This document shows positions 1 to 59,340 of a stretch of DNA of 59,340 nt, piece after piece. Below the pieces are notes generated by a model, which worked only from the letters and a program-made list of their open reading frames with translations, had not been told where the DNA came from and ran no database searches. Each line of letters opens with the position of its first letter. Within the stretch, counting starts at the first letter, position 1. The stretch is taken from positions 1 to 59,340 of IMG/VR virus record IMGVR_UViG_3300038455_000058. One strand, given 5' to 3'. The position numbers and the translations under genes are program-made. The DNA comes from a virus (Duplodnaviria; Caudoviricetes).

Positions 1-68
1 GTAAAGCATGCAGGCAATCACATGAACTGCGCCGCTCTGGTCTCGGGATGCTCGGACGACGTTCCGAC

Positions 69-590
69 CTACTGATCGCACACGGGCAGGTGCATTACAT
101 ACAACGGGGCCTCGTCGTAGTTCCCATTGTGCGTGTCGGCGACGATTGAGATGATGGTGCACGCAAACCCGTCGTCCCTGATGTCTCCCAACGCGGCCCC
201 CTCGAAGCCAATGTAGGGAGGGAGGTAGCCTCCGTAGGAGTACCCAACAAGGACTCCATCTGTGGTGTTATAAAAGTACTGAAACCGGGTGGTAGTTTGC
301 TTTGGCGCCCAGCCGAGGCAGCGCCACCCGGTTTCGGCGTCCCCCGTGTCGAAGTCATCAGGCGCATATGCGTATGGGCCCCCAATCAGGTCGTCTTTCT
401 GCGCTGGCACTGGGGCTGCCGGATTGCAGATCGCCACGTCGCCAGTGCCTTCATAGTGGGCACGAGCAGCATCGACGATCTGTCGCACATTGTCGATGGC
501 GATCTGTTCATCGTCCTGCGGCGCTGGCGCCCTCCCCACCTCGCTCGAGCACCCCACCAGCACACACGCCGCAACAAGTAGACGTCGCAT
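69..590 (-). CDS. Lipoprotein with type IV pilin-like globular domain (moron)
   Basis: Lipobox MRRLLVAACVLVG-C, then motifs ICNPAAPVPA, DFDTGDAETGWRCL, FQYFY, FEGAALGD that recall Polyangiaceae PilA head domains; no class III prepilin leader. Confidence 0.7.
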   Translation of the reverse strand: MRRLLVAACVLVGCSSEVGRAPAPQDDEQIAIDNVRQIVDAARAHYEGTGDVAICNPAAPVPAQKDDLIGGPYAYAPDDFDTGDAETGWRCLGWAPKQTTTRFQYFYNTTDGVLVGYSYGGYLPPYIGFEGAALGDIRDDGFACTIISIVADTHNGNYDEAPLYVMHLPVCDQ

Positions 591-624
591 CGTCTCATCC
601 TACTCTCTGCGGGGCTCCCCGCCT

Positions 625-660
625 AGGCCCTCGGCGTCGTGCCGGGGGCCTTTACTTTTC
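625..660. terminator. Intrinsic terminator-like hairpin insulating the lipoprotein gene
   Basis: AGGCCCTCGGC-GTCGT-GCCGGGGGCCT stem followed by TTACTTTTC on +; lies right after the stop of ORF 652..837 on -. Confidence 0.5.
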
Positions 661-837
661 TGGGTCCTTGGGAGGCGCGCCATGGGCCTTCTCGTAGTGC
701 TCTACGGCGCCCTCTAGCTCGCGGGCCGTGTGCCACTCCCATCGGCTCCGGTCGTGCTCGCCGTTCTCCATGGCCTCGGCTTGGGACTTGCGCAGTCGCG
801 CGGCCTCGGCTCGCATCCACTCGATCGTTTCGTTCAT
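652..837 (-). CDS. Hypothetical phage protein
   Basis: GGAG SD, ATGA coupling with 834..1076. Confidence 0.6.
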   Translation of the reverse strand: MNETIEWMRAEAARLRKSQAEAMENGEHDRSRWEWHTARELEGAVEHYEKAHGAPPKDPEK

Positions 838-1076
838 GTCTCATCTCCCGGCGCCGGCTCGCCGGACCGGATGCGGGCGGCGATGTATGCGGCCGTGCCA
901 CACGGCGTGTATTCGCATTCGGAGAGCACCGCCTCCACGATCCGAACGCAGCGCTCGCGTTCGGCGGCGATGGCGGCGGCGATGCGCCCCTGTACTCGCT
1001 CTTCCTCGACGGCAGGGCATCCGGCTGCGCAGAACCAATCGCCATCGCTGCGGAAGCACCCTTTTATGTGGCTCAT
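834..1076 (-). CDS. Hypothetical phage protein (AIAAERERC motif)
   Basis: ATGA-coupled; AERERCVRIVE...IAARIR pattern common in phage early proteins. Confidence 0.6.
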   Translation of the reverse strand: MSHIKGCFRSDGDWFCAAGCPAVEEERVQGRIAAAIAAERERCVRIVEAVLSECEYTPCGTAAYIAARIRSGEPAPGDET

Positions 1077-1400
1077 CTCCCACCCTCCCCGTCGTCGCCC
1101 GACCGTGGGCCGGGGCAGGGGCCAACGTCCGTCGTTTTCAGGAAATCACACGCCTTGCAATATTCGCCAAACTTGTCCCAGATCCACACGTGCCTCCGCG
1201 GCACCGCGTGGATCTTGCCGTCTGGCCCGAGCTCCGCGCGGTCGCCGGGTTCGCATGGGGAGCCGATGAGGAAGGTTTGGGGCATCTTGAACCGCCCTAC
1301 GGTGCACCCGAAAACGCATCCCCTTGCATCGCAACCGTTCGCGTGCTTCTCGTCGTACACGTTCTCCTCCATCCCCGGCGCCAGTGAGGGCGGGCGGGGG

Positions 1401-1604
1401 TTACATCCGGCTCGCGTAGTACTCTTGCCAACGTTCATCCCACATCGCGTGGTGCTCCTCGGCGCAGTCTCGACAGAGCAAGAGTGGCGCGTTTGGGTCC
1501 GGCTCACCGGGCTCATGGTGGTACATGGTGCGCGAGTCTTCCCACCTGACACCCTCACGTGAGCCGCAACATTCGCACTCATCGTGACTCCGGCACGTGC
1601 TCAC
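1401..1604 (-). CDS. Small Cys-rich hypothetical protein
   Basis: CECC...LCRDC; GTG start after GGAGG. Confidence 0.5.
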   Translation of the reverse strand: MSTCRSHDECECCGSREGVRWEDSRTMYHHEPGEPDPNAPLLLCRDCAEEHHAMWDERWQEYYASRM

Positions 1605-1658
1605 GCTTCCTCCGCTCCCGCTCCAGCCACCGCGCAACAACCTCGGACCGCGACACCC

Positions 1659-1841
1659 CTACCGCTTGATCTTGTACTCCGCCTCCAACGATTCCAGCCC
1701 CCTCACCAGGGCCGCCCGGTGGGCGATGCTCACGTCCGATGCCAACCCCGGCACTTTGGCGGCGAGGACCTCTGCAAGGCGCTCCAGCCGCGCCACGATG
1801 GTCTCGTCGAGGCGGATGCCGAGTTGTTTGGTGGGGCTCAT
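1659..1841 (-). CDS. Ribbon-helix-helix DNA-binding protein
   Basis: KQLGIRLDETIVARLERLAE...AALVRGL strand-helix-helix pattern. Confidence 0.6.
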   Translation of the reverse strand: MSPTKQLGIRLDETIVARLERLAEVLAAKVPGLASDVSIAHRAALVRGLESLEAEYKIKR

Positions 1842-2033
1842 CTGCGAGCCCCACGACGCATCGCCCGAATCGGGCGCCGCCCCTCGCGCAGCGAATCCTG
1901 TCCACACTGTGGGCAGTGTGTCTCTATGTAAGGAGAGTTGATCTCTCCGCTCCAGCACGCCCTCGCGCGAGAGCAATAGTAAACTCTCTTGGTCATGGAC
2001 ACGGGCCAGGGGGTCTTGATCATGACCATCTCC

Positions 2034-2228
2034 TCAGTGCGTCAGGGTCCCGCGAATCTCGAAGCAATCCACGGACTCGACACGAACATGCGTGCGCCAG
2101 CCTGCCGCGTTGCCGAGGCCCGTCACGAAGAGTGCGCCGTCGGCACGCACGCCCTCAACGCGGACGCCGTAGCGGGCGAAACCGGTCACCAGCACCATCT
2201 CGCGACCCACCAGGTTCGTCGTCTTCAT
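2034..2228 (-). CDS. Hypothetical protein, leaderless
   Basis: TAGGTT 6 nt before ATG. Confidence 0.5.
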   Translation of the reverse strand: MKTTNLVGREMVLVTGFARYGVRVEGVRADGALFVTGLGNAAGWRTHVRVESVDCFEIRGTLTH

Positions 2229-2382
2229 GTGCAGAACCTATTGCACTCCCCGTGCCACCGTCCAGCAACGCTAACCATCGGTAATCTTCGCTCGACAACG
2301 CTGTTCAGTATGACACGGCAACGGCACGGTCCATGCGCCACGGGAAAACCGGCATGACATCGGTGTCACTGCTATGCAACGT

Positions 2383-2553
2383 TTACCGATGCTGAACACG
2401 GCGGCGTTCTGCCTCGACGAGGCGGCTCACAATCTCGGACCGCGACACCCCCGCCGCGGTGGCGAGGGTGGTTAGGAACTCGACCAGGCCCCGCGGTAGG
2501 GTCAGGTCCAGGCGCACGCGCACGGCCTCGGGGGGCAGGCGGGGGCGAGGCAT
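2383..2553 (-). CDS. CopG/RHH DNA-binding protein
   Basis: MPRPRLP...RLDLTLP...AGVSRSEIVSRLV. Confidence 0.65.
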   Translation of the reverse strand: MPRPRLPPEAVRVRLDLTLPRGLVEFLTTLATAAGVSRSEIVSRLVEAERRRVQHR

Positions 2554-2740
2554 CAGGTGTCCCTCCGAATCCACTTCCCGCCGCAGAACTCGAACCCGTT
2601 GGACTTGAGCCATGCACGCTCGGCATCGGTTGCTGGACCGTCCAAGCGCACGACCCATCCGTACACGTGACGGGAGTGCGGAGGATTCCCGCTAAGCACT
2701 CGACGCCTGGGGTGCGACGCCTGGATACTTTCGGGGAAGT

Positions 2741-2908
2741 TCACTTGACCTGCTCCGAGCTGCCGTAGCAGTTCACGATGCGGATCCCGAGAGAGTCCGA
2801 CCAATAGGCGCGCGCCTCCTTGAGGGCCTCCTCGCGCGAAAGCCGGTAACCCTTCGTCACGGCCTTGAAGTGCTCCGTCCCCCAAAACTTGACTTCCACA
2901 TTCCACAT
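2741..2908 (-). CDS. Hypothetical protein, leaderless
   Basis: ATG 7 nt after TATTAT -10. Confidence 0.5.
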   Translation of the reverse strand: MWNVEVKFWGTEHFKAVTKGYRLSREEALKEARAYWSDSLGIRIVNCYGSSEQVK

Positions 2909-2915
2909 GCCAGGG

Positions 2916-2943
2916 ATAATAATCCCTGCGTATCCCGTGTCAA
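2916..2943 (-). promoter_or_regulatory. Sigma70-type promoter
   Basis: TTGACA-16 nt-TATTAT on minus strand, with GGGAT direct repeats in the spacer. Confidence 0.6.
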
Positions 2944-2984
2944 GGGCCCGGGGCCCATTCCAGGTCAATCCGCCCCACGACGGT

Positions 2985-3034
2985 CCCAAACCTACGGATA
3001 ACGCTACGGAATTGCACTGGTAGGCATAGTTGGG
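2985..3034. other. Candidate attP for serine integrase
   Basis: 50-bp non-coding imperfect inverted repeat (CCCAAACCTA...TAGTTGGG) downstream of integrase. Confidence 0.25.
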
Positions 3035-3043
3035 GTCCTCAGC

Positions 3044-3553
3044 TCAGTCCGCCCCACGCGGGTCTCCTGCAAGCTCCTGGGTCAGCGCGATCAGTTCCTC
3101 CGTTGGTTCGAACCACTCGCCGTTGTGGGCCATGCGCGCGCCAGCGAAGGCTCGTTGCAGCGCACGCTCAAGCTTCGGGCCGCCGGGCAAGACGCAGAGC
3201 AGACGCATGCGGCGGCCCGCGGATCCTGTTTGCAGAGCGTAGAGACGCGTCTTCTGGTTTTTAGCCCGGCCGATCTTGATGGCTCCAGCTTCCCCGTCCT
3301 GGATGAAGTAGACGTAGGTGCTCGGCTGCCCAGGCCTCTGGCCTTCTACAGACGCAGGATTCGAGATGCGCTCCCAAGCGTAGGCTACGGCCCTCTCAGC
3401 GGCCTCACGCGTGTCGTGGAGCCCTAAGCTGATTCGTTGCCCACCTACGCGGATGCGTGCTCTGAACCGCGAACCAAGCTGGCATACGCCGCCCCTGGGG
3501 CGCCTCATCGGAGCCGGCTCTCTTAGATTCTCTGGAGATAAAAGATCACTCAT
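3044..3553 (-). CDS. T5orf172/GIY-YIG-like nuclease with N-terminal AP2-like domain
   Basis: FRARIRVGGQRISLGLHDTREAA (AP2-like); YVYFIQ...IKIGRA...RLYALQTG...GEWF (T5orf172); start taken at MSDLL. Confidence 0.75.
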   Translation of the reverse strand: MSDLLSPENLREPAPMRRPRGGVCQLGSRFRARIRVGGQRISLGLHDTREAAERAVAYAWERISNPASVEGQRPGQPSTYVYFIQDGEAGAIKIGRAKNQKTRLYALQTGSAGRRMRLLCVLPGGPKLERALQRAFAGARMAHNGEWFEPTEELIALTQELAGDPRGAD

Positions 3554-3594
3554 ATCACGTTCAGTATAAGACGGACGCCGCACTTCGCAACAGA

Positions 3595-5082
3595 CTAGAT
3601 CGCCTTCCATTCGGCCTCTAGGCGCCATGTCCCCGTCCGTTGCCACTTGGCCCGAGCGGTAGAGTAGACACTCAGCCGGCTGGCGAGACGGGCTATCTTG
3701 GCGCGCTTCTCGGCAGTGGTGAGCGAGCCCCAGGCCGCCCGTACCTGGACGACGCTGGCGAGGACGGCGCGCCTATCTGTTGCCGTCTGTGCTGGGTGGT
3801 CTTCCTGGACTGCGCGCTCGCGCTCCACATCCTCGATGCCAGTCCGTATCTCGTCGAGTGTCTCACGGGCTTCCTCGTCGGACACAACGCCGCTGGCCAC
3901 CTTGCCCATGACGGTACGGCGCATCTTGAGGAGCGTCTCCTTGCGCTTGTCGTACTCATCCATCTTGGGTGGCGGTGGGACGCGCTTGGGCTTCGCCAGC
4001 TCGGCCGCTGACGCTTCCAGGTGTGCGAGCGCCAGCTTGTCCACGGCCGCGTCTAGCTCCGCGTGGCGCACAAGCGGCCCACGTTCGCACCTGTTTTCAT
4101 TCCCGTCCTGCCTGCGGCACATGTAGTAGCCGCCGTGTGTCACCGAGCCGCCGGGGGTGGGGGAGTGGCTGCGCATCACGTAGCCGCAGTGACCGCACCG
4201 CACGATGCCTCGCAGTAGGAAGTCCGCCGTCCTAGACTCATCGCTACCAGGTCGGCCGAGACACCTCCTACGTGAGAGCGTCTCCTGTGCTTGGCGCCAC
4301 GTCGCGCGGTCCACGATCGGCGGGTGGGATTCGATCCACTGGTCGCCAGGTTTGGCCGCCACACCCTTCTTGGCGGTGGGTCGCATCTCGCCGAGGTAGA
4401 CGCGGTTCCGAAGCTTGCGTGCGATGGCCGCTGGATCCAGGCCGCCGACGTCCGGATACGAATTCTCCAGCGCCGCTGATATCTCGCGCGTGGACTTGCC
4501 TGCGATGCACATGGCAAACATCCGCCGCACGATGGCCGCCTTGGCATCATCGATCGCGATGGTCCTCTCGGTCCGCTCCGCCCTGTATCCGAACGGCACG
4601 GCTCCCTCTACGAACTTCCCCATGGCCCGCAGCCGGCGCCTAGCGCCAACGGTGCGGTCACGGATGCGCGCGTGCTCCAGCTCGGCGACGTTGGCCATGG
4701 TGGCCGCCGCAAACTTGCCTTCTGGGGTGGATGGGTCGAACCGCTCGGCGATGGAGAAGAACCGCGCACCGCGCGAGATGATCTGCTCAACTGACTGGAG
4801 GTAGAAGAGCGTGTATCGGCTCCAGCGGTCTTGCTTGGAACACAGGACGAGATCCCCATCCCTGACATCGGCGAGCAGCCTGTGGAGTTCCAGCCGCTTC
4901 TCAAGCTTCTCCTGGCCGCCGCCCTCTACTTCGATGTAGACGCGTGGCTTCGGGTAGCCGCTGGTAGCGCAGTACCTGTCAAACTCTTCTTGCTGCGCCT
5001 CGAGTGAGGTGCCGCGCTCGTCTTGTTGTGTGCTGCTGACCCTGGCGTACGCGAGGACGCGCTTTGGCTTTTGCTGTCGCAT
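3595..5082 (-). CDS. Large serine recombinase (integrase)
   Basis: YARVSS catalytic motif, DRWSR, PFGY, H-PIVD--W recombinase domain, LLRGIVRCGHCG Zn ribbon, coiled coil. Confidence 0.95.
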   Translation of the reverse strand: MRQQKPKRVLAYARVSSTQQDERGTSLEAQQEEFDRYCATSGYPKPRVYIEVEGGGQEKLEKRLELHRLLADVRDGDLVLCSKQDRWSRYTLFYLQSVEQIISRGARFFSIAERFDPSTPEGKFAAATMANVAELEHARIRDRTVGARRRLRAMGKFVEGAVPFGYRAERTERTIAIDDAKAAIVRRMFAMCIAGKSTREISAALENSYPDVGGLDPAAIARKLRNRVYLGEMRPTAKKGVAAKPGDQWIESHPPIVDRATWRQAQETLSRRRCLGRPGSDESRTADFLLRGIVRCGHCGYVMRSHSPTPGGSVTHGGYYMCRRQDGNENRCERGPLVRHAELDAAVDKLALAHLEASAAELAKPKRVPPPPKMDEYDKRKETLLKMRRTVMGKVASGVVSDEEARETLDEIRTGIEDVERERAVQEDHPAQTATDRRAVLASVVQVRAAWGSLTTAEKRAKIARLASRLSVYSTARAKWQRTGTWRLEAEWKAI

Positions 5083-5183
5083 CGGTCCAACCCGCGCAGC
5101 AATACCACACGCAACTCCTCCAGGTCATCCTCTGAGAGCCGGTCAGGTGCTACTAGAGGAAGTGCCGCTGCGCGTGTGTTCAT
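4926..5183 (-). CDS. Small ORF overlapping integrase 5' end
   Basis: AGAGGA SD; amphipathic first 35 aa; overlaps integrase by 157 nt. Confidence 0.35.
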   Translation of the reverse strand: MNTRAAALPLVAPDRLSEDDLEELRVVLLRGLDRCDSKSQSASSRTPGSAAHNKTSAAPHSRRSKKSLTGTALPAATRSHASTSK

Positions 5184-5239
5184 GGATCCTCTTGACGGCG
5201 GTGACGGTACCTCGGTAGCGCGCGGTCATGGGCGGGAGT

Positions 5240-5431
5240 CTACGGCGCCCCAGCGTCGAGGCAAGGTACCACCCGGTGGAACCCACAACAGCGGCACACC
5301 TTGTGAAGATGCTCCGTCTTGTGGCCAGAGTCGCACCCATCGAAGTCACAATATTTGGTGGTCTCACCCGCCTCCGAACCACACTTTGGACAGACCGCCG
5401 TGGCCGCATCGCGATAGGGGCTAGGCGACAT
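5240..5431 (-). CDS. Small Zn-finger protein
   Basis: CPKCG...HLHKVCRCCG. Confidence 0.55.
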   Translation of the reverse strand: MSPSPYRDAATAVCPKCGSEAGETTKYCDFDGCDSGHKTEHLHKVCRCCGFHRVVPCLDAGAP

Positions 5432-6359
5432 CCTCATCCTCCATGGCGAGCGCATCCGCGCCATCACACGCGCACGACCATGGCTCCGACTTGGGCTTGA
5501 GTTCCTGAATCACGATCAGTTTCCTCCGTCTCTCATCGAGTCCGGCTGGTCGTGCCACGATGCAGTCACCGCGCGTTATCGATTCTCGGATCTGCATCCT
5601 GGCCGGCGCTTCAGCTAGTACCTGTGCATAGGACGTTCGACCACGGCGCATCGGAGCGTAGTCCCTCTCGATGGCCAACCATCGCTCGGCACCTGTCTCC
5701 GGATCGAGGAGGGCCGTAGCAAGGTCTCGCTCGTCCTTCATGAAGCACGCCTTACAGTTGCCAAGATGCTCTGGGATCTCTAGGTCGTATGGCTTGGCAC
5801 GCCACCACGAGATCACATCCGGCTTCGTGATGCCCGCGTCATATAGCGGGAACTGGATGTCAACGTTTCGCCGAGCCGAGGCGCGCTGCTTGCGCACCCG
5901 GTCAGGCTCATCGAATCGGAGCCCAACGTAATCCGTATACACTTCCCAGCCAAGTGACTGTGCATAGCGGTGCTTCGTCTTGATTTTGAGGTGAGCGGTG
6001 CACACACGCCGCCCAGCCCATGGCGCGATGGGCGGCTCCGGGGTTTCCTTCTGGGCGCGGAATGCGGCGAACATCTCCAGAAGTTCGTGTAACGGCTCTC
6101 CCTTTCTTGATAGTTCGGCGTGGGACACCTCCTCGAAACCGGCCAGGCGTGGCGGATCGCCACGATTCGGTGGTGGGCGCCATTCCAGGCGAACGATCGG
6201 CCTCTTCAGATCATCTTCCAGGCGGCAAAGAAACTCCAGCGTCTTCTCGTGCTCTTCGCCGGTGTTCTGAAACGTAAGTATCGTGTCGGCCGGCAGCATG
6301 AACGCCATGCGAGCCGATGTCCTTCCGCCGGAAATGCCGGCGAGGGAGTGCCAGCTCAC
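5421..6359 (-). CDS. PAPS-reductase-like (PP-loop) phage protein
   Basis: SGGRTS PP-loop, NTGEEH, CTAHLKIK, VGLRFDE..R, FPL, GNCKACFMK. Confidence 0.8.
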   Translation of the reverse strand: MSWHSLAGISGGRTSARMAFMLPADTILTFQNTGEEHEKTLEFLCRLEDDLKRPIVRLEWRPPPNRGDPPRLAGFEEVSHAELSRKGEPLHELLEMFAAFRAQKETPEPPIAPWAGRRVCTAHLKIKTKHRYAQSLGWEVYTDYVGLRFDEPDRVRKQRASARRNVDIQFPLYDAGITKPDVISWWRAKPYDLEIPEHLGNCKACFMKDERDLATALLDPETGAERWLAIERDYAPMRRGRTSYAQVLAEAPARMQIRESITRGDCIVARPAGLDERRRKLIVIQELKPKSEPWSCACDGADALAMEDEDVA

Positions 6360-6583
6360 GTCCCCTCTCCCTTCCTCCCCAGTCTCTTGCTCACCCGCGC
6401 AACATCCTCTGCCCGTGCCGGCCGCGGGGCGCGGATGAGCTGGGGTTTGCGGATGGGGTCAGGCGGGAAGCGCTTGAGGTACTCGGCGAGGAGCTCATCG
6501 GCCGCGAGTGCGTGGCTCAGCATAGTGTCGTACTCTCCGAGCGCCGCCGCGGCGAACCGGACCCAGGCTTCGGCGGGGGTCAT
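6356..6583 (-). CDS. Hypothetical phage protein
   Basis: Coupled by 4-nt overlaps on both sides. Confidence 0.55.
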   Translation of the reverse strand: MTPAEAWVRFAAAALGEYDTMLSHALAADELLAEYLKRFPPDPIRKPQLIRAPRPARAEDVARVSKRLGRKGEGT

Positions 6584-7308
6584 GAGTCGTCCCCCGTCGT
6601 GTCGCCGAGGGCGGCGCGGGCGGCCATCACCTTCTCATCGCGCTCCTCCTCCCGGAGCAGCCGGTCAATCTCCGCAGCGATCAGCGCTCCAGCTTTCGTC
6701 AGTAGAGCGATGCGATCGGCGCGCGTGGCTGTCTCTGGCGCCACTACGTTGCCGTCGTTCGGGTGAGGGCGCTTGTCGTACCGCTGGTCCCATGGCCACG
6801 GATCGCGAAACGTCTCACCAGCCGCAAAGACGTGGCGCTCGAAAATTCGAGTCGGTGCGGCGTAGCAGGCCGCGGCCATGGCAAGACTGCCATCCTTGTG
6901 ATGGTCATCGTGGTCGATGTCGTAGCCCTCGCCGGTGATCTGGCGCGCCAGCTCAGTAGCGATGCGCTCGGCACCGCTTGGGACAGTTCGCGCGCCACCG
7001 ACCGCGGCGCGGGCCTCGTCTATCCAACTATCACCAGCCGGCCAGCGCCCGACATCGACCAGGTAGTGATTGGACCACTCCAGCACTCGGCGCAGCAACG
7101 CCCGCGCCTCGTCCCTCTCCCGCGTCCGCTCCGCCAGCTCGGCGGTGAGGGCGTCGACGTGGCGCAGGAGGGCGGCGCGGTCGGCGTGGCCCGCGGCCCC
7201 ATGGCGGTATGCCCAACGCGCCTCCGTCATGGTGGCGCGCGACACGCCAGCGGAGACGCCGCGCTTCCGGATCTCGGCGAGCTCGGCGGGCGTGAGCGTA
7301 GTAGTCAT
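6580..7308 (-). CDS. Conserved phage protein (HDD...WPW...AGALIAAEIDRL domain)
   Basis: Recognisable widespread phage domain; function unknown. Confidence 0.7.
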   Translation of the reverse strand: MTTTLTPAELAEIRKRGVSAGVSRATMTEARWAYRHGAAGHADRAALLRHVDALTAELAERTRERDEARALLRRVLEWSNHYLVDVGRWPAGDSWIDEARAAVGGARTVPSGAERIATELARQITGEGYDIDHDDHHKDGSLAMAAACYAAPTRIFERHVFAAGETFRDPWPWDQRYDKRPHPNDGNVVAPETATRADRIALLTKAGALIAAEIDRLLREEERDEKVMAARAALGDTTGDDS

Positions 7309-7740
7309 CGGCTTCTCTCCCTCCGCCACCGCGCCCGCTCGGCGCGCATGAAGCTGACGATGGCGCAGTGCACATGGTGCACCAACAGCCCCATGTCATC
7401 GTCGCTGAGCTGGCCGCGCCTATGGTTGAAGCTGTCGGCCGCGGACCACGCCGCGCGCCGAATGCGCTCGTGCTGTGTCTGGCGGCGGGTCATTCGTCCT
7501 CCGGCGACCAGCACCCGTCAGCCAGCACAATCCGTCCAGCGACACGCTCAAGTCTGGCGATTGCTAGGCTCGGAGTGCGCCCCTCGCCGCAGATCCAAGG
7601 CCCATCGTTCGTGCCGATACCGAAAACGGCATCTCCGCCCGAGACGCCGGAGATCTTCTCGGCATCAATGCGGCTGATCGAGTAGCACGCCCTCCACATT
7701 CGCGGGCCCATCTGGTACAGGCCGATCGTCGGCTTATCGC

Positions 7741-8652
7741 TCACCGCCCGCCCTCCTCGCAGTACGGCGCACCACAACCGGCGCAGGCGGTTCGCCTCAA
7801 CCCTGCAGGTCGCATCGAGCAGTCGCCGGGCACGCACCCGTGGTCTCGATCCGTGGCAAACTCCCACCCGCACCGGTCGCACCTGTTGCAGTGCCCGCGC
7901 GGGACCGTGGCAGGCCCATACGCCGCCGCCCCAGGGCCCACGAAGATGCCATGGCGGACGTCGGGCTCGACGGGTGCGGCACTGCCTCGGCGAACGCTCT
8001 CCTCGATTATGTGCGCCGTCGACGAGCCATCGACGTCTCTCGCGTCGCGGCATCGATCGTGGACGTACCGAGCAACGCCGGCGCACCGCTCCTGCTCGGC
8101 AGCACGGCCGGCTTCGTGGGCGCGGCGGAGCAACGCAACCAACGCCTCGCGTCCTCCGGCGCGTGAGAGGACGTGGGTCCAGTCCCGGTCATAGATGTTG
8201 GCCTCTCGCTCCACATCGAACGCCGGCGCCGCGGCGGGCTGCGGCTCCCCTGGCCTCGGGAAGGCGATCCTCGCCTGTCGCTCGCCCCCCGCGATCGCGG
8301 CTCGGATGTCGTGGTCGAACCACGCCCCCGAGTCCGGATCGCTCGGGGGAGTTATTCGTCCGGCGCCCGAAGGCACCGACCCCGCCGCCTTCCGGTCGGC
8401 AGCATCCTCCGAACGATCCGGGCTCAGAGGCGCGTCGAGGGCGGCGAGGACCATGCTGCGCGCGATCTCGCCGAGCGCAGTATTGCCGAACAGCGCCCGC
8501 ACCTGCTCGCGGCACCACTCGAGCGTGCGGGCGTGCTGCGCGCTGGCGACGGCATGGGCGAAGCTGTTGCCATCGGCGGTCTCGTATGCGTCTCTCCAGA
8601 TCTGGTAGGCGCGCTCGGGCGTCATCAGCGGCCCCTTCGTGTCACCCATCAC
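7741..8652 (-). CDS. Hypothetical phage protein with C-terminal Cys cluster
   Basis: Coupled overlaps; CNRCDRCG, CAGCG. Confidence 0.6.
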   Translation of the reverse strand: MMGDTKGPLMTPERAYQIWRDAYETADGNSFAHAVASAQHARTLEWCREQVRALFGNTALGEIARSMVLAALDAPLSPDRSEDAADRKAAGSVPSGAGRITPPSDPDSGAWFDHDIRAAIAGGERQARIAFPRPGEPQPAAAPAFDVEREANIYDRDWTHVLSRAGGREALVALLRRAHEAGRAAEQERCAGVARYVHDRCRDARDVDGSSTAHIIEESVRRGSAAPVEPDVRHGIFVGPGAAAYGPATVPRGHCNRCDRCGWEFATDRDHGCVPGDCSMRPAGLRRTACAGCGAPYCEEGGR

Positions 8653-8990
8653 ATCTCCTCCCTCTCCGCCAACAGCGCATCTCTCTCAGCCGCTGCGGCG
8701 AGTGCGGCTAGGCGCCATTCGTCGCGCGAGGATTCGGCGGCGCGAAGACGCCGGATGAGATCGAGCATTGTGGACGGTCTGGCCTCAGATACGTACTCAC
8801 GATCCTCGACGCTCATCCAGAGCGGCTCACCGCCAACTCCGGCGATGATCGTTCGGTCGTCGAAGGTTCGGCATCTGAGCTCGCCGCAGCCGTAGTCCTC
8901 CCAGATCCACTCGCCGAGCGTTGCTGAGGCGGCCACGCACTCCAGTTCATCCAGGTTCACGCCATCCTCCTCGCGCGGTGGTGGGGTCAA
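8649..8990 (-). CDS. Ead/Ea22-like phage protein
   Basis: LDELE..A..AT.GEW...D..Y...ARP.TMLDLI pattern. Confidence 0.6.
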   Translation of the reverse strand: MTPPPREEDGVNLDELECVAASATLGEWIWEDYGCGELRCRTFDDRTIIAGVGGEPLWMSVEDREYVSEARPSTMLDLIRRLRAAESSRDEWRLAALAAAAERDALLAEREEM

Positions 8991-9430
8991 AAGGGCGCGT
9001 CCGTGTCATACTGAGCGGCGTAAACCTCACCATCTACCTCTCCAGGATCGTCCGTGTACTCGGCCTCTGGAACGACAGTGCGCGTCACGAGACCAGCCCG
9101 CACTCTCTTGGCCCAGCCGCGGGCCCTGGCAGCGTCCTTGTCCTTGTAGCCGGCCTTCTTGTCCTCGCCGTTTTTGCGAGCCATGTATGCGGCAGCGGAC
9201 AGGTACTTTGCTTGCGCGTCGAGGTATTCAGCTGGGCACTGGGAGAACGTCTTCCCCACGTAGGACACGCCGGCCCAGTACTTCTCGCGCGGATCGAAAC
9301 GGATAGTCGGATTCCCGTACTGAGAATCGAGATCCGCGTCGTCTGCCACAGCGTTCCGATCGATGCCGTTCGCGCGCAGCGCGGCAACCTCAGCCTCCAA
9401 CTTCGCCACCCTCGTTTCCAGATCGTTCAT
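8987..9430 (-). CDS. Hypothetical recombination-module protein with acidic tail
   Basis: GKTFSQCPAEYL motif; C-terminal DTDAPF resembles SSB tails; ATGA-coupled to nuclease. Confidence 0.6.
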   Translation of the reverse strand: MNDLETRVAKLEAEVAALRANGIDRNAVADDADLDSQYGNPTIRFDPREKYWAGVSYVGKTFSQCPAEYLDAQAKYLSAAAYMARKNGEDKKAGYKDKDAARARGWAKRVRAGLVTRTVVPEAEYTDDPGEVDGEVYAAQYDTDAPF

Positions 9431-10167
9431 GACACCTTCCTTCGTTTCTTGGTCACAGCCGATTCGCACACAGTCCTCAGCGGGCACCACTCTCCCTCGC
9501 ACCACCTGCCGCCGCGTGGCTCCGTCCTACTCGGCAACCCAAGCGCGAGCTGTCTGTTGCCTTCCTCAACCCAAAACAACTCCAGCTCATCCAACTCCCC
9601 GCCGCTTATTAGCCCTCCTGGTAGGTACGCCAGCTCAACCCTCACCGTCTCGTAACCGTAGATGCGAGCCGCAACTAGACCACAGATCCGCGTCTGCTCT
9701 GCCTCCGTTGCGTGCACAGGCGATGGTCTCGAGCCTTTCCAGTCGCGGTAAGTCAGTCCGCCGTCAGTCCTACCCATCACCAGATCCGCAATCAGCACCA
9801 TCTCACCGGCGCGCTTGTCGAATCGATCGTTAGCCTTGCGCGCTTCACCGGTGATTGGGTTGTACGCGTACACCTCTTCGGCAACTCGCCACTCGAAGTC
9901 ATCGCGCGCCAGGATCTCCAGTCCCTTGGCAAACGAGCTGCTGATCCACTCAATCTCCTCGAGACACCCGAAGTCCGCCGCCGTTGCGGCAACTCCGATC
10001 GGATCGGTGTCTGTCCCCATCGCCGCGAGCTCCAACAGCTTGTGGACAGCCTTGCCGCGGGCGGTGTACTTGGTGTCTGGTTCATCTGGCCACCGTATGC
10101 CGCTGGTCCACGGGTAGGCGCATTCCTTGGCCAGACTGAGCTTGCTTGCGGAAGGGAGCTTAACCAC
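9427..10167 (-). CDS. PD-(D/E)XK Cas4/RecB-like exonuclease
   Basis: SAS..C, G..VH..LE, E, ADL, DWKG, Q, C-terminal C..WCP...C Fe-S motif. Confidence 0.8.
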   Translation of the reverse strand: MVKLPSASKLSLAKECAYPWTSGIRWPDEPDTKYTARGKAVHKLLELAAMGTDTDPIGVAATAADFGCLEEIEWISSSFAKGLEILARDDFEWRVAEEVYAYNPITGEARKANDRFDKRAGEMVLIADLVMGRTDGGLTYRDWKGSRPSPVHATEAEQTRICGLVAARIYGYETVRVELAYLPGGLISGGELDELELFWVEEGNRQLALGLPSRTEPRGGRWCEGEWCPLRTVCESAVTKKRRKVS

Positions 10168-10180
10168 ACGCGCACCATAA

Positions 10181-10978
10181 TCACTCCGCAGCGGGCGGCT
10201 GGACGCGATTTCGGGCCGAGGTGAATGCAGCGGCAACACGCTTGCGAATATGGCTCGGCGCAAACTTGAATTCTGGTGTCGCCTTATCAGACAGCTCCTT
10301 GATGCGAACAGAGTCCGCCTCCTTAAGCGCCTCCTCCAGCGTAGTGACGATGGGCTCCCAGTCCCTCGCAGCTTCCGCCACGGCCTGCGCAGCCTTGGCG
10401 ATCTCGGCGGGTGGCATGGGCTCTCCCTCGATCTCCCCGGTCTCCACGCTCACGTTGACTCGCCGAGCACCCGGCACGCTGTCAACCTCAGTCTCGTCCA
10501 GCCAACCGAGACCGCACACCGAAAGGGTCGCGCGTCGTTTTGCCTTCGTCTCAGCCTTCATGAAGGCGTTTGCCAGTGCCTCACCCTTGAGGCCACCAAT
10601 CGGGACGGCGCCGGTGGAGTCCGCGAATCGCCCGCTCGACGTGGTGGCTCGAGCCGTCACGATGTAGATGTCTTCGATCCGCTCCTTGCCCATGATCTGG
10701 GTGGACACTCCGCTGTGTTTCCCGAGCTGCTCCGTGGCGTCCTTGCGAGCGTACAGTGTCAGCTTGCCCTGGAACGTGATGTATTGAAACGGACGTGTGA
10801 GCGGATTCAAACCCAGGCTCTCACACGTGGCGCTGTAGTAATTCACGCGTTGTTTGGGCGTGAGCTTGGCAAGGTCGCCGTCCACCAATACTTGCTCCAG
10901 TACGGGCGCGTCGATGCTTGCCGTCCCATCCGTGGACTTCGCCAGCGTCATTGCCGCAGAACCATTCGATGTCGTCAT
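10181..10978 (-). CDS. Bet/RecT-like single-strand annealing protein
   Basis: C.SLGLNPLTRPF, MKAETKAKRRATL..CGL; adjacent to exonuclease. Confidence 0.8.
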   Translation of the reverse strand: MTTSNGSAAMTLAKSTDGTASIDAPVLEQVLVDGDLAKLTPKQRVNYYSATCESLGLNPLTRPFQYITFQGKLTLYARKDATEQLGKHSGVSTQIMGKERIEDIYIVTARATTSSGRFADSTGAVPIGGLKGEALANAFMKAETKAKRRATLSVCGLGWLDETEVDSVPGARRVNVSVETGEIEGEPMPPAEIAKAAQAVAEAARDWEPIVTTLEEALKEADSVRIKELSDKATPEFKFAPSHIRKRVAAAFTSARNRVQPPAAE

Positions 10979-11082
10979 CCTTGTTTCCTTTCTGAAAGTT
11001 GGGGACTCTTCCGGCTACACTTCGTCGGCTGGGCACCGGACCCCAATCGCCTTGCGGACACCGCCATCCGCCCACCGTACTC

Positions 11083-11160
11083 GTCCCCGGGGGAGTCGAA
11101 CCCCGCACCTCTTATGCCGCCACAAGCGGTCAGCGGCGCCGCTGTGCGGCTACCAGAACT
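11083..11160 (-). ncRNA. Degenerate tRNA-like structure
   Basis: GGGG-TTCGACT-CCCC T-arm, TA-GCCG-CACAG-CGGC D-arm-like stem, weak acceptor and anticodon stems. Confidence 0.25.
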
Positions 11161-11567
11161 TAGCGACCATGTGGATCACAACGAAGAGTGTGCCACCAAC
11201 TGCCGCCAACCATAGAAGCACAACCGACACAGCAACGACCTCCCTCATGACTCCTCCTCAAACACAACCTCGCCAGCGATAACGGACGTCTCCAGCATGT
11301 CCTCGCCCGTGTCCTCGGTCAGGCCAGCATCGAATGTCTCACACGGCACCTCGATGCCGGCGGTGAGGCTGGCGATGATGAGATCGGTGGTTGCGCTCTG
11401 CTGCTTCACCTAACCACCTCCAGACGTGAGGTGCCACGCGCCGCATCGACACCTGTACACGTGGTGCTCGACCTTGCCGCGGTATTGCCCACGACGACGG
11501 CGCCTAACCACCCGAAGCGCCTCACTCGCGGCCGGCTTGTTTGCGTACGGGACCTTGTGGCAGTCCA

Positions 11568-11816
11568 TCACTTCGCCTCCCGCGCGGCCAGCATTGCGTC
11601 CGCAAACGCGTATGCCTGCCCGGCCGTTGCCGGATAGTCCGAGCCCTTTCCAATCACGATCCGGTCTCCGATGCCGGCAACGAACGCCATCGCGAACCTG
11701 TCCCTCAGCGTCGGCATCTCATCGGACATCGCATCAAGCACGGACCTGATGGCGTAGATGCCGCTATCGATGCTCTCCAAGCTTGAGGCTGCACTCGGCG
11801 GTGGGGTTGAGCTCAT
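11568..11816 (-). CDS. Conserved small phage protein
   Basis: TLRDRFAMA...AYAFADAMLAARE motif. Confidence 0.65.
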   Translation of the reverse strand: MSSTPPPSAASSLESIDSGIYAIRSVLDAMSDEMPTLRDRFAMAFVAGIGDRIVIGKGSDYPATAGQAYAFADAMLAAREAK

Positions 11817-11817
11817 G

Positions 11818-12213
11818 TCACTCCTCTGACGCCGCAAGCGGCGAGTAGTAATTAGCCACCATTTGCTCCACCCGCTGCGGCCGATCGCTGCCACTCGCAA
11901 TCTCCGCGGCGCGGACGAAGTGGCCAGCGCCGGCACCATCCATGTGATGGCTCAGAAGCGTGCCAAGAGCCGAGGCGAGCGCGCCACGGATGCACTTCAC
12001 CTCGAACGCCTCCACCGTCTTTCCGATCCGATCTAGTCGCGCGGCCACGGCATCCACCCTGACCATCCAGTCCTCGGCTGCGCTGTGGTCTGCTGTCAGA
12101 GACCGGAGGCAATCGAGTAGATGCGCGGCATCTTTCTCCCCCGCCGCTCGGAGCACGCCCACTGCCGCATCTCGGGCCGCGTACACACCTGCCAACTCGG
12201 CTTGGATATCCAT
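11818..12213 (-). CDS. Hypothetical helical protein
   Basis: GGAGG SD, in operon. Confidence 0.5.
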   Translation of the reverse strand: MDIQAELAGVYAARDAAVGVLRAAGEKDAAHLLDCLRSLTADHSAAEDWMVRVDAVAARLDRIGKTVEAFEVKCIRGALASALGTLLSHHMDGAGAGHFVRAAEIASGSDRPQRVEQMVANYYSPLAASEE

Positions 12214-12849
12214 GTCACCCTCCCACCACGGAATCGTACTGAAGCGCGTACGGCTCCGAATCGACAGCGGTGTCTTCGTCGCATAGGCAATCCTCGTGCA
12301 GCTCACCGCAGGCGCCGCAATTCGTCCTCTCGCGGCACGGCGCACACAGATCCACATCCTCGCGGTTGACGATGCATAGTTGGACGTCATCGCAGTTATT
12401 GCACATGTCACAAACTGGATCAGACATTGCCCCAGTCCCTTCCGGGCGCGTCGCGCATCGCGCACGACCTATGTTCTGGTGACTCGTACTCAGACACCTT
12501 GAGTTGCTGCCCGCACGAGCTGCATCGGCGCCTTGGTTCGGCGGCATCCAGCGGGCGTCTCCCAGCCACGTCCGTCGCCGTCTCCGTGCTGTAGTATCGC
12601 TTCTTCATACAGCCTTCCTCAGACAGCCTGGGCACTCCACCTCACCGGTCCACGGCAGCGCCCTCGCTGGCACGTAGCATCCACACAACGTGTGATGATC
12701 GTTGTTTCTACGGTAGTGCCCGACGCCAACCTTGACCTTCTCGAGGCGGTCGTTGGCGGCCGCTCGCCTGTGGCTACGAATCATCTCGGCCTGACGCTCT
12801 AGGCGTTGCTGCCGTTGCTCCCATGCTTGGTCATTCGCGTCGTATGCCA

Positions 12850-13071
12850 TCAGTACACCCGAGGCCGCCCGTGCAGAACAGCCTCGTCCTCCTCGATCCC
12901 AAAGATGGTGTCGACTGTGACCACGAGCCTTCCGACGGGCGCGTCGCAGTCAAAACAGCTGGCATTGCTTGTATACGTGTCATGACCTCGGACCATCTTT
13001 CTGATCTCGCACCGCGCGAACGGTCTCATCCAGCCACAGCACGGTACGAACATCTGACGTGTCGAGGGCAA
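12850..13071 (-). CDS. Conserved small Cys phage protein
   Basis: C-terminal TVDTIFGIEEDEAVLHGRPRVY. Confidence 0.55.
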   Translation of the reverse strand: MPSTRQMFVPCCGWMRPFARCEIRKMVRGHDTYTSNASCFDCDAPVGRLVVTVDTIFGIEEDEAVLHGRPRVY

Positions 13072-13683
13072 GCGCAGCGTCTACGACAGCACACAGAGCT
13101 GCGATGTCGGCTATGTGATCGGCTTCGCGGCACGACCGGCAGCGCGTTCCCCACTCGGCGCAAGCGTCGCACATCCGGTTTTGGTCCTCTCGCTGGCCTG
13201 CCGGCCAGAGCCTGAGACGCGCCCATGCGTTCATGTGCGCGGTGCCAATAGCGATAGTTTGACGTTCACAAGACCCCCGCGACCGCATTCATGAACTCCG
13301 CCATGGCTACGCGACGCACCTTCACATCTCGCGGCCTGACAATAAGAGCTGCGATGCGCTTGTAGTGACGCCAGCGGCAAGCCGACGAGCGGGCGCGGTC
13401 AAGCGCCTCGTCAGAGCGGTAACGGGCGCTGCCGTCAGTGTCACCGCCCATGCGACAGATCGACGCGAAGTAACGCGCCTCATCGTAATACGCCATGGCG
13501 AGCTGATACGCGTTCATTGAGATCCCTCCGCGCTCGCGCGATCCCGCATCCCCTCCGCGATCGTGACCGCCGCGAGGAGCTCGGCAAACGATGCCTTCCC
13601 AGCCACAACGCGGGCGAAGATGGCGTCCACGGCGCTCTCGGCTTGGGACTCGCTGTACTTCGGCGCGCGGACAGTCTTGCCGT

Positions 13684-13887
13684 TCATCTCGGCCTCCTAG
13701 GGACACCACGCATCAGATCCAGCGCACCAAGATCGATCTGCTGAATCAGCTCGATCTCGTGCTGCGCGACGTTGGCGTGGCGTCCGATCAGACGGAGCGC
13801 CGTGGCGAGCCGCTCGAGACGCTCTGCCAGGTTGATCTGCTGTGCCGCCGCGGGGCTGCGCAGGGTCTTACGTGCTCGCTTGGTCAC
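13684..13887 (-). CDS. First gene of leftward early operon, leaderless
   Basis: GTG 6 nt after -10 of PL-like promoter. Confidence 0.55.
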   Translation of the reverse strand: MTKRARKTLRSPAAAQQINLAERLERLATALRLIGRHANVAQHEIELIQQIDLGALDLMRGVPRRPR

Positions 13888-13893
13888 GCACCC

Positions 13894-13926
13894 ATCGTGC
13901 GTCCTACTGGCATCGCTGTCAACTGG
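13894..13926 (-). promoter_or_regulatory. PL-like promoter/operator
   Basis: TTGACA-17-CACGAT; 29/33 identical to inverted copy at 14539-14571. Confidence 0.75.
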
Positions 13927-13971
13927 ACACGAGGCGGATAAATCTAGGCGGTCGCAACTGGGCGCAAGATG

Positions 13972-14487
13972 TCAGTTTTTCTTGGGACGGGTAGGGCGCG
14001 CCTGGGTCTGTGTGGGCGCGACTTCTTGGAAGCCGCTTTGGGGCGGCGCCGGCCTGGACCCAACGGCCTCACCGAGGACGGCCTCCACCCTATCTAGCCA
14101 TGCCTCGATCTCCCTGTTGGTCATGCCTCCGCCGGCGCCAACTCCCATCCGGAGAGCCGTCTCCACGGTGTACTCGGACCACCTACCTGGCGCTTCTCTG
14201 AGCGAGTAGGTCAGCACCGCCTCGAGTGGGCCGGCCGGAGAGACCACCGGTGCGGCGCGTCTCCTGGTGCCCGTGGACACCATGTCCACCGCCTCTAGCC
14301 ACTCCACCGTGACACCGAGGGCTACGGCGATCCTGGAGACGAGCTCGTGTGGCGCCCTCCTCCCACGCTCGCCGCGCAGCAAACGCGAGGCGTAGCCCCT
14401 GGGTAGGTCTGCGGCGCGCTCCAGATCTCCGCCTGACCACCCAAGCCGATCTACCGCTTCGCGAAGCCGTTCCTTTGAGATTGGCAT
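13972..14487 (-). CDS. XRE-HTH immunity repressor (cI-like), leaderless
   Basis: ERLREA...WSGGDL...YASRLLRGER...IAVALGVTVEWL; TTGACG-18-CAGGAT-7-ATG; no obvious S24 peptidase domain. Confidence 0.85.
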   Translation of the reverse strand: MPISKERLREAVDRLGWSGGDLERAADLPRGYASRLLRGERGRRAPHELVSRIAVALGVTVEWLEAVDMVSTGTRRRAAPVVSPAGPLEAVLTYSLREAPGRWSEYTVETALRMGVGAGGGMTNREIEAWLDRVEAVLGEAVGSRPAPPQSGFQEVAPTQTQARPTRPKKN

Positions 14488-14538
14488 AGGGCAAATCCTG
14501 AGGCAGATGGCGCCGGCGCGTCAACGCCCATCTTGCCG

Positions 14539-14571
14539 CCAGTTGACAGCGCTGCCAGTCGGACGCATGGT
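14539..14571 (+). promoter_or_regulatory. PR-like promoter/operator
   Basis: TTGACA-17-CATGGT; twin of 13894-13926. Confidence 0.75.
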
Positions 14572-14634
14572 CCAGTGACGAGCGCCCGAGACGCATCGTC
14601 GGGAGCGCCCGTAGTGAACTGCACGACTGACTAA

Positions 14635-14922
14635 ATGATCGCGAGGGCGGTGATGGTACTTGGTCATGGCGGCGATGGTGGGTGCGTAAAGCCTCACCCG
14701 CAAGGGGTGGGTCAGCACGTACCTCAAACGCAAACCTGTTCAGTGGATCTCGAGGTGCTCAAGTCCTGGTGTCTTCAGGCACTGAAGCGGTCACGCGGTC
14801 TTTCTGATGAACAGATCGGCCGGAAGCTTGGCGTGACTGGACAGATGGTCTTCGCGTACCGAAGCCAGAAGCGCCGCATTCCGACAGACAAGGCCGTCAA
14901 GCTGGGGCTGGTGCCGGCATGA
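14635..14922 (+). CDS. Cro-like HTH protein (start uncertain)
   Basis: GLSDEQIGRKLGVTGQMVFAYRSQKRRIP; divergent from repressor. Confidence 0.65.
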   Translation: MIARAVMVLGHGGDGGCVKPHPQGVGQHVPQTQTCSVDLEVLKSWCLQALKRSRGLSDEQIGRKLGVTGQMVFAYRSQKRRIPTDKAVKLGLVPA

Positions 14923-15109
14923 GCTGCCGATGTCGTCCGTGCTCACAGTGGTGCCGTGTAGCACGCACTCTACAGAAGCGAATCAAGACGGCGGCTTCGG
15001 AGCTTGCCGATCCTCTCACGTCTGAGCCTTATCTTACGCGTGCACGCAATGCCTACAACATGGCTGAGCGAATGCTACGCGGGCATCTAGCCAGGAACGC
15101 GAGGAAGAC

Positions 15110-15388
15110 GTGACGAACAATTACTACAAGGTCACCCAGTTAACCGACGGCACCATCGACGGGCACGGACGCATACTGTCCGATGACCTCGCATACCTGC
15201 CCTTCGATGATACGGACCCTATCTCCACCGGTATCGCCTTTCGAAAAGCACAGGAATGCGCGGCACTGAATCCGCGCACGTGCGTATCGGTGTGGCGCAC
15301 GCCGTCGGTGCCTGGCGAGTGGGCGCACATTCCTGTCGTCGGCGCGCTTTTCAAGACGGACGCATGGCGAGCCGAGGCGTCGGCATGA
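15110..15388 (+). CDS. Hypothetical protein
   Basis: Coupled overlaps in operon. Confidence 0.5.
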   Translation: MTNNYYKVTQLTDGTIDGHGRILSDDLAYLPFDDTDPISTGIAFRKAQECAALNPRTCVSVWRTPSVPGEWAHIPVVGALFKTDAWRAEASA

Positions 15389-15711
15389 ATGAGTTTCGAG
15401 TACGGATCGATTTGAACGGCGCCTACTACTGGCTCCATCCGATCGAATTCGAAGACACCGACGTCTCCGAGACACTCGAGGCGTGGAAGGGCGCGCTGGA
15501 TGTTGTCCAGTCCCTTCGCAATGAAACAGTCTTCCGCATGCTGGACGACAACAAGCCGGACTTGACTGGGCTGTGGGCTGATTTGTACGTCGAGCGCGAG
15601 ATACCGCACCGCGGACCGTGGTCAACGATCGCGCTGGTGGAGACGGCTGAGGAAGAGGACGAGCCGGACACCGTTGTGACGGACGGTCCGCTGTTTGGTG
15701 GTGCGCCGTGA
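15385..15711 (+). CDS. Hypothetical acidic protein
   Basis: ATGA coupling; MNEFRVRID... Confidence 0.5.
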   Translation: MNEFRVRIDLNGAYYWLHPIEFEDTDVSETLEAWKGALDVVQSLRNETVFRMLDDNKPDLTGLWADLYVEREIPHRGPWSTIALVETAEEEDEPDTVVTDGPLFGGAP

Positions 15712-16073
15712 AGGGCTCGGACCTCCTTGCCGCCTACCTCGCGCGCTACGCCATCACGCCGGCTCATGCGGCATCGGCGCTGGTGACGACGGTCGGTGAG
15801 ATTCGGCGCCTACTCAGCGCAGTTGACGCGCCAAGCGAAGTGATGGCGGACCGCATCGAAGACTGGAGCGGCGGTGCAGTGCCAGCGTCTTCGTGGTGGA
15901 CCGAAGAGCCGCCAGCGATGACGTACCGCGAGATCGGAGATGAGCTCGGTCTCAGCGATGAGCGGGTGAGGCAGATCGAATCGGTAGCGCTATCGAAGCT
16001 TCGCCACAACGCAGCGCTGCGCGCGGCGTGGTTATCCTCGGACGGGGTGGAGTGGAGATCCAGATGGGAATAG
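15708..16073 (+). CDS. Cro-like HTH fused to sigma70 region-4 HTH
   Basis: IEDWSGGAVPASSW; MTYREIGDELGLSDERVRQIESVALSKLR. Confidence 0.75.
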   Translation: MKGSDLLAAYLARYAITPAHAASALVTTVGEIRRLLSAVDAPSEVMADRIEDWSGGAVPASSWWTEEPPAMTYREIGDELGLSDERVRQIESVALSKLRHNAALRAAWLSSDGVEWRSRWE

Positions 16074-17902
16074 CTGAGGTGCTGGCGGGGACTGAGAGGT
16101 GGTGGGTGGAGCATGGGGACTGTCTCCGCACGATGAAGACCTTACCCGATGCCTCGGTTGACGCGATCGTTTGCGATCCGCCGGCAGGCATTGCCTTCAT
16201 GGGTAAAGCATGGGACGGCGATAAGGGCGGCAGAGACAGGTGGATCGAGTGGCTCCACGCCAGGATGCGCGAAGCCATCCGCGTCCTCAAACCCGGCGGA
16301 CACGCCCTCGTGTGGGCCCTGCCGCGCACGTCGCACTGGACCGCGACGGCTATCGAGGACGCGGGGTTCGAGGTGAGGGACTGCTTGACTCATTTGTTCG
16401 GGTCAGGCTTCCCCAAGTCGCTGAACGTGTCGAGGGCGATCGACGCGGCCGATGGGTTGAAGGACAAGCGCGAGGTCATCTCGACGTACACGGCCGGCGG
16501 CAATGCCGGCGTCTCGACCGCCGACAAGGGCGGAACGTATGGCGTTGGTGTCGGTACCGCGCCAGCAGTGGAACTCGCCATTACGCGCGGCGCGTCCGAG
16601 CGCTCCCGTGAATGGGACGGCTGGGGCACCGCCCTCAAGCCAGCATCCGAGCATTGGTGGCTGGCGCGCAAGCCCCTGGCCGGGACCGTGGCTTCGAACG
16701 TGCTCGCGTATGGGACGGGGGCCCTGAACGTGGACGGGTGCAGGATCGGGACGGACTGGTCCGAGCGGTCCGAGGCGTGGAAGCGGTCGGGACACTCTGC
16801 CAAGCCTGACGCCGAGAAGATTGCTGCCCCGCCTGGCACGGGCATCAACTGTCATGAGCTCGGCCGCTGGCCCGCGAACGTTACCCTCGACGAGGACGCC
16901 GCGGCGATGCTCGATGAGCAGAGCGGGACGCTCAAGAACGGCGGTCAGAATGCGACGAGCAATCGGAAGTCCGAGTCCGTCGCGCATGGCGAGTATGCCG
17001 ACAGCAAGCCTACCGCGCACGCTGGTGACTCCGGCGGTGCGTCCCGTTTCTTCTACGTGGCCAAGCCCTCGACCAAGGAGGAAAGCGAATGGGAAAGCGG
17101 GGACCTAAGCCGACAAGACCAGACGGGTGTCACGTCACCAAGAAGGGATATCTCAGGAAGAACGTCGATGGCGGCACAAGGCTCAAGCTCCAGCACCACA
17201 TTGTGTGGGAAGAGCACTATGGGCCAGTGCCAGCTGGATATCGCGTCCACCACAAGAACGAAGACAAGCAAGACAACAGAACCGACAACCTCCAACTTGT
17301 CGACTCAGTTACCCACAAGCGAATCCATTCTGGATGCGAATTGCGAGACGGCGTGTGGTGGAAGCCGTGCAGAGTCTGCGGAGAATTCAAGTCCGTCGGT
17401 GGAGAGCACTGGTACCTCTCCATCGAGGGATGGCCCCTCTACGGGAAGTGCAAGCTCTGCCATCGCGCCCGCGTGGCAGCCGACTATCGTAGGCGCAAGG
17501 TTCCTGTATCGGGCTAAGCCGTCCACGCGAGAGAGGGAGGCCGGCTGCGATGCACTCCCGCTTGTCTCAGCCGGCAATCTTGTGGACCGAGAGGAGGGCG
17601 CTCCGGGCACACAGTCTCCGCGCGCGGGAGCAGGTAGGACGTCGGCCGGGCGTCGCAATTCGCATCCAACCTGCAAATCCATCGCCCTCATGCGGTGGCT
17701 GGTCCGCCTTGTGACCCCGCCCGGGGGGCTCGTCCTGGATCCGTTCTGCGGCTCCGGGACGACGGGGTGTGCGGCGGCATTAGAGCGCTTTCGGTTCATC
17801 GGCATCGACGAAAACGAGGACTATGTGCGCATTGCGAACGCCCGCATTGCCTACTGGGCTCAGCCGCGCCAACAGGCGGCACTATTCGAGGTGTCGAGAT
17901 GA
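16064..17902 (+). CDS. Beta-class N4/N6 DNA methyltransferase with 151-codon insert
   Basis: GDCL, DPPA (motif IV variant), RVLKPGG, HPTCK, VLDPFCGSGTTG (motif I). Confidence 0.9.
   Translation: MGIAEVLAGTERWWVEHGDCLRTMKTLPDASVDAIVCDPPAGIAFMGKAWDGDKGGRDRWIEWLHARMREAIRVLKPGGHALVWALPRTSHWTATAIEDAGFEVRDCLTHLFGSGFPKSLNVSRAIDAADGLKDKREVISTYTAGGNAGVSTADKGGTYGVGVGTAPAVELAITRGASERSREWDGWGTALKPASEHWWLARKPLAGTVASNVLAYGTGALNVDGCRIGTDWSERSEAWKRSGHSAKPDAEKIAAPPGTGINCHELGRWPANVTLDEDAAAMLDEQSGTLKNGGQNATSNRKSESVAHGEYADSKPTAHAGDSGGASRFFYVAKPSTKEESEWESGDLSRQDQTGVTSPRRDISGRTSMAAQGSSSSTTLCGKSTMGQCQLDIASTTRTKTSKTTEPTTSNLSTQLPTSESILDANCETACGGSRAESAENSSPSVESTGTSPSRDGPSTGSASSAIAPAWQPTIVGARFLYRAKPSTREREAGCDALPLVSAGNLVDREEGAPGTQSPRAGAGRTSAGRRNSHPTCKSIALMRWLVRLVTPPGGLVLDPFCGSGTTGCAAALERFRFIGIDENEDYVRIANARIAYWAQPRQQAALFEVSR
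17089..17517 (+). CDS. HNH homing endonuclease nested out of frame in methyltransferase
   Basis: AAGGAGG SD; H..VWEEH.GPVP.GY.VHHKNEDKQDNRTDNLQL...H; C-terminal CRVC/CKLC. Confidence 0.85.
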   Translation: MGKRGPKPTRPDGCHVTKKGYLRKNVDGGTRLKLQHHIVWEEHYGPVPAGYRVHHKNEDKQDNRTDNLQLVDSVTHKRIHSGCELRDGVWWKPCRVCGEFKSVGGEHWYLSIEGWPLYGKCKLCHRARVAADYRRRKVPVSG

Positions 17903-18312
17903 CCACCCAACTAGGCCCCGTCGAGGAGTTCATCCTGACCGAGGCGAGGCGGCGCCTGTCTGACGGTGCGGACGTCTATGGTGCGTGGCCGGAGGACGAC
18001 CAACGCGATCTGACACTCGAAGCGAACGCGGAGCTTGTCGATTGTCTGCACTACTCGCTCGCCGAGATTCGCCAGCTACGCCGTCAGGTCCGCGACCTCC
18101 AATCCGACTCCACTTCCAAGCTGGAGGAGAACCGGACCCAACGCACCACGATCGCCGAGCTCCGCGCCGGCAACGAGGCGCTGATGCGTGCATTGCGCGA
18201 GAGAGACGAGACGATTGCGCACCTGGAGCACGAGCTGGCAAGCGCCAGCGCGCTGCTTTTCACGGAGGCGGAGATCGAGTCACAACCCGAGCCGGAGATG
18301 GAGTTGCCATGA
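17899..18312 (+). CDS. MazG-like/dNTP pyrophosphatase-like protein with coiled coil
   Basis: R...G...YG...EANAELVD..HY. Confidence 0.55.
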   Translation: MTTQLGPVEEFILTEARRRLSDGADVYGAWPEDDQRDLTLEANAELVDCLHYSLAEIRQLRRQVRDLQSDSTSKLEENRTQRTTIAELRAGNEALMRALRERDETIAHLEHELASASALLFTEAEIESQPEPEMELP

Positions 18313-18587
18313 AAGATAGCGATAGAGCCGCCATCCTCGCGCTGGCGTACGGCGTTTCGCAGCCCATCCGCGTGATCGGGCAAGCTCTCCTCAGGATCCA
18401 CGAGGAGCTTGAGTGCTTCGCCGAGTCCCTCTCCGTCGAGTCCACTGAGACCGCCAAGGAGTGCCAGACGATACCTGCGCCGCCGCCTGAGGTGCTTGCC
18501 GATCCTGACGGGTGGGTGGCGGATGGCGAGGCATTGAGACGCAAAGATTGGGAGAGCTACCTAGTTCCCAGGGTGAGTGAGAGATGA
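18309..18587 (+). CDS. Hypothetical protein
   Basis: ATGA coupling both sides. Confidence 0.5.
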   Translation: MKDSDRAAILALAYGVSQPIRVIGQALLRIHEELECFAESLSVESTETAKECQTIPAPPPEVLADPDGWVADGEALRRKDWESYLVPRVSER

Positions 18588-18967
18588 CCGACTCGAGCAT
18601 TCGCGAGGCGTTCCGCAAGATGCAGCGCCAAGTCTACGCCCTCGCCGCAGAGAAGGGGTGGCACCCGGATGGTAGGGCGGACACGCCGGACAAGATTGCG
18701 GATTACGTGCCTCGCGCCGTCGCCAACCTTCATGGCGAGATGTCCGAGCTGTGGGAGGCATACCGCGCAGGCAAGCTTTACGAGCCGTGCGACAAGGCGG
18801 ACCGCATGGAGGAGCCGCTCACGTGCCTGGAGGAGGAGCTCGCTGATATCGGGATCCGATTGATGGATGGGGCAGAGAAGCTTGGCGTGGACCTGGGTAG
18901 GGCCATCGCGATTAAGCATTCCTACAACTCTGTGAGGCCGCATCGCCACGGCGGGAAGTTGGCCTGA
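18584..18967 (+). CDS. MazG-like NTP pyrophosphohydrolase
   Basis: [35 protein letters not shown]. Confidence 0.85.
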
Positions 18968-19467
18968 TGCCACGCAAAGCAAAGCCTACAGAATCTAGGT
19001 TCTGGCCCAAGGTGGAGAAGTCTGACGGTTGCTGGGCCTGGATTGGCGGAACATTCAAGCGCTCTGGGTATGGTGCCTTCAATGACACGACTAGGGTAGT
19101 TACGGCACACAGAAAGTCCTGGGAACTGCACTTCGGCGAGGTCCCTTCTGGTCTATTCGTGCTGCACAAGTGCGACAACCGCGTGTGCGTTAATCCAGAG
19201 CACCTATTTCTTGGAACTCACGCAGACAACATGGCCGACATTGGTGCCAAGGGGCGAGCTAGATCAGCAACACTGTCTCGCGATGAAATCGAGTCAATAC
19301 CGTTGTCGCGGGCCAGCGGTGAGTCATTGGCCACCATATCCGAGCGCCTGGGCGTGTCTAAGCAAGCCGTCTGCTACTGGATCAAGAAGCTTAGCGGTAG
19401 GGCTACGAGGCGTCGTAGCAGTTTTAATGCCACACGGACACACCGCCATGGCGGAAAGGTTGCCTAG
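18967..19467 (+). CDS. HNH homing endonuclease with C-terminal HTH
   Basis: RFWPKVEK...[31 protein letters not shown]. Confidence 0.9.
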
Positions 19468-19469
19468 AT

Positions 19470-20561
19470 ATGGACATCACAGTTGCACGTAAAGACCTGC
19501 TGCGCCTCGTGGGTCGCTGTCAGGGTGTCGCGGACAAGAAGAGCGCGATGCCCATGCTGGCAAACGCGTTGCTGGCGGCGGAGAGTGACTCGCTCCGCGT
19601 GAGCGCCACGGACTTGTATCTCAGCGTGTCCGGCTCCTGTGATGCCGAGGCGGCTAAGCCAGGTACCATCGCCGTCCCCGCCAAGGACCTCATGGAGCGC
19701 ATCAAGATGATGCCCGATGGTCCTGTGCGGCTCACCGCAAAGGACTGCAAGCTGACGCTGAAGGCTGTTGGCGCGGCTCGGCGGTACACGCTGCAAGGGA
19801 TGCCGGGGGAGGAGTTTCCGAAGCTGGCAGCGCCCGCCGGGCGCGCGATGGAGTTGCAGACTGACGCGTTCCTGAGCCTCATCGATCGGACGGCCTTCAG
19901 CATCTCGCCGGACGAGACCAGGGCACACGTCAACTCGGCGCTCCTGGAGCTCCGCTCCGCATCGTGCCTCATGGTCACCACCGATGGGCACCGCCTGTCC
20001 AAGTGCGAGGTTGGGATGCCCGATTCGGGACCTGATGACCACTGCCAGCTGTTGCTACCCAAGCGCGCCGTGGACGAGATCAAGCGCCTACTGGACACGG
20101 ACTCTGGGACTTTCACGTTCTCCACCGAGGGACCGTACGCGTTCTTTGCGGTCGATGGCTTCCAGTTCGCCTGCAAGCTCACCGACGCCAACTTCCCGCC
20201 CTACGCACAAGTCATCCCGAAGACCACCGCAAACAAGCTGACCGCGCCTCGCGCATTGCTTGCCGACGCCCTCCGTGCCGTCTCGCTGGCGTCGAGTGAC
20301 GGGACGGGCGGCGTCAAGCTCACGATCGAGCCGGATAAGCTGACCGTCACCGCCGAAAGTCCAGACAGCGGCAACGCGTCGGACGAGGTGGCGGTGGTGA
20401 GCTCGGGCAAGGGCGTTATCGGCGTCAACGCGCGGTACGTGCTCGATGTGCTTGGGTGTCTCGAGTGCGAGGAGGTGGAGGTTGGGTTTGGGGGTGAGCT
20501 GGATCCGGTGGTGATTCGGGATGGTGAATATGTGGCGGTTGTGATGCCGATGAGGGTGTGA
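19470..20561 (+). CDS. dnaN: DNA polymerase III beta sliding clamp
   Basis: Full length 363 aa; ATDL, EFP, VTTDGHRL, FPPY.QVIP, VVMPMRV. Confidence 0.95.
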   Translation: MDITVARKDLLRLVGRCQGVADKKSAMPMLANALLAAESDSLRVSATDLYLSVSGSCDAEAAKPGTIAVPAKDLMERIKMMPDGPVRLTAKDCKLTLKAVGAARRYTLQGMPGEEFPKLAAPAGRAMELQTDAFLSLIDRTAFSISPDETRAHVNSALLELRSASCLMVTTDGHRLSKCEVGMPDSGPDDHCQLLLPKRAVDEIKRLLDTDSGTFTFSTEGPYAFFAVDGFQFACKLTDANFPPYAQVIPKTTANKLTAPRALLADALRAVSLASSDGTGGVKLTIEPDKLTVTAESPDSGNASDEVAVVSSGKGVIGVNARYVLDVLGCLECEEVEVGFGGELDPVVIRDGEYVAVVMPMRV

Positions 20562-21533
20562 ATGGATCCTCTGATCCCCATCATCCCGAGGCAGAAAGTC
20601 ATCTCCTGGCCAAAGTACCTTTATGGTCCAGCGGTGCCATATCTGCCGCTCTCGGCGGCATTGACTGGCACATACTCAACTGACGCCCATACGGCCGCGT
20701 ACTCGGCGCCTGATGTCCCAAGGCGTCTCTGTCTTGATGCCGTTCGATCACCTCAGGCGATCGTGGACCTGGACGGCGGAGTGGACATGGTGCTCGCCAT
20801 GTTCGATGTCGACAGACACGACACTGGAGATGTACCGACGTGGTGGTCAGCAGAGCACAAGAAGTTGCGCGCGCTTCTGGCGTCTCACTGGAACGGCTTC
20901 GTGTATCGCACTAGAGGCGGATACAGGATCGTCTATCGGATCGATCCGATCCTCATCGGCTCCGATGCGGACGCGGCACTCTGGACGCGGCGCTATCTAG
21001 CTTGGTGCGTTCACCTAAAGAAAGGCTTCGATATCGATTGCGACCCGTCGTGCTCTGAGTGGGTGCGTCTCTACCGGTTGCCGCACGCGACTCGAGATGG
21101 CTCCACTGAGCCAGAGAACCTTCCGACGCTTGGTGACGCGCGCAACGTTGGCATCTGGCGCCCAGAGCTATCAGAGTACGACTGGGTGCTAGCTGACTCG
21201 TTCAAGCCGACGAAGCGCCGCGAGTACCAGCCACGTGCCCATTCTACGGCCGCCGGTGACGGCGTTCTGTTCTACGCCTTCCGCGCTAGGGGGTGGGTGG
21301 GACAGGCCGTTTCTCCGGGCAAGTGGTCGGTGACGTGCCCGTGGGAGTCGTCGCACTCGAAAGGCGACCGGTTCAACACGTCCACGATTCTGTATGCGCC
21401 GGGCCATGGCGAGAAGCTCGGGTGGTTGAAGTGCAGTCACGCCCACTGCCAAGGGAGGACGATGAAAGACCTTTTGAGCCAGTTCTCCGAATACGAGATC
21501 GAGCGGGCCGAAGTCTGCGCGGGTGTGAGATGA
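20562..21533 (+). CDS. AEP primase-polymerase-like protein with Zn-binding C-terminus
   Basis: FDVD, YRTRGGYR, D...RLYRLP; CPW...H...CSHAHC. Confidence 0.7.
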   Translation: MDPLIPIIPRQKVISWPKYLYGPAVPYLPLSAALTGTYSTDAHTAAYSAPDVPRRLCLDAVRSPQAIVDLDGGVDMVLAMFDVDRHDTGDVPTWWSAEHKKLRALLASHWNGFVYRTRGGYRIVYRIDPILIGSDADAALWTRRYLAWCVHLKKGFDIDCDPSCSEWVRLYRLPHATRDGSTEPENLPTLGDARNVGIWRPELSEYDWVLADSFKPTKRREYQPRAHSTAAGDGVLFYAFRARGWVGQAVSPGKWSVTCPWESSHSKGDRFNTSTILYAPGHGEKLGWLKCSHAHCQGRTMKDLLSQFSEYEIERAEVCAGVR

Positions 21534-22405
21534 GCTGGATCAAGCTCGATGACAACTTTGCCGACCACCCCAAGATGGTGACCGCTGGCCCGTTGGCGAT
21601 GATCCTACATGTGAAGGCCATGCTGTACTGCGCCAGGTACCTCACCGACGGATTCGTCCCGGCAGGCATAATCAACTCTCTGGTTGACTGGGAGCACGCT
21701 GGCGTATGTATCCGTGTGTCGTCGGGGGACTTCTCGGAGTCCTTTGAGCAACCAAACAATCAAGCACTTGCTCAAGCACTTGCTCAAGCACTTGCTTGGC
21801 ATGTTGTTGACGGTGGGTATGAGATCCACGACTACCTCAAGTACAACCCCTCTAGGGATGAGTGTCTCGCCAGGAGAGCTAAGCGCAGTGAGGCTGGAAA
21901 AAACGGCGGCAAGAGGTCTGCCACATTACGTTCCGAAGCAAAGTCTCAAGCAAACGGCAAGCAAGAGGTCAATCAAACCGCCAAGCAAACGGCAAGCAAA
22001 ACTCAACCCCGTACCCGTACCCGTACCCCTAATAGAGAGATCGCGGCTGCCGCCGCGGCCCAAGGTGAGCGTTCGGACTACACCAAGATCGTCGACTTCT
22101 ACTTCCAGGAGTTTGAGCGCGTCAGAGGGTCCAAGCCACCATTCGGGGATCGGGAGGGCAAGTCGGTCAAGCAACTCCTGGAGTCCACCAAGTCAGCCAA
22201 GAGCGCATGCGACGTCATCAGGACAGCCCTCAACCACAGCTTCTTCGGACCCCAGACCAGCATCAACGCCATCGCCGCAGACCCTGGCAAGTTCGTCGCC
22301 AAGACACCGGCACAGTCTCACAACGTGCTCGATGACGAGCTTGATGATGGTCCCATCGCTCCGGAGATGGGCGCCCTGTTCGCCGACATCGGGAGGACAT
22401 CGTGA
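21530..22405 (+). CDS. Phage replication initiator (replisome organizer)
   Basis: MSWIKLDDNFADHPK, YC...TDG, IHDY..YN, AG..GG; internal iterons; precedes DnaB. Confidence 0.8.
   Translation: MSWIKLDDNFADHPKMVTAGPLAMILHVKAMLYCARYLTDGFVPAGIINSLVDWEHAGVCIRVSSGDFSESFEQPNNQALAQALAQALAWHVVDGGYEIHDYLKYNPSRDECLARRAKRSEAGKNGGKRSATLRSEAKSQANGKQEVNQTAKQTASKTQPRTRTRTPNREIAAAAAAQGERSDYTKIVDFYFQEFERVRGSKPPFGDREGKSVKQLLESTKSAKSACDVIRTALNHSFFGPQTSINAIAADPGKFVAKTPAQSHNVLDDELDDGPIAPEMGALFADIGRTS
21761..22030. repeat. Iteron-like repeats, putative origin
   Basis: (CAAGCACTTGCT)x3 at 21761-21796; CAAGCAAACGGCAAGCAA at 21947 and 21982; (CCCGTA)x3. Confidence 0.65.
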
Positions 22406-23799
22406 GGCTTCTCCCGTGCGACCTAGACGCCGAGGCGGCAGTTGTGTCCGGGTGCGTCTACCACGGTGCCTTTGACCTCATCGCCGACGCCACACGCCCC
22501 GAGCACTTCATGTCGGACGCGTTCGCGAAACTCATCGAGGGCTGCTTCGAGGTATCGCGAGGCGGCGCCAAGCCTGACAGCGTAACAGTAGGCTCCTGGC
22601 TCAAGTCCACGGGCGTGCCGGATCGCTGTGATGACCTTGAGAAGCTAGCCGGGCGCTGTCCAGACCCATCGCAGATCGAAGCGTACGCCAAGATTGTTCG
22701 CGAGAAGTCCATGCAGCGCCGGGCCATCAAGTGGGCCGAGCAGACCGCTGCGCAGGGCTACGAAAACGTAGCCGACGTAGGCGAGTGGCTTTCCGGATGT
22801 GAGCGAGGTCTGTTCGATCTGACCCAGGACAAGCGCGCCGACACGGGCGCAGACATGTCATCGGTGCTTCGGGATGCGTTCTCGGTCCTACTGGAGATCG
22901 AAAACGGCACCCGCCCGGCCATGGGGCTCGAGACCGGCCTAATAGGCTTCGACACCTACACCACGGGCATGAGGCCTGGCGAGCTGTTCGTTGTGGCGGC
23001 TCGTCCTGGGATGGGCAAGACAGCGCTGGCAACCCAGATCGCCGACTACGTTTCGTCAGGCGAGAATCCGGTTGGCGCAATGCTCTTCTCGCTCGAGATG
23101 CCGCGCGAGCAGCTGGCACTACGACTTGTGGCCTCAGAGGCCCACGTTGACTTGCGAAAGCTTCGGTGCGGTCAGCTGGACAGAGTGAAGCTGGACCACT
23201 CAGGGCAGACGGACCATCAACGCGTTGTCGAGGCCGCACGCAGGCTGGCCAGGTCCAATCTGTGGATCGATGATCAGCAGGGCATCACCCCAATCGAGTT
23301 GCTGAGCCGCGTGCGCCGCCGCGCGGCCGAGTGGTCTCGCCGAAACATCAAACTCGGACTCGTTGTCGTCGACTACATCCAACTCATGTCTGGCGGCAAG
23401 AAGTGCGACAACCGTCAGGATGAGGTCTCGTACATTTCGCGGAGCCTCAAGTCTCTTGCGCGCGAGATGAAGATCCCGGTCATTGCGCTGGCACAGCTTA
23501 ACCGCAACGTTGAGAAGCAGCAGGACAAGCGCCCAAACCTTGCGGACCTCCGCGAGTCAGGCGCCATCGAACAAGATGCCGACTGCGTGTGCATGCTGTA
23601 CCGAGACGAGTACTACACGAAGGGAAAGAACCCAAAGACCGTGGGCTACTGTGAGCTCATCGTGGCTAAGCAGCGCAACGGTCCAACCGGGATTATCGTC
23701 CTTGGGTTTGATGCGCAGTGCACCTACTTCAAGAATGTCGATGCCGATGCGCGCAAGCGTTACAAGATTGCGGTAAAGCTGATGGACTCCGGGGACTAG
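22402..23799 (+). CDS. dnaB: Replicative helicase
   Basis: AARPGMGKT, FSLEM, VVDYIQLM, AQLNR, DLRESGAIEQDAD, KQRNGPTG. Confidence 0.95.
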   Translation: MRLLPCDLDAEAAVVSGCVYHGAFDLIADATRPEHFMSDAFAKLIEGCFEVSRGGAKPDSVTVGSWLKSTGVPDRCDDLEKLAGRCPDPSQIEAYAKIVREKSMQRRAIKWAEQTAAQGYENVADVGEWLSGCERGLFDLTQDKRADTGADMSSVLRDAFSVLLEIENGTRPAMGLETGLIGFDTYTTGMRPGELFVVAARPGMGKTALATQIADYVSSGENPVGAMLFSLEMPREQLALRLVASEAHVDLRKLRCGQLDRVKLDHSGQTDHQRVVEAARRLARSNLWIDDQQGITPIELLSRVRRRAAEWSRRNIKLGLVVVDYIQLMSGGKKCDNRQDEVSYISRSLKSLAREMKIPVIALAQLNRNVEKQQDKRPNLADLRESGAIEQDADCVCMLYRDEYYTKGKNPKTVGYCELIVAKQRNGPTGIIVLGFDAQCTYFKNVDADARKRYKIAVKLMDSGD

Positions 23800-23804
23800 T
23801 AGCA

Positions 23805-24332
23805 ATGACCTGGCACAACCTAGCCGAGGACCTCTCCGAGGAATTCAGCTCGGATTCAAGTATCGATCCGGAAGACCTCGTGTCAATGAATCTGCGATGG
23901 CATCCCACACCACTGAGGTATCTCGAGGGATGGGACAACTACTTCGTCAGGCTGCGCGAGAAGAAGACCGCGGCGACGCCCGAGCGAAAGGCGCCGAAGC
24001 GCAAGCCCGTGTCCAAGGCGAAGCCGTGCAGTGGCGTGTGTGGCTGGTGCGGCGAGCTGTTCGAGAGGGACAAGACCGATCGCTGGGTAAGGTTCTGCGG
24101 CAGGAAATGCCAGCGGCTGCACTGGGACCACCATCACCTCGAGGCGGTGAGGGCGCAGAGCCGTGCATCGCAGGCCAAGTACAGGCGCAAGGTGGCAGAC
24201 AAGCGCGCGGCGATGCGGTTGACGTGTGCATGGTGCCGCGCCGAATTCTCTCCGGGTAGGTTTGGTCAGATTCCAAGGTACTGCGGCAAAGTGTGCATGA
24301 ACAAGGCATTCAATCGGAGGCGCCATGGCTGA
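23805..24332 (+). CDS. Protein with two CxxC...YC/FC...C Zn-ribbon repeats
   Basis: CGWCG..F...FCG.KC and CAWC..F...YCG..C. Confidence 0.6.
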   Translation: MTWHNLAEDLSEEFSSDSSIDPEDLVSMNLRWHPTPLRYLEGWDNYFVRLREKKTAATPERKAPKRKPVSKAKPCSGVCGWCGELFERDKTDRWVRFCGRKCQRLHWDHHHLEAVRAQSRASQAKYRRKVADKRAAMRLTCAWCRAEFSPGRFGQIPRYCGKVCMNKAFNRRRHG

Positions 24333-24843
24333 TGCACTTGTCTCTCGCGGCTCCCTCGCCTCAATCCAGCGCCTCCGCCGGCTGCACAAGGATCCGCACC
24401 TCTTGGTCCTGGACTTCTGCACCCAGTCCGATGGCGCGAAGGTAACCGAAGAGCGCGAGCTGCCGTTGGACAGGATTCATCGGATGGCGGATGCAATGCG
24501 CGAGAAGATGGCTAGGTTGGATCCAATGACTGGATTGCCGAAGGAAGAGGATCGATGATGTCCGGATACAATGGTGTCCCGAAGACACACAACGGAGAGC
24601 CATTTCCGTGGCGCAAGGCGCAGCGTCTTGCCAAGCTGCGCGCGTTTCTGGACCGGATGGCTGTGTATGAGCTGCCAGGATGCGCCAAGTGTGAGGGTGT
24701 TGTGATTGGGCTGCGCGTGCCCAAGAGACACCAGCGCAACTGCAAGAAGCGAGGCTTTCGTGTTGTCGTGGAAGATGGCATGAACGCCAGACAGCGCAGA
24801 GCAGCAAAGCGAGCGGCGACGCGAGCGGCAAAGGAGAACGGCG

Positions 24844-25596
24844 ATGGCGAAGGTTGAGGTTGGGCAAATTTGGCAGTACAGGAATTGTACTGGTGGCGGC
24901 GGTTCCACGTGGCGTGTGACTAGGGTCGAGTCCGGCACGGTGGCTATGTGCGAGTGTATCCAGTCAGACGACGGCTTGAATCTTGGCGTCTCACTATGGA
25001 CCCTCGAATACCCTGGCTGGACCCTAGTATCCGAGTCGGAGGGGCGGGTGGAAACGGACGATGAACTTCGCGAGCGGCTCCTGGCATATGGTGGTTGGGA
25101 TGTTGACGGTGTGCCGGCCATCATGCGCGCCGACTCCGAGAGACTGGACGTGATCGCGGAGAGTATCGGAATTCATCGGCGCGAGGCGAAGGTGCCAACC
25201 GCGTGCGTGACTCCAGGAGTCGAGTACAAGCGCTTTACCATCAACGGCGCTGCCACCACGCCAGCCAACGTAAAAGTGGCGTGCGCAGACTTCGTTCAGC
25301 AGCACCGGATCGAGCTCCCTGGCGGCGACATTGCTGATGTCAAGGTTTACGCGGTGCCGCGTGAAGCACCCAGGCCCGTCCCGCCCGAATTCAGAGCCGA
25401 AGTGTGGACCGGCGGGCGCCTGTATTTGAAGCACTGCAACGCAGACGCACATCCAGACGACGTGGTGCTGATGGAGCGGACTGGAGCCAAGTCATGGCGG
25501 GCGCACACGATGGAGTGCGGCACCAGGCGGCTGAGGGATGCGAGCCGTGGGTACGCGGATGCAATCGCCCGTTGGCGCGCTGGGAGCGGACAGTGA
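24844..25596 (+). CDS. Hypothetical protein
   Basis: Long ORF in operon; GQIW and ETDDELRERL motifs. Confidence 0.6.
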   Translation: MAKVEVGQIWQYRNCTGGGGSTWRVTRVESGTVAMCECIQSDDGLNLGVSLWTLEYPGWTLVSESEGRVETDDELRERLLAYGGWDVDGVPAIMRADSERLDVIAESIGIHRREAKVPTACVTPGVEYKRFTINGAATTPANVKVACADFVQQHRIELPGGDIADVKVYAVPREAPRPVPPEFRAEVWTGGRLYLKHCNADAHPDDVVLMERTGAKSWRAHTMECGTRRLRDASRGYADAIARWRAGSGQ

Positions 25597-25962
25597 AAGA
25601 AACTCTTGTCGTCCTAGGCATCCTCCTGGTCCTGTCAGCAATCCCAGCATGCTGCGGCGCCATCGCGTATGGCTGCGCGAGAGTGGCTGGAGCCGGGTGG
25701 AAGGCGGGGACGCGGTGAGTAAGTACGCGTGTCTCACGTGTGGCGAGGAGCCATCGGTGCGGCCTGGGTATGTACTCTACAGCTGCGGATGTGTAAACGG
25801 TAAACAGGCCAAGCGCTGCGATAGATGCGAAAGAAAGATGCACCATCTCACCATTCCGTGCCCAGATGATCGGCCGGGATGTCTAGTCTCGCATGGACGC
25901 TGGGTATGCGCAGTCTGCGAGGAGTGCGATATGCGTGCCGCGGCAAACGAGAGGTGTGGACT

Positions 25963-26295
25963 ATGACCCCCGCGGCGAAGTACCTGGCGGAGGTGCGGAA
26001 GCTCCTCGAGGCGGCGACGCCGGGAAAATGGGAGTGGGACGGCAGCTATATCAACGCAACGGAGTCCTGCACATCAGTGGTGGCAGGCATCTACAGCTAC
26101 CCACTGGCCATCAGTGATGCCGACGCCAGCCTCATCGCTGCCGCGCCCGAGGCGCTGGCGAAGCTGGTGGCTGTGGCTGAGGCGGCGCTGGAGCTGTCTC
26201 AGGGCTACCACCTGATCCATGCGACGCCTGAGCGTCGGGCGGCAGGGGCAAGACTGCGCGAGGCGCTCGCCGCGCTGGGGGAGGGCGGGGAGTGA
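25963..26295 (+). CDS. Ead/Ea22-like protein
   Basis: ATPGKW...DASLIAAAP. Confidence 0.6.
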   Translation: MTPAAKYLAEVRKLLEAATPGKWEWDGSYINATESCTSVVAGIYSYPLAISDADASLIAAAPEALAKLVAVAEAALELSQGYHLIHATPERRAAGARLREALAALGEGGE

Positions 26296-26347
26296 GGCGG
26301 CGTTCTGTGCCCGAAAACAGAGGTAATGCAGTGGTTAGTTTCAATGG

Positions 26348-26980
26348 GTGAGCAAAGACAGAGTACGCGCGGGTTACCTGGCTCGGTTACCGAGATACGA
26401 GCGGATGCGGACTCCTCGCAGGACGGCGAGGATACTTGGCGTAGTGATGGAGTTCGATCCATGCGTCTACTGTGGCATGCCGAGCGACGATGTGGATCAT
26501 GTCCCGCCCCTGTCTCGCGCCGAGACGCTGCTGGACCTAGATCCAGACATTCCGCTGTGGACCGTTCCAGCGTGCTCAACCTGCAACAGGTGGCTGGGCT
26601 CGGCGCCGACACACACCGTCGGTGGACGTCGCTCTATCATCATAAGCAAGCTCGCGAAGCTGGCGTCGGGTCGTGGGTTCGCGTGCTGGACCGAGGAGGA
26701 GTTATCGGAAATAGGGCCCAATATGCAGCGCGAGATCCGCTCCAAGATGCGGCAGGACGATCTGTTGCTGTCTAGGCTCCAGTGGGCCCGCGATATGCCA
26801 GTCCTGCTGGATATTAACGGGGAGGCGGTCCCCGAGCACATGCTGAGGACGCCAGCGCGTATAGTTGACGCCATGTCGTGTCGACACTGCGGCGAAGAGT
26901 TCGTGAGGGGCTACAAGAACCAGGCCTATTGCTCTGCTGTGTGCCGCAAGACTCACAACAAGAGGCCCGCCGAGCGGTGA
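26348..26980 (+). CDS. HNH endonuclease, leaderless
   Basis: CVYCG...DHVPP...VPACSTCN; GTGGT-TAGTTT-6-GTG. Confidence 0.8.
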   Translation: MSKDRVRAGYLARLPRYERMRTPRRTARILGVVMEFDPCVYCGMPSDDVDHVPPLSRAETLLDLDPDIPLWTVPACSTCNRWLGSAPTHTVGGRRSIIISKLAKLASGRGFACWTEEELSEIGPNMQREIRSKMRQDDLLLSRLQWARDMPVLLDINGEAVPEHMLRTPARIVDAMSCRHCGEEFVRGYKNQAYCSAVCRKTHNKRPAER

Positions 26981-27381
26981 AGCAAAACATTGTGCCTTGC
27001 CGCCCGGTAGGCTGGCGGTGCGACTCTGGCAAAACAACCCCCACAAAATCCGAGAAACAGGAGATGGATCCGTGACAGTTTCAAGAATACAGGCGCCAGA
27101 CCGCCACGCCCTCTACCGGGCCCTTGGGAACGACCGCAGGCCGGTTGTTGCGGCGGCACGGGCCGGTGGGTGTGACCTGGATAGGTGGCGTCACAATGAC
27201 TGGCTCGCCATGGCCCACGCTATTACGCGGCTAGAGGACACATTGGAGCACATGTATCCAAGCGCATCCAGGCTGGCCAGGCGGGCTGAGATCCGCGTGG
27301 CAAGGCGTGTCCTGGAGGATGCCCACCGCGCCGCCGATGCTGTGGAGCTGGATAGGCGCGATGGGACATCCAGGGTGCGCC

Positions 27382-27849
27382 GTGCCTCGTAGACCAGCCG
27401 CAGACGGTCTGGACCGCATCTTCGTTGGGTTCGGCAACAAGGCGGAGGCTGCGCTCGAGAGGCTGGCGCAGGAGGCCGAGAACCCCACGCTTAGGCTGGT
27501 GGTCTTGGGTCCTCCTGTACCCAAAGGTAGGCCGCGCCACTCACGCAACGGCCACACATACACCCCGCAAGCCACCAGGGACTATGAGCGTCTTATCCAG
27601 GCGGAGGCGATCAAGGCTGCGATTCCGTTCGGGCGAATGCCTGTGTTCGATAAGGGCGTGCCCGTGATCGTGACACTGCGGGTATACCGGGTAGCCAACA
27701 GGGGTGACCTCGACAACTTCCAAAAGTGCCTGGACGCGTGCAATCGGATTCTGTGGGCGGACGATCGGCAGGTGGTGGCAATGGATGCATGGATGGGCGT
27801 GGACAAGGAGAATCCGAGGCTTGAGGTGACAGTGAGGCGGCATGTCTAA
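27382..27849 (+). CDS. rusA: RusA-like Holliday junction resolvase
   Basis: GPPVPKGRPR, YTP..T..YE, GDLDNF.K..LDA.N...W.DD.QVV. Confidence 0.85.
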   Translation: MPRRPAADGLDRIFVGFGNKAEAALERLAQEAENPTLRLVVLGPPVPKGRPRHSRNGHTYTPQATRDYERLIQAEAIKAAIPFGRMPVFDKGVPVIVTLRVYRVANRGDLDNFQKCLDACNRILWADDRQVVAMDAWMGVDKENPRLEVTVRRHV

Positions 27850-28061
27850 GGCGCTAGCGATCAGGCTGATGCCCAATATCGACCTATCTCACCAGGTCAA
27901 TGTCTCGCTTACCCGCGCTATGTGGCCGCCCATCCTGACCGGCAAGATCACCGTCTCGTGTCCACCAGGTACCGAGGGAGAGGCGTTGCGCGGCCTGTGC
28001 CGGTGGCTCGGCATCGTGGTGGAAACGGGGCAGGACGGAGTGATTACTGTGGCGGTGGGAG

Positions 28062-28373
28062 ATGCTTGACCTCACCGAAGTCCCTCCGGGATGGCACGAC
28101 CTGGTGCGCAACATGCGCGCCGATCTGCCGCCGTGCGTGGAGGTAAGGCACGTCAAAAGCAAGTTTGCGAAGCTTGCAGTCGTGCTGAGTGGACCAACGC
28201 CAGACGCGGTAGCTGATGGGTACCACATTGCGGCGAAGTGGACTGATGCGAGCATGCGCACGTGCGAGGAATGTGGTGCGGCTGGATGGTTGAGAGAAGG
28301 TGGATGGATCCGGACACTGTGCGATGCGTGTGAGAAGGTGACAAGGGCTGCGCGGAGGGCGAGTGATGGATGA
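28062..28373 (+). CDS. Conserved phage protein
   Basis: GW..L, VKSKF..L, TCE.CG..G...GGWI.TLC. Confidence 0.65.
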   Translation: MLDLTEVPPGWHDLVRNMRADLPPCVEVRHVKSKFAKLAVVLSGPTPDAVADGYHIAAKWTDASMRTCEECGAAGWLREGGWIRTLCDACEKVTRAARRASDG

Positions 28374-28976
28374 CATGAAACACCCGAACCTGGAGTCCAT
28401 GCTCTACGAGCTGTGCTTCCTGTCCGCAGTCAACATCATTCGAACAGATGGCGGGAAGTTCATGTGCGTGTGGTGGGATGAGAAGCACGGCGTTATCCAT
28501 ACGCGATACGGCGATACGGCGACTGAGGCGGTGGGCGGCGTTTGGGTGGCCCATCACGAGCACCCATTCGACCATGGTGGCTGGTTGTGATGGCCGCGCT
28601 CTTCCGCCGCATCTCCGACAACGCCCGAGCACGGCTCGTTGGCATCGACGAATCCGACGCGTGGCCGCCGGCTAATCGTAGGCTGGAACTCGAGGGCGAG
28701 GATGGGGTGAGGTATTTGGTTTCCGATTGGGCGTTCGTTTCTGGATGGGAGAGAGCTGACGAGGATTTGGAGGACGCATGAGCACCCTGATGTTCATTCT
28801 CCGCCACCCAATCATGGCGTGGCGCGCTATCAGAGCCGCCAAGAGGGAGCTGGACGAACTGGAGGACTTCCTCGGCCGCAACCCATTCGGCAACGTGAGA
28901 GTGATTAGGTTGGTGCCGCCGGTGGAGATGGCGGAGCAGCCACCGCAGCCCAAGCACAAGTACGAGGTCAACTGAC

Positions 28977-29213
28977 ATGAAAGCACGCTGGGTATCTGTA
29001 GCTCTAGGGTGCCTGGCTGGCGCTGCGATGGGTGCATCGTGCATGCTCGTGGTTGACGTGGACGCCGAGGTGAATGTGGAAGGGACACACGTTTGCGAAG
29101 CACTGGACGGTTCGGTGCCAGAGGACGCGCCATCGTGCGGACCTGACACGCCGTGCACCGAGCTGGGATCCGCATGTGTTTGCCAGGTATGTGTCAAGAT
29201 CGGTGGATTGTAA
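28977..29213 (+). CDS. Small secreted/lipoprotein-like Cys-rich protein
   Basis: Hydrophobic N-terminus, Cys-rich C-terminus. Confidence 0.45.
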   Translation: MKARWVSVALGCLAGAAMGASCMLVVDVDAEVNVEGTHVCEALDGSVPEDAPSCGPDTPCTELGSACVCQVCVKIGGL

Positions 29214-29945
29214 ATGCCGTGCGTAAGGTTCAGATTTGTTATGAGTGGGCGTGGAATCACGTGTGTGGCAGACATGAGTGTGAGCGTTGGGGATCAGTAC
29301 GTAAACGGCAGTGGTGACGTGCTCACCGTCAGGAAGATTGCGGGTGGCGTCGTGTTCTTCACCGATCCGCACATCTGTCCGCCGATGCTCGAAGAGGAGA
29401 TTGACATGCTGTGCACAAGCGGTGTGTGGCGCAAGACGCTGGCGATGGCAGTGGTGAAGTTGCCGCCGAAGTGTACGCGGTGCGGCACCATGAATGAATT
29501 CAGAGACGGGCCATACACATGCTGGGCTTGCAGAGAGGGGGCGAACACGTGAAGGCACCCGGACCGAAGAAGAGGGCGGAGAGGTTGGTGGGGTGGTCTA
29601 TGCTGTACAGCCCGGTGCTCCACATCGGTGGCGTGGCCGTATACACTGGCGATGACGTGCCCAGTGAAGTGGTTGGTGAAGTGGTTGGTGATGTGCGCGC
29701 CGAGCTCACCAAAGAATTCCGCGCCTGCCGCCGCGCCGCACTCACGCGGGCGATGCGCCTATGCCAACAGGAGACCATGCACCGTTCTCCGGAGTTCAAT
29801 GATGGGATCGGTGTGTGTCTGGACATTCTGTCGGACCTGATTGGAGAGTACAAGTGATTCACTGGATCCTGTTGGTGTTGTGCGCGATTGGTGTGGCCTA
29901 CTGCTGGTGGAGTGTGTGGCACTTCGTCAATACGGCGGAGAAGAA

Positions 29946-30281
29946 ATGACGCCAGTCCAAGCACTCACCGCCGCGCGCAAGATCGTTGCAAACCACAAGA
30001 CGTGGACCCAGCGATGCCGAGCCAGGGACGCAAGGGGTGATGCTTGCCCAACACTGGCGCCGTTTGCAGCAAGATGGTGTCCAGAGGGAGCCGTGATCAA
30101 GGTGACTATCGCAACGTGGAGTGAGGCCAACAATGACGTGTGCACGGCTGCGATCGATGCGCTTGACGGGGCCGCCATGGAATTGTTTGGCTACTCGATC
30201 ACGTCCATCAACGACAGCGAGGGTGGCCGTGAGAGGGCGCTGAGGTGCTTTGACCTGGCGCTTGAGAGGGCTGGGGGATGA
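29946..30281 (+). CDS. Conserved phage protein (DUF6197-like)
   Basis: W.Q...ARD..G...WC..GA...ND...FD.A. Confidence 0.55.
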   Translation: MTPVQALTAARKIVANHKTWTQRCRARDARGDACPTLAPFAARWCPEGAVIKVTIATWSEANNDVCTAAIDALDGAAMELFGYSITSINDSEGGRERALRCFDLALERAGG

Positions 30282-30571
30282 AGGCTAGCGACATCTCTGA
30301 TCGTGACGTGCTGGAATTCCTCGCCGGTCATCAGGGTCACTGGTCCACATGGGGCGTTGGCTACAGCATCATGCCCACGGTGCAAGATGCGATGCCGCTG
30401 GGCACGCCCGAAAAGGTCCAGCTGGCCAAGATGAGGCAGCTGCATAAGCGCGGCTTCGTTGGCGGGTGCACGTGCGGATGCCGCGGTGATTGGGAGATCA
30501 CAGACAAGGGGCTGGCGTTTATAGGGCGCGAGAGAACGGTGCGGTACAATGGTTATGGTGAGGTTGAATGA
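30278..30571 (+). CDS. Winged-helix-like phage protein
   Basis: LAKMR.L..RG.V.GC.CGCRGD.EIT.KG. Confidence 0.6.
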   Translation: MKASDISDRDVLEFLAGHQGHWSTWGVGYSIMPTVQDAMPLGTPEKVQLAKMRQLHKRGFVGGCTCGCRGDWEITDKGLAFIGRERTVRYNGYGEVE

Positions 30572-30829
30572 TCCACGCTGACCCCTACTTCGGACTCGGC
30601 ATGGGCTACTCTCCGGTTGCCACGGAGGAGTGGGATGGGCCGGCGACGCAGAGGCAAGCGGTGGTGCAGCTGAAAGCGCCGGTGTGTCCACAGCGCGGAT
30701 GTGGACGTGAGGGTGTGAAGGCTAGGAAGCTAGAGCGCAATGAGACGGATGCGTGGCTATGCGATCGGTGTTGGATTTGGCTCGTGAGGCCGCAAAGCAC
30801 GAAGCCATAGCGTGGTTAGCCTATGTGGT

Positions 30830-31507
30830 GTGGTGAGCGGACGGGAGCCGCTCGAGATCATGGGTAAGAGTGCTGAGAGTAAAAAGCCGCGTGCCGAGCT
30901 GGCACTCGTTCACGCGAGTCTGCTTAGTGGCGTTCAAGAAGCGGAGCTGATCGAATACCTGAATTGGTCGGATGCGTCGGCTGGGCTCAAGAGTGCGCTT
31001 GGCATCCACCTGGACCGCATGCGAGACGGCGTGCATCAAGTCGCGTTCCCGAAGGACCCCGAGGATGGCATCATCCGCCGGCTGGACATGATTGCTAGGC
31101 ACAGGGTCATCCATCGCGCCATGGGCATGATCGGGTACCACGCACGGACGTTGACCCAAGCCTATACGCTGGCACTCAAGCCGATCTACGTGGTCCGCGC
31201 TTACGGGCACTGGCACTCGGGTGTGGCGTTGGCGGTGTGCGATGACCTCGAGGCGCTGGTGATTGCGTGCCGCGATGTGCAGCTCGGCGATCCGGAGCAA
31301 AGGAAGGCGGCCAAAGCGCTGATTCACAGGCTAAGGGTGAAGGTGTGCAAGCTGTTCAACGATGCGGTAAAAGCCTATCTGGTAGCGATTCAGGAGGCCA
31401 GGGCGCAGCTGGTGAAGCCAGTGGAGCCCAGACCGGTGAAGAGGCTGGAGCATATCTGCAGGGTGGGGAGTCCGATCCACAAGTGTCCATGTGGGGGTGA
31501 GGTGTGA
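30830..31507 (+). CDS. Helical protein at Q-like position (possible late regulator)
   Basis: Position at end of middle arm; GTGGT-TAGCCT-7-GTG promoter; function inferred from position only. Confidence 0.5.
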   Translation: MVSGREPLEIMGKSAESKKPRAELALVHASLLSGVQEAELIEYLNWSDASAGLKSALGIHLDRMRDGVHQVAFPKDPEDGIIRRLDMIARHRVIHRAMGMIGYHARTLTQAYTLALKPIYVVRAYGHWHSGVALAVCDDLEALVIACRDVQLGDPEQRKAAKALIHRLRVKVCKLFNDAVKAYLVAIQEARAQLVKPVEPRPVKRLEHICRVGSPIHKCPCGGEV

Positions 31508-31968
31508 AGATCTGTATCGACTGCGGCGAGACCAAGGAGCGGGGCGAGTTTACGCGCCACTCAGCCGAGGTGGACGGACTGCGCTCCAGCTGCCGCCCAT
31601 GCTGGCGCGCCAGGGTGCGAGCATGGATCTCAAACAACCCAATACCGCACGCATTGGGTAGGTGTAGGAGGCGCGCCAATGTGGGAGGCTTTCCGTGCAC
31701 AATCACCCTGGCCGATCTCGTTCCAATGCCCGATGCGTGTCCAGTGCCTGGGTGTGGCGTGCGCTTAGCCCGCGGCGTTGGCAAGAACGCCCCGAGTAGC
31801 CCTAGCGTGGATAGAATCATACCAGACCTAGGCTACATTCCAGGCAATGTCGTGTGGATGTGCCACGCCTGCAACTGGAAAAAAAACAACGCCTCTGCAG
31901 AGCAGCACGAGTATTTCGCATGTATCATGCGAGACGCAGCCACGCGAATGCGCGAGGGCGCGGCGTAG
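31504..31968 (+). CDS. HNH-like endonuclease
   Basis: CIDC...F...CRPC; SPSVDRIIPDLGYIPGNVVWMCHACN. Confidence 0.8.
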   Translation: MKICIDCGETKERGEFTRHSAEVDGLRSSCRPCWRARVRAWISNNPIPHALGRCRRRANVGGFPCTITLADLVPMPDACPVPGCGVRLARGVGKNAPSSPSVDRIIPDLGYIPGNVVWMCHACNWKKNNASAEQHEYFACIMRDAATRMREGAA

Positions 31969-31970
31969 CC

Positions 31971-32177
31971 ATGGGTGCCTTCGCCATCAAGGCCCACTAC
32001 ACCGTCAGGGAGGTGGCGGAGATACTGGGCGTGCACAATCACACGGTGTATAGGTACATCAAGAAGGGGAAGCTGGACGCTGAGAGACTCGGGCGCCGGT
32101 ACATAATCCCACTGTCCAGTCTCTACATGACCGCATCGCTCATTGACAGCATGCAGCTGATGGGCTCTCTTGAGTGA
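31971..32177 (+). CDS. Excisionase/BldC-like HTH DNA-binding protein
   Basis: YTVREVAEILGVHNHTVYRYIKKGKLDAERLGRRYIIP. Confidence 0.85.
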   Translation: MGAFAIKAHYTVREVAEILGVHNHTVYRYIKKGKLDAERLGRRYIIPLSSLYMTASLIDSMQLMGSLE

Positions 32178-32180
32178 CGA

Positions 32181-32230
32181 TACGTTAGCACACGTGAGCA
32201 TATGTTAGCAATCGACGGGGCGGATAGGGT
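32181..32230 (+). promoter_or_regulatory. Three 10-bp direct repeats plus -10-like hexamer (putative late promoter)
   Basis: TACGTTAGCA CACGTGAGCA TATGTTAGCA, then TAGGGT at 32225. Confidence 0.5.
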
Positions 32231-32785
32231 AGGCGTGCGCGAAGCCAAAGGCTTTCCGGAAGCGACGCCCCAGCCCCAGGACCCACACGCGACAGCGATG
32301 GCGAGGGCTAAGTTTTGAGCAAGATTCTGGTCCATTCTGACGTCACAGATTGCCTGCCGGATGCGCATCTGCTGGCATTCGAAGACGTATACTGTGATAC
32401 TTGCGGCGCGATGCTACACGCGCTGAACAATGAGTGTATGCAGACGTGGGTTGAGTGTGAGCGGCAGAATCTGTGCGCTGGTTGCTACGGGCCACACCGT
32501 TCGTCGTTCAAGCGGGCGTTGGCACTGGAAGTGAAGGGCCAGTGAAACGCCGCCTCTTCCTCGCATCCCTCGGGCTGGCAGCCACCGAGCCGTATGTCCT
32601 CCGGGCGTACAGCTTTCTGTGGGCGCCGGTGCTCGTGCCCGGTTGTTACCGGTTCATCAGCAAGCCGAACGAGATTGTGTTCGACTCACCAGATGGCCGC
32701 CTGTTTTTGAAGCCAGGATCGTTCGAGTTCACCAACCCGAACTATAGGCTCATAAGTGGAGACGGACTCCACGTAGAAAGACTTA

Positions 32786-32990
32786 GCTGGTGCTAGCGCC
32801 AGCGAAGCGGACCGGGGTTGATCACCCGGGTCGTTACTGAGCAGTATGGCAGCAGCCGGTTAGCTGGCTGCACCGCCTTCCCGGGGGACACGCGGGTGCC
32901 GTTTGGCATGTGCGTGCCGCAGGTTCGACTCCTGCGGGGTGGGCGGCTCAGCCCTGGATCGTGGGCTGCTAAGGAGGCTCGCGCCGAGCC
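32786..32990 (+). ncRNA. Multi-hairpin structured RNA with tRNA-like T-arm/acceptor
   Basis: About 7 consecutive hairpins incl. GCAGG-TTCGACT-CCTGC; CCGCCTT/GGGGTGG acceptor-like helix. Confidence 0.4.
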
Positions 32991-33622
32991 CGGCAAGTAC
33001 ATGCGGTGGGATGAGCGTGGTTATGGTGGGTGAGATGAACGACCCTAGACCCATCTGCCGATACTGCTCGCGCCGCTGGCTACCGCCGGCTGGCGTTGAC
33101 GCAAACAAGAGCTTCTGCCGCCGATGTGCCCCCGAGCGCAGGGCACACGCCGAGGCCGCAATCAAAGCGTCTGGCAGGGTTCCAGTCCAGATTGGTGGCT
33201 ACGTGCTCTGGGTGCCCAAGTGAACACCACCGACGACATCATCGCAGCAGCCGAGAAGCGGTTGGCTGAGCTGGACGCTGAGGCTACGAAGCTTCGGCGA
33301 ATGATTGCGGCGGCTAAGGGTGAGGTGTTGGCGCCGACGGTGAATCAGCCGCCGTACATGCCGATACCTATGCCATTTCCTGTGCCAGGGGTGCCAATGA
33401 TCGAGCCATGGAAGCCAATCGGCTGGCAGTTCATGCCGGAAGTTTGGTGCGGCACAACTTGATCCGTGAGCGCTACACCTGAGCAGTTGGGGCGCTGGTC
33501 TAGACCAGGAGAGCGCCGATTCCACAAGCGCTATACTTCGCGCGCTAGACGCAGAAAGCTCAAGCAGTTGTGGCGTGAGGCACCACAGTACAACCGCTAT
33601 TCTGGGTACGTGGATTGAACCC

Positions 33623-33838
33623 ATGACCAAGCTCTACAAGCTCCACGTCCGCCTCACCGAGGACGAGCGCGTCAAGCTGGACATCCTGGCAGCCGCTAGG
33701 GATTGCTCGCCCGCTGAGGTGCTTTGCGAGGCGCTTGAGCTGCTGTGGGACCTCGCCTCCGAGTGTCCGGACTGCGACGAGATTGACGCCGCGTGGAGCT
33801 CGGACGAGCATGGCGGATGGCAGGGAGCGCCTAGTTGA
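33623..33838 (+). CDS. RHH DNA-binding protein
   Basis: KLHVRLTEDERVKLDILAAA...AEVL.EAL. Confidence 0.65.
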   Translation: MTKLYKLHVRLTEDERVKLDILAAARDCSPAEVLCEALELLWDLASECPDCDEIDAAWSSDEHGGWQGAPS

Positions 33839-34232
33839 TGGGTGCCGCTAAGAGGTTCCGCGCCGAGCACTGCCCCATCAAGGGGCACACGCGTATCTAC
33901 TTCCCGGCGCTCGACATGTTCGCATGCAAAGAGTGCGATGCGTGGCTGTCTGATAGGTGCGGCTGCCCACCAAGCGCATGCGAGTTTGCGGCGCAAAGGG
34001 TCCCACGCGATCCCAGCATGGCGAAGCACCGATACGAGGTGATGCCGTGAGAAAACGCCTTCGCCACGGCGGCCGCCGCGCATCGCAGCGTCAGCGCTCA
34101 GTGTGCCAGCACCCACCGCGTGAAGACGCGCCGATGTGCTACTCCGTGAAGAACGGGAAGCGGTGGATCGTGCGGCACAAGCCGTACGAAGAGTTCGGCG
34201 ACGATAATCAGGTTCAACACACCGAGTAACCA

Positions 34233-34385
34233 ATGCCCCTCAAGTCCGGCTCGAGCAACAAGACCGTCAGTGCCAACATCCGCGAGCTCCGCAACACCGG
34301 CAGGCCGCAGAAGCAAGCCGTGGCCATCGCACTCTCGAAGGCTGGCAAGAGCAACAAGCCCAAGGGTGGCGGCGGCAAGAAGTAG
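34233..34385 (+). CDS. Conserved small basic phage protein upstream of terminase
   Basis: [37 protein letters not shown] (50 aa, below ORF-track cutoff). Confidence 0.8.
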
Positions 34386-34397
34386 GGACGGTGGCCC

Positions 34398-34748
34398 TTG
34401 GCGGGCCGCGTAGGTAAGAGAGAACTAGTCGAGATAGCTCGGGAGATGGGGCTGAAGCGCTTCGAGCGCTTTGCCCGCTACGCCGAGAGACGGCTAGTTG
34501 AGAGCGTGAGGGACTGCGGCGATGACAGTCCGCGGTCTAAGGCAGAGACCACGAGGGCGGCCGTTGACGGCTACTCGAGGCTGGCTGGCATCGGCAAGAC
34601 CGTGTACGAGGCCGAGCTGGTGGCCGAGCGGCTCCGCGAGCTGTTTTCGGGAGAGACTAAGGCGCCGCCTCCCAAGATCGAAATAGTGCTTGAGGATCAA
34701 GCTGAACAAGCCGGAGACGAAGGCCCTCCGGAACATTCTGACGAGTGA
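34398..34748 (+). CDS. Putative terminase small subunit
   Basis: Position before TerL; PPKIEIV C-terminal strand. Confidence 0.5.
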   Translation: MAGRVGKRELVEIAREMGLKRFERFARYAERRLVESVRDCGDDSPRSKAETTRAAVDGYSRLAGIGKTVYEAELVAERLRELFSGETKAPPPKIEIVLEDQAEQAGDEGPPEHSDE

Positions 34749-35961
34749 CGGTGAGATAGAGCGCGAGCGCGTTCATGTCTTGCCGTGGGGCCGCGGCGTC
34801 GGTAAAAGCTGGTTTATCAGGCTGCTGTGGTGGCTCCTGATATCCCGCTGGGATGGGAGGATTAGGCCTGGAGCCAGGTCTCCTGGCATTCGGATAGTGG
34901 TCGCGATGCCGTCTTACAGACAGGCAAAGGCGGTGCACTTCCGCGAGATCCTGACCGAGCTGTACGGCGAGTGGAAGCACCTTGGCGGCACGCTGAATAG
35001 GTCCACGCTTGAGATATCGTTCCCGGGCGGCTCCTCGATTCGCTGGGTGACTGCCGAGAATCCCGTGGGCGCACGCGGATTGCGGTGCGACGTGGCGTTC
35101 TTCGACGAGGCGGACGACATCCCCATCGATATGTACGATGCGGTGTGCGTCCCGTGGTTTACCGAGCCGCATTCGTTCAACGTACGCGTGCTTTGCGGCA
35201 CGCCGATGCGCGGGCGTGGTGGCCTGCTATACCGCGAGTACGACGCTGCCAAACGCGGTGTGGATGGGTACTACGCCGTCCATGCTACGTATCTAGACGC
35301 GCCTAGCCACGCCAACATCGAGCGGGCTGAGCGGGCTCGAGAAAACATGCCGGATGCATGGTTCCGGCGCGAGTACCTGTGCGACTTCGACGCGGCGGAG
35401 GGGCTCGTTTACCCCGAGTTCAGCCGCGAGAAGCACATCGTTCCTTGGGACAAGTCCAAGCGTCCCAACGAGTGGATCTGCGGCGCGGACTTTGGTAGCG
35501 GCGTCCCGTCCTGCTACCTCGCGATCGCATATGATGGCGTGAAGTGCCACGTCGTACGCGAGGTCTACAAGGCCGGTATGCGCGACGAGGAGCTGGCGTC
35601 GATTGCCCGCACCTGGTCCAACGACTTTCCGCGCGCGAAGTGGTATGCGGACTACGCGTGGCCGAATACGATGGACTATGTACGCCGCCACGGTGGCATA
35701 AACATGGTCAACGCCGACAAGTCGGTTGAGGATGGGATCCTCACCGTTGGCTCATGGATTCACCGCGACAGGTTGCTGATTGACCCGTCGTGCAAGAACC
35801 TGATCGAAGAGATTCAGCAGTATCGCTGGACAACCGTCCGCAACCAGGACGGGCTGTTCAAGGACAAGCCGGACAAGAAAAAAGACCACGCCGTAGACGC
35901 CCTAAGATACGCGATATTCACGCGGTTCGGTAGGCCGCCGGCAATGCGCATCGAGCTGTGA
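34690..35961 (+). CDS. terL: Terminase large subunit
   Basis: GRGVGKS Walker A, FFDEAD Walker B, GTP, GADFG, DHAVDALRYA. Confidence 0.95.
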   Translation: MRIKLNKPETKALRNILTSDGEIERERVHVLPWGRGVGKSWFIRLLWWLLISRWDGRIRPGARSPGIRIVVAMPSYRQAKAVHFREILTELYGEWKHLGGTLNRSTLEISFPGGSSIRWVTAENPVGARGLRCDVAFFDEADDIPIDMYDAVCVPWFTEPHSFNVRVLCGTPMRGRGGLLYREYDAAKRGVDGYYAVHATYLDAPSHANIERAERARENMPDAWFRREYLCDFDAAEGLVYPEFSREKHIVPWDKSKRPNEWICGADFGSGVPSCYLAIAYDGVKCHVVREVYKAGMRDEELASIARTWSNDFPRAKWYADYAWPNTMDYVRRHGGINMVNADKSVEDGILTVGSWIHRDRLLIDPSCKNLIEEIQQYRWTTVRNQDGLFKDKPDKKKDHAVDALRYAIFTRFGRPPAMRIEL

Positions 35962-35975
35962 TTATATTCAATCAG

Positions 35976-36509
35976 ATGTGCCCAGTTGACGGTTGCGATC
36001 GTGTCGCTCGCGTCCGCGGTTTCTGCCACAAGCACTACTATGCAAAGCGGCGTTCCGGCGAGCTCCAGCTTATTTGTCGCCCTGTGAACTGTCTGGTTGA
36101 TGGATGCGAATCTAAGCCCAGGGGGCTAGGGTATTGCAGAAAGCACTATCAGAGGGTTAAGGTTCACGGAGATCCGAGCATCACACTTAGGGCGCCCCGT
36201 GGTGCCGGCAGAATAGACCCCTGTGGGTACAGGGAAGTATATCGCCCAGGTCATCCGAACGCAAATGTGTCTGGGTATGCCCGAGAACACAGGGTGGTGA
36301 TGTCAGAGGTGCTCGGCAGAGCCCTAATGGACCACGAAGTCGTCCATCACCTCAACGGCATAAGATCCGACAACCGACCAGAGAACCTAGAGCTTTGGAG
36401 CATCGGTCAACCTCCTGGGCAGAGGGTATCGGATAAGCTGGAGTGGGCCAGAGACTTCGTGATCCAGTATGGTAACGGGGTCGTGCATGACCACGACTAC
36501 GTTTGGTGA
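35976..36509 (+). CDS. HNH homing endonuclease between terL and portal
   Basis: Two C..DGC...G.C.KHY repeats; EHR.VM...VHHLNGIRSDNRPENLELW. Confidence 0.9.
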   Translation: MCPVDGCDRVARVRGFCHKHYYAKRRSGELQLICRPVNCLVDGCESKPRGLGYCRKHYQRVKVHGDPSITLRAPRGAGRIDPCGYREVYRPGHPNANVSGYAREHRVVMSEVLGRALMDHEVVHHLNGIRSDNRPENLELWSIGQPPGQRVSDKLEWARDFVIQYGNGVVHDHDYVW

Positions 36510-38299
36510 CCCAGTATCTCAACGAGGCCAGGGCGCGCCGTGCCCTGGCCAAAAACCTGTCTCCCAGGTTCCTGCGCCTCGACCGGCTAGAACGCTATGT
36601 CGTAGGCACCCAGTATGCTGGGCGTCAGCCGTTCTGGGATAGCGATACGCCAGTCTACGATCGCGCCCCGTGCGTTGTCTACCCCATCGTCCAGTCTGCC
36701 ATTCGCAGCAACGTGGACCTGTGCCTTGGTGACAACAGGTTCCCGCACCTGACATCGTTCGTTGACGAGGACGACACCGTTTTCGATGACGAACAGGGGC
36801 TGAGCGAGGACGATAGTGAGCTACTGGATCGGTGGCTTGAGGTGGCTGGTGACCAAGCGCGTCTCCAGTCCGTGTGCCGCGAGCTCCTGTCACAGGCGCA
36901 GTCGTGCGGCACGGCGGTAGCCATCTGCTCGATCCGCAACGGGCGGGTGCGCATCGACACGACGCGTGCGAAGTGGTGCACGCCGAAGTTCGATGCCTCG
37001 TTTCCTGACGAGGTTGAATCGCTCGAGATCCAGTACCCATATCTCCAGGAGTACTACGACGAGGTAGCGCAGCGGTGGGGCTTGCGCTGCATGCTCTATC
37101 GACGGCTCATCGACGAAGAGAGCGACGTCACGTTCTTCCCGATCGAGGCGGACGACACGGGACGCAAGCCAGCCGAGAGCAGCTGGAAGCGAGATGATTC
37201 GAAGAGTCTGGACCACGGCTTGGGCTTCTGTCCGGTGGTCTGGTACAAGCATCTTCCCGAGTGCACGACCGTTGACGAGATCGACGGCACCGCGATCCAC
37301 GTCCACCTGACGGACGAGATCGACGCGCTCAACGTGGCGCTGTCACAGAAGTACGTGGCCTCCCTTGTGGCCGCGTCTCCGCCCACGATCGAGATCGGGG
37401 TGGATGAGGACCACGAACCTGGTCAGCTTGGCCGGACGGCTCAGAGCCTGTGGCTCCCCACTAGCTACACCGACTGGGCTGCGATGCCGGCGGATGACCC
37501 CGCTAATCGGCAGTGGCAGTTCCAGGGAGGTGCACAGCGTCCGGCGCGGAAGCGCGGTCCTGGCATCGTCTGGCGCTATCCCAATCCTGACAGCAAGGTC
37601 GAGCAACTCGTTTTGCCGGGCGACGCACTCAAGACGATCGAGGAGGTCTGCCAGGACCTCCGCGCCAAGATCGCCGAGGCGCTCAGCGTGGTCTTCACAG
37701 ACCTGCAAACGCAGCGGAGCCAGCTCGATATCAGCGGCAGAGCCCTGCGAGAGCAGCATAAGCGGCAGATCGAGCGTTGCGACATCATCCGCGACGACTT
37801 CGGCGACAACCTGATTCTACGTCTCGTCGATATCATTGCGCGGCTGGTGCTCAAAACACCGGTCGAAAAGCTACGCATTCCTGGCGTTGCCAAGGTGCTT
37901 CCGCTACTCAAGCGGTTTATCGTCCAGGTAGAGGACGAGACTGGTGAGACTGGCGAGGAGTGGGCGCCGCCGAAGTTGGATCTCATGTGGGGCGAGTACT
38001 TTACGCCGAGCGAGATGGATCAGAAGGCCGTTGTTGACGGCACGATTGCAGCACTCAACGCCACGATCATCAGCAAACGGTCTGCGGTGCAACGCGTTGC
38101 TGATTACTATGACATCGGCAACGTGGACGAGTACCTAGACACACTCGAGGCCGAGGCGGAAGAGAAACAGCAGAAGGCGCTGGAGAACGCCGAGGCTATG
38201 GCCCAGATCCAGCCAGCCGGTGCGCCTCCTGGGCAGCCCAAGCCCAACGGCGCGGCGAAACCCATGGCGCCCAAGCCCAAGCCGGCGGTGGCATCGTGA
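36506..38299 (+). CDS. Portal protein
   Basis: Size and position after TerL; HGLGFCPVV, SG.AL motifs (SPP1-like). Confidence 0.85.
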   Translation: MTQYLNEARARRALAKNLSPRFLRLDRLERYVVGTQYAGRQPFWDSDTPVYDRAPCVVYPIVQSAIRSNVDLCLGDNRFPHLTSFVDEDDTVFDDEQGLSEDDSELLDRWLEVAGDQARLQSVCRELLSQAQSCGTAVAICSIRNGRVRIDTTRAKWCTPKFDASFPDEVESLEIQYPYLQEYYDEVAQRWGLRCMLYRRLIDEESDVTFFPIEADDTGRKPAESSWKRDDSKSLDHGLGFCPVVWYKHLPECTTVDEIDGTAIHVHLTDEIDALNVALSQKYVASLVAASPPTIEIGVDEDHEPGQLGRTAQSLWLPTSYTDWAAMPADDPANRQWQFQGGAQRPARKRGPGIVWRYPNPDSKVEQLVLPGDALKTIEEVCQDLRAKIAEALSVVFTDLQTQRSQLDISGRALREQHKRQIERCDIIRDDFGDNLILRLVDIIARLVLKTPVEKLRIPGVAKVLPLLKRFIVQVEDETGETGEEWAPPKLDLMWGEYFTPSEMDQKAVVDGTIAALNATIISKRSAVQRVADYYDIGNVDEYLDTLEAEAEEKQQKALENAEAMAQIQPAGAPPGQPKPNGAAKPMAPKPKPAVAS

Positions 38300-38709
38300 G
38301 GTGCACGGTCTGCAAGTACGAGGGGCACCCGGTCCAGGACCTGACGACCGTGGTGGTGCCCGAGACTGGGGCGCCGACCACCGTGCTCCAGGACGTCTGT
38401 CCTAGGTGCAAGGAGCCAATCTGGTCCGCACAGGCGCCGGACGCTCACGCAGCCAGCGAGAGCCACAAGGCGCTCCAGGCGGCTCCTAGGGCCCTCAGGA
38501 AGACATCTGGCGAGCGGAAGCCACGAGAACCCAAGGACGCGCTGACGCGGACCAGGGAGCGCCTGGCGGTGGTGGAGCGGAAGCTAGCCGCCATGCGGGG
38601 CCTCGAGGCTGAGGCGGCGATGCTGCGGCGGATGATCGTCGCGGCCGAGGGCGAGCAGCCCATCAAACAACCCAACGGATTCTGTAACCCACCCAACTGG
38701 ACGGCCTAG
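38296..38709 (+). CDS. Zn-ribbon plus coiled-coil protein
   Basis: CTVC...CPRC. Confidence 0.55.
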   Translation: MRCTVCKYEGHPVQDLTTVVVPETGAPTTVLQDVCPRCKEPIWSAQAPDAHAASESHKALQAAPRALRKTSGERKPREPKDALTRTRERLAVVERKLAAMRGLEAEAAMLRRMIVAAEGEQPIKQPNGFCNPPNWTA

Positions 38710-38893
38710 TGAAACTGTGCGGATGCTGCGGACACGAGTCCGATGATGCCACCTGCCAGAGGTGTGGCGAGGCCTCGTGGCTCGTGCGCCTCGACGCTGC
38801 CGGCGCCGCGAAGCTTGAGGTGCTTGCCGTGGTCACCGCATCCGATGATGCGGCAGAGCCTGCCGAAGTGGCGAAGCCGAAGCGGAGCCGCAA

Positions 38894-39325
38894 GTGACCG
38901 TCCAGCTGCACACCATCTCGGACACGTCTCCCGCCGCGGCCTCCACGGCTGCCGGCGACATCCTCCTTGGTCTTGGCCGATACGACGCGCTCCAGATCAC
39001 GGCGGAGCTCGTGGGGGCCACCGGGGGCACGCTCGACGTCTACCTCCAGACGTCTCCAGATGGCGGTACCAGCTGGTACGACTACATCCACTTTCCCCAG
39101 CTCGCAGCGGCTGCAAGCGCCGTGAAATACATGGTCAACGTGCCGCAGGCTGGCGCCACTGGAATCACAGTTGTTGGCAAGGATACGACTCCGGCGCTCG
39201 CAGCCAATACGGTGGTAGGCGGCTCGTGGGGTGACAGGCTTCGGCCTCTGTACGTGGCCGGCGCTAGCACATCGGCTGGTGCGGCCGTCTTGATTCAAGT
39301 TCTTGGGTATCAGCGCAAACTTTAG
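38894..39325 (+). CDS. Beta-sandwich virion/decoration protein
   Basis: TLDVYLQTSPDGGTSWYD...RLR. Confidence 0.55.
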   Translation: MTVQLHTISDTSPAAASTAAGDILLGLGRYDALQITAELVGATGGTLDVYLQTSPDGGTSWYDYIHFPQLAAAASAVKYMVNVPQAGATGITVVGKDTTPALAANTVVGGSWGDRLRPLYVAGASTSAGAAVLIQVLGYQRKL

Positions 39326-39369
39326 CTTTAGCTTAGGCGCCGTTCGCGCCGACACACGAGGATCTTAGC

Positions 39370-39744
39370 ATGGGTGCAAAGAGCGGAACGATTGTTGGTA
39401 TCGTGATGAGTGGTGAGCCGTTTGGTGGTGCCACCTCGCGACACCGCGCCGAGGTGTTCGTCACTTATCCGGCGTACACCGCGTCTACCGACACCACGAC
39501 CGTCGCCGCGGTTGGTGCTGCGATTGCCGCGAAGCGCAGGGATGGTAAGACCGTCGCGCTGACCGACGTCTGCCAGGGGCAGAGCGGCTCGGACGGTACC
39601 ACGGAGTTCTACAACGACACGCTTGCGGTCTCTACCGACGCGATCACGGGTGAGCTGAGCGACATCGCCGGCACCGAGATCGATGCTGCGTCGGGCGTCA
39701 CCGCTCGTCCGTGCTCGTTCATGGTCTCGTACGACGCGACCTGA
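39370..39744 (+). CDS. Putative head accessory protein
   Basis: Beta-rich, within head module. Confidence 0.5.
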   Translation: MGAKSGTIVGIVMSGEPFGGATSRHRAEVFVTYPAYTASTDTTTVAAVGAAIAAKRRDGKTVALTDVCQGQSGSDGTTEFYNDTLAVSTDAITGELSDIAGTEIDAASGVTARPCSFMVSYDAT

Positions 39745-39824
39745 TTCACACGCGTAGCGCCGCTCTGCGGCTCGTCTACGTCTCAATACGCCCACTCGAG
39801 CGGTAATCGAGGTTGGAGACAAAT

Positions 39825-40478
39825 ATGAGCGATCTTGAGCGCGCTTCTGAAAGCGTCGTGGATGTAGAGGTGCCTGCTGCACCGGTTGTGAAGCCGGCTG
39901 TTGCACAGGCGGCAGCTGCCGAGCCGGCAAAGCAAAGCGAGGAGGCGATCCCTGTCTCCGCGCTGAAGCAGCGGCTCGAGCAGAAGGAGCGGTCCTTGCT
40001 GAAGGAGATCGGATTCAACGATCTCGAGAGTGCGAAGGCCGCCGCAGCCGAGCTCGCCAAGCTCCGTCAGGAGCGCATGTCCGAGGAGGAGCGCGCCAAG
40101 GCTCGAATCGCCGAGCTGGAGGCCGCCGCCAAGGAGAGGGACGAGCTGCGCGCAGACCAGGCCGAGCTTGCCGAGGCCGAGCTTGCCAAGCTGACCGAGG
40201 AGCAGCGCGCTTTCATCATGGAGGCCGCGCCGCGGTCTCCGGCAAAGCAGCTGCGCCTCATTGGCAAGCTTGGCACCGTGGCACCTCAGCCTGCAGTGCG
40301 TGCCGCGCCGGCCAATACGGCGCCTGCGGCAAGGGCTCCGACGCCCACCGCAGCCGAGGCTGACAACGTTCTGGAGACGTATACGCGTCTTCGCGCAAAG
40401 GACCCGGAGAAGGCGGCCCTCTACCAGCTCGCCAATCTGGATCGGTATCTTGAGGCGGTTAATAAGGCCCGTGCCTAA
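39825..40478 (+). CDS. Capsid scaffolding protein
   Basis: Ala/Glu coiled coil directly upstream of MCP. Confidence 0.75.
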   Translation: MSDLERASESVVDVEVPAAPVVKPAVAQAAAAEPAKQSEEAIPVSALKQRLEQKERSLLKEIGFNDLESAKAAAAELAKLRQERMSEEERAKARIAELEAAAKERDELRADQAELAEAELAKLTEEQRAFIMEAAPRSPAKQLRLIGKLGTVAPQPAVRAAPANTAPAARAPTPTAAEADNVLETYTRLRAKDPEKAALYQLANLDRYLEAVNKARA

Positions 40479-40511
40479 CCATAAGACGCGCGGGAATAGG
40501 AACACATAAAC

Positions 40512-41585
40512 ATGTCTTCGATTTCTCGCTCGACTCTTCCCACGGAATTCTTCGACATCACCAGCTCGATGCTGCTGGTGCAGCCGGAGCCTCAGTACCT
40601 CGTCGGCGCTCTCATGAAGAGCGCAATGGGTGCCTCGCTCGCTCAGGAGAGCGATATGGGCCTCCCGTTCCGCATGCTCGGCGGCGCTGGTGCTGCCTAT
40701 GGCAGTGCCGATGACGATCGGCTCCAGCTTGAGCAGCGCGCCATCGCCGCACAGGCGGTGATCGTGGTGCCCGAGCTCGGCAAGCCGCCGGGTCACACCG
40801 TCCGCCTCAACCGGCCGGCGTACACGGACAGCACGTACACGGAGGCCGCGCGTCTTATCCCGACCGGCTCGACCATCTCGACCACGCCGATCAGCCTCGG
40901 CAGCGAGCAGACGTCGATCACCATCAAGCGCTTCGGCGGCCCTTACTCGGGTGGCGTGGCGCCGTACGGCCTCGCGAAGTTTGACGCTGGGATGGCGCTA
41001 CACAAGCTCGCCTCGGTGGCTGGCCGCCACCTCAAGCGCGATTATGACAAGTGGATCGACGCCGTTGGCGTTGCCCTCTTCTCGAGCGGAGCCAACACGA
41101 TCCGCCCGCTCGGCTTCACGGCGGACACGGATGGCCTCGTTGCCGGCGACATGCCGATGGACTTCGAGACGCTGACCCGCGTTGAGCTCAAGATGGACGA
41201 GCTCAACATCCCGTTCTTCTCGAATGGCAAGAGGATCTGCATCCTCCACCCGCGCCAGATCCAGCAGCTCAAGGCGGACCCGGCGTTCCAGCGGCTCGGC
41301 GTCTTCACCAACCCGAAGAACCCCCTGTGGACGAGCCACGTTGCCACCGTTGGCAACCTGGATGTCTACCAGAGCAACACGCTCACCACGGCGTCGAGCA
41401 CGACCACGATCTATCGTGGCGTTGCTTTCGGTCCTGGGATGGTTGCCTGCGGCGTGTCGCGTCTCCCCGAGGTTGTGCCGAGCACGGCGGACAACTACGG
41501 CGAAGACATCCTCGTCGTGTGGCTGACGTACATGGGATTCCTCGTCTCTGACAACCGCTTCGGCGTGCTTGTCAGCACGAACTAA
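40512..41585 (+). CDS. Major capsid protein (HK97 fold)
   Basis: 357 aa after scaffold; K..G.TV, ILHP.Q..QL..D, FG, DNYG...VW. Confidence 0.85.
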   Translation: MSSISRSTLPTEFFDITSSMLLVQPEPQYLVGALMKSAMGASLAQESDMGLPFRMLGGAGAAYGSADDDRLQLEQRAIAAQAVIVVPELGKPPGHTVRLNRPAYTDSTYTEAARLIPTGSTISTTPISLGSEQTSITIKRFGGPYSGGVAPYGLAKFDAGMALHKLASVAGRHLKRDYDKWIDAVGVALFSSGANTIRPLGFTADTDGLVAGDMPMDFETLTRVELKMDELNIPFFSNGKRICILHPRQIQQLKADPAFQRLGVFTNPKNPLWTSHVATVGNLDVYQSNTLTTASSTTTIYRGVAFGPGMVACGVSRLPEVVPSTADNYGEDILVVWLTYMGFLVSDNRFGVLVSTN

Positions 41586-41594
41586 GGACCAGCT

Positions 41595-42023
41595 GTGGCA
41601 TTCAATAACAAGGTCAAGACGGCGCAGAACGCGAAGGCCACCACGGCTCTCACTGGCGCCGCACCACAGGTTGGCACCGGTAACACGGTGCTGATGTCGA
41701 ACGTCGTGCCCGGCACTCTGTCTGCAAAGATGGCGCTGTCGTGCAAGACGAGCAACATCACGCAAACGCCGAGCTGGCAGGTCAGCGCCGATAACTCGAC
41801 GTGGGTAGACTTCAAGGGTGTCAACAACCCTGCGCAGGTCGCCACGGCGGGCGGCACTGGCAGCCAGGTCGTCACGACGATCGTTCTAGAGGGACCTCCG
41901 TCGCTGTCTGGGTGGAGATACGTGCGGGCGATCACGACGACCGCGGTTGGAGTCGGTGACGGCTCAACGTCTGGCGACGCATACACGATCAGCTACAGCT
42001 GGCTCCAAGCTGACCAGTTCTAG
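41595..42023 (+). CDS. Decoration-like beta-sandwich protein, paralog 1
   Basis: VVPGTLSA...WQVSAD..W...GWRYVR...DAYTISY. Confidence 0.65.
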   Translation: MAFNNKVKTAQNAKATTALTGAAPQVGTGNTVLMSNVVPGTLSAKMALSCKTSNITQTPSWQVSADNSTWVDFKGVNNPAQVATAGGTGSQVVTTIVLEGPPSLSGWRYVRAITTTAVGVGDGSTSGDAYTISYSWLQADQF

Positions 42024-43132
42024 TGACGGTCCTTAGCGGCTACCTGGCGACCGGCTCGCTCGATCTCGACGCCACTGATAACGGTGACGTTGCGGGCGGG
42101 CCGGCGCTGGACATGTCCCTCGTGGAGCGCGGGACGCTATCTGCTCTCGTGGTACTTCACGCTGAGACCGCTAGCCTCACCATTGCGCCGCTCTGGCAGG
42201 TGTCCCTTGGTGATGGCGTCTGGATCAACGCCGTGTCCACGGCCAACCCGGCGCCGAATGTTGCCGCTCCGGTAGACTTTGGCGCCGACATCAACTCGAT
42301 CGCACTGTCTGTTGCCGGTGTGGTGGCTGACGCTGATGCGATCGTGCTAGACATCGCCACCGATGACACAGAGGGCGGCGTCACGCTGAGCGGCACCGAT
42401 CTGGATGGTCTGATCGGCGATGGCGCCATCAGCCCAACGCGAGCGATTTCGATCACCACGGCGGCAAACGCGGGTAGCTACAACATCGCCGATCCGATCA
42501 CGGTTACCGGCACCGACGTGGACGGCAACGTCCTGGTGGGCACCGGGACGCTCACGGATGCCGATGGTAACGAGACGATCGAAATCTACGGCGGAGTGGG
42601 CCAGGACAAGGGATTCGCGTCCGTTGTGTCAGTTGCGCTGCCGGCGATGAATGACACAGACGGCACCATCTCGGTTGGCGTGCTCAGCGAGATGCTCAAC
42701 GACAGCTCGCTAACTGGGCTTCTCGGCGATGGCACGATCGACCCGCCGCGGCATGTGGTCCTGACTACCGCGGCGAGTGCCAGCAGCTACAACACAGATC
42801 CGGTCACCATCGCGGGACTTGACGAGGCGGGCGATCCTGCAACTGAGGATCTCACCATCACCGATGCCGATGGTGACGAGACGCTGACTACGACTGGTCT
42901 CTTCTCCAGGGTGGACCTGGTGTTCATCCCGCCGATGGTGGACACGGACAGCTCGTTCCAGGTTGGTACGGACGCTGGCAGCCTCCAGGATGCGCTGATG
43001 TCACTTCCCGCACCGGCTGCGGTGTACGGCTGGCCACAGGCTCGGATCGCGCTCCTCGTTGCGGGCAACGACGGAGACGCCGTGGACACGTACGAGGTGT
43101 CGTACAACTTCCAGAAGCGGGACAACCGGTGA
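42023..43132 (+). CDS. Decoration-like paralog 2 with acidic duplicated insert
   Basis: Same terminal motifs as paralogs 1 and 3; two internal repeats. Confidence 0.65.
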   Translation: MTVLSGYLATGSLDLDATDNGDVAGGPALDMSLVERGTLSALVVLHAETASLTIAPLWQVSLGDGVWINAVSTANPAPNVAAPVDFGADINSIALSVAGVVADADAIVLDIATDDTEGGVTLSGTDLDGLIGDGAISPTRAISITTAANAGSYNIADPITVTGTDVDGNVLVGTGTLTDADGNETIEIYGGVGQDKGFASVVSVALPAMNDTDGTISVGVLSEMLNDSSLTGLLGDGTIDPPRHVVLTTAASASSYNTDPVTIAGLDEAGDPATEDLTITDADGDETLTTTGLFSRVDLVFIPPMVDTDSSFQVGTDAGSLQDALMSLPAPAAVYGWPQARIALLVAGNDGDAVDTYEVSYNFQKRDNR

Positions 43133-43515
43133 AGCTAGCCAGAGACTACAGCGACACCGGAGAGCTTTCGTTGCTCGGCCAGACGGCATCGTCTCAGGCG
43201 AACGGCAACATCGTCCATCTCGCGCTCGTTGTGCCGGGCACCTTGTCCGCGCTTGTCACCCTCGGCGTGGTGACCGCTGGTCTTGGGCTCCTCCCCAAGT
43301 GGGAAGTCTCCGCGGACCGGTCCACCTGGTACACGGCGGCGCCAGACGACCCGTCTACGCCAGTTGCGCTCGGCATCGGGGCTGCGACTGTGCAGGCGAG
43401 CTCGGCCGTCTACGGTTGGAACTGGGCGCGATGTAGCCTTGTGGTGACCGGCGCATCGGGGCAGGCGAGCGACACGTATCAGATCTCGTACAGCTTCGAA
43501 CGCACGCGGGAGTAG
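43129..43515 (+). CDS. Decoration-like paralog 3
   Basis: VVPGTLSA...WEVSAD.STW...YGW..AR...DTYQISY. Confidence 0.65.
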   Translation: MKLARDYSDTGELSLLGQTASSQANGNIVHLALVVPGTLSALVTLGVVTAGLGLLPKWEVSADRSTWYTAAPDDPSTPVALGIGAATVQASSAVYGWNWARCSLVVTGASGQASDTYQISYSFERTRE

Positions 43516-43517
43516 CC

Positions 43518-44123
43518 GTGGCCCTGCTGGATAGCGAGGTCTACCGCATCAAGGCGGAGCTCGGATACAACGTCCTGACAATCGGGGCCATCCCTTTTGT
43601 CGCCCACACCGCCCTATTCGAGCAGGTCATTGTCCCCTACATGTCGAGCGGGGCAACGACCACGAGCACGACGTCCGTTACCGCGGCGTCTACGCCTACG
43701 CCGGTGGTGCTCACGCTAGCTGATGCAACGGGCTTCTCTGCGGGCGCGACCGTTGTAATCGACGTTGACGATCGCCAGGAGCGCGTGACGATCGAGAAGC
43801 TGAGCGGCGCGTCCATGACTGTGCTGTTAAGCAAGGCCCACGCGACAAGCTACCCGGTCACGGTTGAGGGCGGAGAATCGATCGTGCGTGAGTATCTTGG
43901 ATATCTCGCCGAGTGCCGATCCAAGATCAACGCGGCGAGCAAGACGGCGGGCCTAAAATCGGCCGGTCGTGGCGCCGTCGAGTGGTACGGCGGAAGTGGA
44001 GGCGGCACGGTGCTGTCGTCCCTCCGTAGCATCCAGTCTCATTGGCGTAACGAATTGGCATCGGTGCTTGGGCTGGCGAATCTGAGCCGGCGCGGAGGCG
44101 GTAGCCGAACCGAGGTTTACTAG
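43518..44123 (+). CDS. Head-tail adaptor
   Basis: Position; RIKAELGY...ELASVLG helical pattern. Confidence 0.6.
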   Translation: MALLDSEVYRIKAELGYNVLTIGAIPFVAHTALFEQVIVPYMSSGATTTSTTSVTAASTPTPVVLTLADATGFSAGATVVIDVDDRQERVTIEKLSGASMTVLLSKAHATSYPVTVEGGESIVREYLGYLAECRSKINAASKTAGLKSAGRGAVEWYGGSGGGTVLSSLRSIQSHWRNELASVLGLANLSRRGGGSRTEVY

Positions 44124-44533
44124 TGGCCACGCTTAGTGACGACATCCTGCCCATCGTGGATGACGCGTGGACGCTGGTAGATGACCTTGGGTTCTCTCCA
44201 AACTCGATCACGATTCGCACGCGTACCTGGTCTGGTGGAGAGGTGCAGGTCGGCGATCCTACCGTAAGCGATCTGGTGCTCGAGCCGAATCCTCCGACCA
44301 AGGAGATTGGCGGAGACAAGATCCTTTTGGTTGGTCCGATCACGCCCACTCACTCGGCTGGCGGGTACAGCTACGCGCAGCTCCGACCGAGCGACGTTGC
44401 TGGCACCGAGTACTACTACATCGTTACCGGCAACAACGGGGCGAATCGATACGCGTTGAAGTCGATAGACACCTCCGAAAGCTTCGAGATGATGCTCGTT
44501 CTTGAGGCGCTCGAGAGACGGATGCCGTTTTGA
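44123..44533 (+). CDS. Head closure protein
   Basis: Position, size, beta-rich. Confidence 0.55.
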   Translation: MATLSDDILPIVDDAWTLVDDLGFSPNSITIRTRTWSGGEVQVGDPTVSDLVLEPNPPTKEIGGDKILLVGPITPTHSAGGYSYAQLRPSDVAGTEYYYIVTGNNGANRYALKSIDTSESFEMMLVLEALERRMPF

Positions 44534-45315
44534 CCTCTCAGCTTGGTGGCCTCACCCTACCGATTCCGGCTGGTGTAGCAAACAGCGAGATAGACGATCC
44601 GGTGGTGAGCGGCCTCGCCGCGTACCTCGCGTTCTATCTCAACGATGCGCTTAACACGAAGCTCGCCAACCTCTCCGGCACGAGCGCAGAGGCGGTGCCG
44701 AGCACGAACACGTTTCTGTGGGACCCGTCCACGTACTTCGTGAGGGGCCGAGGCGACGGCGACGCCTCGCCCTTCCCCGCCTTGTATGTATGGTGGGACG
44801 GTCGCAGCCAGCATGCACTTGGTCGTGAGACGCTGATCTACGATTGCCGCGAGCGGCTCATCAGCGTCATGTATCTGTTTGAGGAGCTGAACTTCCCAGG
44901 CGCGGCGAACGCAAGGCGCGGGCTCCTCGGCGCAGTTGACGCGGTGTTCTTCAAGGCTGGTGAGAGGTGGCGTCATGCCAGCTTCTCTCTGGGCACTGAC
45001 GCACTCAACTCCTGGTTGCTCCATGAGCTCAACATCGTGGACCTCCGCTACATGGGCGGGACGCGCGGCGAGCTGAAGGCAAGCATCCCTGAGGCAAGCG
45101 CTCGAGCCGGTGGCAGTGGCGAAGGCGCGCCAACGCGCGGATACCCGGCGCTAAGCGGTCAATTTCGCGTCTGGGAGCAAGTGGAGCAGGACTCGAGCGA
45201 TGAATTCGCTGGCGATGTGGAGCTCGATATCCGGGCTTGCGAGGGGCTGGACGAGCCGGTGGACTTCATGACGCGATACCTTCCTGGACCTGACGGATCC
45301 GAAGAGGAACCGTAG
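44530..45315 (+). CDS. Tail terminator-like protein
   Basis: Position; FPALYVW motif. Confidence 0.55.
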   Translation: MTSQLGGLTLPIPAGVANSEIDDPVVSGLAAYLAFYLNDALNTKLANLSGTSAEAVPSTNTFLWDPSTYFVRGRGDGDASPFPALYVWWDGRSQHALGRETLIYDCRERLISVMYLFEELNFPGAANARRGLLGAVDAVFFKAGERWRHASFSLGTDALNSWLLHELNIVDLRYMGGTRGELKASIPEASARAGGSGEGAPTRGYPALSGQFRVWEQVEQDSSDEFAGDVELDIRACEGLDEPVDFMTRYLPGPDGSEEEP

Positions 45316-45803
45316 CGCTCCAGGTATGGGATGACGAGTACGCTCCCATAGCCGTGCATCTCGTATCCGGCGATCAAGAGGTTGCACGCACGGTGCACCA
45401 GGCCGCGCACATCGCCAGTCTTGTGGTTGTGGTCAACACAGTCTCCGGCGCCGCGAGCATCACCAAACCCGTCGCCGCACAGTGCACACACACCGCGCTG
45501 CGCAAGCATCATCTCGGCATACATCTCTGGTGTGATGCCGTATCTGCGCCTCTGTTGAAGCGCGCGAATCCTGTCTGTGTTAGTGCGATACCATCTCTGT
45601 TTACTCTCCCGTATCTTGTCGCGGTTGGCGCCACGGTACTTCTGCTGACTCTCGAGAAACTTGTCTGGGTTAGCGCGACGGTACTCGCGAGCGCGTACGC
45701 ACACGCAATCCTTGCACTCACCCCTGAGACCATTATTCCTGCGAGAGTCTCTGTGAAAGTCACCCGGTCCCTTCTCCACTCCGCATTTCGTACACGTCGG
45801 CAT
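45159..45803 (-). CDS. Endonuclease VII-family homing endonuclease (antisense)
   Basis: RRYGIT..Y..M..AQ.G.CALC...VDHNHKTG.VRGLV...CN. Confidence 0.9.
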   Translation of the reverse strand: MPTCTKCGVEKGPGDFHRDSRRNNGLRGECKDCVCVRAREYRRANPDKFLESQQKYRGANRDKIRESKQRWYRTNTDRIRALQQRRRYGITPEMYAEMMLAQRGVCALCGDGFGDARGAGDCVDHNHKTGDVRGLVHRACNLLIAGYEMHGYGSVLVIPYLERYGSSSDPSGPGRYRVMKSTGSSSPSQARISSSTSPANSSLESCSTCSQTRN

Positions 45804-45838
45804 CGCACGTAGATAACCACCCAGAATCCACCTGCTGA

Positions 45839-46351
45839 ATGGCGAATCCGCTGCGTGCCCCCACCGTCTACCTATCGCTTGCGCAGCTCGCGAATCAGCC
45901 CGGCCAGCCGACTCCTCGATACGCCATTCCGCTCGACCGTCCCAGGCTCTACGAGTGGATCCCGCTCAACGCTGACGATGCTGACGATCTCAAGACGCTC
46001 GACGCGAACGGCGGGATTCTCGGCACGTGGCAAGAGGTCCGCTGTCCTGACCGAGGCGCTGACCTCACAGACGCCAACGTAGACTTGGCTGTTGGTGGCA
46101 ACGGGTGGCGAGTGTTGCCTGCCGCAACGCTCAGCACCAATCGGACGGCCACGCTCCTCGTAGACGGCGCTCTCGAGGGCGACACGATCGAGATTACAAG
46201 GCTCGATCAGACGGCCAACACGTACACGTTGGCAAACGACGGCACCGGCGGCGGCAACGTATTCGTTTTGCCGGCTAGTCAACGGTGGTGGTGCGTCGCG
46301 TACTTCGATGGCACCGATTGGATTCCTAGAGCTGCTGGGCAGCTCCCGTAG
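45839..46351 (+). CDS. Putative neck/collar fibre-like protein
   Basis: LPAATL..NRT.TL...GD...I, FDGTDW fibre-type motifs. Confidence 0.5.
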   Translation: MANPLRAPTVYLSLAQLANQPGQPTPRYAIPLDRPRLYEWIPLNADDADDLKTLDANGGILGTWQEVRCPDRGADLTDANVDLAVGGNGWRVLPAATLSTNRTATLLVDGALEGDTIEITRLDQTANTYTLANDGTGGGNVFVLPASQRWWCVAYFDGTDWIPRAAGQLP

Positions 46352-46360
46352 CCCGCAGGC

Positions 46361-46849
46361 TTAGCTTCCTTCCTTGATCTCAATCTTCGGTGGTTCTCGA
46401 AGGTATGAGGCGGCCCTGTAGCACAGGTCTGCATCGTCTCGAAGGTGGCCGATTCCGATATTGCACGATCTGCAAAGCAGGCCGCGCACGTTACCAGTGA
46501 CATGATCGTGGTCGACGCATGATTCTCGTAGGCCCATTCTACAACAGCAGACTCGGCAAGCACCATGCTGGGCATCATAAAGCTCAGCCTTCTGAGACCA
46601 CTCAATGCCGTATCTCCTGCGAACATGTCGCATGCGATCCTTGTCCCTAACCCTGTCCAGGTTGTTGCGCCTATACTCGGCATTAGCTGACTTCATTTGT
46701 TCGCGGTTAGAGTCGTAGCGAGCCCTGCCGGCTATTCGGCGGCACTCTATGCAGCTGTGCCTGAGGCCGTCGGCAGACCTCTTGTCTAATCCGAATTGGC
46801 TCTCCTCCAGCAACCTCCCACAGCCACTCTTCTTGCTACAAAGCTTCAT
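46361..46849 (-). CDS. Endonuclease VII-family homing endonuclease (antisense)
   Basis: RRYGI...Q.G.C.VC...VDHDHVTGNVRGLLCRSCN.GIG..D. Confidence 0.9.
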   Translation of the reverse strand: MKLCSKKSGCGRLLEESQFGLDKRSADGLRHSCIECRRIAGRARYDSNREQMKSANAEYRRNNLDRVRDKDRMRHVRRRYGIEWSQKAELYDAQHGACRVCCCRMGLRESCVDHDHVTGNVRGLLCRSCNIGIGHLRDDADLCYRAASYLREPPKIEIKEGS

Positions 46850-46918
46850 TCGCCGAATGTAACCATTCTGCGCGGCTCAGAATTGTAGGTGGGCTCGATC
46901 CCACGGAGTCACCAATCG

Positions 46919-47191
46919 ATGTCACAGCTTCGCTTTATGGCCGTTGAAGGAATTTTGATGCCGGACCCTATTCATCACGGCCAGTTTCTCGGCCGCTTGA
47001 ATATCCCCGCGCCGCCCGATGGCTGGCCTGCGGGCACCAAGAAGGAAGCCGTTCACCCGATCGATCCAAATGGTGGGAGCGTCGATCGCAAGGACCGCCT
47101 CCGCTGGCTTGCTGTCTGGGATGCGCTCCGCAAGGGCGTCGATCTGAAGCCGATGGCTGAGCCCAAGGCCCCCAAGAAGGCGGAAAAGTAA
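46919..47191 (+). CDS. Small protein upstream of sheath
   Basis: GGAG SD; typical position. Confidence 0.55.
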   Translation: MSQLRFMAVEGILMPDPIHHGQFLGRLNIPAPPDGWPAGTKKEAVHPIDPNGGSVDRKDRLRWLAVWDALRKGVDLKPMAEPKAPKKAEK

Positions 47192-48757
47192 ATGGCACTG
47201 ACTGGGCTTGATCCCAATGGGCGTACGCCCGGCATTTGGCGCGAGTTTGCTTTTGCGCAGGGCCCCGGCTCGAGCGGCACCACGCGCGACGTCCTCATCT
47301 ATTGCAACAAGACGAGCGCTGGTAGCGAGACGGTTGAGGTCATCGGAGACCCGATCGTTGACCGTACGGACGCCAAGGCACGCCTTGGCGCGCGGAGCGA
47401 GGGCTTCGCGCTCTACAAGATGTTTACCGCGATCGACAAGACCGCGAATGTCTACGTCGGCGTTGCCACAGAGGGCACCGGATCCGTTACCCGCACCGTG
47501 ACGTTCGGCTCTGCTGAGACTGACGTCACCACGGCGGCCACCACGTGCAAGATCGAGTTCCAGGGCGAGGAGGCATCGTTTGCCGTGGCCAACGGAGCCA
47601 CCACGGCAGCGATGGCTGCAGCATTCGTTCTCGCGTTCAACAATGCGTCCAGCGGTGAGTGGCAGGCCACGGCGGCGGCAGGCACCACGCCCAACCTCCA
47701 CGTGGTCACGATCACGATGGCGCAGCTCGGTGCGCGTTGCCATCCGCTCCTGAACAAGTCTCTTCGGGTGACGTTCGCCGCTAGCTGCGGGATCTCCGTC
47801 TCGCTCGGCTCGACCAGTGCAGCCGGCACGGACGACGACTTTACCAACGTGTACGCGGCGGCGGACTCGGGAGAGTACTACTACCAGGTCAATCCGAAGT
47901 TCAGCGTTTCTGCGCCCACCGCAACGGATAACGGCGTTGGTGAGGGGCTGCTCAACATGCGGACCTGGAACCTGCCGGCCAACGGCAAGGCCGGTCAGAT
48001 GCATTTCGGTCTGACTGGTACGCAAGCGCAGAGCACCACGGTCGCCACCGACGCCGACGCGAACACCACGCTCGGGTACTTCTGGCACGCCGAGAACTCG
48101 CCGTGGAGCGCAGGCATGATTGCGGCACACTGGTGCGCTGTTAAGCGCGTCAAGGAGATCGCTCACCCAGCTGCAAACCTCGCCGGTCTCCGTTCGAGCG
48201 ACACGCTTCCGATCCTCGGGCCTCCCGATCCGATCGACAAGGCAGACCGTCCCACCGCGTCCGAGGTGGAGCTTGACCTCCGCAATGGCGTCTCGGCGCT
48301 GGCGTTCACGTCTCGCGGTCAGGTCTACCTTCCTCGCTCGATTACATCCTACTCGGAGGTGTCTACCGGAGTGAAAGACTACCGCGCGAGCGAGGGGCAT
48401 ATCCCGAGCGCGATCCACTTCGCGTGGGACACGCTCCGCGCCAGGTGGGAAGCCGAGAAGCAGCCATTCCTCGCGGATGATCCGCCCGCTGGCTCCAAAC
48501 CTCCGGTCAAGACGAGCACGCCAGGTCAACTCAAGGCTCTTATCAACAGCGTGATCGACGATCTCACCGCTACGAGGCCGCTGGGTCTCTACGAGGGGCC
48601 GATCCTTTCGCCATCGCCGTCTGACGTGCAGGCGATGCGCGACTCGATCGTTGTGACGCACTCGCCCGGCGCACTCCGCGCCAGCGTCGACTTCCGCGCG
48701 GTCGAGCACAATCTCAAGACCGAGGTCAAGGTCAACGAGACCTCACCCGCTTACTGA
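47192..48757 (+). CDS. Tail sheath protein (Mu gpL-like)
   Basis: RTPG..EF, GVSAL...RSITSY; size and position. Confidence 0.9.
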   Translation: MALTGLDPNGRTPGIWREFAFAQGPGSSGTTRDVLIYCNKTSAGSETVEVIGDPIVDRTDAKARLGARSEGFALYKMFTAIDKTANVYVGVATEGTGSVTRTVTFGSAETDVTTAATTCKIEFQGEEASFAVANGATTAAMAAAFVLAFNNASSGEWQATAAAGTTPNLHVVTITMAQLGARCHPLLNKSLRVTFAASCGISVSLGSTSAAGTDDDFTNVYAAADSGEYYYQVNPKFSVSAPTATDNGVGEGLLNMRTWNLPANGKAGQMHFGLTGTQAQSTTVATDADANTTLGYFWHAENSPWSAGMIAAHWCAVKRVKEIAHPAANLAGLRSSDTLPILGPPDPIDKADRPTASEVELDLRNGVSALAFTSRGQVYLPRSITSYSEVSTGVKDYRASEGHIPSAIHFAWDTLRARWEAEKQPFLADDPPAGSKPPVKTSTPGQLKALINSVIDDLTATRPLGLYEGPILSPSPSDVQAMRDSIVVTHSPGALRASVDFRAVEHNLKTEVKVNETSPAY

Positions 48758-48769
48758 GGACCTACCTAG

Positions 48770-49141
48770 ATGGCAATTTTCGATAGAGCTTTCGCTTTTG
48801 CGAACGGCGCCGTCCTTGGCATGGCCAGCGGCGGGTCTCTTGAGGGGCAGGGCGACCCGCTTCCCGTTGACACCATGGTTGAGGAGCTCGCCGGTGTCAC
48901 TCCTGTGCCCAAGCACTTCATTCTGTCGACCGACTCATTCGTCCCCCAAACGGGGCTCGAGTTCGATGCAGTGAAGAAGTGGTTGGATACCGAAGAGGTG
49001 AGCTGGAAGGTCCAGTTTGGTGGCAGCGGCAAGGCTGTTACCATGAAGGGATACCTCCAGGCGCCGTCTCTCAAGTGGGGAGCGGCGGACCACACGATGC
49101 TCTCTTTCAAAGCAATCTGCAAGGCCGCACCGTTCAAGTGA
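48770..49141 (+). CDS. Tail tube protein
   Basis: 123 aa beta-rich after sheath. Confidence 0.8.
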   Translation: MAIFDRAFAFANGAVLGMASGGSLEGQGDPLPVDTMVEELAGVTPVPKHFILSTDSFVPQTGLEFDAVKKWLDTEEVSWKVQFGGSGKAVTMKGYLQAPSLKWGAADHTMLSFKAICKAAPFK

Positions 49142-49148
49142 CTAACGC

Positions 49149-49721
49149 TTGCGCCACGTACTCCCACCCAAGGGTGTAGCTCCCGAAGTACTCTTCCGAA
49201 GGCTCCTCACGTTTCCAGCTCCCTCGGCACCGGTTGACTACCGGATTCGAGGTCTCGAACATAGCCTGGCCGCCACAGCACTGCCAGCCTCTCTTATCGC
49301 AACGGCAATTGAAGCCGGTGGCGACGTTGGGCTAGCAACCGTTATAGCCCACTCGCTGACCGCGGGTGGGCTATTGGTGTTTGGTGGCCCCGACGAGGTG
49401 CTCGATCTGACGGTAGACGAGTTTGCGGCACTCGCCACGTCATTTCAGGCGGCCTTTGACGGCATCTGTCCGATCCGTACCGAGTGTGCATATGCAGCTT
49501 GGATGGAGACGCTTACGAAGGGCGCAAGCCACGAGAGCAACGCTACGGCTAGGGAGCTGCTTGGCGGGTGCTACGAGTCAATCAACGTCGGGAAGCACAT
49601 CCGGATCATCAACAGACCGGAGAGGTACTTCGGATGCGCACCGCGCGAGCTACTGGACGGGCACCTGATGTGCGTCGAGGCGGCTCGCAGACTGCATGAA
49701 CAGAAGTATTCCACCGCATGA
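49149..49721 (+). CDS. Putative tail assembly chaperone
   Basis: Position only. Confidence 0.45.
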   Translation: MRHVLPPKGVAPEVLFRRLLTFPAPSAPVDYRIRGLEHSLAATALPASLIATAIEAGGDVGLATVIAHSLTAGGLLVFGGPDEVLDLTVDEFAALATSFQAAFDGICPIRTECAYAAWMETLTKGASHESNATARELLGGCYESINVGKHIRIINRPERYFGCAPRELLDGHLMCVEAARRLHEQKYSTA

Positions 49722-50320
49722 GTGAACGATCCAAACTCGGCGAGCTCATCAAGGCTCAGCCGCGCAAGACGTACGAGTTCCCCGTTGATGCATTCGCCGC
49801 GCTGGGCGGTGAGGTGCACAAGGTGGCCATCCGCGTTGCCACCAAGAAGGAGCAGGACGTGGCGCTGAAGAGTGCGCGGGCGTACGTGGCCCGCATGCTC
49901 GAGAGGGGCGAGAAGCCGGAGGACGCGGACGAGTTCTTCGAGGACGCCAAGAGCGCCGCGATCGTTGCGGCGTGCTGCCTCGATCCTGAGCAGGGAATGC
50001 TCCCAGTGTGGCCCAACGTGGATGTTGTGTCCGAGGACCTCACCCCCGATCGGATCGCCGTTCTCGTGCGCATGGTCAACGAGGTGCGGGCCAAGGATGG
50101 TCCGGTGCCCATCGATCTGGACGATGCCCGCGTTGAATCGTTCGCCACGATGGCAGCCGTTGGCGCATGCACAGACGTACCGGACACCCTCCTGACACCA
50201 CTATCCCACCCGTACCTGGTCCACCTGTACGTGCTCACCGCATTGAAGCTTCAAGAGGCTCGAGCCGAGCTGGCGAGGCTGGCGGCGAAGCCGGAAGAGC
50301 CGGAGACCGCCGATGTTTGA
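49718..50320 (+). CDS. Putative tail assembly chaperone
   Basis: Position; acidic helical. Confidence 0.5.
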   Translation: MSERSKLGELIKAQPRKTYEFPVDAFAALGGEVHKVAIRVATKKEQDVALKSARAYVARMLERGEKPEDADEFFEDAKSAAIVAACCLDPEQGMLPVWPNVDVVSEDLTPDRIAVLVRMVNEVRAKDGPVPIDLDDARVESFATMAAVGACTDVPDTLLTPLSHPYLVHLYVLTALKLQEARAELARLAAKPEEPETADV

Positions 50321-50657
50321 GGTGGACATCAGCGAGGTGATCGAGCTGGAGGCACTCGCGCGTGCAGAGCTGCAAAGTGTGCCGCGTGTCATGAAGGCTG
50401 TGCTTGACGTGGCTGCACTCGAGGAGCGCCGATCGCACGAGTATCGCAACAGGACCGGCAACCTCCAGCGGTCTACGCAAGCTCGCATTGATTCCAGGAG
50501 CGCCGATGGCGCGTCCGTTGAGCTGGAGATGGGCGAGGACTACGCGAGTTACGTAGTCCGTAAGGGACTCAGCCACATCGAGGAAGAGGCACACATGGCC
50601 GAGCGCGGGATCGATCTGGCGCTTGAAGCCATGGCTGGACGCATCGCGAGCAAGTAG
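50313..50657 (+). CDS. HK97 gp10-like tail completion protein
   Basis: YRNRTGNLQRS...YASYV. Confidence 0.65.
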   Translation: MFEVDISEVIELEALARAELQSVPRVMKAVLDVAALEERRSHEYRNRTGNLQRSTQARIDSRSADGASVELEMGEDYASYVVRKGLSHIEEEAHMAERGIDLALEAMAGRIASK

Positions 50658-52786
50658 TGGCTGCGGTCCGATTCATTTTCCAGGCTAGTGGCCTCTCCGA
50701 GACCAAGGCAGCCTTCTCGTCTGTTACCGCCGCGGCTAGGCAGACTGCAGCTGCCGTATCGAAGTCCGGGCAGGCGTCCGCATCCGGTGCCAAGGCCGCT
50801 TCGCGTGAGATGGCGCAGGAAACCGCCATCGCAAGGCGCCTCCTGGCCATCAGGAACGCCGAGGCCGCCGCCGCACTCAAGTCCTCGCGCGCAGCCGGCG
50901 CAGCGTTTGACGCCAAGCTGAGGGCCCAGGAACGGGCTACGGCCGCATACGAGCGGAACCTTCGCAAGCAAGTGGCTGCTGACGAGGCGGCGGAGCACCG
51001 CAAGACCCAGATCGCACAGCGCGAGACGGAGAAGAGGGAGAAGGCCGAGGCTCGAGCGACAAGGCGCATGGAGGCCGAGCGTCTCCGCACGATGAGCCGG
51101 ATCGCTGGACGCGTTGGAGGCGCACTCTACTCCGTTGGCGCCGATCTGAGCCGGCGCGCCTTCGACACGGTTGGTAGCGCCGTCAGAGACTCTCTGGCGC
51201 TGGGCGACCTGGCCAACCAGATCTCGATCAAGGGCAGACTACCTGGTCAGGAATACGCAGATCCGCGCGAGCTGCAGCGTCAGTTCCAAAACGCCGCTAT
51301 CGCCAACCCAGGGACGCGCGCCGCCGACATCGCCGCTGGTGTCCAGGAGTACCTGTCGAAGACCGGCGATCTGAAGACTGGCATGTCTCTAACCGAGACG
51401 TTTGCGAAGGCGCAGTCAGCCACCGGTACAGATGCCAAGGCACTCGCAGCCACCACCGCGGCCTTGTCTACAAACTTCAACTTCCAAGGGCTGAAGGACT
51501 TCCAACAGGCTCTAGCCGTACTGACATACCAGGGCAAGCAGGGCGCCTTCGAGCTTGAAGACGCGGCCGCACAGTTCACCCGCCTTTCGGCAGCGGCCAA
51601 TGCCTTCAACATCGGCAAGGGCGGGCAGGCAGTGGCCACGCTGGGTGGGCTAAGCCAGATCGCTTTCCGAGGCACCGGCAACGCACGTGCGGCTTCCACT
51701 GCCCTGCAGAACGTCTTCGCTGGCCTCACTACCAAGGCTCCGCGCGATCTCGTCTACACAAAGGAGGGCGGCAAGCGCGACATCAAGGACATCCTGGTAG
51801 ATGTCATCTCCAAGACTGGCGGGAATGACTTGGCTGCGAAGGAAGCTGGCCTCGCCAAGTTGTTTGGTAAGCAGGGCATCCGAGCCATCAACCCACTTTA
51901 CGCCGCGTTCTCTGACACGTTCCGCGCCACCAAGGGGACCGACGCCGAAAAGACCGCCGCGGGCATGGCGAAGCTGAGGCAGGTGCTGGACGAAAACATC
52001 CAGACCGTAGCCAACTGGTCAGACGTGGAGAGCGACGCCGCTCGAGCACAGGATAGCAACTCATCGAGGGTCACCGCCGCGATGGAGCTACTCCAAGCCA
52101 AGGTTGCGACGGACCTTGTGCCGGCGTTGATCCCGCTCATCGGCAAGCTTCCAGTGCTGATCGATGCGCTCGATCCGGTGATCGACATCTTCACCGACCT
52201 TGTTGGCGTCATCGGCGATCTGATCCAGTTCCTTGAGGAAGCCGACATAATCAAGCGCTCGCCGGGATCTGAGCAACGCAAGGCGCAGCGCGAGCTGGAC
52301 AAGCTCAACTCGGACATGAACGGCAGGATCGGTCCGCCATCAGAAGAGGAGCTGCGCCGCAAGGCCGCGCTTGAGTATCAAGTCAGAGCCCTCGGAGACG
52401 TGGAACATCAACCAAAAGAGGGCGACAGTGGCGCCGGGAAGCGCGTCATCAAGGGTGCAGCAGTTGGCGCTGCCGTCGGTGGAGCCATTGGTGGGAAGCC
52501 AGGCGCAGCAGTCGGCGCCACGTTGGGAGTGGTATCTGCGAAGGCCGCCGAGGAGCAGGCCAAGGACGCCGCTAACCAGCGAGGTCAGGGCTACATCGAG
52601 ACCGCATCTGGAGCCATCATCAGCGTTGGATCGATGCGAGATACAGCAGCTCACGCCGGTGGCGGAAAGGCGCCAGAGATCGACACTACCAAGGCTCAGG
52701 CTGGGATCGGAGCATTCACCTCGGCGCTTCTGGCTGCGGCAAAGTCGATTAGCGCAGCTGGGCAACCAACAGCCGGCAACCTCTGA
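50657..52786 (+). CDS. Tape measure protein
   Basis: Ala-rich helical; QGKQGAFELED, A.TAL.N motifs. Confidence 0.9.
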   Translation: MAAVRFIFQASGLSETKAAFSSVTAAARQTAAAVSKSGQASASGAKAASREMAQETAIARRLLAIRNAEAAAALKSSRAAGAAFDAKLRAQERATAAYERNLRKQVAADEAAEHRKTQIAQRETEKREKAEARATRRMEAERLRTMSRIAGRVGGALYSVGADLSRRAFDTVGSAVRDSLALGDLANQISIKGRLPGQEYADPRELQRQFQNAAIANPGTRAADIAAGVQEYLSKTGDLKTGMSLTETFAKAQSATGTDAKALAATTAALSTNFNFQGLKDFQQALAVLTYQGKQGAFELEDAAAQFTRLSAAANAFNIGKGGQAVATLGGLSQIAFRGTGNARAASTALQNVFAGLTTKAPRDLVYTKEGGKRDIKDILVDVISKTGGNDLAAKEAGLAKLFGKQGIRAINPLYAAFSDTFRATKGTDAEKTAAGMAKLRQVLDENIQTVANWSDVESDAARAQDSNSSRVTAAMELLQAKVATDLVPALIPLIGKLPVLIDALDPVIDIFTDLVGVIGDLIQFLEEADIIKRSPGSEQRKAQRELDKLNSDMNGRIGPPSEEELRRKAALEYQVRALGDVEHQPKEGDSGAGKRVIKGAAVGAAVGGAIGGKPGAAVGATLGVVSAKAAEEQAKDAANQRGQGYIETASGAIISVGSMRDTAAHAGGGKAPEIDTTKAQAGIGAFTSALLAAAKSISAAGQPTAGNL

Positions 52787-53700
52787 TGAGCAACGTAATT
52801 GGCGATCTCGCGCCGCTGAAGTGGCGCGGGCTTTTGGCTCCATGTGAAGCTGCGTCCTACCGTGGCGCGCACTCTCAGGCTAAGCGCCAATACCCGTACA
52901 TAGACGCGGCTGGACACGATTGGACAGGCAGGGACGCTTACGCGTTTCAGCCGACACGCTTGCACTTTCTCAACACTATCAAGCCAGGAGATTGGTACCC
53001 CACGAAGTGGAACGACTTCCGCGCCGCACTCGAGGACGGCTCCGCCGGTGACCTGGACCACCCCGATCTAGGCAGCGTAAGAGCCAGGGTACTCACGTGG
53101 GACGTTGCGCTGAATGCGCAGAACCGCGGCGGTGTGGTTGTCGAGGTTGTGTGGGAGGAGACGATCGACAACCTGGATGAGCGTGTCGTGTTTCTCGGTC
53201 CGGACATCTCGCCCAAGGCGCTTGCCGCGGGCGCAGACTCGGACATGGCGAAGCTTGGTATCGCGTATCCAACCGGGAAGCCAAACACATCGCTCACGGA
53301 CATGATCAACCAGATCGATGGGCTCGCCTTTTCGGCAACGCTCAGCGCTCAGGGGCTGATTAACCAGGCGATGGGCACCGTGTCCGGGCTCATCAAGACC
53401 ATTGACAGGCTGAACGACCACACCACTTGGGCCCTGCACGGGAACCTCGTGGCGCTGTGGAACGCGCTCCGTGCGATGGCTGCTGAGGTGGTTTCGGTGA
53501 ATCGCGCCACTCGCGTCATCGTGACCACAGCCGAAACAACGCTCGATCAGATTGCGCGAGACGCCGGTAACACGGTTGACGAGATTGTTGGGCTCAACCT
53601 GTCCCTCGTTAGCTCCCCGAGCGTTCCGAAGGGCTCGCGCGTTACCGTGTACTCCGGCGGAGTAAGCGTCAGTTCCCCGCTCAGGAAGCCGGGGCCGTGA
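52786..53700 (+). CDS. Mu gpN-like DNA circularization/tube initiator with LysM-like end
   Basis: WRG, YPY.D, G.L.HP..G; TL..IA...I..LN...VP.G. Confidence 0.8.
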   Translation: MSNVIGDLAPLKWRGLLAPCEAASYRGAHSQAKRQYPYIDAAGHDWTGRDAYAFQPTRLHFLNTIKPGDWYPTKWNDFRAALEDGSAGDLDHPDLGSVRARVLTWDVALNAQNRGGVVVEVVWEETIDNLDERVVFLGPDISPKALAAGADSDMAKLGIAYPTGKPNTSLTDMINQIDGLAFSATLSAQGLINQAMGTVSGLIKTIDRLNDHTTWALHGNLVALWNALRAMAAEVVSVNRATRVIVTTAETTLDQIARDAGNTVDEIVGLNLSLVSSPSVPKGSRVTVYSGGVSVSSPLRKPGP

Positions 53701-54902
53701 GTGTTCCGGTTGAGCTCAGGTTCTCGGGCGGCGAGATCCTGAGAGCGTGGGAATCTGTGTCCTTAAGGGACACTTTCACGGACCCACTCGGTGACGCCTC
53801 CCTGACGGCCCGTCCGCCGCGCGAGCTGATCGAGAGTTACAACGCCAGGCTGGTCAAGGGCTCGCTGGTATCTGTCATCGTGAACGGTGCGCCGCAGGGC
53901 GTGAATCTGATCCAGTCGGTGACGCGCCGGATCGATCGCAACGGCGTCTCGTTTGACGTGGAGTGCCAGTCTGTGCTGGCCACCCCGTACGAGGCAAGCG
54001 CAAACCCGGACTATGCCTTCTCCAGCAAGACTGACACGCCCATCTCGGCCGTGGTCCTGGACATCATGCGCCCATTCGGCTTCGAGGAGGTGTTCATCAA
54101 CGCAGAGGATGACGTTCCTGCGCGGATGGGCAAGGCGCTCAAGCACACCGGCGGGAAGCTCTTCGTCGAGGCGCTTAAGCACCAGGACTGCCAGGTCCAG
54201 GAGGGGGAGACGGCGTACGGCGTTGTCGATCGCATCGTCAACCGCCTGGGTCTCATCCTGCGCGTGGACGTGGCCGGACGACTTCTGTTGGTGCGCCCAC
54301 GATACGACCAGGATGCGGCGTACACGCTGGTGCACGATTTCCTGAACACGCACCGCGGCGATCACATGCTCGATGGGATCGAGATCCGCGACACCAACAA
54401 GAATCAGCACAGCGAGTGCGTGGTGCGCGGTGTGGCGAAGGACTCCGGCGACCAGACCCAGACTTCGCAGCCGATCGCCAGGGTTGGCAAGAGCGGCTTT
54501 CGTCCAACGACGGCGCCATACGGCAAGGTGCCGCTCACCACACTCGAGGACGGGCGGCACACCTACTCTTCGGACGACAGCATCGCGCCGTACAAGCCCA
54601 AGTTCTTCAAGGACAAGAAGATCCGGGACAAGGCTCGAGCCCAATCGCTCGCCAAGCTGATCCTGGGCATGAAGGCGAAGGACGCGTTTACCGTCAAGTG
54701 CGAGGTTGCGGGCTTCGTCTCACGAGAAGGGCGCGTGTGGAGCATTGATACTGTGGCTCGCGTGGTCATCGGATCGATCGGACTCGATGAGAACATGTGG
54801 ATCCTGTCCCGCGAGCTGAAGGCTGACCGCCAACGCGGGCAGATCACCAGCTTGGAACTGATCCCGCTCAATAGTCTGCAGCTTGGCGACGTGCCGACGT
54901 GA
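53697..54902 (+). CDS. Baseplate hub (Mu gpP/gp44-like)
   Basis: WESV, GETAY..VDR...G, G.VW....V. Confidence 0.8.
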   Translation: MSVPVELRFSGGEILRAWESVSLRDTFTDPLGDASLTARPPRELIESYNARLVKGSLVSVIVNGAPQGVNLIQSVTRRIDRNGVSFDVECQSVLATPYEASANPDYAFSSKTDTPISAVVLDIMRPFGFEEVFINAEDDVPARMGKALKHTGGKLFVEALKHQDCQVQEGETAYGVVDRIVNRLGLILRVDVAGRLLLVRPRYDQDAAYTLVHDFLNTHRGDHMLDGIEIRDTNKNQHSECVVRGVAKDSGDQTQTSQPIARVGKSGFRPTTAPYGKVPLTTLEDGRHTYSSDDSIAPYKPKFFKDKKIRDKARAQSLAKLILGMKAKDAFTVKCEVAGFVSREGRVWSIDTVARVVIGSIGLDENMWILSRELKADRQRGQITSLELIPLNSLQLGDVPT

Positions 54903-55360
54903 TTATCTATAGCTGGACAGCGTTTCGTCACCACTTCAACCCGTTCGGGGACATCGGTCCAGACGGCGTGGAGGGGTGGCCGATCGATGACGTGAGGGCC
55001 GGCGGATTCGACGGCGGCTTCTCTGGCATCGCTGAGCCAATCACGGCGTTTCCGATTGATGTATCCGTTGACGGCAGCGCGTCCGGTGCACTCGCGTACC
55101 ACGCGTACCTCAGCCAGAGGACCGACGATCCGGATGCTCAGTACCTGTCTATCATCAGGAAGAGCGGCAAGAGCGGGACGTTTACGATCGGGCTGACGGC
55201 GCTTGCAGTGACCGAACTTGGGTTGACGCTGGCCACCGATCCAGTCAGCTCGGCGCAGCTCATCCAGGCCCTCAAGTACGTGACTCTCTACGTCCAGCGC
55301 CTCTCTGATGGCGCGATCCAGCTGGTGAACTTGCTGGACGCGACCTTGCCAGACGCATGA
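54899..55360 (+). CDS. Hypothetical baseplate-region protein
   Basis: 4-nt overlaps with both neighbours. Confidence 0.55.
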   Translation: MIIYSWTAFRHHFNPFGDIGPDGVEGWPIDDVRAGGFDGGFSGIAEPITAFPIDVSVDGSASGALAYHAYLSQRTDDPDAQYLSIIRKSGKSGTFTIGLTALAVTELGLTLATDPVSSAQLIQALKYVTLYVQRLSDGAIQLVNLLDATLPDA

Positions 55361-56046
55361 TCAAATTCGCCGACCACACTACCGGCATCTCAGACGTCCT
55401 CGGCTCGAGCGTGGACGGTGGAGAGGTGCGGCTCAACCTGGGTTTCTACCAGGGGACGAGCGAGGACCTTGGGATCGGTGCCGCCTCGCCGATGTGGAGT
55501 CAGGCTGGCTTCGCCTCTAGACCGGCTGACCCTGGGTCTGGTGGTGCCGCTATGGCACTGTGGCTCCAGGATGGGGACCAGCGTCGCGTGCTCGCGACCA
55601 GGGACAATAGGCGCGTAGAGAAGGTCGGGGATCTGAAGCCAGGTGGCGTCGCTATCTTCTCTAGCGGCACGTCAAACAGCTTCGTCACGCTCGACGGAGA
55701 GAACGGAACTATCTCGATCTACTCCCCGTACGCCTACTCGTCTGACGTGCCAGGCAAGGCGCACCTGATCGCGCTCAACACAGAGTCGGGCAATGAGTCC
55801 ATCTCGATCGTGCACGGTGAGGGGCACTCGATCCTGATGACTACGAGCGGGAGCCTTGTGTTGAAGAACAAGGCCGGAGACGCGTACATCGAGATCAATG
55901 ATGGCGGCATCGTGCTCAACGGCAACGTGACAATCAACGGTGGATTCGTCGCTGGTGATGTCACTACAGCGCTCCCAGTACTGGTCGGTACACCGCCAGG
56001 TACTCCGTCGACGGTCGTCAAGATCAGCATCAACCCGCCGCCTTGA
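55357..56046 (+). CDS. Baseplate spike (Mu gp45-like)
   Basis: GFASRP, D.R, LKPG..AI, beta-helix-like C-terminus. Confidence 0.75.
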   Translation: MIKFADHTTGISDVLGSSVDGGEVRLNLGFYQGTSEDLGIGAASPMWSQAGFASRPADPGSGGAAMALWLQDGDQRRVLATRDNRRVEKVGDLKPGGVAIFSSGTSNSFVTLDGENGTISIYSPYAYSSDVPGKAHLIALNTESGNESISIVHGEGHSILMTTSGSLVLKNKAGDAYIEINDGGIVLNGNVTINGGFVAGDVTTALPVLVGTPPGTPSTVVKISINPPP

Positions 56047-56348
56047 GCAATTGTGCATTCCCTGCGCTGAGCCTGTCCTTGGCGCTCCCGGCACTGCCAG
56101 GGCTCAGCCTGCCATCCTTGCCGTCTCTACCACCTCTCCCGAGCCTTCCAGGGCTGCCAGCGCTCGACATCAGCCTGGCACTTCCGGCGCTCCCAGGGCT
56201 CTCCCTGCCGTCTCTGCCGAGTCTCCCGAGCCTGCCGAGCCTCCCAGGATTGCCGTCTCTGAGCCTGTCCCTGGCAATCCCATCGCTGCCAGGGCTGACG
56301 CTGCCGAGCCTACCGGCGCTACCAAGCCTCTTCTGTCCGCTGGACTAG
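56043..56348 (+). CDS. Leu-Pro-X repeat protein with terminal Cys
   Basis: TTGA coupling to spike; about 3 copies of 32-aa unit; ends FCPLD. Confidence 0.65.
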   Translation: MSNCAFPALSLSLALPALPGLSLPSLPSLPPLPSLPGLPALDISLALPALPGLSLPSLPSLPSLPSLPGLPSLSLSLAIPSLPGLTLPSLPALPSLFCPLD

Positions 56349-56584
56349 GGGTAGACAACGACACACACGTAGGCGCCGTCGTTGCGGGTGAAGCACTTGC
56401 ACGACATGTGCTCGTAGAGCGCCAGGAAGCCGATCGCCAGCGCCACGCCGACAGCGAGCCGAACTACCACGGCTGGGCTCGGTCTGGGCTTCGGCTCGAC
56501 CACCTCGACCACATCCTCGGCGCGCAGCTCCTCAGGCTCCATGAGAAGCATGCTACCGCCTACTCCGGCAGCTTGTCCACACAC
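56345..56584 (-). CDS. Small membrane protein (antisense moron)
   Basis: One hydrophobic helix; follows lipoprotein; start uncertain. Confidence 0.4.
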   Translation of the reverse strand: MCGQAAGVGGSMLLMEPEELRAEDVVEVVEPKPRPSPAVVVRLAVGVALAIGFLALYEHMSCKCFTRNDGAYVCVVVYP

Positions 56585-56949
56585 AAGCCATTCCCGTTGC
56601 AGACGCCCTCAGAGCACGGGAAGCCAGGCGGCATGGCAACGATGCCACAGACGCCATGACCGCACGTCTTGCTCCAGCAATCAGGCGATCCAGACACGAC
56701 GCCGTGGCTCACCACCACCGGATCTGGGCACTCCAGTGCGCACGCACAGTAATCGGCGTTCGGGACCACGCCACATGGACCTACATCTGGCTTGACAGGC
56801 GGCGGGATGTGCGGAGTGACGATCTCGCCTGAGCCGCCAGCACCATCACCGCCGGCACCACCGCCACCAGTTCCGCCTTCGGTGGAATCGTCAGTGGCGC
56901 CACCGCAGGCGCAAAGCGCAATCGCGATCACAGCAAACAGAGTCCTCAT
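56560..56949 (-). CDS. Cys-rich lipoprotein moron, leaderless
   Basis: MRTLFAVIAIALCA-C lipobox, Gly linker, Cys-rich; TTGACA-16-TAGCCT-7-ATG. Confidence 0.75.
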   Translation of the reverse strand: MRTLFAVIAIALCACGGATDDSTEGGTGGGGAGGDGAGGSGEIVTPHIPPPVKPDVGPCGVVPNADYCACALECPDPVVVSHGVVSGSPDCWSKTCGHGVCGIVAMPPGFPCSEGVCNGNGLCVDKLPE

Positions 56950-56987
56950 TCCGCGCAGGCTAATCACCCCACAGAGACTGTCAACGC

Positions 56988-57377
56988 GTGCCTTACACGA
57001 AGGGTCCATACTCCACGCCGTCATCGATTCCGGCGCCAGACCGCCCGGAGCTTTCTGATAGCCGTGGAATCCAGTTCTCCACAGGCACCTATATCACGAA
57101 TTCCGCCGGTGGATTCGATGCGATGCCGCCGATTGCCCAGCGTGTCCTGCTCCTCGTGGCGTTTGCGGGCGGCACACCAGACCCGCTGATTACGCCCCAG
57201 GCGATGGCGTCCGCCAAGGACCGCATCCGCAAAGCTCTATCGATTCTCACCAGCGGGAAGACGCCAGCCATTCGGATCGATGAACTCGAAGCGTCCCGCA
57301 CCGGCGCCGGCACAACCGGAATCACACTTAGGTTTAAGGACTTGACTACTTCGCTTAGCCACACGGTGCAGCTGTGA
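56988..57377 (+). CDS. Baseplate wedge/sheath initiator (gp46/gp25-like)
   Basis: QRV.L...I..AL..L; precedes J. Confidence 0.65.
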   Translation: MPYTKGPYSTPSSIPAPDRPELSDSRGIQFSTGTYITNSAGGFDAMPPIAQRVLLLVAFAGGTPDPLITPQAMASAKDRIRKALSILTSGKTPAIRIDELEASRTGAGTTGITLRFKDLTTSLSHTVQL

Positions 57378-58870
57378 CGCTACCCGCAGTTGACGGCGTA
57401 CTGTATCCGACGCCTCAGGAGTGCCTTGACCAGGTACTGGACGACATCCGCTATGCGTACGAGCAGCGCGGACTCGTTGCCAATGTTGACGAGGGTAGCG
57501 ATCACTGGATCCGCGCGAAGGCATATGCAGCGCGGGCGTCGATCTCATTCCAGAACAACAAACTGTCCCTCGCCAACCTGTCCCCGCGTACGGCTACGGG
57601 GGACGCACTTGAGGACATCTGCGCCGTATACGGCGTCTCGAGGCGCGCGGCCTCTAAGGCGTCCGGCTTCGTTGAGATCTCGTCAACCGGCTCCGTCACA
57701 ATCCCAGCCGAGTACGCGCTCAGCGCTCCCAACGGTGAGCGGTACCAGACCATCACGGCCAACACGGTTGATGATGGCGACCTGGTTGAGATCATCGCGA
57801 TCGGCACCGGAGAGGCTACCAACCAGGATGCCGACACTATTCTCCAGTGGGAAAGCTCGGCCGTTGGCGGTCTCCAGCCAACGGCCACCGTAGACTCTGG
57901 TGAGATTGACGGCGGCGAGGAGGAGGACGACGACGAGACGCTAAGGGATCGGCTCATCCGCCGCCTATCTACTCCGGCACTCGGCGGCACCGCAGCACAG
58001 GTTGCGCAGTTCGCCGAGGACGCCAGCGCGGGTGTGGAGCAAGCCTTCGTCTACGCGTCTGTCCGTGGTCCAGGTAGCTACGACGTTGCCGTTACAGCGG
58101 CCGGCGGGGATCGCACTCTGTCACCCACCACGGTTGGCGTGGTCGACGATGCTGTGCGCGCCGAGTTCCCAGGCATCGTAGACCTCAACACCACCAGCGT
58201 CTCACCGCAGGAAGTGGACGTCATCCTAAATATGACGTTGCCCCTTCCGCTTACCGCCGGCGGCTCTGGCGGCGGATGGCGCGATGCCTCACCGTGGCCC
58301 AGCACCAACGACGGCACGCTGGCGAAGGTCACCAACAAGAGCGGTACCACAGTCACCGTCAACTCCACCAGCTCGGATCCTCCTGTTGCTGGAAAGCGAT
58401 TCGGAATCTGGGATCCGGTTGGCGGCGAGATGCTGGAATTCACCGTCCAGTCCGTTGCCGGATCCACTGGCGCGTACGTTGTCACGCCAGACCCCGCGGT
58501 GAGCTCGCCGCTGACTGCAGTTCAGATAGGCGCATATGTATCCGCCGGCGCGCTCAGCCTGACCGAGTACGCAACGGACTTCGCCGATCAGATTGCCACG
58601 CTTGGTCCAGGCGAGAAGACCGACAACGCAAACATCCTCCCGCGCGGAAGGCGACAGCCGTCTCCGGACACGGACAAGCCCGCTGCGCTCACCACGCTTC
58701 AGATCGCTGGCGTCACCGGAGCACACGCCGAGATCCTGAATCTCGAGTACGCGGCGAGATACGCGACCGGCACGACCACACCTCTCACATCGCCGAGCTT
58801 GCCAGCTACCACGGCTGACCCGCCTCGGATTCTGGTGCTAAAGCACCTTTCCTTTAGGCGACAGATCTAA
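57374..58870 (+). CDS. Baseplate J-like protein
   Basis: PRTATG.ALE...YGV.RR, G...N, GG...E.D..LR.R, GPG...V. Confidence 0.9.
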   Translation: MTLPAVDGVLYPTPQECLDQVLDDIRYAYEQRGLVANVDEGSDHWIRAKAYAARASISFQNNKLSLANLSPRTATGDALEDICAVYGVSRRAASKASGFVEISSTGSVTIPAEYALSAPNGERYQTITANTVDDGDLVEIIAIGTGEATNQDADTILQWESSAVGGLQPTATVDSGEIDGGEEEDDDETLRDRLIRRLSTPALGGTAAQVAQFAEDASAGVEQAFVYASVRGPGSYDVAVTAAGGDRTLSPTTVGVVDDAVRAEFPGIVDLNTTSVSPQEVDVILNMTLPLPLTAGGSGGGWRDASPWPSTNDGTLAKVTNKSGTTVTVNSTSSDPPVAGKRFGIWDPVGGEMLEFTVQSVAGSTGAYVVTPDPAVSSPLTAVQIGAYVSAGALSLTEYATDFADQIATLGPGEKTDNANILPRGRRQPSPDTDKPAALTTLQIAGVTGAHAEILNLEYAARYATGTTTPLTSPSLPATTADPPRILVLKHLSFRRQI

Positions 58871-59340
58871 TGCTTAGCCGAGACATCGACGATTTCGGTG
58901 GCGTCCGAGTTGACGCCAAGCCCATCTCTAACCCGCAGACTCAGGTCTCCGCGGCCTCTCTGAATCGCCTCCTCGAGGACGTGGCCCAGATGACGCGCAC
59001 TGCAACGCGCGCCATCATCCACTTCTCACCGGTGCCGTCTGGTGACCCGACCATCTCGTACTTCACGAGCGTGTGGGGCAGCGGAAGCGAGCAGACTCCA
59101 GATGCCGAGAGGACTGGCACCGGCGTCTACGTGTTCACGTTTGATACATCGTTCACCGATTCTCTAGGCGAGTCCGAGGACGTCTCGTTTCTGTCTGGCG
59201 TCACCGGCACGATCGGTGAGACCACCGGTCGCGCCGAGATCCTGTCACTGGCCGACAACGTTGTGACCATCGGAATCCTTGATGACACGGACATGGCGTC
59301 CGATCTCACCGGTGCCGAGACGATCGTGGTGTGGCTTAGA
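58870..59340 (+). CDS. Tail/baseplate protein, runs off window
   Basis: TAATG-coupled ATG, open to window end (MLSRDIDDFGG...). Confidence 0.55.
   Translation, partial: MLSRDIDDFGGVRVDAKPISNPQTQVSAASLNRLLEDVAQMTRTATRAIIHFSPVPSGDPTISYFTSVWGSGSEQTPDAERTGTGVYVFTFDTSFTDSLGESEDVSFLSGVTGTIGETTGRAEILSLADNVVTIGILDDTDMASDLTGAETIVVWLR

What the first reader, a model, noticed from the sequence alone, without database searches (positions are those of the whole stretch)
69..651. Type IV pilin head domain re-routed as a lipoprotein: candidate receptor decoy or superinfection exclusion factor
Seen: a lipobox (LVG-C) is followed by a helix (IAIDNVRQIVDAARAHYE) and the motifs ICNPAAPVPA, DFDTGDAETGWRCL, FQYFY and FEGAALGD. 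The gene has its own leaderless promoter (TAGGAT-6-ATG) and an upstream hairpin. From recall, this motif order matches the globular domain of Polyangiaceae type IV pilins, but the GFTLIE prepilin leader and TM helix are replaced by a lipoprotein signal. Inference: lysogens express a pilin mimic that poisons pilus assembly or decoys pilus-binding phages.
Basis: partly seen in the sequence, partly recalled or inferred. Interest (0 to 1): 0.75.

Follow-up and report, generated by a model that had tools for sequence, protein, structure and literature searches.

The report
Phage lipoprotein carrying a pilin head
An uncultured temperate phage, probably of myxobacteria, encodes a small lipid-anchored protein that is the outer "head" of its hosts' pilus subunit without the stalk needed to build a pilus; it may let the phage tamper with host pili, but this is untested.

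Summary
The gene is real: window 69-590 (-), 173 aa, with a short signal peptide, lipobox LVGC (Cys14) and a roughly 9-residue tether. The rest folds confidently (pLDDT 88.6) as one long helix on a beta-sheet.

The mature part is homologous to the alpha1-C helix plus globular head of Sorangium/Polyangia type IV pilins (BLASTP 34% identity, E 3e-14, to a Sorangium pilin). The 13 best structural matches are all type IV pilins, though Z is only 7. The prepilin leader and hydrophobic alpha1-N stalk are absent, so it cannot be a fibre subunit.

It belongs to a small, fast-evolving lipoprotein-anchored subgroup known only from metagenome contigs. It lies in the accessory arm downstream of a serine integrase, in a 59-kb myovirus-like contig.

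The claimed "leaderless promoter" is not supported. TAGGAT lacks a -35 partner and contains a Shine-Dalgarno-like AGGA.

Function is inferred only. Most likely it is an envelope factor that interferes with, or mimics, the host pilus (superinfection exclusion). Known phage-encoded pilins (P-FimU, P-PilA) keep their stalk, so this head-only lipoprotein design is a new variant.

The host, expression, localisation and any effect on pili are all unknown.

The parts
69..590 (-). CDS of the 173-aa pilin-head lipoprotein (stop codon 69-71)
   Evidence: ORF list and translation. 90 relatives at E<=1e-3 besides itself. Confident AF2 model. Codon-position GC 0.64/0.47/0.71.
549..590 (-). Signal peptide with lipobox: MRR + LLVAACVLV + L-V-G-C (Cys14 = lipidation site)
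   Evidence: Read from the sequence. Lipoboxes at the same place in relatives P0002, P0005, P0007, P0008 and P0092. No SPII predictor was available.
522..548 (-). Tether, residues 15-23 (SSEVGRAPA), low confidence in the model
   Evidence: pLDDT 61-62 over residues 1-20, and no secondary structure before residue 24.
447..521 (-). Helix, residues 24-48, equivalent to pilin alpha1-C
   Evidence: AF2 H24-48. Aligns with the AKxxVGAIARxAxxAYE stretch of prepilins P0018, P0032 and P0039.
72..446 (-). Globular pilin head: alpha-beta loop with the conserved pair C55/C91, W89, F129-E130, a beta-sheet, and an extra Cys pair C144/C171
   Evidence: Invariant columns A42 C55 W89 C91 F129 in A1. Strands 103-109, 128-135, 145-154, 157-160 and 164-167. 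VIA-align ranks 1-13 are all type IV pilins.
597..602 (-). TAGGAT hexamer 6 nt before the ATG. It holds an AGGA Shine-Dalgarno-like core and, in the CDS frame, the stop TAG (600-602)
   Evidence: Sequence. No promoter-like site reported here.
609..651 (-). Two hairpins between the upstream ORF's stop (652-654) and the gene: 625-651 (12 pairs) and 609-622 (5 pairs)
   Evidence: -30.2 kcal/mol, z -2.56. The T-rich tail lies on the + strand.

Best explanation
Window 69-590 (-) encodes a phage-borne, Sec/SPII-exported lipoprotein. The mature protein is a short tether followed by the complete soluble module (alpha1-C helix, alpha-beta loop with the family's disulfide pair, beta-sheet) of the Polyangia/Sorangium-type type IVa pilin. 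It lacks the prepilin leader and the hydrophobic alpha1-N stalk, so it can neither be cut by the prepilin peptidase nor polymerise into a fibre (shown from sequence, homology and fold). It lies in the accessory arm between the missing late genes and the serine integrase of a temperate myovirus-like phage (shown). Inferred: with Ser at +2 it is probably sent to the outer membrane. There, a lipid-anchored pilin head would compete for, or mask, contacts normally made by the heads of host pilin subunits, for example with the assembly platform, the secretin vestibule or the fibre surface, or it would present that head to incoming phages. The net effect would be altered piliation or blocked pilus-dependent adsorption, that is, superinfection exclusion or protection of progeny. 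The structural statement is about 0.9 likely. The pilus-directed exclusion function is about 0.4 likely.
For: Gene and signal: ORF, sole start, n-region MRR, 9-10 hydrophobic residues, LVGC. The closest relatives P0002, P0005, P0007, P0008 and P0092 also carry a lipobox there, and the post-Cys motif C-[SG]-S-E-V is shared by P0001, P0005, P0007, P0008 and P0092.

Homology to true pilins:
- The exhaustive phmmer search gave 91 proteins at E<=1e-3, including the query itself.
- P0018 (E 1.4e-6) is WP_437787124, 'type IV pilin protein [Sorangium sp. So ce1097]'. It matches Pfam N_methyl at 3.6e-9. BLASTP to it gives 34% identity over 123 columns, E 3e-14.
- The profile of the 7 closest proteins hits the So ce56 pilin genes at 4.7e-22 and 1.3e-20.
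- Those Sorangium genes are tandem prepilin genes directly after a sigma-54 response regulator of PilR type.
- The alignment keeps A42, C55, W89, C91 and F129 invariant across lipoprotein and prepilin forms.

Fold:
- AF2 with 48 sequences gave pLDDT 88.6 and pTM 0.81, with helix 24-48 plus a 5-stranded sheet.
- VIA-align against 48,161 chains: ranks 1-13 are all type IV pilins (best 8tj2_C, M. xanthus PilA, Z 7.0, 124 aligned; 5v23 PilV, Z 7.0, rmsd 3.2, 89 aligned), and by my reading of the entry titles 28 of the 50 listed are pilins or pseudopilins.
- The ESM Atlas structure search gave TM 0.67 over 132 residues to a Myxococcota 'Type IV pilin PilA family' cluster.

Phage setting:
- The record is a viral contig, linear, 72% complete by CheckV.
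- Pfam finds a serine integrase at 3595-5082, a terminase, a tape-measure-type minor tail protein and baseplate J. PHROGs adds a portal, major head protein and tail sheath.
- The neighbour at 1401-1640 matches phrog_12292 at 6.5e-8.
- The gene's GC of 60.5% resembles the phage's 60-68%.

Precedent: prophage-encoded FimU replaces host FimU at the pilus tip and blocks tip-binding phages, and P-PilA genes occur in Xylella prophages (PMC12952977, passages read). Lys at +2 marks inner-membrane lipoproteins in M. xanthus, and no signal was seen for outer-membrane ones (PMC3222651, abstract and passages).
Against: Nothing shows expression, lipidation, localisation or any effect on pili.

- The host is unknown. 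No related prophage was found with the portal protein in 401 Polyangia-class genomes.
- The contig ends before the tail fibres, so it is unknown whether this or any competing phage uses pili.
- Foldseek found no significant PDB match. The best pilin was CofA at rank 13, E 1.3, TMq 0.33. A VIA-align Z of 7 is in the range the tool calls common for models without a clear match.
- The signal peptide is very short (Cys at position 14).
- The sorting rule comes from M. xanthus, which belongs to another class.
- Lipoprotein-anchored members of the wider family exist in bacterial chromosomes: by eye, 2 of 40 loci read, L038 and L042. L038 lies among ordinary genes with no pilus or phage genes nearby. 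So the architecture need not be an anti-phage device.
- No promoter-like site precedes the gene.
- A head without alpha1-N lacks the main subunit-subunit interface of pili, so 'poisoning' by co-assembly is mechanistically doubtful.
Confidence: 0.42

Rival explanations
1. Surface or vesicle-borne decoy. The lipoprotein is flipped to the cell surface or shed on outer-membrane vesicles, and its pilin head soaks up phages, or other agents, that recognise the host pilin. Pilus assembly itself is not touched.
For: The head is the part of a pilin that is exposed on a fibre. The query sits on a very long terminal branch (2.22 against a median of 0.59), as expected of a surface under an arms race. M. 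xanthus exports some lipoproteins beyond the outer membrane (PMC3222651).
Against: The +7 Ala signal for export to the matrix in M. xanthus is not present (Arg at +7; sequence, rule). A decoy fixed on the cell's own surface would attract phages rather than repel them. There is no evidence on surface exposure.
Confidence: 0.15
2. A lysogenic-conversion or host-type envelope protein unrelated to phage exclusion. It would be a member of a bacterial family of lipid-anchored pilin-head proteins whose native role (adhesion, matrix or polysaccharide binding, cell-cell contact) the phage has borrowed to change host social behaviour.
For: The pilin-head domain is redeployed in many architectures. In a regex-based sorting of 90 family representatives, 37 are long fusions, 17 are lipobox-type, 6 are canonical prepilins and 30 are other. 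Long forms carry DUF3352 (P0011, 7.4e-7). Chromosomal lipoprotein-type members L038 and L042 exist, and L038 has an ordinary chromosomal context.
Against: The query's own subgroup (the PQDEAIQNV motif) was not found in any sampled bacterial genome. The best scores were 3.6e-27 (class draw of 401) and 2.4e-27 (order draw of 301), against 1e-52 or better for true members. No function is known for any of these proteins.
Confidence: 0.2
3. Not a phage gene. It would be host DNA at the edge of a prophage-containing contig, or a decaying pilin remnant with no function.
For: The gene is the last one on the contig, 68 nt from its end. It is separated from the phage genes by a strong hairpin. No other viral record holds a relative.
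Against: The contig is the whole assembled record and breaks inside a gene at its other end. The gene's strand and GC match the neighbouring phage genes. A PHROG family gene lies 800 nt away on the same strand. No tRNA or att-like repeat separates them. The frame is intact, the model confident and the family's core residues are kept, which argues against decay.
Confidence: 0.1

Closest known systems
Prophage-encoded pilins: P-FimU of F10-like Pseudomonas aeruginosa prophages and P-PilA of Xylella fastidiosa prophages (PMC12952977; passages read)
   Same: A temperate phage carries a copy of a host type IV pilus subunit. The proposed benefit is blocking pilus-dependent phages.
   Different: [quoted passage not shown] The protein here is the reverse case: only the head, on a lipoprotein anchor, unable to enter the fibre. 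No sequence relation was seen (no hit of P0001 in 50,697 GenBank phage records at E<=1).
Sorangium/Polyangia type IVa pilins (e.g. WP_437787124, Sorangium sp. So ce1097; tandem genes after a PilR-like regulator in So ce56)
   Same: Homologous alpha1-C helix and head, 34% identity. The two mid-domain Cys, W89 and the F-E motif are shared. The arrangement of two Cys in the middle of the C-terminal domain is described for Sorangiineae and Nannocystineae PilA homologues in PMC6060248 (passages read).
   Different: There is no GFTL[IV]E leader, no alpha1-N, and no C-terminal Glu. The protein has a lipobox instead, plus an extra Cys (C171) near the C-terminus.
Phage superinfection-exclusion lipoproteins and receptor blockers: Cor of phi80/N15 (PMC11436027, passages read); T5 Llp and S. 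thermophilus TP-J34 Ltp (recalled, not checked here)
   Same: A small phage-encoded envelope lipoprotein in an accessory or lysogeny region, acting at the receptor or entry step.
   Different: No sequence or fold relation was found (no PHROG or Pfam match). Those proteins bind a receptor or the incoming tape measure. This one is a copy of part of the presumed receptor.
Cytoplasmic phage inhibitors of pilus assembly: D3112 gp05 (Tip) and DMS3 Aqs1 (table in PMC11436027; that they target PilB is recalled); Zip, which acts through PilZ (10.1101/2024.03.05.583538, abstract start in the listing)
   Same: Prophage proteins that switch off the pilus receptor.
   Different: Those act in the cytoplasm on the motor. 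This protein is exported and mimics the subunit.

Membership tests
Type IV pilin (class III signal peptide protein, fibre subunit) | Prepilin leader ending in Gly, followed by F/M(+1) and E(+5) (Pfam N_methyl) | tested here: not met
   No Pfam hit at E<=10. The N-terminus is MRRLLVAACVLVGC. P0018 of the same family does match N_methyl at 3.6e-9.
Type IV pilin (class III signal peptide protein, fibre subunit) | Hydrophobic alpha1-N segment of about 25 residues that forms the fibre core | tested here: not met
   In alignment A1 the prepilins' IELMIVVAIIGVLAALAI segment has no counterpart in the mature query. The query's helix starts at the alpha1-C part.
Type IV pilin (class III signal peptide protein, fibre subunit) | Head fold: alpha1-C packed on an antiparallel beta-sheet | tested here: met
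   AF2 pLDDT 88.6. VIA-align ranks 1-13 are all pilins, Z up to 7.0. Atlas TM 0.67 to a Myxococcota PilA cluster. Foldseek alone was not significant.
Type IV pilin (class III signal peptide protein, fibre subunit) | Sequence homology of the head to bona fide pilins | tested here: met
   P0018, 1.4e-6; E 3e-14; profile against So ce56 pilin genes, 4.7e-22; family profile A2 against the window, 8.9e-39.
Bacterial lipoprotein (Sec/SPII) | Positively charged n-region, hydrophobic h-region, lipobox [LVI][ASTVI][GAS]C | tested here: met
   MRR / LLVAACVLV / L-V-G-C14. The h-region is short. Lipoboxes are conserved in P0002, P0005, P0007, P0008 and P0092. The consensus is recalled, and no SignalP/LipoP was available.
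Bacterial lipoprotein (Sec/SPII) | Actual lipidation and cleavage by signal peptidase II | not testable with these tools
   Needs globomycin or palmitate labelling.
Phage-encoded pilins that enter the pilus (P-FimU / P-PilA) | Complete pilin able to replace the host subunit in the pilus | tested here: not met
   Leader and alpha1-N are absent. Definition from PMC12952977.
Moron (independently transcribed accessory gene of a temperate phage) | Own promoter and terminator flanking the gene | tested here: inconclusive
   No promoter-like site in 591-700. A hairpin lies upstream, but its T-tail is on the other strand. The downstream side is cut by the contig end.
Known superinfection-exclusion lipoproteins (Llp, Cor, Ltp) | Sequence or family membership | tested here: not met
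   0 PHROG, 0 Pfam and 0 NCBIfam families at E<=10.

The most novel reading that the evidence does not exclude
The PQDEAIQNV subgroup is a phage-borne class of receptor mimics. These would be lipid-anchored, stalk-less pilin heads sent to the outer membrane, and from there possibly onto vesicles or, in myxobacteria, to neighbouring kin by outer-membrane exchange. They would act as competitive inhibitors at the pilus machine or as decoys, giving lysogens, and perhaps their kin, protection against pilus-dependent phages. That would be a mode of superinfection exclusion distinct from both motor inhibitors and pilus-incorporated phage pilins.
Probability: 0.25. Interest if true: 0.75.

Novelty: new variant of a known kind. 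Interest (0 to 1): 0.55.

Why it matters
Phages that copy parts of their receptor are a newly recognised defence and competition strategy; P-FimU was published in 2026. A head-only pilin on a lipid anchor would be a mechanistically different way to exploit such a copy.

It would also give a handle on pilus biology and phage receptors in Polyangia (Sorangium-like myxobacteria), where almost no phages or pilus functions have been studied.

It further points to an unnamed domain family. This pilin head is reused in prepilins, membrane-anchored forms, roughly 700-residue lipoproteins and short lipoproteins. No Pfam model matched the head in any of the 40 family members scanned or in the query.

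Tried and rejected
- Family libraries: Pfam, NCBIfam and PHROGs gave no hit for the protein at E<=10. The PDB sequence search gave only a 1.2 E-value methyltransferase. The family profile A2 against PDB gave M. xanthus PilA 8tj2_C at E 0.03, through the N-terminal helix of the prepilin rows only.
- The word-indexed protein search found only the query itself.
- Foldseek against PDB and BFVD gave no match at E<=0.001.
- Searches for relatives on other records all returned nothing usable:
  - GTDB genome contigs with A3.
  - JGI metagenome contigs with A3.
  - GenBank phages by tblastn.
  - Because of this, the genomic context of the closest relatives (P0002-P0008, P0092; contigs of 1.2-36 kb) could not be seen.
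- Phage relatives: the integrase gave one 26%-identical IMG/VR locus. The portal gave nothing in IMG/VR, GenBank phages or 401 Polyangia genomes. Host assignment therefore rests on the pilin family's distribution alone.
- Sequencing runs: one DNA holder was listed (a wetland metagenome, possibly the source) and no RNA holder. Laying its contigs on 1-2500 gave only 18-23-nt chance pieces and no extension of the contig end.
- My crude lipobox regex over all frames missed even the target, so it says nothing about other lipoproteins in the window.
- Spanin or lysis role rejected: the protein has 173 residues with a folded domain, and the upstream 61-aa ORF has no membrane segment.
- Tat signal rejected: the signal is too short and has no S/T-R-R-x-F-L-K context (recalled motif).
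- Complex prediction was not used. The host and its pilus proteins are unknown, and a stand-in would not be informative.
- Print search: three full-text searches listed no paper that, by title or abstract start, describes a lipoprotein-anchored pilin head in a phage. Supplements of PMC12952977 (Table S3, phage PilA-like groups) were not seen and could hold such a case.

Full report
**What is there.** The window is a single viral record of 59,340 bp, classed linear and 72% complete by CheckV. On the minus strand, 69-590 is an open frame of 173 codons.
- An in-frame TAG four codons upstream makes the ATG at 590 the only possible start.
- Codon-position GC (0.64/0.47/0.71) fits a coding frame in this 60-68% GC element.
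- The opposite-strand frame 297-581 is a shadow frame. Only the minus-strand product has relatives and a confident fold.

**Signal.**
- The N-terminus is MRR, then nine to ten hydrophobic residues, then L-V-G-C with Cys at position 14. This is a lipoprotein-type signal, although unusually short.
- The nearest relatives P0002, P0005, P0007, P0008 and P0092 have a lipobox at the same place. P0001, P0005, P0007, P0008 and P0092 share C-[SG]-S-E-V after it.
- No SPII predictor was available, so this rests on the recalled consensus and on conservation.
- Ser at +2 (not Lys) and Arg at +7 (not Ala) would make it an outer-membrane lipoprotein by the M. xanthus rules (PMC3222651, abstract and passages). 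Applying this to an unknown host of another class is an extrapolation.

**Pilin head: homology.**
- Pfam, NCBIfam, PHROGs and the PDB sequence search were blank, and the word-indexed search found only the query.
- The exhaustive phmmer search gave 91 proteins at E<=1e-3 including the query, 5 of them at <=1e-10.
- One of them, P0018 (E 1.4e-6), is annotated 'type IV pilin protein [Sorangium sp. So ce1097]'. It has a canonical GFTLIE leader (Pfam N_methyl 3.6e-9). BLASTP of the query against it gives 34% identity over 123 columns, E 3e-14.
- A profile of the seven closest proteins (A3) hits the pilin genes of Sorangium cellulosum So ce56 at 4.7e-22 and 1.3e-20.
- In So ce56 these are tandem prepilin genes immediately after a sigma-54 response regulator of PilR type.
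- In alignment A1 the query's helix IAIDNVRQIVDAARAHYE lies on the alpha1-C segment (AKxxVGAIARxAxxAYE) of the prepilins. A42, C55, W89, C91 and F129 are invariant in 17 of 17 rows.
- Two Cys in the middle of the C-terminal domain is the arrangement described for Sorangiineae and Nannocystineae PilA homologues (PMC6060248, passages).

**Pilin head: fold.**
- AF2 with a 48-row alignment gave pLDDT 88.6 and pTM 0.81. The model has a disordered tether to residue 23, helix 24-48, then a five-stranded sheet.
- Foldseek against PDB found nothing significant; the type IVb pilin CofA was at rank 13 with E 1.3.
- VIA-align against 48,161 representative chains put type IV pilins at ranks 1-13. The best were M. 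xanthus PilA 8tj2_C (Z 7.0, 124 aligned) and PilV 5v23 (Z 7.0, rmsd 3.2, 89 aligned). By my reading of the entry titles, 28 of the 50 listed are pilins or pseudopilins.
- Z 7 alone is middling by the tool's own note. The weight comes from the uniform identity of the top hits together with the sequence homology.
- The ESM Atlas structure search gave TM 0.67 over 132 residues to a Myxococcota 'Type IV pilin PilA family' cluster.
- BFVD gave nothing.

**What it is not.** The prepilin leader and the hydrophobic alpha1-N are absent. It therefore fails two defining features of a pilin and cannot be a fibre subunit. It is a pilin head on a lipid anchor.

**Family picture.** I sorted 90 representatives by regular expressions; the labels are crude, and 3 FG-GAP-type chance hits were dropped.

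| Form | Rows |
|---|---|
| Domain at the C-terminus of 400-775-aa proteins | 37 |
| Lipobox-type N-terminus | 17 |
| Canonical leader | 6 |
| Other (truncated, variant leader or plain membrane anchor) | 30 |

- Some of the long forms match DUF3352.
- In a quick maximum-likelihood tree the query falls in a 9-row group (SH-aLRT 88) that shares the motif PQDEAIQNV. That group lies inside an 18-row clade (96) with no canonical prepilin. The query's terminal branch is 2.22 against a median of 0.59.
- A profile search for this subgroup found only 8 proteins at E<=1e-6, each a single-member cluster on one contig.

**Distribution.**
- The family profile A3 matched 68 of 401 Polyangia-class genomes at E<=1e-5, 15 of 301 genomes of one order at E<=1e-18, and 6 of 401 genomes of the phylum draw at E<=1e-15. 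All six handles also appear among the matches of the class draw.
- None of these scored like a true subgroup member. The best were 3.6e-27 (class) and 2.4e-27 (order), against 1e-52 or better.
- I read the N-termini of 40 bacterial loci by eye: 26 prepilin-like, 10 plain membrane anchors, 1 long fusion, 2 lipoprotein-type (L038, L042) and 1 unclear.
- L038 lies among a cyclophilin, a radical-SAM protein, a Sel1 protein and an SNF2 helicase, with no pilus or phage genes nearby.
- No other viral record holds a relative: IMG/VR with two profiles and GenBank phages.

**Phage context.**
- The contig encodes a large serine integrase (3595-5082, -), a T5orf172 protein, ribbon-helix-helix proteins and an HTH repressor-like gene (13972-14487) flanked by a 29-nt inverted repeat.
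- It also encodes a sigma-70 region 4 protein, a DNA methylase, a beta clamp, DnaB and RusA.
- The structural genes include a terminase, portal, major head protein, sheath, tape-measure-type minor tail protein and baseplate J. The contig breaks inside the next gene.
- The lipoprotein gene is the last of a run of minus-strand genes downstream of the integrase. The ORF at 1401-1640 is a PHROG family member (6.5e-8).
- There are no tRNAs or terminal repeats.
- If attP lies beside the integrase gene, as is usual for serine integrases (recalled), the gene would sit between the late genes and int in the prophage. That is the usual place for accessory genes.

**Regulatory claims.**
- The 61-nt spacer holds two hairpins, 625-651 (12 pairs) and 609-622, together -30.2 kcal/mol with z -2.56.
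- The scan reported 4 promoter-like sites in 1-5600 and none here.
- TAGGAT has no acceptable -35 partner and contains AGGA 7 nt from the ATG. A leaderless promoter is therefore not supported, though it is not excluded for a host with unknown promoter rules.
- The large hairpin's T-tract is on the + strand, which I cannot explain.

**Mechanism.**
- Shown: an exported, probably lipid-anchored, stalk-less pilin head in a temperate phage.
- Inferred: it acts on the host's type IV pilus system, most likely as an exclusion factor.
- The analogy is with P-FimU and P-PilA (PMC12952977, passages) and with receptor-directed phage proteins such as Cor (PMC11436027, passages). Llp and Ltp are recalled, not checked.
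- Co-assembly into the fibre is unlikely without alpha1-N. Competition for partners of the pilin head, or masking, is more plausible.
- Rivals are a surface or vesicle decoy, a borrowed host envelope function unrelated to phages, and a non-phage or decaying gene.
It shares no sequence words with this protein. I could not check it, so it is a lead that the design may recur and not support.

**Verdict.** The promoter is not supported and the function is untested. The design, head only and lipid anchored, differs from the phage pilins in print. Three full-text searches listed no such case, and supplements were not seen.

Noticed in passing
window 13898-13926 and 14539-14567: A 29-nt inverted repeat (93% complementary) brackets the HTH_3 repressor-like gene 13972-14487 (-). 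The two arms may be operator sites on both sides of the immunity gene, at the switch between leftward and rightward genes.
   Followed up: no
window 56057-56324: Three copies of a 76-nt unit at 96-nt spacing (67-74% identity) lie inside ORF 55940-56659 (+), between the baseplate genes. They would give a Leu/Pro/Ser-rich 32-residue protein repeat. No family match was found for this ORF.
   Followed up: no
window 1637-1665 and 2429-2457: A 29-nt direct repeat (90%) lies at or just beside two small minus-strand genes (1659-1976 and 2383-2658). The second matches ribbon-helix-helix RHH_5. They may be paralogous regulators in the integrase arm.
   Followed up: no
window 625-661: The 12-bp hairpin upstream of the lipoprotein gene has its T-rich tail on the + strand. 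It therefore looks like a terminator for transcription running antisense through the lipoprotein gene.
   Followed up: partly
window 18967-19467 and 35958-36509: There are two HNH_3 endonuclease genes, one before the beta-clamp gene and one inserted between the terminase large subunit and the portal. The phage also carries its own beta clamp, DnaB, a sigma-70 region 4 protein, an N6/N4 methylase and a PAPS-reductase-like gene (5421-6359).
   Followed up: no
proteins P0010, P0011, P0015 etc.; locus L015 (G310:C50): About 37 of 90 family representatives are 400-775-aa proteins, often with a lipobox at the N-terminus. A large DUF3352-like domain is followed by a membrane-like segment and this pilin head at the C-terminus. 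This looks like an unnamed architecture in Polyangia. Nearly all family members end in Glu, which the phage protein does not.
   Followed up: partly
L014 (Sorangium cellulosum So ce56, 6035899-6052480): Three tandem genes of this pilin family follow a sigma-54 PilR-type response regulator. Each of the three Sorangium genomes checked has 4-5 family copies.
   Followed up: partly

What the first reader, a model, noticed from the sequence alone, without database searches (positions are those of the whole stretch)
17041..17540. HNH endonuclease overprinted inside an intact methyltransferase gene: intron/intein-free, frame-neutral homing
Seen: a complete HNH ORF (17089-17517) lies in another frame within the MTase ORF, and the MTase frame stays open. 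The insert is bounded by a duplicated, recoded motif, RFFYVAKPSTKE and RFLYRAKPSTRE, whose Lys codons are at 17063 and 17516, 453 nt (151 codons) apart. The first copy supplies the HNH SD (AAGGAGG) and the second contains its TAA. In the MTase frame the insert is a Ser/Thr-rich linker with no intein C/HN ends and no room for an intron core. All four HNH Leu/Val codons preceding an A-initial codon avoid NTG/NTA (gtc-acc, ctc-agg, ctc-aag, gtt-acc), as expected if MTase-frame stops are purged. Inference: a selfish element that stays harmless by double coding (a tolerated disordered loop, or ribosomal bypass between matched motifs). This is the best candidate for an undescribed system here.
Basis: partly seen in the sequence, partly recalled or inferred. 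Interest (0 to 1): 0.9.

Follow-up and report, generated by a model that had tools for sequence, protein, structure and literature searches.

The report
Hidden HNH nuclease inside methylase gene
A small selfish nuclease gene sits in a shifted reading frame inside a phage DNA-methylase gene without breaking it; the arrangement is real and evolutionarily maintained, but this kind of element was first described in 2025.

Summary
A 142-aa HNH_3 ORF (17089-17517) with its own AAGGAGG-N7-ATG lies in the third frame of a 624-aa PF01555 DNA methyltransferase ORF (16028-17902), which stays open. The 453-nt low-GC insert is bounded by two diverged copies of the RFFY.AKPST.E motif.

Relatives decide it. 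Of 82 homologous HNH genes (81 IMG/VR loci plus the window), all 64 inside an unbroken methylase ORF have no stop in that frame. All 18 outside one have 1-14 stops. Joint chance over 33 non-redundant clusters is about 1e-30. In 432 of 432 pairs the HNH frame is the better conserved.

No intein, intron or bypass signal was found. AlphaFold2 models the insert as disordered.

It is not undescribed. Arsenault, Gosselin and Gogarten (Genes 2025) reported the same arrangement, the ShiLan domain, in the same methylase family. It shares the phase, the terminal TAA and the flank mimicry.

New here: another site, another HNH_3 subclade, a canonical ribosome-binding site, and a large metagenomic clade that is also free-standing or intein-lodged.

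Verdict: new member of a known kind.

The parts
16028..17902 (+). DNA methyltransferase ORF (PF01555, beta-class N6/N4 type; 624 aa from GTG 16028, 612 aa from ATG 16064 = P0001), open through the insert
   Evidence: alignment with empty alleles
17045..17080 (+). Copy 1 of the duplicated MTase motif, RFFYVAKPSTKE. Its last codons (AAG GAG) form most of the HNH ribosome-binding site
   Evidence: nearest homologues P0002, P0062 and P0107 read SRFFYVAKP(S/T)..ER. once
17075..17081 (+). Shine-Dalgarno sequence AAGGAGG, 7 nt upstream of the HNH ATG
   Evidence: script
17089..17517 (+). HNH_3 homing-endonuclease-like ORF, 142 aa, in the third frame of the MTase (HNH codon starts one base before an MTase codon)
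   Evidence: all 22 invariant residues kept, including H54 H55 N63 N67 H76 H80 and C94, C97, C121, C124; AF2 pLDDT 92; top fold match I-HmuI
17081..17497 (+). MTase-frame read-through of the cassette: a Ser/Thr-rich stretch of about 139 codons between the two motif copies, predicted disordered
   Evidence: AF2 pLDDT below 50 for residues 338-478 of P0001; low GC
17498..17533 (+). Copy 2 of the motif, RFLYRAKPSTRE. It holds the HNH stop TAA (17515-17517) across its Ala-Lys codons and is the copy AF2 builds into the fold (strand 479-482)

Best explanation
This is a 'hidden' out-of-frame HNH homing-endonuclease cassette of the ShiLan-domain kind, lodged in a phage DNA methyltransferase gene.

Shown: a foreign low-GC cassette of about 420 nt carries a Shine-Dalgarno sequence, an ATG and an intact HNH_3 ORF. 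It interrupts the conserved SRFFY.AKPS..ER motif of a PF01555 methylase. One motif copy lies on each side. The HNH stop codon is built into the downstream copy. The cassette length and phase leave the methylase frame open.

Shown by comparison: in this HNH clade the methylase frame across the nuclease gene is kept free of stops by selection, while only the HNH frame is conserved as protein.

Inferred: ribosomes translating the methylase read straight through. They make a methylase about 151 residues longer, whose extra Ser/Thr-rich segment loops out as a disordered linker. Other ribosomes start at the internal SD/ATG and make the nuclease. The nuclease cuts methylase alleles that lack the cassette. 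Repair copies the cassette in. Because the host gene is not destroyed, the element needs neither RNA nor protein splicing.

The flanking duplication is most simply the footprint of a founding insertion that was homologous on the 3' side and illegitimate on the 5' side. This last point is an inference only.
For: Anatomy.

No rival splicing device: Pfam finds no Hint or intein family in the 624-aa protein. Rfam finds nothing at E <= 1 in 16500-18100. The HNH ORF fills 429 of the 453 nt.

Selection on the open frame: I examined 82 HNH homologues, 81 IMG/VR loci plus the window. All 64 lying inside an unbroken larger ORF have 0 stops in the same relative frame (HNH+1). The third frame of those same 64 has 1-23 stops. 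All 18 lying outside such an ORF have 1-14 stops in HNH+1. At 80% aa identity these are 45 clusters. All 33 embedded clusters are open, and the summed log10 P under each gene's own-codon permutation is -30.0. All 12 non-embedded clusters are closed.

Which frame is the gene: in 432 of 432 pairs of embedded copies with 60-97% HNH identity, HNH-frame identity exceeds MTase-frame identity over the same bases, for example 0.75 against 0.48. The stretch HKRIHSGCELRDGVWWK.C was invariant in the 8-sequence alignment A2; in the 37-sequence A4, HKRIHSGC, K92 and C94 stay invariant.

Host ORFs are methylases: Pfam on 4 host ORFs (L015, the fifth protein scanned there, gave only HNH_3) and motif reading of all 62 host ORFs of 150 aa or more.

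MTase-centred checks: in 80 IMG/VR methylase loci, 6 carry an embedded HNH of this profile, all in the same phase. Five are in one continuous ORF; the sixth, L101, is open across the HNH but has a stop elsewhere. In 54 metagenome loci there are 3 more, all in one ORF.

Structure: the MTase core is confident (198 residues at pLDDT >= 90) and the insert is below 50. The HNH has pLDDT 92.1 and its best PDB fold match is the homing endonuclease I-HmuI, 1u3e, prob 1.00.

Published precedent with the same hallmarks: PMC11855218. I verified this on Filuzino gp74. It has a hidden PF13392 ORF in the same phase and the motif is duplicated as YEPVCVAVKP ... FEPVVVARKP.
Against: For this single locus the open frame is not significant by itself (P = 0.18).

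Nothing shows that either protein is made. No RNA run holds the sequence, and the only DNA run is the probable source, kept as contigs, with no insert-less joint.

No empty allele of this very phage was found, so recent mobility of this copy is not shown.

AF2 cannot say which motif copy is used. The alignment splits the signal between them: copy 1 has pLDDT about 50-60 and copy 2 76-95.

The methylase has DPPA in place of the canonical DPPY. This is shared by its whole subclade, so it is not decay, but activity is untested.

Only 10 of 31 cluster representatives scanned have an SD-like match of 4 nt or more before the chosen start.

Two relatives split the methylase into two ORFs (L062, L065). 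One embedded relative has a truncated HNH (L016). One host methylase has a stop inside its DPP|Y motif (L101 = L047 contig).

The Foldseek E-value to I-HmuI is only 0.025, with no match at E <= 0.001. A profile search of PDB sequences found nothing.
Confidence: 0.75

Rival explanations
1. The methylase is a dead gene. The HNH cassette destroyed it, and the frame is open only because this HNH lineage inherited a stop-free +1 frame from ancestors that lived in inteins or in functional methylases. There has not yet been time for stops to accumulate.
For: The single-locus chance of an open frame is not small (0.18). The motif is duplicated and partly degenerate. The catalytic motif reads DPPA. One related host methylase carries a stop in its DPP|Y motif although its frame is open across the HNH.
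Against: The rest of the 624-aa ORF is intact, with all family motifs, and is 50-67% identical to 60 homologues. DPPA is the consensus of that subclade. AF2 folds the core with high confidence. In 33 independent clusters the frame is open at a joint P of about 1e-30, which needs ongoing selection on read-through.
Confidence: 0.12
2. The HNH is not a homing endonuclease but a working partner of the methylase. It would be a restriction-like or exclusion nuclease that spares methylated DNA. Nesting it in the methylase gene would ensure co-inheritance and coupled expression.
For: The clade is tied to PF01555 methylases of very different subfamilies. Besides the 64 embedded copies, 11 of the 18 others lie directly downstream of a complete methylase-like ORF (motif reading only).
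Against: The insertions lie in or next to the most conserved coding motifs: HxTxKP in 24 of 33 clusters, and Y.AKPS here. Some copies sit in the endonuclease position of inteins inserted in that same motif. Most methylase homologues lack the element; 6 of 80 carry it. On the HNH tree, embedded, intein and free-standing states interleave and need at least 4 changes. All of this is typical of homing elements whose target is the methylase gene itself.
Confidence: 0.08
3. The insert is removed: by an unrecognised intron, by a non-canonical protein-splicing reaction, or by ribosomes hopping from the first motif copy to the second.
For: Matched motif copies flank the insert. The published authors also considered splicing because of this flank mimicry (PMC11855218).
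Against: There is no Rfam hit. Only 24 nt of the 453-nt insert lie outside the HNH ORF. There are no Hint or intein blocks and no Cys/Ser/Thr...HN boundaries. There is no stop codon in the methylase frame, although a stop is what defines the take-off site in T4 gene 60 (recalled). If the insert were removed, selection would not need to keep it stop-free, yet it does.
Confidence: 0.03

Closest known systems
ShiLan domain / hidden out-of-frame HNH in mycobacteriophage DNA methylase (Arsenault, Gosselin & Gogarten, Genes 2025, PMC11855218; Gosselin et al. 2023, PMC9957025)
   Same: Same methylase family: PopTart gp63 and the cluster E phages are tblastn hits of the window's MTase, with listed cluster E identities of 48-49%. 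The insert is stop-free in the methylase frame. A complete HNH (also PF13392) lies in the third frame. The HNH TAA is in the last bases of the insert. The start of the insert mimics the residues just downstream of it. There is no intein or intron. The loop is predicted disordered.
   Different: The site differs: ALKP.FEPV|VVARKP there, SRFFY.AKPS here. The nuclease there is larger (195 aa per the paper; a 184-aa open frame in Filuzino) with extra zinc fingers, and is only 38% identical over 71 aa to ours. There a GTG start and no RBS were reported and leaderless initiation proposed; here there is a canonical AAGGAGG-N7-ATG. The host here is an uncultured wetland-metagenome phage of about 65% GC.
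Pacc40 gp60 insertion and the free-standing HNH next to the methylase in Tiff81 and Sashimi (same paper, section 3.6)
   Same: The nuclease family is found either inside a methylase ORF out of frame or free-standing beside a methylase gene. I see both states in this clade.
   Different: Here the free-standing copies are mostly downstream, not upstream, of the methylase. I did not fetch the Pacc40 sequences.
Inteins whose homing endonuclease is encoded in another frame or on the other strand (bioRxiv 10.1101/2025.01.02.630785; passages read)
   Same: Relatives of the window's HNH (L009-L014, L016, L035, L037, L046) sit in the endonuclease-loop position of an intein, out of frame, with the intein frame open.
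   Different: That preprint reports an endonuclease VII-like enzyme in frame 3, in-frame HNH, and antisense LAGLIDADG/VSR, in polymerase, capsid, terminase and thymidylate synthase. It does not report an out-of-frame HNH_3 in a ParB-methylase. The window itself has no intein.
Free-standing phage homing endonucleases and 'genes in pieces' (T4 seg/mob genes; mobE splitting nrdA in phage Aeh1). Recalled, apart from listings
   Same: An HNH gene without intron or intein spreads by cutting a conserved neighbouring or host gene. L062 and L065 show the split-gene outcome.
   Different: Here the host ORF is neither split nor merely neighbouring. It is read through.
I-HmuI (PDB 1u3e), intron-encoded HNH nicking homing endonuclease of phage SPO1
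   Same: Best structural match of the AF2 model (70 columns, 26% identity, prob 1.00). The ShiLan paper lists the same top hit.
   Different: The match is weak (E 0.025, TM 0.39). Ours lacks the long I-HmuI DNA-binding tail and has a C-terminal CxxC...CxxC unit.

Membership tests
Hidden out-of-frame HNH insertion element (ShiLan-domain kind) | An insertion in a phage DNA methylase relative to uninvaded homologues | tested here: met
   Alignment with empty alleles. Homologues P0002, P0062 and P0107 read SRFFYVAKP(S/T)..ER. once.
Hidden out-of-frame HNH insertion element (ShiLan-domain kind) | No stop codon when the insert is read in the methylase frame, and insert length a multiple of 3 | tested here: met
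   The ORF 16028-17902 is continuous and the repeat distance is 453 nt = 151 codons.
Hidden out-of-frame HNH insertion element (ShiLan-domain kind) | [quoted passage not shown] | tested here: met
   The ATG at 17089 is the third base of an MTase codon. TAA is at 17515-17517, inside copy 2. HNH_3 E 2.7e-16. Filuzino has the same phase.
Hidden out-of-frame HNH insertion element (ShiLan-domain kind) | The sequence at the insert's 5' junction, read in the methylase frame, resembles the methylase residues just 3' of the insert | tested here: met
   RFFYVAKPSTKE against RFLYRAKPSTRE: 9 of 12 aa and 22 of 36 nt identical (counted). The analogue in Filuzino is YEPVCVAVKP against FEPVVVARKP.
Hidden out-of-frame HNH insertion element (ShiLan-domain kind) | Disjunct distribution showing recent transfer between methylases | tested here: inconclusive
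   Clade level: the HNH occurs in at least three methylase subfamilies and at several sites, and states interleave on the tree. For this copy the nearest HNH is only 63-66% identical and no empty sister allele was found.
HNH_3 (PF13392) His-Me finger nuclease | Profile match above the curated cut-off, with catalytic His/Asn/His and zinc-binding Cys kept | tested here: met
   59.4 bits against a cut-off of 24.8. H54 H55 N63 N67 H76 H80 C83 C94 C97 C121 C124 are invariant in 37 sequences.
HNH_3 (PF13392) His-Me finger nuclease | Site-specific DNA cleavage | not testable with these tools
   Needs a biochemical assay.
N6_N4_Mtase (PF01555) DNA methyltransferase | Profile match, a C-terminal F.GSG AdoMet motif and the HxTxKP motif | tested here: met
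   100.6 bits against a cut-off of 26.7. HPTCKS and FCGSGTT are present.
N6_N4_Mtase (PF01555) DNA methyltransferase | Catalytic (D/N/S)PP(Y/F/W) motif (the motif definition is recalled) | tested here: not met
   The motif reads DPPA. This is the consensus of its subclade of 61 aligned proteins (DPPAGI.FMGK.WD), so it is a clade trait and not a lesion. Activity is unknown.
Intein | Hint-domain blocks, N-terminal Cys/Ser, C-terminal His-Asn followed by Cys/Ser/Thr | tested here: not met
   Pfam finds no Hint or intein family in the window protein, whereas relatives L009 and L011 give sub-threshold Hint_2 and Intein_splicing matches backed by visible splicing blocks. The insert starts ...KEESEW and ends ...TIVGA.
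Group I / II intron | A conserved catalytic RNA core | tested here: not met
   cmscan of 16500-18100 at E <= 1 gave 0 matches. Only 24 nt of the insert lie outside the ORF.
Programmed translational bypass (T4 gene 60 type) | A stop codon right after the take-off codon and a short non-coding gap (definition recalled) | tested here: not met
   There is no stop in the methylase frame anywhere in the insert. The gap would be 453 nt.

The most novel reading that the evidence does not exclude
The window's nuclease belongs to one HNH_3 lineage that is specialised on PF01555 methylase genes and has evolved a permanently stop-free +1 frame. The same cassette can therefore live in three interchangeable ways.
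- Free-standing, just downstream of the methylase.
- Read through inside the methylase as a disordered loop. Two AT-rich relatives instead split the methylase into two ORFs.
- Out of frame in the endonuclease loop of an intein that occupies the same HxTxKP target motif.

This would be a natural series linking free-standing homing genes, splicing-free overprinted elements and endonuclease-bearing inteins. The duplicated target motif is seen at three different sites: ShiLan, the window, and TVK(Y/H)...HSTVKP in 8 clusters. It would be the general footprint of a founding insertion that was homologous on one side only.
Probability: 0.45. Interest if true: 0.65.

Novelty: new member of a known kind. 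Interest (0 to 1): 0.45.

Why it matters
Homing endonucleases were long thought to need an intron, an intein or an intergenic site in order to avoid killing their host gene. The 2025 ShiLan report added a fourth way, based on about ten mycobacteriophages and Pacc40. In that way the element sits out of frame inside the gene and leaves the gene's frame open.

This window shows the same trick in an unrelated, uncultured high-GC phage. It uses a different nuclease subclade, a different site and a plain ribosome-binding site.

The relatives gathered here give a first quantitative proof that the open host frame is selected: 64 of 64 against 0 of 18, joint P about 1e-30. They also show that the habit is widespread in environmental phages.

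There is a practical point for annotation. Such methylases look like long proteins with a low-complexity linker, and the nuclease gene inside is missed by gene callers.

Tried and rejected
Codon-pair argument. Tested by three null models. It is too weak alone and was replaced by the comparative test.

Cultured phages. tblastn of the HNH against 50,697 phage records found nothing above 32% identity, and the three hits I opened are free-standing genes. This gave no close cultured relative.

Finding phage ShiLan itself. Neither the P0024 protein search nor the PopTart gene search listed it among the rows shown. I used Filuzino gp74, which carries the same domain, instead.

P0034. This 653-aa homologue has an insert at nearly the window's site that resembles ours in the methylase frame. 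It is probably a second copy of this cassette. Its DNA was not among the IMG/VR loci and the metagenome scan did not return its contig; the best match was 64%. The point is unconfirmed.

Chimeric-methylase idea. I considered an unequal crossover between two alleles with differently placed cassettes. The N and C parts both look closest to P0002-type proteins by eye. There is no support, and I ran no formal test.

Sequencing runs. No RNA holder was listed. The one DNA run is the probable source and is kept as contigs. Laying it gave full cover by one contig and no joint skipping the insert. This is not evidence either way.

Promoter and terminator scan of 15600-18400. It found 0 promoter-like sites and 1 terminator-like site on the minus strand, at the level of the shuffles.

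PDB sequence search with the HNH profile gave 0 hits.

Rows flagged SPLIT by my script. L170 is an artefact of an HSP running past the stop; its ORF is complete. L101 has a real stop at DPP|Y, away from the HNH. L223 was not examined.

Rows left out. Twelve loci with no C-terminal match were not classified (2, 10); the two end at the end of the DNA held, the ten were not examined. For the tree I used 37 of the 82 HNH sequences, namely cluster representatives with a usable start.

Literature on an out-of-frame HNH_3 inside an intein of a ParB-methylase. Three full-text searches found none. The supplements and the GitHub repository of PMC11855218 and of the intein preprint were not available to me and may list such cases, or members of this HNH clade.

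Full report
WHAT IS THERE. The window is an IMG/VR virus record of 59,340 bases, estimated 72% complete. One + strand ORF, 16028-17902 (624 aa; 612 aa from the ATG at 16064, identical to database protein P0001), is a PF01555 N6/N4 DNA methyltransferase (E 1.6e-28). A 142-aa ORF, 17089-17517, in another frame of the same strand is an HNH_3 nuclease (PF13392, E 2.7e-16).

The HNH ATG occupies the third base of a methylase codon. AAGGAGG lies 7 nt upstream at 17075-17081. The TAA at 17515-17517 spans the Ala-Lys codons of the downstream motif copy. GC falls to 54-57% over about 17075-17450, against 61-71% on both sides.

Aligned with uninvaded methylases (Pontimonas phage phiPsal1, Klebsiella phage e270.1), the extra segment lies inside the conserved ...GGASRFFY.AK.S..ER... 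motif. In the window this motif occurs twice, as RFFYVAKPSTKE (17045-17080) and RFLYRAKPSTRE (17498-17533), 453 nt apart.

CHANCE OR SELECTION. For this locus alone the open methylase frame is unremarkable. Permuting the HNH's own synonymous codons leaves the frame open in 18% of trials. Resampling from the window's codon usage does so in 4.5%, and uniform usage in 0.3%. The HNH uses CTC for 7 of 9 Leu everywhere, so avoidance of NTG before A-initial codons is not position-specific (my reading).

The decisive evidence is comparative. Two scans of IMG/VR with the HNH gave 81 loci. With the window that makes 82 HNH genes of 35-65% identity.

In 64 of them the frame HNH+1, the same phase as in the window, is open over the whole HNH match and continues as a large ORF. 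That ORF is 480-950 aa where it is not cut by a contig end. In the other 18 that frame has 1-14 stops. The third frame of the 64 has 1-23 stops.

At 80% amino-acid identity there are 45 clusters. All 33 embedded clusters are open. The summed log10 probability under each gene's own-codon permutation is -30.0. This null is conservative, because codon usage has itself been shaped by the constraint. All 12 non-embedded clusters are closed.

In 432 of 432 pairs of embedded copies with 60-97% HNH identity, the HNH frame is more conserved than the methylase frame over the same nucleotides, for example 0.75 against 0.48. So the nuclease is the protein under purifying selection. The methylase-frame reading of the insert is constrained essentially to be stop-free.

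WHAT THE HOSTS ARE. Pfam on 4 host ORFs and motif reading of all 62 host ORFs of 150 aa or more show PF01555 methylases of at least three subfamilies.

In 24 of 33 clusters the HNH ends within, or at most 12 codons before, the HxTxKP motif. The stop is often built from that motif's codons, such as GT-TAA-G in Val-Lys or CA-TAG-C in His-Ser.

A subgroup (L009-L014, L016, L035, L037, L046; truncated L010, L086, L087) are ParB-methylase fusions carrying a real intein in that same motif (HP|CLCPGS...TGNHPFLV...VWNLSV...SHN|TMKP). They give weak Hint_2 and Intein_splicing matches. There the HNH occupies the intein's endonuclease-loop position, but out of frame.

The window's site, ahead of Y.AKPS, is unique among the 33 clusters. 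L019 and L025, which include the window's nearest relative, sit a few codons further downstream.

THE 18 NON-EMBEDDED COPIES. Eleven lie directly downstream of a complete methylase-like ORF. One lies upstream of one. Four are in other or truncated contexts. In two AT-rich loci (L062, L065) the HNH separates the methylase into two ORFs. These assignments rest on motif reading. So of 66 copies lying within methylase coding sequence, 64 keep one frame and 2 split it.

On a maximum-likelihood tree of 37 representatives, the embedded, intein and free-standing states interleave and need at least 4 changes. The window pairs with L019, with support 93/74.

MTASE-CENTRED CONTROLS. Of the 80 best IMG/VR methylase loci, 76 are one ORF. 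Six carry an embedded HNH of this profile, all in the same phase. One of these, L101, has an unrelated stop in its DPP|Y motif.

Of 54 metagenome loci, 43 are one ORF and 3 carry this HNH, all in phase and unbroken. Other hidden HNH_3 ORFs exist in the other phase (L222, L214, L227). The common phase is therefore a trait of this clade and of the ShiLan type, not a universal rule.

NO SPLICING DEVICE. The window protein has no Hint or intein match. Rfam finds nothing in 16500-18100 at E <= 1. The HNH ORF fills 429 of the 453 nt. With no stop in the methylase frame there is nothing to bypass.

AlphaFold2, run with 61 homologues, folds the methylase core confidently (198 residues at pLDDT >= 90). 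It leaves residues 338-478 (P0001 numbering) below 50. Copy 2 enters the fold as a strand at 479-482. Copy 1 is at pLDDT about 50-60, but the alignment splits the family signal between the two copies, so this does not settle which one is used.

The HNH model has pLDDT 92.1. Its best PDB fold match is the homing endonuclease I-HmuI (1u3e; prob 1.00, but E 0.025). All 22 invariant positions of the clade, including the His/Asn/His and four Cys, are kept in the window's copy.

COMPARISON WITH WHAT IS KNOWN. A full-text search led to Arsenault, Gosselin and Gogarten, Genes 2025 (PMC11855218). I read the abstract, introduction, results, discussion and legends. Its forerunner is PMC9957025, of which I read passages.

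They describe the ShiLan domain, a 202-aa insert in mycobacteriophage methylases of this same family. It is stop-free in the methylase frame. A 195-aa HNH lies in the third frame. TAA is among the last four bases. The first 11 residues mimic the 11 residues downstream. There is no intein or intron, and the loop is predicted to be tolerated. They also report a second case, Pacc40, and related free-standing HNH genes beside methylases.

I verified these hallmarks on Filuzino gp74. Its insert is at ALKPSYEPV|CVAVKP...AFEPV|VVARKP. Its hidden ORF is PF13392, in the same phase, and 38% identical over 71 aa to ours.

A 2025 genome announcement already annotates such an element (PMC12613952; listing only). 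[quoted passage not shown]

The window is thus a new member of a described kind. It differs in its site, its smaller HNH_3 subclade, its canonical SD-ATG (the paper found no RBS and proposed leaderless initiation) and its uncultured high-GC phage host.

THE DUPLICATED MOTIF. The two copies share 9 of 12 residues but only 22 of 36 bases. All five shared four- or six-fold-degenerate codons differ (my count). That fits old or independent origin as well as it fits deliberate recoding.

Copy 1 matches the family consensus through ...AKPST. Copy 2 matches it from AKPST onward. The same mimicry exists at the ShiLan site. It also appears as TVK(Y/H)...HSTVKP in 8 clusters of this clade.

I infer a founding insertion repaired by homology on the 3' side and by end-joining on the 5' side. 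That would duplicate the stretch between the donor's insertion point and the cut. This is a hypothesis, not a result.

MECHANISM, WITH ODDS.
- Parts and overprinting: shown.
- Selection for read-through in the clade: shown.
- The window's methylase is active with a looped-out insert: inferred, about 0.6.
- The HNH is translated from its own SD/ATG: inferred, about 0.75.
- The HNH homes into empty methylase alleles: inferred from family behaviour, about 0.6.
- Overall confidence in the stated explanation: 0.75.

LIMITS. Paper supplements were not seen.

Noticed in passing
window 18967-19467 (+); also 36234-36398 (+): A second, free-standing HNH_3 gene with a C-terminal HTH (166 aa; HNH_3 E 2.9e-15, HTH_23) lies directly upstream of a DNA polymerase III beta-clamp-like ORF (19470-20561; named by my reading, not tested). 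A third weak HNH match lies at about 36.2 kb. The phage carries several homing-type nucleases.
   Followed up: partly
window 16136-16147 (MTase residues CDPPAG): The methylase and its whole subclade (61 aligned proteins; consensus TDPPAGI.FMGK.WD) have DPPA where beta-class methylases normally have DPPY. The aromatic base-stacking residue is missing.
   Followed up: no
L009-L014, L016, L035, L037, L046 (e.g. L011:1715-3754); truncated L010, L086, L087: ParB-methylase fusions with an intein inserted in the HP|TMKP motif. The intein's endonuclease-loop position is filled by an out-of-frame HNH_3 of the window's clade, and the intein frame stays open. I found no report of this HNH type or host in three searches.
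   Followed up: partly
L016:2986-3300: In this intein-lodged copy the HNH frame has a premature stop, losing the last zinc-binding pair, while the methylase/intein frame is still open. This looks like a decaying nuclease inside a still-intact host.
   Followed up: no
L104:1474-1890 (hidden ORF) in MTase ORF L104:290-2176; proteins P0024, P0031, P0058, P0111; left flanks of L021 and L045: A different hidden ORF occupies the same SRFF|..RF.Y.AK site as the window's cassette, in the same phase. It is 139 aa with a zinc ribbon and an HNH-like C-terminus, and its Pfam NinG match is only E 0.0027. Four database methylases have related 150-250-aa inserts there. L021 and L045 appear to carry both this insert and the window-type HNH.
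   Followed up: partly
L222:1892-2698, L214:938-1726, L227:1895-2581: Larger hidden HNH_3 ORFs (229-269 aa) lie inside 693-841-aa methylase ORFs in the other overlapping phase (HNH codon starts one base after an MTase codon). Overprinting is therefore not limited to one phase.
   Followed up: partly
L062:1522-3762 and L065:1656-3845: In two AT-rich phages (the L062 HNH has 27% GC) the HNH separates the methylase into an N-terminal and a C-terminal ORF instead of being read through. This is a 'gene in pieces' outcome.
   Followed up: partly
L101:2560-2580 (same contig as L047): The host methylase reads ...TDPP-TAA-CCC-TAC..., a stop plus one extra codon exactly between DPP and Y of the catalytic motif. 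Its frame across the embedded HNH is still open.
   Followed up: partly
L008, L019, L020, L025, L032 (flanks of the HNH in the MTase frame): A CxC pair just upstream of the HNH start and a CxxCG pair just after its stop are encoded only in the methylase frame (e.g. L020: EPCRCD ... FCPKCGG). They could form a four-Cys zinc clamp that ties the base of the loop together. The window lacks them. My regex scored only L020 as having both; the others are by eye.
   Followed up: no
P0002 (684 aa; 78% identical to the window MTase over 33% of it): It has a single SRFFYVAKPSTRERE motif but carries a roughly 200-aa insert at the ShiLan site (EKWFVAYKPDP...DTWLVRKPLAG). Close methylase alleles thus host different hidden elements at different sites.
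   Followed up: no
L001 (Lilac gp101), L093 (Jebeks gp54-56); rows: Mycobacteriophage methylases of this family show other interruptions. Lilac has an intein-sized in-frame insert after ...WLYG|C. Many Fishburne-like phages have the gene annotated as two methylase ORFs with small ORFs between them.
   Followed up: no
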